From the IMG/VR virus record IMGVR_UViG_3300036398_003808: 20,000 bases of DNA. One strand, given 5' to 3'. Below are positions 1 to 20,000 of this stretch, piece after piece; the stretch's first letter is position 1, and each line of letters opens with the position of its first letter. The position numbers and the translations under genes are program-made. The notes beneath the pieces are model-generated. The model worked only from the letters and a program-made list of their open reading frames with translations, did not search any database and was not told where the DNA came from. The DNA is from an uncultured virus (IMG/VR IMGVR_UViG_3300036398_003808) (lineage: Duplodnaviria > Heunggongvirae > Uroviricota > Caudoviricetes).

Positions 1-305
1 TCTGGCTTGTCCTTCCTGGCTGCGGTCTTCACCCGGACATTCAGGTGCACCCATTCGTCGATGTGTTCGGTGCCGACGAACACGTAGGGCGACAGCGCGC
101 GGATCGCTTTGGCGTGCGCGCGCATGCTGTCGATGATTTCCTGTGCGGGTTCATCGTCGCCGGCGCTGCGGCGGTCAGACGCCGTCAGCAGGATGGTTCC
201 GTCGCTTTCGACTTCTTCACTGTCGATGCCGAGCCGCTTCAGGTAGGCACGCACCTGCTCGGCGACTTTCTGCTGCGTTTTGGTCGGTTTGATTTCAGTT
301 TTCAT
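1..305 (-). CDS. Hypothetical protein, runs off the left edge (MKTEIKPTKTQQKVAEQVRAYLKRLG...)
   Basis: ATG at 305, 1 nt after the methyltransferase TAG stop. Frame open to position 1 with GC-rich third codon positions. Translated by hand; not in the ORF track. Confidence 0.75.
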   Translation of the reverse strand, partial: MKTEIKPTKTQQKVAEQVRAYLKRLGIDSEEVESDGTILLTASDRRSAGDDEPAQEIIDSMRAHAKAIRALSPYVFVGTEHIDEWVHLNVRVKTAARKDKP

Positions 306-306
306 G

Positions 307-2406
307 CTATGCTGCTTCGTAGATAGGCTTTACTTTGTCCCACACGTTGGAGTCCTGCGAATACCACGCCAAGCCGATGGCTCGAGACACGCCGCGGCTG
401 ACGCTGTTTCCGATGGCCCTAATGATCTCGCTCTTGTTGCAGTTTGCCCATGTCATTGAATCGGGAAAACCCATCGCGCGCTGCAGCTCGAGTGGCGTCA
501 GCATGCGATAGAACAGGTCGATCTTGATCAGCTTCCCGTCCAGTTCGATCACCGGGTAGACCAGGGCGTGCCCGGCCTTGGTGCGCACGGTCGGCAGCGG
601 CTCGTCGATCGACTTCCCCTCCGAGCCGTTGCTGTAGTAGACGTAGATCCACGGCTTGGCGTCGACCTTGCCCCGGCGCTTCAGCTCCGTCACCAGATGG
701 TTGAGGAACGTGGTGGCGCGCGAGGTGTCCACGCCCTTCTCGCTGCACGCGTGAAGGAACCGGTCGGACACCACCTCGAGCTCGACCTCGATGCAGGTCT
801 GGTTCGCCTTGGTCACGATTGTGCGGACCGGGGCGTCGACCGGGTAGGTCCCGTCGTTGCCCCTGGCGCCGCCTGTCTGGTCGATGGCGAACATGAACGC
901 CTCGGCAATGGCCTGGTTGCAGCCGCCAGCCGTGGAGGTCCGCAGCGGGGAGTCCACGTCCTTGCATACGCCGGTGCCGCGCTGGTTGTCCAGCGTGGCG
1001 ATCTCAGGTTGCATCACGTAGTGCCCCTGGGATGCTGTGAGCGCCGTCAGGGGGCTGTCGATGCTCTGGGCGGTGCTCTGGCCCTTCAGCTGAACGATCG
1101 CCGGCTCCACGAGGCCCTCGCCGGTCATCGTGGTGGTCACAGTGCTGACCGGCGAGTCGACGCCCTTCACCCAGTCCTTTTTGCTGCCGGCATGGTGCGG
1201 GATGATGTAGGCCTCTGACCTCACGACGCCGCCGGCCCCGTGGCTCGTGACCGTGGGCACCGGGTCGTCCACGCTGTGCGTCCTGGGCTCTTGGCCTGGG
1301 GCTTCGCCGAAGTTCGGCGTGATGAATTCCCCTTCGGCCTTCACCAGTCCGCGCTCACCCTTCGCGGTAAACGTCAGCAGCGGCTGGTCCACGTCGTGCA
1401 CACGACGATCACAGTCCGACGCCTTCGGGCTGCCATGAGCCGAGCTGATCAGGAACTCGCGCAGGCCGTATTTCACCAACCCGATGGCCAGGCGGCGGAA
1501 CGTATTGTCAGCGAGGTTTTTGTCCCGCGTAAACACGCTCAGGCCTTTAATCGCCCACTGAATGATGCCCCGCGCGGTGCGCCAGTCCATCGGACGCCCG
1601 TGCCCGGTGCCGCGCTCCCCGGCGTAGGGGTCCGGCCAGACGATCTTCTTGCCTGAATCCTTGCGGACGAAGTAGACGAACAGCCTCTGGCGGATGGTGG
1701 GGTCACCGTAGTCAGCGGACTTGAGGACGCGGTAGTCGGACTCGTATCCCAGCGCCTGCATCTCGGCGATCCATGCCTGGAAGTATTCGCCGCGGCGCTC
1801 CTTGTCCGGCGCCTCGTAGGGTTGGTAGCCGGCAGCCTTCATGCGCTTGCCCCAGTCTGTCTCGGTCTCTTTCGCCCGTCGGCGCTCTTTTCTCGGCAGT
1901 TTCACTGGTCTGCCCTTCCGAGCCCACATGAGTTCGTCCACGATTGGCGGACCCGCTTTTTCCGGCCAACGCTTCTGGGTCACAGGGCCCCACGAAACGA
2001 ATTCCCTAACATTTTCCACGATTACGGCTTCAGGTCGCAGATGCTTCACCCAGTCGGTGACCGAGTGCGCGTGGCTGCGGTCCTGCTCGTTGACGCAGCT
2101 GGCCCCGCGCGCGACGCTGAAGAACGTGCATTGCGGCGACGCCCAGAGCAGGCTGCAGTAGGTGCCGACCGGGAACACAGCGGTAGGGTCCAACGTGAAC
2201 AGATCCTCCGCCAGATGCCTGTGCTCCGGGTGGTTCTCTTGGTGGATGAGGATCGCCTTATCCCAGTGGTTAACGAACGTGCCGCTCACCTTGCGTCCCA
2301 TCAGATCTGTGGCGTCCAGCAGTCCACCTCCGGACCCGCCAGCCCCGCAAAAGAGATCCACCATATTATCCTCTCGCTCATCGAGATACACTAGATTGTC
2401 GATCAT
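307..2406 (-). CDS. dcm: DNA (cytosine-5) methyltransferase, phage type with long repeat-containing variable region
   Basis: C5-MTase motifs in order: I DLFCGAGG, IV LWASPQC (catalytic Cys), VI IVENVREF, VIII DYGDPTIRQRLF, IX RMLTPLELQRAMGFP, X IGNSVS. Start moved to ATG 2406 (GGAGGT upstream, ATGA overlap with the previous stop). Confidence 0.93.
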   Translation of the reverse strand: MIDNLVYLDEREDNMVDLFCGAGGSGGGLLDATDLMGRKVSGTFVNHWDKAILIHQENHPEHRHLAEDLFTLDPTAVFPVGTYCSLLWASPQCTFFSVARGASCVNEQDRSHAHSVTDWVKHLRPEAVIVENVREFVSWGPVTQKRWPEKAGPPIVDELMWARKGRPVKLPRKERRRAKETETDWGKRMKAAGYQPYEAPDKERRGEYFQAWIAEMQALGYESDYRVLKSADYGDPTIRQRLFVYFVRKDSGKKIVWPDPYAGERGTGHGRPMDWRTARGIIQWAIKGLSVFTRDKNLADNTFRRLAIGLVKYGLREFLISSAHGSPKASDCDRRVHDVDQPLLTFTAKGERGLVKAEGEFITPNFGEAPGQEPRTHSVDDPVPTVTSHGAGGVVRSEAYIIPHHAGSKKDWVKGVDSPVSTVTTTMTGEGLVEPAIVQLKGQSTAQSIDSPLTALTASQGHYVMQPEIATLDNQRGTGVCKDVDSPLRTSTAGGCNQAIAEAFMFAIDQTGGARGNDGTYPVDAPVRTIVTKANQTCIEVELEVVSDRFLHACSEKGVDTSRATTFLNHLVTELKRRGKVDAKPWIYVYYSNGSEGKSIDEPLPTVRTKAGHALVYPVIELDGKLIKIDLFYRMLTPLELQRAMGFPDSMTWANCNKSEIIRAIGNSVSRGVSRAIGLAWYSQDSNVWDKVKPIYEAA

Positions 2407-2663
2407 TTCGACCTCCTGCGCGCTACTCGCAAGGCTGGCAGGAGTCTGCCGTTCGCAGCACTCCAGCGCTTGCATGTATAATCCATTGCGCGGTCATGCT
2501 GCACGGACTCGGCGTCAGTAGTGCCCGCACAAGGGCAACCTCGGTCGTCCTTGTAGCTGAACGCGGTCGCCGGTTTACCGTCATACGGCTTCCAGCTGCG
2601 ACCAGTCCACATGTGAATATCCGTCGCATCCTTCGGCGGTCTGCAGAGCTTTCCTTTCTTCAC
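2403..2663 (-). CDS. Hypothetical protein, 86 aa (MKKGKLCRPPKDATDIHMWTG...)
   Basis: 3' part of ORF 2403..3158. GTG 2663 overlaps the upstream TGA and its TGA overlaps the MTase ATG, so it fills the gap exactly. Confidence 0.65.
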   Translation of the reverse strand: MKKGKLCRPPKDATDIHMWTGRSWKPYDGKPATAFSYKDDRGCPCAGTTDAESVQHDRAMDYTCKRWSAANGRLLPALRVARRRSK

Positions 2664-2932
2664 GGCTTCACCCCCATCCGCCGCAGGTGCATCTCCGCGT
2701 CCATCTTGGCACGCTCCCAGTCTGCCCACGCGTCTGGGTAGCCGGTCTTGTCGAAGCACTCGTTCGCGTAGTTGACCTCCTCGATGAGGGCTTTCGACAC
2801 GGTGATGAGAGCGTCGTGCGAGTCGTCCATGCGTCCGCCGCGGGCCGACCGCAGGGCAGCATCGAACTTGTTCTTCTTGGTGGTCAGCCGGGTCTTGAGG
2901 CGGCGATACTGCGACTGGTCGAAGTCGCTCAT
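2660..2932 (-). CDS. Hypothetical helical protein, 90 aa; probable paralog of 2929..3192
   Basis: Overlapping start/stop at both ends; F-x-x-TGYP...W-E...AE...R-x-x-G motif shared with its neighbour. Confidence 0.8.
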   Translation of the reverse strand: MSDFDQSQYRRLKTRLTTKKNKFDAALRSARGGRMDDSHDALITVSKALIEEVNYANECFDKTGYPDAWADWERAKMDAEMHLRRMGVKP

Positions 2933-3192
2933 ACGGTTGCCCCCAGGCTGCGCATTTGCTGCTCCGCCGTCGCCCGGCCCGTCTCCCAGCGTTCCAACTT
3001 CTCGGACGTCGGGTAGCCGGTCTCGGCGAAGGCCTCCACTGCCCGCCAGAACGTGCGAATGAACTCTCGGGCGGTCCGTATGACGGCACGCACGGTCGCC
3101 GCGCTCCGGCTGACTGTAGTCTGATGCACAGCTTGGAGGAGCTGCGCGTGCGATGCATTGAGACGGGATTCGATCTGCTTGTGCTTTTTCAT
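2929..3192 (-). CDS. Hypothetical helical protein, 87 aa; probable paralog of 2660..2932
   Basis: ATG preceded by an (AACC)n leader; ATGA overlap with the next gene; FAETGYP motif. Confidence 0.8.
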   Translation of the reverse strand: MKKHKQIESRLNASHAQLLQAVHQTTVSRSAATVRAVIRTAREFIRTFWRAVEAFAETGYPTSEKLERWETGRATAEQQMRSLGATV

Positions 3193-3229
3193 GGTTGGTT
3201 GGTTGGTTGGTTGGTTAGTTGGCTTGGTT
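3193..3229. repeat. (GGTT)6 plus degenerate copies; (AACC)n on the coding strand directly before ATG 3192
   Basis: Six perfect GGTT units at 3193-3216, then AGTT GGCT TGGTT. Confidence 0.95.
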
Positions 3230-3250
3230 CCTCTTTGGTATTCATACCGG

Positions 3251-3481
3251 TCACGCGACCTCTTTCACGTAGACATTGGCGTGCTCGGCCGGGCATTGCA
3301 CCACGAAGGTCGACGGCACCGCCTGTCTGAACTTCTCGGGCCACACGGACGGCATCCTTACCCACTCGTCCCGCTTCTTCGGCGAGTTAAAGTGGACTAC
3401 CTCCGTCCGCATTCCGCCGCTGGTGTAGTAGCAGTCGCTCCCGAAAGGCGACTCGTAGCACCTGATGGCGTAGTATTTCAT
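3251..3481 (-). CDS. Hypothetical protein, 76 aa (MKYYAIRCYESPFG...)
   Basis: ATG 3481 lies 4 nt after the upstream TAG; this start avoids the overlap implied by the longer ORF call. Confidence 0.7.
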   Translation of the reverse strand: MKYYAIRCYESPFGSDCYYTSGGMRTEVVHFNSPKKRDEWVRMPSVWPEKFRQAVPSTFVVQCPAEHANVYVKEVA

Positions 3482-3485
3482 ACGC

Positions 3486-4073
3486 CTAGTTTGCTGGGTC
3501 CTCTTTGTCCGGATACAGTCCGCGCTTCTCGTCTCGTCGCTGTGTTTCGGCATCCGCCGCGCGCCGGTCTGCCACATCGCGCTCGGCCTCAGCGCGGTCC
3601 GTATAGACGATCCCTCGGCAGTCGCCCTGCGTGGTCATGTAGGCCAGTTCGTTCTGCGCCGCGTCCACGCTTGTGAACGTCTCGATCACGCCGGTGCCGG
3701 CCCACACAACGTAGGCGCTCGGCTCCTCCGGATCTTCGGACAGCACGGTGTCGTAGTATTCGGTGGCATCCCACGCCAGGCCCTCCATGGACAGGAGCTT
3801 CACACCGTGCCTGCGCAAGATGGTCACAAACTCCTCGTCGTTCTGCGGCTGTGTGAGGAGCAGGTCGCCGATGTTGAGATCCTCTCTGGACGCCTCCCAG
3901 ACCTCCCGCCCGGCTTGGGTGTCGTCGACCCACTCGGTAATCCCGCGCTTGAACATCTCCATCGCGTCCGTGCTGGAGGCAGTCTCATCGTCGGTCTCCA
4001 GGATAAGCACAGCGGCGTTCGTCATGCCTGACGTCCCCTCGTGCCTGGTGAACAGAATCGTGTGCTTCTTCAT
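3486..4073 (-). CDS. Hypothetical acidic protein, 195 aa
   Basis: ATGA overlap with the upstream gene; coding-like codon usage. Confidence 0.8.
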   Translation of the reverse strand: MKKHTILFTRHEGTSGMTNAAVLILETDDETASSTDAMEMFKRGITEWVDDTQAGREVWEASREDLNIGDLLLTQPQNDEEFVTILRRHGVKLLSMEGLAWDATEYYDTVLSEDPEEPSAYVVWAGTGVIETFTSVDAAQNELAYMTTQGDCRGIVYTDRAEAERDVADRRAADAETQRRDEKRGLYPDKEDPAN

Positions 4074-4393
4074 GATTTGTTCGGTTTCGGCAGCTTCTGC
4101 AGCAGCACATCAGACGCCGCCGCGAGCCTTGCCATCTGGCCCATAGTCCTCGCATTGGCGAAGCCCCGGAGAAGTCGCAGCATCTTCGGGATCGCCAGGA
4201 TCAGCTTGATGTTCGCGCGGTCCTCGTTCGTCATGACGCGCTCGTCCATGTTTCCATCCGCCCGCCCGGCCGCCACATGGGCGGCGCACACGTCCAGCTT
4301 GACGTTACCGATGTCCACGCCGGTCAGATTGCCGTCGTCGTCGCACACCTCGCCAGCCTTCCATGGGAACGGAGTGTGTCCGGAGCGGCTCAT
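4070..4393 (-). CDS. Phage hypothetical protein of the HTPGPW...ANARLIAAAP type, 107 aa
   Basis: HTPFPWKA near the N-terminus and ANIKLILAIPKML resemble a common small phage protein pattern. GAGGAGG upstream of ATG 4393; ATGA overlap. Confidence 0.75.
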   Translation of the reverse strand: MSRSGHTPFPWKAGEVCDDDGNLTGVDIGNVKLDVCAAHVAAGRADGNMDERVMTNEDRANIKLILAIPKMLRLLRGFANARTMGQMARLAAASDVLLQKLPKPNKS

Positions 4394-5502
4394 TTCGAGT
4401 CCTCCTCGGCCGGGTGCAGATCCACGGTGATGCGGCCCTGGTCGTCGCACACGTATGCCGTGCGTCCGTCGTCGTGCCGATACCAGTGTTCGGCGCCCAC
4501 GCCGGTCGAGGGGCCGTCAGTCGGCGTCCACTCATCCGAGTTGGTGCCCGTTTCCGTGCACAACTTCCGCATGTGCGCGGGCAGACTCTCGTAGTCGCCC
4601 TGCGCGTCGTCATCCTCCTCCTCGTCGCCGATGAACACGACTCGCAGCTCGGCAACGCGGCGGCCCCAAGCTTTGTCTTCCACATACCTTGCGGTCACTG
4701 GGTAGACTCCGTCCCCGAATCCAGTGCGGGCGACCACGCCCGCTCCGGCGTGCCCCTTCGTGTGGTTCAACTGCCCTCCCTGGAGCTTGGGATCGTCGGT
4801 CGCAGCGCAGCTGCCAGAGTAGGAGAACTCACCCGGGTTTTTGTGGACTGCTGGTATCGCGTAAACGACGCATTCCCCACCCATCTGGTTCATCGTCTTG
4901 CCATACTTTTCGATCACGATATCGTAGGCGGCGAACCCGATCGCGTCCTTCTGCGGAGCGTCCCCGTGCAGCGTGCAGTAGAGGATGGTGCCGTCCTTGT
5001 GCCGGTAAGCCGGCGCTACCGTTCTCGTTTCCGCATCTGCTTTCTTCCACTGGTTCTCGATGTAGCACGGGTCACAGAGCATGAGCTGCCCGGAGTCCAC
5101 GTCTACCTCTCCTAACTCCAGCCACTCCCCGTCCTTCAGTGGCGGTGGTGTGTCGATGATCATCTCGTTGTCGCACTCCTCGCTGCTGACGAACTCGATG
5201 AAGCTCAGCGGCGTCCAGCCTTCGCTCTCGATTCGTTCCAGGTTGTCGTTGACATACTTGGTGTATGCCTGGGTGGCCGTCATGCGCACCGGCACGACAC
5301 GCACGGACAGATTGTCCGTGACCCACTCCAGCGTCTGGCTTACGCCATTCGCGTCCAGGTAATGTCCCTGACCGTAGTGACGATGCAGGAACCTTGCGGC
5401 CGCGCAGACCAGTTCGTCCAGCGTGGGATACGGATACGGGAATAGCGGACGGTTGTCAGGCCCGATGAGTAGGTAGCCCTCCGGCTTCGATTGTTTATGC
5501 AT
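4390..5502 (-). CDS. Hypothetical protein with DUF4241-like domain, 370 aa
   Basis: LGEVDVDSGQLMLCDPCY and GVVARTGFGDGVYPVTA match remembered DUF4241-like signatures; extra N- and C-terminal modules. Confidence 0.75.
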   Translation of the reverse strand: MHKQSKPEGYLLIGPDNRPLFPYPYPTLDELVCAAARFLHRHYGQGHYLDANGVSQTLEWVTDNLSVRVVPVRMTATQAYTKYVNDNLERIESEGWTPLSFIEFVSSEECDNEMIIDTPPPLKDGEWLELGEVDVDSGQLMLCDPCYIENQWKKADAETRTVAPAYRHKDGTILYCTLHGDAPQKDAIGFAAYDIVIEKYGKTMNQMGGECVVYAIPAVHKNPGEFSYSGSCAATDDPKLQGGQLNHTKGHAGAGVVARTGFGDGVYPVTARYVEDKAWGRRVAELRVVFIGDEEEDDDAQGDYESLPAHMRKLCTETGTNSDEWTPTDGPSTGVGAEHWYRHDDGRTAYVCDDQGRITVDLHPAEEDSK

Positions 5503-5505
5503 GTT

Positions 5506-6033
5506 TTATTGGTTGAGTGCATACCGCGGGTGGAAGATGCCTTCCAACTTGCCGGTGTTCCTATTGAGGAAGCTGCGGATCCCGATCATGTCGTGAGTGA
5601 ACTCATCGGCGCTGGCTGCCAGCAGCTCCGCCAGCATAAGCGGGCAGCCGTGATTGTGGCAGAGGACGATGTCCGTCACCCACTGCTGCTCATCCTCGGT
5701 GCACGGCAGAATACTGCGCGTATGTATACCCAGACTCAGCGTATGTATACCCAGACTCATTGCGCGTTGAGCGACGCGTAGGATGAGATAACCCTCGTAG
5801 GCGCTGGTTCTGAGGTTTAGTTCAGTCTTCTCCCGTATGGGCTCGACGCTTTGGATCAGCGCCTCGTATGTCACGTCCTCCGGAAACTGATTGTAGTCAG
5901 TGTTCCTGGCCTTCTCCCTGGCCGCGTCCCTTGCCCTTGCTGCCTCTCCGGAGACTTCTCCGTCCATCACGACGTCGAATGTGGCCTCGCGGATGGAAAG
6001 TCGGCGAACGCCGATGTGGTATTTGTGTTTCAT
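5506..6033 (-). CDS. Hypothetical protein with C-terminal DUF6874-like domain, 175 aa
   Basis: C-terminus CPLMLAELLAASADEFTHDMIGIRSFLNRNTGKLEGIFHPRYA resembles DUF6874. Start at ATG 6033 (ATGA overlap). Confidence 0.72.
   Translation of the reverse strand: MKHKYHIGVRRLSIREATFDVVMDGEVSGEAARARDAAREKARNTDYNQFPEDVTYEALIQSVEPIREKTELNLRTSAYEGYLILRVAQRAMSLGIHTLSLGIHTRSILPCTEDEQQWVTDIVLCHNHGCPLMLAELLAASADEFTHDMIGIRSFLNRNTGKLEGIFHPRYALNQ
5718..5759. repeat. Perfect 21-bp tandem duplication (GCGTATGTATACCCAGACTCA x2)
   Basis: Copies at 5718-5738 and 5739-5759; in frame, giving SLGIHTL-SLGIHTR. Confidence 0.97.
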
Positions 6034-6275
6034 GATTCTGTGGTTTCTGCTTTGTGTTGCCACCATCCGCGATACTCCACCCCATCGGGCGGGTCGGTGT
6101 CGTCCATCCGGATGTGATCGTTCAGCTCGCCCTCGCGGTAACCCTGCTTTACCATTTCCGCGATTCTGTTCTGCGCCGTCTCCTCCAGCGCGTCGCAATG
6201 CTTGGTATCGATCGACTGTCCGCCCGGGCGCCACCAGCGAAAGGTGTAGGTGTGCTTTCCAGTGAACTCTTTCAC
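6030..6275 (-). CDS. Phage hypothetical protein, 81 aa (GYREGEL...EYRGWW)
   Basis: GTGA overlap at the start and ATGA overlap at the end; coding-like composition. Confidence 0.78.
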   Translation of the reverse strand: MKEFTGKHTYTFRWWRPGGQSIDTKHCDALEETAQNRIAEMVKQGYREGELNDHIRMDDTDPPDGVEYRGWWQHKAETTES

Positions 6276-7123
6276 GCCATCAGCGACATCTTCCCGAGCG
6301 CCTCCTCCATGTTGAAGTCGCGCCCGTCGAAGTGCAGGTCGCGCTCGGCCGGCAGCTTAAACCGGGGACCACGGATGGTCTCCAGTTCCTTGAGGCTCAC
6401 CGTGCCATACTCGACGCATCCGAGGCCGAGGTCGCAGACAGCCCACAACGTGTCTCCGTCGTCCTCGATGCTGCACAGCAGCCACGTCGCCGAGCCCTCC
6501 GGCAGGAAGATCTTGTAGATCGGCTGCGGCTCCTTGCCGACGGCCGCACGCAGCTTCGCCTTCATCGCATCGGTCAGCAGCGACTTGCGCTCCGGTTCTT
6601 TCGGCGCCGCGCGCTCCATCTCCACGGGCTGCCCCAGTGCCGTCAGCAGCTTCTTCTTGAAGTCGTGGTCGGCAATCGCCCGTGTGTCCCTGACGCTGTC
6701 CTTCTTCTCGACGAGCAGCGTCAGGGTGTGACTCCACCCCAGCGTATGCAGCACCAAGTGCTTCTTGAGGTAGTCGATCAGCGCATCGGTGCCCTCCGCG
6801 TTGTAGTCGATGAAGCGTCCGCCCTTGCCGTCCATGACGAACGACAGGCATCCGCCTTCGGCGCGCGCGTGGGACTCGAAGATGGGGCGCGACTCCTCGT
6901 GGCCGCGCAGCACGATGGCGCCGGCCCTCAGGACTCCCTCCAGTCCGTAGATCTTGCGACCGCGCGGCTCGGAGTAGCACAGCTTCTCGCCTTGCGACGT
7001 CTCAAGCCAGCCTTTGGACACGATGGGTTTGCGGACGTCGCAACCCATCATGCCGCCACCGACGACCAGCAGGGTGAATTTGGACTTTGGCTTGGATAGG
7101 ATTTCGATTGCAGGATTTCTCAT
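6272..7123 (-). CDS. DUF2958-domain protein with long N-terminal extension, 283 aa
   Basis: C-terminal KIFLPEGSATWLLCSIEDDGDTLWAVCDLGLGCVEYGTVSLKELETIRGPRFKLPAERDLHF is typical of DUF2958. ATG 7123 overlaps the upstream TGA. Confidence 0.85.
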   Translation of the reverse strand: MRNPAIEILSKPKSKFTLLVVGGGMMGCDVRKPIVSKGWLETSQGEKLCYSEPRGRKIYGLEGVLRAGAIVLRGHEESRPIFESHARAEGGCLSFVMDGKGGRFIDYNAEGTDALIDYLKKHLVLHTLGWSHTLTLLVEKKDSVRDTRAIADHDFKKKLLTALGQPVEMERAAPKEPERKSLLTDAMKAKLRAAVGKEPQPIYKIFLPEGSATWLLCSIEDDGDTLWAVCDLGLGCVEYGTVSLKELETIRGPRFKLPAERDLHFDGRDFNMEEALGKMSLMA

Positions 7124-7398
7124 GGGATTTTGATGAATAGTGTTTTTAGATGCTCCTCGGTGCGTCGGAACGGGTCCGACAGGTCTCCTTCGTCTGACTG
7201 CACCAAGCACCGTTTGCCTTTGTAGGTGCAGAACACCGGATTGAAGTTGCCGATCTGCTCAGCGCGCAGCACGCGCTTGATCGTCTCCACCTTCTCGTGG
7301 TGTCCGTAGTTGCCGGTGATGGCGCCCATGGATTCGCTGCCGTAATCCGTCTGGCCGGGCAGGTAGCGTCGGACCTCGATGGTGTGTTTCTTCTTCAT
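7120..7398 (-). CDS. Hypothetical protein, 92 aa
   Basis: ATG 7398, ATGA overlaps at both ends. Confidence 0.78.
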   Translation of the reverse strand: MKKKHTIEVRRYLPGQTDYGSESMGAITGNYGHHEKVETIKRVLRAEQIGNFNPVFCTYKGKRCLVQSDEGDLSDPFRRTEEHLKTLFIKIP

Positions 7399-8006
7399 GC
7401 CAGATTGCTGACCCACACCAGCACCTCCTCGTTCCAGCCGTATTTTTCAGCCACTAGGATCTCCAGATACCTCCAGATTTCTTCCGGGATACCGGGGCGG
7501 TCGGGAATCGACGGGTAGTCCGAACCTTCGCCTTGGCAGAAGGTGAAGAACACGTCCGAAAACTCGTTCGGCTCCTCGCCCTGGTGCCACGTCGCCGTGC
7601 CCTTGTGCGTGAGCCATCGGACGAACTCCGGATTCTCGAACCAGGCCGGCGCGTTGATGCGCAGCAGTTCCATGGAGCCGCTGTAGGAGTCGACCTTGAG
7701 CGCCTCGTCGTCGCACGACTTGTAGCGAGCCAGTCTGCGCGCGAGCGCCAGTAGAGCCGGCGCGTCGCTTTCGAGGCCCGCAGAATCCGGTATCGTGTCG
7801 AACATCTGCAGACCAAACGCCGGCAGTAGATCGAGTATATCCGTGAATGCCTGCGTCACACACAGGTAGCGCGCGAGCTGGCGCGGATCATCCATGGGCG
7901 ACGCCAACGGCGACCTCTGTATGGCGTCCTCGATGATCGTCGACACCTCGGGCGACACCTGCGCCCATATCTCGTCGAACTCCTGCGGAGTGAGTAGTGC
8001 GCTCAT
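7395..8006 (-). CDS. Hypothetical protein, 203 aa
   Basis: ATGA overlaps at both ends; natural amino-acid composition. Confidence 0.8.
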   Translation of the reverse strand: MSALLTPQEFDEIWAQVSPEVSTIIEDAIQRSPLASPMDDPRQLARYLCVTQAFTDILDLLPAFGLQMFDTIPDSAGLESDAPALLALARRLARYKSCDDEALKVDSYSGSMELLRINAPAWFENPEFVRWLTHKGTATWHQGEEPNEFSDVFFTFCQGEGSDYPSIPDRPGIPEEIWRYLEILVAEKYGWNEEVLVWVSNLA

Positions 8007-8767
8007 ACGAGTTCAAGCCATCCCGGCTCGGGTATCTGACCGCCCCACGTCCCGCCGATGACGTGCGAGAAGAGCGCGTCATTGCATATCCAATTGCCGT
8101 CCGCGTCCAGCCACTTGACCGCCGGTACGCCGTCGCCGTGGGTCATCGAACTGCCCGCGCATGTCAGGATACGTCCGACATCGAGGTGCTCGTGGTGTCC
8201 CTGGCTTGCGTATGGCGCTATCGGCTTCATGCCGCTGATGTAAGCGCCTTTCTTGATCACGCGGAACTTCGCACCTTTGATGAACAGATCGCGGTAAGCT
8301 TGCAACTCCATTGGTTCAGCTTTTCGGTTGGTCTCGTCCTTCATCGCGCCGCACGCGAGGCGGTTGATCAGTTCGCGGCTTACCGAGCTTCCAGGCCAGT
8401 CGGTGTCGTAGCGCTTCTGTACCGCCTGCAGGAAATCCTCCGGCCCGCTGAACTCAGGCGCGAAGTCGATGGCGTCCACGTAGCGCAGGTCGACCCGCGC
8501 TCCAGTGGTCCGCGGGTCGCGATCCGGAGGCGGAACGAACCCGGGCGGATCTCCGATGTTGAACTGGCTGTCAAACAGATGGTCGGTCTCCACCTCCACC
8601 CATTTGCCGGCGGCGAAGTCCATGACGGCGAACCAGCCCTGCATCGTCGGCTGCTGCCGGCTCTGCGCGGCGAAGGACTTGTAGTCCGCGCCAGTCTTCA
8701 GCCCTCGCCCTTTCGCCATGCTTGCCGCGTAGCTGTCGTCAATGTCCTCGGTGATCTTAATTCGCAT
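8003..8767 (-). CDS. Hypothetical protein, 254 aa (MRIKITEDIDD...)
   Basis: ATG 8767 overlaps the end of the upstream gene by 11 nt; the extension to 8890 looks like a shadow frame. Confidence 0.78.
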   Translation of the reverse strand: MRIKITEDIDDSYAASMAKGRGLKTGADYKSFAAQSRQQPTMQGWFAVMDFAAGKWVEVETDHLFDSQFNIGDPPGFVPPPDRDPRTTGARVDLRYVDAIDFAPEFSGPEDFLQAVQKRYDTDWPGSSVSRELINRLACGAMKDETNRKAEPMELQAYRDLFIKGAKFRVIKKGAYISGMKPIAPYASQGHHEHLDVGRILTCAGSSMTHGDGVPAVKWLDADGNWICNDALFSHVIGGTWGGQIPEPGWLELV

Positions 8768-9056
8768 TTGCAGCCTCGTGGATGTTGCGACGCGCAGCCT
8801 CGGACAGTTTGGGCCAGGCGGCCGCAAGGTCCGAGTCGTATTCCCCGGACGTGACGACGGGCTCCTCGATGGTGCCGTCGCTGCCGTCACCGCCTAGCGG
8901 CTTGGCGTTTCTGGCCTTGTATGCCTCCTCCAGGGTAGCCCACAGTTCGCTGTAGGTGGCGTCCGTGAGTCCGGAGACGCACTCGGCGACTTCGTCGACG
9001 GAGTGATATCGGAGTTTCCCGGGCGGTTGTGTGATGTCGATGTTTCTCATGCTCAT
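8757..9056 (-). CDS. Hypothetical protein, 99 aa (alternative start 9050)
   Basis: ATG AGC ATG AGA after a C/A-rich leader; coding-like codon usage. Confidence 0.78.
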   Translation of the reverse strand: MSMRNIDITQPPGKLRYHSVDEVAECVSGLTDATYSELWATLEEAYKARNAKPLGGDGSDGTIEEPVVTSGEYDSDLAAAWPKLSEAARRNIHEAANAN

Positions 9057-9058
9057 GC

Positions 9059-9083
9059 TTGTGATTGTGATTGTGATTGTGAT
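9059..9083. repeat. (TTGTGA)4; (TCACAA)4 on the coding strand before ATG 9056
   Basis: Four perfect 6-bp units at 9059-9082. Confidence 0.95.
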
Positions 9084-9093
9084 GTTGTTGCGC

Positions 9094-9519
9094 TCATCCG
9101 CCGACCCCCTGAGCCCTCAGCCACTGCGAGGTGCTGAATGTCCGAGCCTCCGTCGCCGTGATGTATGCCGCGCCGCCGCCGTAGGCATCCGTCCTGGGCT
9201 TGGAGCAGTCGTTCGACCACTCGAACGAGACCGGCTCGGTCATGTCGAACTTCTGCATGAGATGCCGGATGAGCTTGATGATCTCGTCGATGCACCCGCA
9301 CTCGCTGTGAATACAGATCGACCTGTCGCCCTCTTTCTTGATGTCGAAGTTCCAGTTTTCGTCCTCGGCGTCCTTCTCCCAGCCTTTGGGTATGTCCGTT
9401 TCCGGCTTGTCGCCGTTCGCGCAATCAGCCATCGCCTGCGCTAGTTCGACGGCATACTGGACAGCTTCCGCAGACGGAAGCGCCAGTTCCATGCTCACAT
9501 TTGTGTAATAATCAGCCAT
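9094..9519 (-). CDS. Phage/mobile-element hypothetical protein, 141 aa (MADYYT...CSKPRTDAYGGGA)
   Basis: N-terminal MADYYT and FEWSNDCSKPRTDAYGGGAAYITA resemble a recurrent uncharacterised mobile-element family. Confidence 0.82.
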   Translation of the reverse strand: MADYYTNVSMELALPSAEAVQYAVELAQAMADCANGDKPETDIPKGWEKDAEDENWNFDIKKEGDRSICIHSECGCIDEIIKLIRHLMQKFDMTEPVSFEWSNDCSKPRTDAYGGGAAYITATEARTFSTSQWLRAQGVGG

Positions 9520-9532
9520 AATAATCAGCCAT
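9506..9532. repeat. 13-bp tandem duplication spanning a start codon
   Basis: Minus strand reads ATGGCTGATTATT ATGGCTGATTATT A. Confidence 0.95.
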
Positions 9533-9533
9533 T

Positions 9534-10280
9534 TTATGTTTCGCGCAGAAGCACGATTTGTAGTTGTGGTTGTACCTGGTGCGACAATCCGGTGGACGAG
9601 TAGTAAACGCTGGCCATCAGCGGTCGCATATCGATGTCGAAATACTCCTTCGCGTAGTTCTGCACCCAGTGAGGAATGCCGCGCACCTTCAGATTGCTGG
9701 TATACTTGTCCTCGCCCCTGGCGTCGTAAAACGCCAACGGAAGGTCGTAGGACAGATCCGTCAATTCGTCCATGGTCTCCGGCCGTCCGCGACGCAATGA
9801 GACGGTCAGCAGCAGCATGCCGCCGACTGCCAGAAGTTCGTTGCGAAACATGGCGGCGATGTCTTCCTTCTTCTCCTTGGACCAGGTTCCCATCCAGTCC
9901 AGGTAGATAACGTCATAAGGCCGGCGCCTGGTCGTCAGGTCCGCGAAGCTGCGGAAGTCAACCGGACCAGCGGTCATCTTGAAGTGTTGCGGCAGAGCCT
10001 CGCCGAACTTGGCGGTCTTCTTGTGAATCCTCGGATCCCGCTCGAGCCCGAGGAATTCCATCTTAACGTCCGGGAAGTCACTTGCCAGCGCCTGCTCCCA
10101 CACCCATGTCTGCGCAGGGAAGGACAGTATCCGCAGTCGCTTCTTCATTCGGCGATACTGTCGCATCAAATCAAACGCCATGGACCGATACAGCATGGCG
10201 TCTGCCAATCGCTTGGAGGTGTTCAGTCCCCATGCTATACGGCTGGGGTCGACGGTTTCTTTCTGTAGCTTCGGCTTCAT
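9534..10280 (-). CDS. Putative class I SAM-dependent methyltransferase-like protein, 248 aa
   Basis: Rossmann-like strand order ILSFPA, FLGLERDP, YDVIYLDWMG, LLAVGGMLLLTVS. Lacks a canonical GxGxG loop; substrate unknown. Confidence 0.6.
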   Translation of the reverse strand: MKPKLQKETVDPSRIAWGLNTSKRLADAMLYRSMAFDLMRQYRRMKKRLRILSFPAQTWVWEQALASDFPDVKMEFLGLERDPRIHKKTAKFGEALPQHFKMTAGPVDFRSFADLTTRRRPYDVIYLDWMGTWSKEKKEDIAAMFRNELLAVGGMLLLTVSLRRGRPETMDELTDLSYDLPLAFYDARGEDKYTSNLKVRGIPHWVQNYAKEYFDIDMRPLMASVYYSSTGLSHQVQPQLQIVLLRET

Positions 10281-11257
10281 GCGTTGGTTGGTGTGAGTAG
10301 ATACACCTCGTAGTCGCCATCGCGGATGCAGTCGTGCTCCTTCAGCGTGTCCCGGAAGCCGTCCTTAATCTCCTCGATGTCACTCGGCGATGTTTCGTCA
10401 GTCACCGGATACAGGTTCTCCAAAGCACACTGCACCGCATACCGCAGAGCTTCCTCCTCGGTCGCGTGCAGGCTGACCGATGGTCTCTGGCAGATGACCT
10501 CGCAGACGATGTGCTGCCCTGCGCCCTCGAACCAGCCCTCCAGCAGCCTGCGCCAGGCGGTCCGATCGGCGCGAATGAACGGCTTCAGCTGGCAGCCCAG
10601 TTTCTCGGTGAAGTATTCCAGCATGAACTTAGGCACAGACACTGCGCAGTCGGCGTGATGCTGATCCACTTCCCGCGGGTCAACGCCGGCTTTGTATGCC
10701 TCGCCCAGCATCTTGACATACTCCGTCATCACGCCGCACCACTCGATCATGGAATGGATGCCGCACTGGGCGCCCAGCGCGTAATAGGAAGATGCCAGAT
10801 CCCTCGCGCGCTGAAGCGCCTCCTCCGCTGAGGTAGGCGACACCCCGGAGTTGCTCCAGGTCGGCGCGCGAAACACGAACGGTTCCATCAGTCCGGTCGC
10901 CGCGCGTGGCGTGGCTGGCTCGGCGTGGTCCAAGTAGTTCCGCAGGCGCTCCTGCAGCCTGGCTAGATATTCCTCGCACAGATCCAGCACGTCGGACAGA
11001 CGTCCGCGCATGCCCAGATCCCGCAGCGCCACGCTGGCGATCTCCATCAGCTCGTTCAGCTCCGTGTCCGTGAACGGCGGAATCTCCGGCAGCTTCTCCT
11101 GCCCGCAGTTCAGCCGCTCACACAGGTCTCCGATTTCGTCCTCCGTGGGCAGCGGCAGTCTGCCGCTGTCGGTGGCGATGTCGTCGATATCACGATGGTT
11201 GCCGACAGTCGACTGGTAGCAGCGCAAGGCTGCCAGGATGGTGTGGATGTGGTTCAT
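10277..11257 (-). CDS. Hypothetical multi-module protein, 326 aa (MNHIHTILAALRCYQ...)
   Basis: ATG 11257 overlaps the upstream TGA; the N-terminal TILAALRxYQ...IATDxG...LCERLN segment resembles a small phage protein. Confidence 0.8.
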   Translation of the reverse strand: MNHIHTILAALRCYQSTVGNHRDIDDIATDSGRLPLPTEDEIGDLCERLNCGQEKLPEIPPFTDTELNELMEIASVALRDLGMRGRLSDVLDLCEEYLARLQERLRNYLDHAEPATPRAATGLMEPFVFRAPTWSNSGVSPTSAEEALQRARDLASSYYALGAQCGIHSMIEWCGVMTEYVKMLGEAYKAGVDPREVDQHHADCAVSVPKFMLEYFTEKLGCQLKPFIRADRTAWRRLLEGWFEGAGQHIVCEVICQRPSVSLHATEEEALRYAVQCALENLYPVTDETSPSDIEEIKDGFRDTLKEHDCIRDGDYEVYLLTPTNA

Positions 11258-11688
11258 TCTTTGAATGTGATGGTGGTGCGGTTGCCGATTGTGCACATGT
11301 TGAACTCGCCCTTGGCTGCCCGTCTGCCAATGGTGTCGATCTGCTCCTGTGACCAGACGGTGTCCTCGGTGCCAATGAGTTCACACACTTTCTGCACCTG
11401 CCGCAGATCCATGGCCACGTAGGCCGGGTGGTGCGGTAGGTCGACCGACGATATTCTGACGATGGCCAAGGCAGGCGACCCCAGATTTTTCTCAAGTTTG
11501 CGCTGCACTTCCTCCCTGACCTCACGCTTTCGCCTGGCTGCGTCATACACGACCTGACGTGCCTCTTCTTCCCGCTTTGCTTCTTCTCCGTGTTCGCCGC
11601 GGAGCGCCTCCTCCGAGCGCTCTATAGCGCGGTCAATTTCGTCATCTTCGATTTCCTGGTCGGTGGGACCATTGTTGCTATCACTCAT
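11254..11688 (-). CDS. Hypothetical protein with charged coiled-coil N-terminus, 144 aa
   Basis: ATG after a C/A-rich repeat leader; ATGA overlap at the end. Confidence 0.8.
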   Translation of the reverse strand: MSDSNNGPTDQEIEDDEIDRAIERSEEALRGEHGEEAKREEEARQVVYDAARRKREVREEVQRKLEKNLGSPALAIVRISSVDLPHHPAYVAMDLRQVQKVCELIGTEDTVWSQEQIDTIGRRAAKGEFNMCTIGNRTTITFKE

Positions 11689-11692
11689 TTTT

Positions 11693-11721
11693 GGTTGTTG
11701 GGGTTGTTGGGGTTGTTGTTG
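11693..11721. repeat. About three copies of 9-bp GGTTGTTGG; (CCAACAACC)n on the coding strand before ATG 11688
   Basis: Units at 11693, 11702 and 11711 (last one imperfect). Confidence 0.9.
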
Positions 11722-11777
11722 CGGTTATTCGGTGGTCCTCAGATTGGTGCATTAGATGGTGAGCCATCTACTCGATC

Positions 11778-11984
11778 TCATAGCTTCTCCGGGTCCGGCA
11801 CGTAGCCGCATCCTTCCATGGCGCCGTCGATGCCCTTGGCGCGCAGTGCCTTCTTGATGACGCCCTCCTTCGCTGAGCACTCCAGGCAGATGGCGTCATT
11901 GTTGAACCACGACATGATGCGTGCGATCAGTTCGTTTGGACACCGAGCGCACTTGTTCGCGGCGAAGAACGGGTCTGGTGTCAT
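11778..11984 (-). CDS. Small putative zinc-binding protein, 68 aa (CxxC...CxxC)
   Basis: FFAANKCARC...RIMSWFNNDAICLECSAKE; two CxxC pairs; ATG 11984. Confidence 0.75.
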   Translation of the reverse strand: MTPDPFFAANKCARCPNELIARIMSWFNNDAICLECSAKEGVIKKALRAKGIDGAMEGCGYVPDPEKL

Positions 11985-12034
11985 GCTGCTGGGCAGTCGC
12001 GGCGCGCGGTTAGATCTGAATTGTTGACCTGCTG

Positions 12035-12877
12035 TTAAGCGCATTGGGTTGATGTGTGTTTGCTAAATTCCTCCAGGATCTGCAGCGCCGGGAGATGCCG
12101 GTATTTCTCGAAGCCTTTCGCCTCCAGCTGCTCTACGCCGGGTCGATGGTCCATGGAAGACTGCAAGTCAGCAGCATCGCCGCCGGCGGCAATCACGGCA
12201 GAACGCAGCCCGGCGCCGAAGCCTGCGATCATCAGATCCCACTCGGCTATCTCGCCCACCAGCGCCTGCAGGTCACGATCATCCCAGTAGCCAGACTCGT
12301 CGCTGACGCGTGCCAGAATTCCAAGTTCCTTGGCCTTGTCCAGAATGGCGATGACGCACAGATGGCACTCGAGGAAGTGCTTCAGCCCGCCGCAGCGGGG
12401 GTCGTTGGCATACTGCGTCTTGCAGAATGAATTCCACCGCCAGGTCGCACCTTCCGCCTTCAGCTTCTTTCCGTTGAAAATCCTCGATCTGGGAAACCGC
12501 ACCAGACCGAAGTTGGCAGCCTCGCAGCCTTCGCCCGGCCACGTGCTGAACCCATGGAACTCCTGCGCGTGGATGTCGACCGATCGCCTGTAGCCCGACG
12601 CCTTCTCGCGCGGCGTGGTCACATCCACCGAGTCGCGCAAGCCCTGAATTGCCCACCAGCGAAAGGACTCTGCGTCCATGTCGTCCGGCAGTTTTGGATA
12701 CGTCTCTGCCTTGTTGTAGTCCACGTCGGCGCCTCCGCTGAACACGCCGGAGACGGTTTCGAACGGAAGGTCCATCGCGAATGATCCCAACGCGGCGATC
12801 GCGTCGAGCGCTTTCTTGCTCCCTGCTTTTGTTGCCGGCGCTTCGAGCGCCAGGTCGTAGTGTACGGTGAGTCCCAT
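12035..12877 (-). CDS. Conserved-looking hypothetical protein, 280 aa (MGLTVHY...FCKTQYA...VSDESGYW)
   Basis: ATG 12877 after an A-rich leader; strong coding bias; motifs GCEAANFGL, SFCKTQYA and HFLECHLCVIAILD. Confidence 0.82.
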   Translation of the reverse strand: MGLTVHYDLALEAPATKAGSKKALDAIAALGSFAMDLPFETVSGVFSGGADVDYNKAETYPKLPDDMDAESFRWWAIQGLRDSVDVTTPREKASGYRRSVDIHAQEFHGFSTWPGEGCEAANFGLVRFPRSRIFNGKKLKAEGATWRWNSFCKTQYANDPRCGGLKHFLECHLCVIAILDKAKELGILARVSDESGYWDDRDLQALVGEIAEWDLMIAGFGAGLRSAVIAAGGDAADLQSSMDHRPGVEQLEAKGFEKYRHLPALQILEEFSKHTSTQCA

Positions 12878-12879
12878 AT

Positions 12880-13137
12880 TGTAATTTTTTTCGGTGTGAG
12901 AACAGCGGTTTCCCGTCTGCTCCCGTCGGTGTGAGTTCCACTTCGATGTCGTCCTTGGGAACCTTCCCATGATTGCGCCACCAGATTGCATGCCTCAGCT
13001 GCTTCACACTCTTGCCGCGGGCATACATCCAGAACTCACAGGCCAATAATCACAGGAGCCCGCGCGTCCAGCAGGCGTTGCATTTCGGCAGGAATCAGGA
13101 TGTTCGCTGACACCGTGACTGTCTTTGCTGCGCTCAT
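12880..13137 (-). pseudogene. Possible frameshifted small gene (MSAAKTVTVS...PVI / ACEFWMYARGK...)
   Basis: ATG 13137 overlaps the def stop and runs 33 codons to TGA 13036. Coding-like sequence continues in the +1 frame from about 13046 with no stop before the next gene. Confidence 0.4.
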
Positions 13138-13661
13138 GACTTCGCCGCCTTGCACGTCGCCATGGCCTCGTCGCGCAGCACTGGCGTGCCGGATTGTAGA
13201 AGAGTGATGCCGCGGAGGTGGTCGTGTTCGTGCTGGAACACGCGTGCCGGCAGACCGGTCAACTTCTTGTCCGCGATCTTGTGCCCCTGCTCGTTGGTCC
13301 AGGACGCCAGGATGACGTGTTCGCGTTCGACGCGGAACTGCCGTCCGGGTAGGGACAAGCAGCCTTCGACGTCGGTGACCTTGACCGACTTGGGCCCGGG
13401 GCGCCAGGTCGGGTTGACGCACAGGTGCGCGACGCTCGAATTGACGTTCCCGGAGGACGTGACTCTGGCGCTCGCGGCCAGGAAGAAGAAATTCTCCCGC
13501 AGGCCGACCTGGTTCGCGGCGAGGCCGCATGCGGACTTCTCACGGGCGAGCCGCATCAGGTCCGGGCGGTAAGCGCGTATTGCCGCTGGGTCCGATTGTA
13601 TCCCGGTCAGGTCTTCTCCGAGAATGTTGTCGCGCGTGTTGATCAGTTTTATGGTTATCAT
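13134..13661 (-). CDS. def: Peptide deformylase
   Basis: All three PDF motifs: ACGLAANQVG (GxGxAAxQ, first Gly replaced by Ala), EGCLSLPG, and ARVFQHEHDHLRG (HExDH). Confidence 0.95.
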   Translation of the reverse strand: MITIKLINTRDNILGEDLTGIQSDPAAIRAYRPDLMRLAREKSACGLAANQVGLRENFFFLAASARVTSSGNVNSSVAHLCVNPTWRPGPKSVKVTDVEGCLSLPGRQFRVEREHVILASWTNEQGHKIADKKLTGLPARVFQHEHDHLRGITLLQSGTPVLRDEAMATCKAAKS

Positions 13662-13671
13662 GGGTACAGCA

Positions 13672-13705
13672 AGAAGGCGTCCACGTGTACACGTGGACGC
13701 CTTCT
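13672..13705 (-). terminator. Perfect 34-bp palindrome; probable terminator or regulatory hairpin
   Basis: AGAAGGCGTCCACGTGT|ACACGTGGACGCCTTCT between the 73-aa gene and def; U-tract is weak. Confidence 0.6.
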
Positions 13706-13729
13706 GAAAGAGGTTAAGTTGTGGTCCGA

Positions 13730-13951
13730 CTAGACGGCCTGAGCGATGCTCGCTTCGGCTTCCTCGATCATCAGACCGGTGCCCAGCATGCGAGCGAGGG
13801 TCGCGACCTTCGTCAGCTGCTCGTCTTCGCGCGGCCAGCCGGCGGCGAGGAGCTCTTGCTGCTGCGGCGAGGCCGAGGCAGATTTTTCCAGGGTGGAGAA
13901 TCCGGAACGAACAACAGCCCCGGTGATTTGGAGAAGCGCGAGATTAGTCAT
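13730..13951 (-). CDS. Hypothetical protein, 73 aa, possibly virion-associated
   Basis: Fills the gap after the RNAP gene; a promoter-like motif abuts its ATG; contains LEKSAS and LTKVAT. Confidence 0.72.
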   Translation of the reverse strand: MTNLALLQITGAVVRSGFSTLEKSASASPQQQELLAAGWPREDEQLTKVATLARMLGTGLMIEEAEASIAQAV

Positions 13952-13986
13952 GGCGGAATCCTACGCCAGCCGGTCTCGCAGCTCAA
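13952..13986 (-). promoter_or_regulatory. Promoter-like element TTGAGC-17nt-TAGGAT, 6 nt before ATG (leaderless)
   Basis: Sigma70-like hexamers with a 17-nt spacer; closely resembles the element at 18002-18035. Confidence 0.6.
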
Positions 13987-13987
13987 G

Positions 13988-15901
13988 CTATTTCTGCATG
14001 ACATCCGCCAGCGGCACACGCCCAGCGAGGACGTCCTCGAGCTGCTGCTTCGTCAGTCCCATCATCGTGCGCGCGGCGTCTTCCATCGCTGGATTGAGGA
14101 TGGGCCGCGGCAGACGAATGCGGCCCCACCGCTCTCCATTCAGCAGCCGATTGTCGAAAAGGCCACCGGGGATCGGTGTCAGGTTGCGAAGATTTACCAT
14201 CTCGCCGTTTTCGACGTCGATCGGATCGCGCTCGTCCAGGTCGCCGTCCGTGAATGGCGCGAGGCGATACTTGCCCTTGCCGGAGTTGCGCGTGTTGATG
14301 CCGGCGCCCGCCAGCAGCGCGCGGAACTTGTGCCAGACAAACGGCTCGCCGATCTTTGGTAGCGTCTTGTCCGTGCGCAGTGCCATCCAGAAGTCGTGAT
14401 TCTTCTGCCCGCGGATTGTGGCATTCTCCCGCATCAGCGAGTAGGCCCCGCTGGACAGTGTTGCAAAATTCTCGAGACCCGAGAAGCGTTTGGCCTGTGC
14501 GAATTCGCCACCGCCGCGCGTCGGCTGCTGATTCTGGTCGTAGCTGCCCGTGCCGCGGGCGCTGATCTTGCCTTCCGACGTGTGGTGGAGCTTGTGGACG
14601 AAACCGTAGCCCACCGTCACCGGCGCATCCAGCGTCCGGCCTTCTTCCGGATCGTAGACCATCTCCTGTGACTGCACGCCATTCTCGCGTTCCAACTGGT
14701 CGATGTAGTCGTTCCAGTTTTGTCCCTTCGGCAGGTAGCTGGGCAGCTTCAGCGCGTGCCCCAGCTTCTTGGCGACCTTGCCGAGCCGCAGCTCGTGCTG
14801 TGACGCCGGGTTCGCCCGGGAGACCAGGGACAGCGGATTGAGCAGCGCATCCAGCGGCTGTCCGTCCTCCGTCCGCGGCATCTGGTCGTCGGGAATGATC
14901 TTCGAGACGGTCGCCTTGGCGCCCTGCCGCAGCACGATCTTGTCTCCGACTTCCGTCGGCTTCAGGAATTTCAGCACCACCTTGTAGCCGTTCTTGGTCG
15001 CGCGCGCGGCGATGACCTGGGCCGGCTGCTGTCCGTGCCACACCTGAGCGGCGTCGCGGCGCTGCTGCCTCAGCGCCTTGCTGAGGCGCCCGATGTTTGC
15101 GCCGTCTGACGACAGCGTGCGAGGCATCGTCGCGAGCATGACGGGGTCGCCAGACTCCAGCACGGTGCCAGGTCGCACCAGCCCGTGTTCGTCAAAATTT
15201 TCCAGCTTCTCCTTGGTGAAGCGGTTCGGGAAGAGGGCGCGGTAGTGGCTGAGACCTGTCTTCAGATTGTCCGAGCGGTCCTGGTGCATCACCTTGTATT
15301 GGACGGCGGACAGGCGCTTGGCGAACGACTCGCTGACAGGCATGGCGTCGTCCATTCCGAAGCCCTTGAATGGCACCAGAGCGATGCGGGCGTTCAGCCC
15401 CATGTTTTGCACGCCGTTGTCGTCCGTGTAGGACGATGCTGCCATCATCTGCCCGGGTTTGAAGGTGTCACCTTTCTTGAGCAGTGCGCGGGAGGTTATG
15501 CCCGATTTCTGGTTGAAAAATTGTTCGTTGTACAGGTCGACGTCCGCCGTCTCGCCGTCATCGTAGGAGACGCGGATGTAGTCCGGCGTGACGCTGATGA
15601 CGCGACCGGCACGCTTGGCGCGGACGGCGCCCATGTTCTCGCCGACGATTTCGTCAAAGCTGCGCCCTTCGGGGTCGGACGTGTCCAAGTTCTGGATCAG
15701 CGGAGCTTCGCCCTTGTCGATCGCCAGCGCCTGGTTCGCGAACCGCGCGCCGTAGAACAGCCGCGGCGCTTGCACTGCTCCCGCCAGCGGAATCATGTTG
15801 GTGTGTGACCCAAACTGCTGCGAGGGCGAGGACAGCTCGTAATCGACATCCGGATCGTCATCCGGCACCTCTTCGAGGCGGTTGTTGCGTACGACGTGCA
15901 T
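13988..15901 (-). CDS. rpoB: Phage multisubunit RNA polymerase chain: C-terminal half of beta fused to an N-terminal fragment of beta-prime
   Basis: RpoB-like blocks TNMIPL..PRLFYGARFANQAL, GLNARIALVPFKGFGMDDAMPVSE, VGDKIVLRQGAKATVSKIIPDDQMP, DALLNPLSLVSRAN, VTVGYGFVHKLHH..KISARGTGSY..QQP, AKRFSGLE. Then RpoC-like VENGEMVNLRNLTPIPGGLFD and ERWGRIRLPRPILNP. Confidence 0.92.
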   Translation of the reverse strand: MHVVRNNRLEEVPDDDPDVDYELSSPSQQFGSHTNMIPLAGAVQAPRLFYGARFANQALAIDKGEAPLIQNLDTSDPEGRSFDEIVGENMGAVRAKRAGRVISVTPDYIRVSYDDGETADVDLYNEQFFNQKSGITSRALLKKGDTFKPGQMMAASSYTDDNGVQNMGLNARIALVPFKGFGMDDAMPVSESFAKRLSAVQYKVMHQDRSDNLKTGLSHYRALFPNRFTKEKLENFDEHGLVRPGTVLESGDPVMLATMPRTLSSDGANIGRLSKALRQQRRDAAQVWHGQQPAQVIAARATKNGYKVVLKFLKPTEVGDKIVLRQGAKATVSKIIPDDQMPRTEDGQPLDALLNPLSLVSRANPASQHELRLGKVAKKLGHALKLPSYLPKGQNWNDYIDQLERENGVQSQEMVYDPEEGRTLDAPVTVGYGFVHKLHHTSEGKISARGTGSYDQNQQPTRGGGEFAQAKRFSGLENFATLSSGAYSLMRENATIRGQKNHDFWMALRTDKTLPKIGEPFVWHKFRALLAGAGINTRNSGKGKYRLAPFTDGDLDERDPIDVENGEMVNLRNLTPIPGGLFDNRLLNGERWGRIRLPRPILNPAMEDAARTMMGLTKQQLEDVLAGRVPLADVMQK

Positions 15902-15904
15902 GCG

Positions 15905-18001
15905 CTAGGACTGAGCCGCGGCGAGGCGCGGATCGGTTGTGATCTGGTTGCCGTAGATCTGACTGATGATCCCCATCCGATCGGGTGAGTTTACCATGTC
16001 GGACTCGCGCATGTAGCGCGGCGGCTGAGGCGTAGTGAGACGCTTCTTCAGCATCCAATCGAACATCGTGTCTCCAAGCGCTCCGTAGGATGCGCGATAG
16101 AGTCCAAGCCGCGGAAACAGCGCGTTGGCGCCGGCGTGATTGTTGAGCATCTGCCCTGATTCGGGCGCGAGATGCCGGAAAGGCTTCGGCACGGTCCGTC
16201 CGGTCTCCGGGTCGATCGAGCCGGGCACACCGGCGGTGCCAGTGGTGTAACTATCGTTGCCGTTGACCTGCAGACGCCCAGGTGCAGGAGGTCCGATCAT
16301 CGGCGGCGGCGGACTTGCGACTTCGGGCGGCTCGGGCGGTATGCCGGTGGTGTAGGATCGTCCGTTCACCACCGTGTTGCCCTGCGCGGCCGCCTTGATT
16401 TGACCGACACGCTTCTGCAGCCGATCGATGCGGTTGCCGATCAGCCGTCCGGCGATCGTGTTCTCGCTGTCGCTCGCGGACGCCGCGCCGTCCGCCTGGG
16501 CCTTGCCCATCGCGGCCGTCATCTTCGCCTGCTCCTTCTGCACTGCGGACGTGGCCTTTGCCTGCTCCTTCTGCAGTGCAGCCGTGGCCTTTGCCGTCTC
16601 GAGCTGCAACTTCAGCACTTCTTTTTCCTGCTGCTGCTTGCCCAGCTCTTGCTGAAAGCGCTGCTCCTGCTCCATCTGCGCCTGCGTGGCTGCCTGCTCC
16701 GTCTGGCCCTGCTGCTGTGCAGCGGCCTGCTCGGCCTGCATGGCTTTTTGTTCGGCCTGCATCACCGCAGGGTTTGCGGCCGGCGGTGGCGTGATGGAGT
16801 TGGCAGTCGCCTGCTGCTGATTCTGCATCCGCAGCGCTGGGTTCTGTCCGAGCTGCGGCGGCACTGGGACGGCGCCGGCCGGCGCTGGTCCTAGCGCATA
16901 CTTGGTGAGTTCGGCGACGAGACCCACCAGCGACGCAGCGGACTTCTCCACAGGCTGCGGCTGCTTCTCGTTGCGATGCTTCGTGCGCGCGCGAGTTTCC
17001 GTGCGCAGGCGGCGGCGTGTATCGCGCCCCAACCGCTGCAGCAGCGTGTTTGAGAGCTGCAGGTTTCCGACAGGCATCTGAATTTGCGTTTCGATGTCGC
17101 CGGGGTTCGCTGTCGGCAGCGTGACGCTCGCCGTCCCGGCTGAGTCCAGAGCCAGCCGCTTCTGCTCCATGTCGCTGTTCTGCTTCGCCTTGTAGAGCAG
17201 TATACCGAGGGCACCCAGGCCGAGCCCGCCGGCTCCCAACCAGACTTCCTTCGGGATGGATTTGATCGGGTTCTCGGCTGGCGGTTTCGCGCGGTCGTGT
17301 GCAAAGGATTTCGCCGCCTCGGTCGCCGCGTTGTCGACGTTGTAGAGAGTGCCGACTCCTTTCATCGCGAGATCTTTGGTCGGCGCGAGCGCGATAGCAC
17401 CGAGCCCGGTGAGGACGTTCTTGCTCGCGATCTGATGTCCGCCGACGGCCCCGAGCAGGGCGTTCAGCCCGCCCATCAGCGTGCGCTCCTTGTCCCACTT
17501 CCACGGTTGGAAGGTGCTGCCGATCGGACGCTTCGTGTCGGCCGCCTGGTCGAAGAACGCGGTCGTGCCGAGTGCTCCGAGAACGCTGGCCAGCGCTTGG
17601 GTTTTGGTGTTCGCACACTTCTCGATGACCTCGATGTTCAGACTGCGCGCCAGGGCCTTGGACGGCGAGTTGTGCCGCATGATCATGGCCTTCACGTCAT
17701 CGCAATGATCGCGGACTTCCCGGATGACTTGCGCGACGGCCGACTTCGCGAAGCCACGCTCACGGTAGGCCGGCAGAATGCCGACCGCGTAGTATCCGAC
17801 TTTTTTTTCGCCCTCGTCGAACTTCTGCCAGCCGACAAAACCCACCGGGTCCGCGGTGGCAGATTCTTTCACGAGATACAGCCCGCCGTTGAACTGATTG
17901 GTCTTCAGTCCGTGCGGCCAGTAGGACGGATCCTCGTGCAGGATCCGACTCATGATGCCTTCGACGATGGGCAGCTCGGAGGCCGCGGCAACTTTGATCA
18001 T
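15905..18001 (-). CDS. Large multidomain protein, 698 aa: GNAT acetyltransferase + Gly-rich hydrophobic region + Gln/Ala coiled coil + Pro-rich tail; possibly virion/ejected
   Basis: GNAT pattern VGFVGW...VGILPAYRERGFAKSAV...HNSPSKALARSLN; hydrophobic segments such as VWLGAGGLGLGALGILLY. Start set at ATG 18001 because a terminator and promoter lie just upstream. Confidence 0.8.
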   Translation of the reverse strand: MIKVAAASELPIVEGIMSRILHEDPSYWPHGLKTNQFNGGLYLVKESATADPVGFVGWQKFDEGEKKVGYYAVGILPAYRERGFAKSAVAQVIREVRDHCDDVKAMIMRHNSPSKALARSLNIEVIEKCANTKTQALASVLGALGTTAFFDQAADTKRPIGSTFQPWKWDKERTLMGGLNALLGAVGGHQIASKNVLTGLGAIALAPTKDLAMKGVGTLYNVDNAATEAAKSFAHDRAKPPAENPIKSIPKEVWLGAGGLGLGALGILLYKAKQNSDMEQKRLALDSAGTASVTLPTANPGDIETQIQMPVGNLQLSNTLLQRLGRDTRRRLRTETRARTKHRNEKQPQPVEKSAASLVGLVAELTKYALGPAPAGAVPVPPQLGQNPALRMQNQQQATANSITPPPAANPAVMQAEQKAMQAEQAAAQQQGQTEQAATQAQMEQEQRFQQELGKQQQEKEVLKLQLETAKATAALQKEQAKATSAVQKEQAKMTAAMGKAQADGAASASDSENTIAGRLIGNRIDRLQKRVGQIKAAAQGNTVVNGRSYTTGIPPEPPEVASPPPPMIGPPAPGRLQVNGNDSYTTGTAGVPGSIDPETGRTVPKPFRHLAPESGQMLNNHAGANALFPRLGLYRASYGALGDTMFDWMLKKRLTTPQPPRYMRESDMVNSPDRMGIISQIYGNQITTDPRLAAAQS

Positions 18002-18035
18002 GCGGAATGCTACCGCACTTTCCGTCGCAGGTAAA
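18002..18035 (-). promoter_or_regulatory. Promoter-like element TTTACC-17nt-TAGCAT, 5 nt before ATG (leaderless)
   Basis: Lies immediately after a terminator; same geometry and flanks (CTGCGA, GTAGxATTCCGC) as 13952-13986. Confidence 0.6.
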
Positions 18036-18077
18036 GAGGAAGCAGCCGCCGCCACCGGTGAGGGTGGCGGCGGCTGC
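18033..18077 (-). terminator. Intrinsic terminator
   Basis: Perfect 15-bp stem (18042-18056 with 18063-18077), 6-nt loop, followed by TTCCTCTTT on the minus strand, 30 nt after the stop at 18108. Confidence 0.85.
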
Positions 18078-18107
18078 GACGATTTCCTTGTAGTGGTTGC
18101 GCGCGGC

Positions 18108-19007
18108 TTACGCCGCGCCGTCCTCTTTTGCGGCGTCGAACGCCGCTGCGACGCTGCCCTCGAACGCAGCGTGAACTTCCAGCCCGCCTCCGCCGTGTTG
18201 CGCACTATAGCGAGCGGTCCGCGCGCTGTCGCGTTTGACTTTCGCCGCCTTACGCATCTCGCCCTCCCCAGTAAGCTCGCGAACAAGCACGGGGGGCGCT
18301 CCGATTATTTTCGGAATCGTTGCCTTGTCGAACCCACCAAAGCACTGGCACGCGGCGAGGAATGGGTCCCACGCTGTGACGTGGTTCTCGGCGAACTCCC
18401 GCGCCGACGGGGCCAGTCTGGCCATGAGGTCTGACGCGCTGGAGCCAGGCACTACCATGCCTTTCACCTCTTTCCATGTCCGAGGGTCCAGATACTGCTC
18501 GGCATTCTTGCTGTTCGGCAGGTGTCCGTCCATCCGCTTTAGAGGATCCAGGTAGCCCTTCATGATCCCCCAGCCTGCCGCCGTGGGCAGCAGGCGTCCC
18601 ATGTAGGCCGACAACCACGGGATCTCGACCATTTTGATCGTATAGTCGCGCCGCGCCTCGTCACCATCCAGGACTGTCACCGTCGCATCCGGATGTTTGC
18701 CGGCTTTCATGCCGGCCGCGACCATCTCTAGCGTAAGCGACACCACGTGATGTCGCGTGTCCGACTCCTTCCTGCGGAACATAGCAGCCAAGACCGCCAG
18801 GATTTTACTGTCGTCGTCAAGGACGGTGAGTGCGCACATTTCCATGCTGGAGAGGAAGCAGCCACTCCATCGGTGACCGTAGTCGGTGCTGAGACGTTCC
18901 GGAGACGTCTGTTGTAGCCGCGGGTCCTCCAGTGGACTCAATGGCAACTGGGCAATTGAGGTTTTATATTGCTGCTTAGTCTCTTGATCGTAGTTGTCGT
19001 TATCCAT
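18108..19007 (-). CDS. Hypothetical protein, 299 aa
   Basis: Long ORF with natural composition, (CCAA)4 leader and downstream terminator. Confidence 0.82.
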   Translation of the reverse strand: MDNDNYDQETKQQYKTSIAQLPLSPLEDPRLQQTSPERLSTDYGHRWSGCFLSSMEMCALTVLDDDSKILAVLAAMFRRKESDTRHHVVSLTLEMVAAGMKAGKHPDATVTVLDGDEARRDYTIKMVEIPWLSAYMGRLLPTAAGWGIMKGYLDPLKRMDGHLPNSKNAEQYLDPRTWKEVKGMVVPGSSASDLMARLAPSAREFAENHVTAWDPFLAACQCFGGFDKATIPKIIGAPPVLVRELTGEGEMRKAAKVKRDSARTARYSAQHGGGGLEVHAAFEGSVAAAFDAAKEDGAA

Positions 19008-19012
19008 TTTAC

Positions 19013-19028
19013 TTGGTTGGTTGGTTGG
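19013..19028. repeat. (TTGG)4; (CCAA)4 on the coding strand before ATG 19007
   Basis: Four perfect units. Confidence 0.9.
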
Positions 19029-19069
19029 TGTTCGTTACGCGAACGGCATGAATTGCCGCTAGCAATGTA

Positions 19070-19495
19070 TTATGACGCAATCCGCGTCATTTTTGCATGG
19101 AGCGCCGCGTGCTCCTGAACACTCACCTGCACCGTCATTGGCGGTTTTCCGCGCAGCTTCGAGCTATACAACCCCAGAATCCGCCGTGCCCTACCCTCCA
19201 GGCGACCGTTGATGTCCCGCGGACGCAGCGTCCAGCCGATCACCGGCAGTCCTTTGAGATTCCATTTGAGCACCCGGATGAAGTAAATGCGGGCCGGCTG
19301 TCCGGGTAGTCGCAGCTGATCCAGCGCTCCTATCAGTTTTCCGTAACGGTCGATGCGGTAGATCACCGACGGGTAGCATGGGATCTCGGCCAGGCTGTAA
19401 ATCAAGCTGATGGCCCGCTTCGTGTCGCGTATCCCGTACACGACCACTGAGTCCAGCGGTTTGCTTACGGCGTCCGGTGTCGGAGCATCAGCCAC
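19070..19495 (-). CDS. Hypothetical basic protein, 141 aa (MADAPTPDAVSKPLDSVVVYGIRD...)
   Basis: 3' part of ORF 19070..19810; GTG 19495 overlaps the end of the upstream gene by 8 nt. Confidence 0.65.
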   Translation of the reverse strand: MADAPTPDAVSKPLDSVVVYGIRDTKRAISLIYSLAEIPCYPSVIYRIDRYGKLIGALDQLRLPGQPARIYFIRVLKWNLKGLPVIGWTLRPRDINGRLEGRARRILGLYSSKLRGKPPMTVQVSVQEHAALHAKMTRIAS

Positions 19496-20000
19496 GCGGG
19501 TAGAGCACCTGCACCGCCAGCCGGCGCGTGAGGTTGACAGACACCCCGTCGCGTCCTGGCGGAATGTCGGCGGAGCAGTCGGCTGCGTCGAACGGCACAT
19601 CGAACACCTGCACGTCGTAGCGTCGGTTCCCTTTCCCGGCGACGATACAGACCTGCTTGCCGCTTTCGATGGCGTTGATGACACCCTCGATCTCCGCCTT
19701 CGCCTCTTCGATACCCATGAGCGAGCCAATGTTCTTAAACAGCGATGCGCGCGCTGCGGCGGACAACCGCACCGCCGGGGTTGTCGGAACTTCTGATCGT
19801 AGATGCTCAACGGTGGCGCTCGTCACCGCGGCGAATGCGTCAGTCACCGCGGATGGGATAACGACAACGGACAGGTCGCTCGCGGCTGTTGGCTGAGTCG
19901 GAATGGCGATGTCGATATGCGCATCCAAGCCGTCCACGATCCGCCTGGAAATCTCGGCTCGCGTGCCTTCCGTATCGAGTCCCATGGATTCCGCGATGGC
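19488..20000 (-). CDS. Hypothetical protein, probably 5'-truncated by the window edge
   Basis: ORF 19488..19985 stays open to position 20000 (GCC ATC GCG GAA TCC ATG). Confidence 0.72.
   Translation of the reverse strand, partial: AIAESMGLDTEGTRAEISRRIVDGLDAHIDIAIPTQPTAASDLSVVVIPSAVTDAFAAVTSATVEHLRSEVPTTPAVRLSAAARASLFKNIGSLMGIEEAKAEIEGVINAIESGKQVCIVAGKGNRRYDVQVFDVPFDAADCSADIPPGRDGVSVNLTRRLAVQVLYPRG

Follow-up and report, generated by a model that had tools for sequence, protein, structure and literature searches.

A phage RNA polymerase gene spanning the C-terminal half of beta and the start of beta-prime, probably derived by re-splitting a fused ancestral gene

The large subunits of bacterial-type RNA polymerase can be joined as well as broken. 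In Helicobacter and Wolbachia, beta and beta-prime are naturally fused, and an engineered tether joins them in E. coli, which shows that the beta C-terminus and the beta-prime N-terminus can lie in one chain of an active enzyme; the cyanobacterial and plastid gamma/beta-prime split and the archaeal B''/B' and A'/A'' splits show that an enzyme can also function with its large subunits broken. Among phages, the phiKZ- and AR9-type jumbo phages encode beta/beta-prime homologues in several polypeptides, without alpha or omega, and the beta-prime break of jumbo phages lies after the catalytic barrel, at the cyanobacterial position (PMC7598289, in excerpt). Metagenomic tailed phages with beta/beta-prime homologues alignable with cellular ones have also been described: Weinheimer and Aylward 2020 (PMC7481178, in excerpt) named these RNAP-encoding Caudovirales mReC. 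For the gene studied here, the best cultured relatives, with 30% identity over residues 21-636 of our protein, are the enzyme of Salmonella phage Arash, which comprises gp206 (1525 aa) and gp216 (606 aa) with the sigma proteins gp10 and gp196, and its unannotated homologues in Vibrio phages D69, D148 and D181. Gp206, gp216 and the sigma gp10 are abundant in purified Arash particles by mass spectrometry, and the excerpted text of the same paper labels gp206 'subunit beta', with no mention there of a fusion (PMC10585845).

The window analysed here (the whole stretch of 20,000 nucleotides) belongs to the complete 184,016-bp genome, with terminal repeats, of an uncultured lake phage. It contains the following features, in window coordinates:

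13988..15901, minus strand: gene C, a 637-aa polymerase subunit assigned as beta C-half plus beta-prime N-terminal segment (ORF list and translation)
14282..15901, minus strand: residues 1-540 of C, the beta part, which begins at about E. coli beta 632 and runs to the end of beta (phmmer, BLASTP, Foldseek)
14513..15514, minus strand: residues 130-463 of C, Pfam RNA_pol_Rpb2_6 domain (E 9.2e-45)
13991..14281, minus strand: residues 541-637 of C, a tail apparently equivalent to beta-prime up to about residue 172, with the zinc-binding stretch missing (fused relatives, profile, dN/dS, contacts)
15905..18001, minus strand: upstream gene, encoding 698 aa when read from the ATG at 18001, with a GNAT acetyltransferase domain at the N-terminus (Pfam Acetyltransf_1, E 3.3e-7)
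18042..18077, minus strand: terminator-like hairpin upstream of the GNAT gene, with a 15-bp stem and a T-rich tail (consensus scan only)
13730..13951, minus strand: 73-aa ORF immediately 3' of C, not a polymerase piece and without family match
13134..13661, minus strand: peptide deformylase gene (Pfam Pep_deformylase, E 4.5e-27)

The ORF list and translation bear out the 637-aa frame that a first-pass annotation had reported; it starts with ATG, stops with a TAG at 13988-13990, and has the same ends in about 120 homologous clusters. In the junction sequence, 3 nt separate the TAG stop of the GNAT gene from the ATG of C. A longer, TTG-started reading of the GNAT ORF (793 aa) is disfavored because of the terminator-like hairpin. 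On the other side, the 73-aa ORF is kept beside C even in relatives as distant as about 50% identity, and the deformylase gene is the first recognizable gene in the 42-kb block between C and gene D. A Pfam scan found no second polymerase piece besides C inside the window. Contigs from RNA libraries reach only 13717-13933 and 15881-16070, the second having fewer than 31 letters inside C, which is too little for transcription to be claimed.

By homology, residues 1-540 of C are the C-terminal half of the beta subunit of an RNA polymerase. In a phmmer search against solved structures, residues 6-528 align with residues 646-1171 of the 1266-residue bacterial beta chain 7l7b_C (E 2.7e-46), and BLASTP pairs residue 19 with position 650 of E. 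coli K-12 RpoB, in line with the earlier claim that the protein begins mid-RpoB; the start lies near E. coli beta 632-650. Among the three Pfam families that the first-pass annotation had named, Rpb2_6 matches residues 130-463 at 153.8 bits against a cut-off of 23.4, and Rpb2_7 and Rpb1_1 have no match on the ORF. Rpb2_7, the C-terminal clamp part, has no match in C or in the genome, six-frame translation included, though the phmmer alignment still reaches 1171 of the 1266 residues of the solved beta chain. The Rpb2_6 domain contains D185, K321, R325, K329, R362 and H440. The retention of five functional E. coli residues had been proposed from the sequence, and BLASTP to RpoB indeed maps all of them (D185 to D814, K321 to K1065, K329 to K1073, R362 to R1106 and H440 to H1237); each is invariant in the 54 homologues compared. 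An AF2 model of C (pLDDT 80.1) gave only beta chains as Foldseek matches, the best being 8gzh_C (E 7.8e-41), and is uninformative on the tail. The whole of beta is not present in one chain, as its N-half sits in genes A and B, 13-17 kb off.

The remainder of C is harder to assign. The nine bacterial RpoB rows in the alignment stop 42-94 residues short of its end position, and C therefore has about 97 residues past beta. Direct searches of this tail did not identify it: Pfam Rpb1_1 had no match on C at E <= 0.1, and over the whole genome in six frames it matched only once, inside gene D. The tail alone (108 aa) retrieved no beta-prime chain from PDB sequences, with two chance-level matches (E 0.35 and 0.38), and among the best 60 of 93 PDB matches of a whole-family profile there were beta chains only. 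A tail-only profile of 54 sequences scored 6.6 bits against E. coli RpoC at the expected place (37-63), which is not significant for a PDB-sized search. Because the tail alone is without a significant beta-prime match, its beta-prime identity is transitive. The connecting sequence is P0099 (1046 aa), which has 50% identity to C over residues 4-631 and continues in the same frame without a stop. It has a Pfam Rpb1_1 match at 542-774 (40.7 bits over profile 7-271, against a cut-off of 39.7) as well as an Rpb1_2 match. Furthermore, when 24 fused forms are combined into a profile, it aligns in register with two stretches of E. coli RpoC, 31-65 and 150-551. RpoC 66-149 is covered by only 27 positions of that profile; the E. 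coli zinc site lies within the region spanned by these residues, and the tail has no zinc-binding cysteines and indeed no cysteine at all. The tail is as conserved as the rest of C (majority share 0.63 versus 0.63-0.71) and, judged by its dN/dS of 0.11 against 0.13 for the beta part (relative of 83% identity), is under purifying selection. Thus, as read through P0099 and Arash gp206, the last 97 residues of C continue into the beta-prime N-terminus. The first-pass annotation had said that the frame runs past the beta C-terminus into an RpoC-like N-terminus, and had made this depend on Rpb1_1 similarity in the tail; the direct Pfam search was negative, and it is through the fused relatives that the similarity was found and the claim holds.

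The complementary pieces lie elsewhere in the genome, whose coordinates are used here:

117448-118935, plus strand: gene A, beta N-half, first gene
119475-121286, plus strand: gene B, beta N-half, second gene
178250-181384, plus strand: gene D, beta-prime with the NADFDGD motif
22709-24562: gene E, beta-prime C-half, homologue of Arash gp216

Their positions agree with the earlier statement that neither the beta N-half nor the NADFDGD part adjoins C, whose partner genes are 13 and 42 kb distant. Dispersed subunit genes had been predicted correctly, with the correction that there are five of them rather than three. A, B, C and D are four separate ORFs, each with its own start and stop, and keep the order of the fused chain: residues 49-1525 of Arash gp206 map to five collinear stretches in these genes, with D contributing two, around an insert. 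The cuts are clean. A stops at profile position 265 and B begins at 268; B stops at 464 and C begins at 476, at about beta 625-635; the end of C and the start of D are 29 residues apart in total, as are E. coli RpoC 150-179. D starts at about position 171 of the 1216-position phage beta-prime family and in the later part of Rpb1_1 (profile 174-243). The boundary between D and E is of the cyanobacterial kind: the solved structures that best match the end of gp206 are cyanobacterial gamma chains. Beta 625-635 lies near the archaeal B split and near sites that are permissive in E. coli. Since the cut between B and C falls close to such a site, only the beta-prime cut is clearly unusual, and the description of the breakpoints as non-canonical stands for the latter and not for the former.

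The complete genome has one Rpb2_6 locus, and two ORFs with Sigma70_r3 and r4 matches are sigma-like genes. No alpha- or omega-like Pfam match was found in the 181 ORFs of at least 60 aa scanned (87% of the genome). In addition, A and B carry extra sequence at their chain ends, as a 232-aa C-terminal extension on A and a 406-aa N-terminal extension on B. Neither has a useful Pfam match at E <= 1, and Atlas scores were 0.75-0.77 to Rpb2_2 clusters for A, below the line of 0.9, with nothing for B. Lys-x-Ala-(Ala/Ser) motifs separate these extensions from the polymerase cores, and relatives of the extensions occur at the junction between C and D in other phages.

The divided layout is widespread. 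Homologues of C number 190 proteins at E <= 1e-10 (7999 candidates), 120 rows were classed as C-only, and there are 170 stand-alone homologues of D (6400 candidates). All five complete relatives have all five pieces. Of 46 related loci, 23 are contiguous, five have D 0-4.5 kb after C, and 18 have C alone within 10 kb. The regions of the four genes A-D occur in one frame in Arash gp206, in 0261 of Vibrio phage D69 (1527 aa) and in many metagenomic proteins of about 1450-1520 aa. In trees rooted on bacterial beta, the fused forms are basal, and all forms with the N-terminus of C make up one clade (support 100) nested among them, although the root is a distant bacterial outgroup and the long branches of the fused forms were flagged by the tool. 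The homology, the architecture, how it is conserved and which way the change runs on these trees are shown here. They suggest that gene C runs from beta into beta-prime as the product of an ancestral fused gene that was afterwards divided at new positions. Our preferred reading, to which we give a probability of roughly 80%, is that C is a subunit of a phage-encoded bacterial-type (two-barrel) RNA polymerase made from five genes, re-split from an ancestor of the Arash gp206 type. The first-pass annotation had arrived at the same idea of an ancestral beta-beta-prime fusion that was re-split, and the fused relatives, the complementary pieces and the rooted trees, in which the cut forms are one derived clade, now support it.

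The polarity could in principle be reversed, with the pieces being the older state, a C-type chain coming first, the long Arash-type gene arising by fusion, and C being a relic. Iyer et al. 2021 argued that the split subunits of the phiKZ type predate the cellular two-subunit form (PMC7824862, in excerpt), and the root of our trees depends on a distant outgroup with long branches. Moreover, three fused C+D forms (P0099, P0125 and P0126) fall inside the cut clade, where fusion or retention must have happened; the cut between C and D was therefore gained more than once or reversed, or these forms are basal. However, both trees put the fused forms at the base when bacterial beta is the outgroup, and cellular polymerases are not known to be broken where C meets D or where A meets B. 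The cyclic order A-B-C-D-E is kept on one strand in five of six genomes, this one included, as in the fused form. Furthermore, a conserved GNAT gene occupies the break between B and C: it precedes C in 20 of the 23 cut loci and in none of the 23 contiguous loci, as expected for an insertion. We consider the reversed polarity unlikely.

Another explanation is that the polymerase of this genome is decaying or inactive, with C being a piece of an enzyme that can no longer be completed. It derives from a 642-aa intein-like insert in D, immediately after NADFDGD, which would leave the active site interrupted if it were not spliced. The first residue of this insert is Glu rather than Cys, Ser or Ala, while a homologous insert at another locus (L059) begins with Ser. 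By eye, the insert has no His at the expected block-B place. An insert-free D allele (P0182) that is 96-98% identical exists in near-identical phages. If the insert does not splice, the enzyme of this genome may be dead. Yet the insert is open over 642 codons, has LAGLIDADG and C-terminal splicing-domain matches, and ends in an Asn-Thr junction; the remaining pieces are all intact, and the dN/dS of C is 0.06 against 99%-identical relatives. In addition, at least half of the words of the phage DNA are present in each of 17 lake-water runs. Decay is accordingly quite improbable.

It is highly improbable that C and its neighbors are rejoined into one chain by split-intein trans-splicing or stop-codon read-through, even though the family is rich in inteins and the upstream GNAT gene stops in the same frame as C, one codon ahead of the ATG. 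C aligns to fused relatives over residues 4-631 of 637, and D from its first residues; as the ends of both align to within a few residues, there is no room for intein halves, and no intein family match was found at the C-terminus of C or the N-terminus of D. Split inteins at the cut ends were rejected on these two grounds. Read-through at the in-frame TAG upstream of C was likewise rejected, as the homologues all begin at the initial Met of C. The 120 homologues share the same start and stop places, and the partner genes of C lie 13 and 42 kb away from it here. Finally, although the source record is a metagenome-assembled contig, a chimeric origin of the ORF ends, which the first-pass annotation had raised as a concern, can practically be discarded, given an independent lake-metagenome contig that covers 13700-16200 of the window with six differences and no gap (from a run not flagged as a possible source), contigs from two further runs that cover each end of C, and both junctions of C shared with three other viral contigs, two of them 96% identical in nucleotides and one at about 70-75%.

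How might a re-split enzyme work? C would supply the catalytic half of beta, namely the second double-psi barrel with its two lysines, the flap and the C-terminal clamp part, and this half would have stayed covalently joined to the roughly 97 residues that begin beta-prime. The ancestor would have been a gp206-type gene with all of beta fused to the front half of beta-prime. It would have been cut three times, between A and B, between B and C near beta 625-635 and between C and D near beta-prime 172, each time between neighboring or nearby positions of the fused-form profiles; DNA would then have accumulated between the pieces, with order and strand retained. The pieces presumably assemble non-covalently. 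The tail of C may slot beside a conserved proline-rich strand of D and complete the clamp core, so that the old beta/beta-prime tether would survive within C. Consistent with such an arrangement, a co-fold of C 430-637 with D 1-298 scored 0.83, a mark reached by 116 of 157 solved complexes and two of 215 mismatched pairs, against 0.00 for the best of three controls. At least 98% of contacts agreed between runs, with a partner pLDDT of at least 88, and the predicted contacts join C residues 590-607 to D residues 62-78. Co-folding had been put forward in the first-pass annotation, and C with D does pass the controls, but a resemblance to solved polymerases may account for that. That the pieces assemble and are active, that they use the phage sigma-like proteins and that they travel in the virion, as reported for Arash, is inferred. 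It is a more doubtful proposition, prompted by the extensions of A and B, by their relatives at the junction between C and D and by the motifs that bound them, that the polymerase is virion cargo delivered in pieces, with fission tied to packaging. If that were true, the extensions of A and B would be removable targeting or cargo modules and the enzyme would be trimmed in the head; five small chains would be ejected and would reassemble in the host around the tether inside C, and phage packaging needs would freely re-draw the subunit boundaries of a cellular-type polymerase.

This layout is a further variety of split phage RNA polymerases. As far as the excerpted descriptions of the phiKZ/AR9 type go, each piece there lies within beta or within beta-prime, whereas here one chain crosses the boundary; those phages have two enzyme sets, virion and non-virion, and no sigma, whereas this genome has a single Rpb2_6 locus and sigma-like genes. 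Sequence similarity to jumbo-phage families is weak, with phrog matches of E 3e-19 to 5e-11 over short stretches. Of the cyanobacterial, plastid and archaeal splits, none is known to break beta-prime near residue 172 or to leave a chain made from parts of both subunits, and the Helicobacter, Wolbachia and E. coli cases are full-length cellular fusions, while here the fusion point survives in a 637-aa fragment. No paper on a beta/beta-prime-N fusion, or on its re-splitting, in phages was found in the literature library searched. In the excerpted text of PMC7481178, 'fused' or 'fusion' is used only for crAssphage and 'split' is absent; the filter given there, under which the match to each subunit model has to be 800 aa or longer, would drop the cut lineage. 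Our reading would account for the bare 'beta subunit' labels of annotation pipelines and for length-filtered surveys missing the lineage.

The Arash-like enzymes have the same domain order, Rpb2_3, Rpb2_6, Rpb1_1 and Rpb1_2 followed by a separate Rpb1_5 gene, and both Arash and this phage have sigma-like genes. The difference is that Arash has one beta/beta-prime-N chain, whereas here the same regions are divided among four genes that span 64 kb; A and B also bear their extensions, and D the intein-like insert. Cellular polymerases keep the beta/beta-prime boundary almost everywhere; a large natural lineage appears here to have erased it by fusion and re-drawn it elsewhere, the outcome being a chain that belongs to both subunits. 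The three clean cuts, kept over more than 100 protein clusters, would constitute a natural map of tolerated breaks. The relatives form a series from one chain to five genes, so assembly without alpha can be compared between them, and the cultured cousin Arash opens the lineage to experiment.

The virus record that contains the window is 184,016 bp long, has direct terminal repeats and is rated complete; the window corresponds to its bases 130198-150197, read on the reverse strand. The closest cultured relatives of gene C, which encodes the C-terminal half of beta and a tail (residues 541-637) read as the beta-prime N-terminus, are Salmonella phage Arash gp206 (1525 aa) and Vibrio phage D69 0261 (1527 aa), both with 30% identity to C over residues 21-636. 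As a tblastn query on the genome, gp206 matched five collinear stretches on the + strand, which lie in four ORFs (A to D), and a further gene, E, was matched by gp216.

Gene A: genome 117448-118935, + strand; 495 aa; gp206 match.
Gene B: genome 119475-121286, + strand; 603 aa; gp206 match; Rpb2_3, E 3.7e-6.
Gene C: genome 134297-136210, + strand (window 13988-15901, - strand); 637 codons, ATG start, TAG stop; gp206 match.
Gene D: genome 178250-181384, + strand; 1044 aa; gp206 match; Rpb1_2, E 8e-19; LAGLIDADG and intein matches.
Gene E: genome 22709-24562; 617 aa; gp216 match; Rpb1_5 at 27.8 bits, slightly below the cut-off.
GNAT-domain gene: window 15905-18001, - strand; 698 aa; N-terminal GNAT domain, Gln/Ala-rich middle, C-terminal part without assignment.

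The first-pass annotation had placed the beta N-half and the NADFDGD part of beta-prime away from C, and we indeed found them elsewhere in the complete genome as A, B and D; with E, the complementary subunits sought are present. On a profile of 14 fused forms (chains of the gp206 type, with beta and the beta-prime N-terminus), positions 265 and 268 mark the end of A and the start of B, and positions 464 and 476 the end of B and the start of C. The cuts lose little or nothing. The genome has one Rpb2_6 locus and two ORFs with Sigma70_r3 or r4 matches, and no alpha- or omega-like match was seen among the 181 ORFs scanned.

The beta part of C is readily recognized. Its residues 130-463 match Pfam RNA_pol_Rpb2_6 (E 9.2e-45), PHROGs gives an unnamed 1191-position family (positions 608-1100), and a search of solved structures matched a bacterial beta chain of 1266 residues (E 2.7e-46), with its 646-1171 segment aligned to C 6-528. 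Foldseek with the AlphaFold2 model of C (mean pLDDT 80.1, pTM 0.63) likewise returned bacterial beta chains (best E 7.8e-41). BLASTP against E. coli K-12 RpoB equates residue 19 with beta 650 and R325 with R1069. The five active-site residues previously noted as retained are confirmed as D185 (D814), K321 (K1065), K329 (K1073), R362 (R1106) and H440 (H1237), all of them invariant in an alignment of 54 homologues.

Residues 541-637 (~97) lie beyond beta, because the nine bacterial RpoB rows of the homologue table stop 42-94 residues short of the end position of C. That C runs on into an RpoC-like N-terminus holds through its relatives, but not by direct match: Pfam at E <= 0.1 found neither Rpb1_1 nor any second family in C, and the sole Rpb1_1 match of the genome is in another gene. 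The tail alone retrieved no beta-prime chain among solved structures, and a tail-only profile reached 6.6 bits against E. coli RpoC (37-63). Among the relatives, P0099 (1046 aa; 50% identity to C over residues 4-631) continues without a stop into Rpb1_1 (542-774, profile 7-271; 40.7 bits versus a cut-off of 39.7) and also has Rpb1_2, and in Arash gp206 the Rpb1_1 match (1022-1260) stays under the cut-off, at 29.4 bits. When a profile built from 24 fused forms, beginning at the position of C residue 536, was compared with E. coli RpoC, it matched 31-65 (8.8 bits) and then 150-551 (259 bits), in order. Alignment puts the C segment that starts at residue 615 at RpoC 150 and the beginning of D at RpoC 179, and therefore the C|D cut lies near beta-prime 172. 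With just 27 profile positions for RpoC 66-149 and not one cysteine in the tail, the zinc-binding stretch is missing. Tail conservation (0.63) is like that of the beta part (0.63-0.71), and comparison with a relative at 83% identity gives a tail dN/dS of 0.11. Judged from sequence comparison by way of P0099, gp206 and the fused-form profile, the tail is probably the beta-prime N-terminus.

In three co-folding runs of C 430-637 and D 1-298 the score was 0.83, versus 0.00 for the best of three controls; 116 of 157 solved complexes attain that mark, as do 2 of 215 mismatched pairs. At least 98% of contacts agree between runs, partner pLDDT is at least 88, and the closest predicted contacts join tail residues 592-604 to D 63-72, both among invariant columns. 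The co-folding suggested earlier thus gave a positive score, but, because it may reflect memory of solved polymerases, it shows likeness and not binding.

Mis-assembly at the ends of C is very unlikely: both junctions are shared with two viral contigs (96% nucleotide identity) and one at 70-75%, and in a lake-water run outside those flagged as possible sources, one contig covers window 13700-16200 with six differences and no gap.

About 120 protein clusters (46-99% identity) start and end as C does, some with one or two inteins, and stand-alone D homologues number 170 (~375 aa). Proteins with 33-40% identity to C are mostly fused forms (~1450-1520 aa), and C+D fusions are few (41-51%). The proposal that a fused ancestor was re-split is supported by phylogeny. 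Fused forms are basal in both a FastTree tree (177 rows, five incomplete rows dropped) and an IQ-TREE quick tree (52 rows), each rooted on bacterial beta, and every form that shares the start point of C falls into a single clade (support 100). Within that clade, P0128-P0131, four C+D forms, are the sister group of all other members, and three more C+D forms (the P0099 group) are nested deeper with weak placement; therefore the C|D cut was reversed or repeated, or those forms branch first. P0162, of the Arash clade, ends ~49 residues past the equivalent end point of C and is an independent cut near C|D. Four deeper-branching proteins (P0168, P0169, P0172 and P0180; 2039-2499 aa) carry beta and the whole of beta-prime in one chain, with Rpb1_5 included in three; one is labelled beta-prime subunit in a public MAG.

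Among 46 related viral loci, A-B-C-D are contiguous in 23, with E nearby (contig ends truncate three of these); D follows C by 0-4.5 kb in five, and C is alone within 10 kb in 18. All five complete relatives have all five pieces, and the cyclic order A-B-C-D-E on one strand is kept in five of six genomes, this one included, with C-to-D gaps of 12-60 kb. Just 3 nt separate the end of the GNAT-domain gene from the start of C, with which its stop is in frame. Of the 23 cut loci, 20 have this gene immediately upstream of C, against none of the 23 contiguous ones. Such a distribution is consistent with an insertion at the B|C break, and the gene may mark the one that separated B from C. The 42-kb C-D block includes genes for C5 DNA methyltransferase, DUF6874 and DUF2958 proteins (window 307-2475, 5506-6234 and 6272-7210, - strand) and, past the window, an NAD-dependent ligase and numerous small ORFs without assignment. 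Elsewhere (genome 105015-108512; L013:3015-6512) lies a family A DNA polymerase (1165 aa) with an N-terminal uracil-DNA-glycosylase-superfamily domain.

Several pieces carry added sequence. A is extended at its C-terminus (232 aa) and B at its N-terminus (406 aa); fused forms have neither extension. In L028 (L028:13635-16217) a relative of the A extension sits at the N-terminus of D, and in L034 (L034:9992-13666) one of the B extension lies between C and D within one ORF; in five relatives the B match falls in an open frame of just 239-483 aa. Lys-x-Ala-(Ala/Ser) motifs occur just outside the polymerase cores of A (residues 271, 290, 318) and B (370), and are absent from C and E. In D (L017:8250-11384), the catalytic NADFDGD is followed immediately by a 642-aa intein-like insert with LAGLIDADG. 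Its first residue is Glu, not Cys, Ser or Ala, and it ends in Ser-Asn before Thr (Asn|Thr); its splicing is putative. A homologous insert in L059 begins with Ser, and P0182, a D allele of 96-98% identity, is without it. Inteins are abundant in the phage and its relatives, with Hint/LAGLIDADG in a helicase and another ORF (e.g. genome 92101-94572, 114755-117403), and C homologues with one or two (e.g. P0006, P0028, P0123) have inserts of ~340-430 or 770-790 aa.

Among cellular polymerases, E. coli beta has permissive sites, Helicobacter and Wolbachia have beta/beta-prime fusions, and Thermus beta-prime carries an insertion, extra length before the C|D cut point being visible in the solved-structure matches. 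In the literature searched, we found no description of a beta/beta-prime-N fusion or its re-splitting in phages. The Arash paper, in which gp206 is called 'subunit beta', counts it, gp216 and the sigma gp10 among the proteins present in greatest amounts in purified particles (PMC10585845). The length filters of the mReC paper would drop this cut lineage (PMC7481178). In jumbo-phage polymerases, as reviews describe them, the breaks fall inside beta and inside beta-prime, there are two enzyme sets, and sigma is lacking (PMC7598289, PMC7824862).
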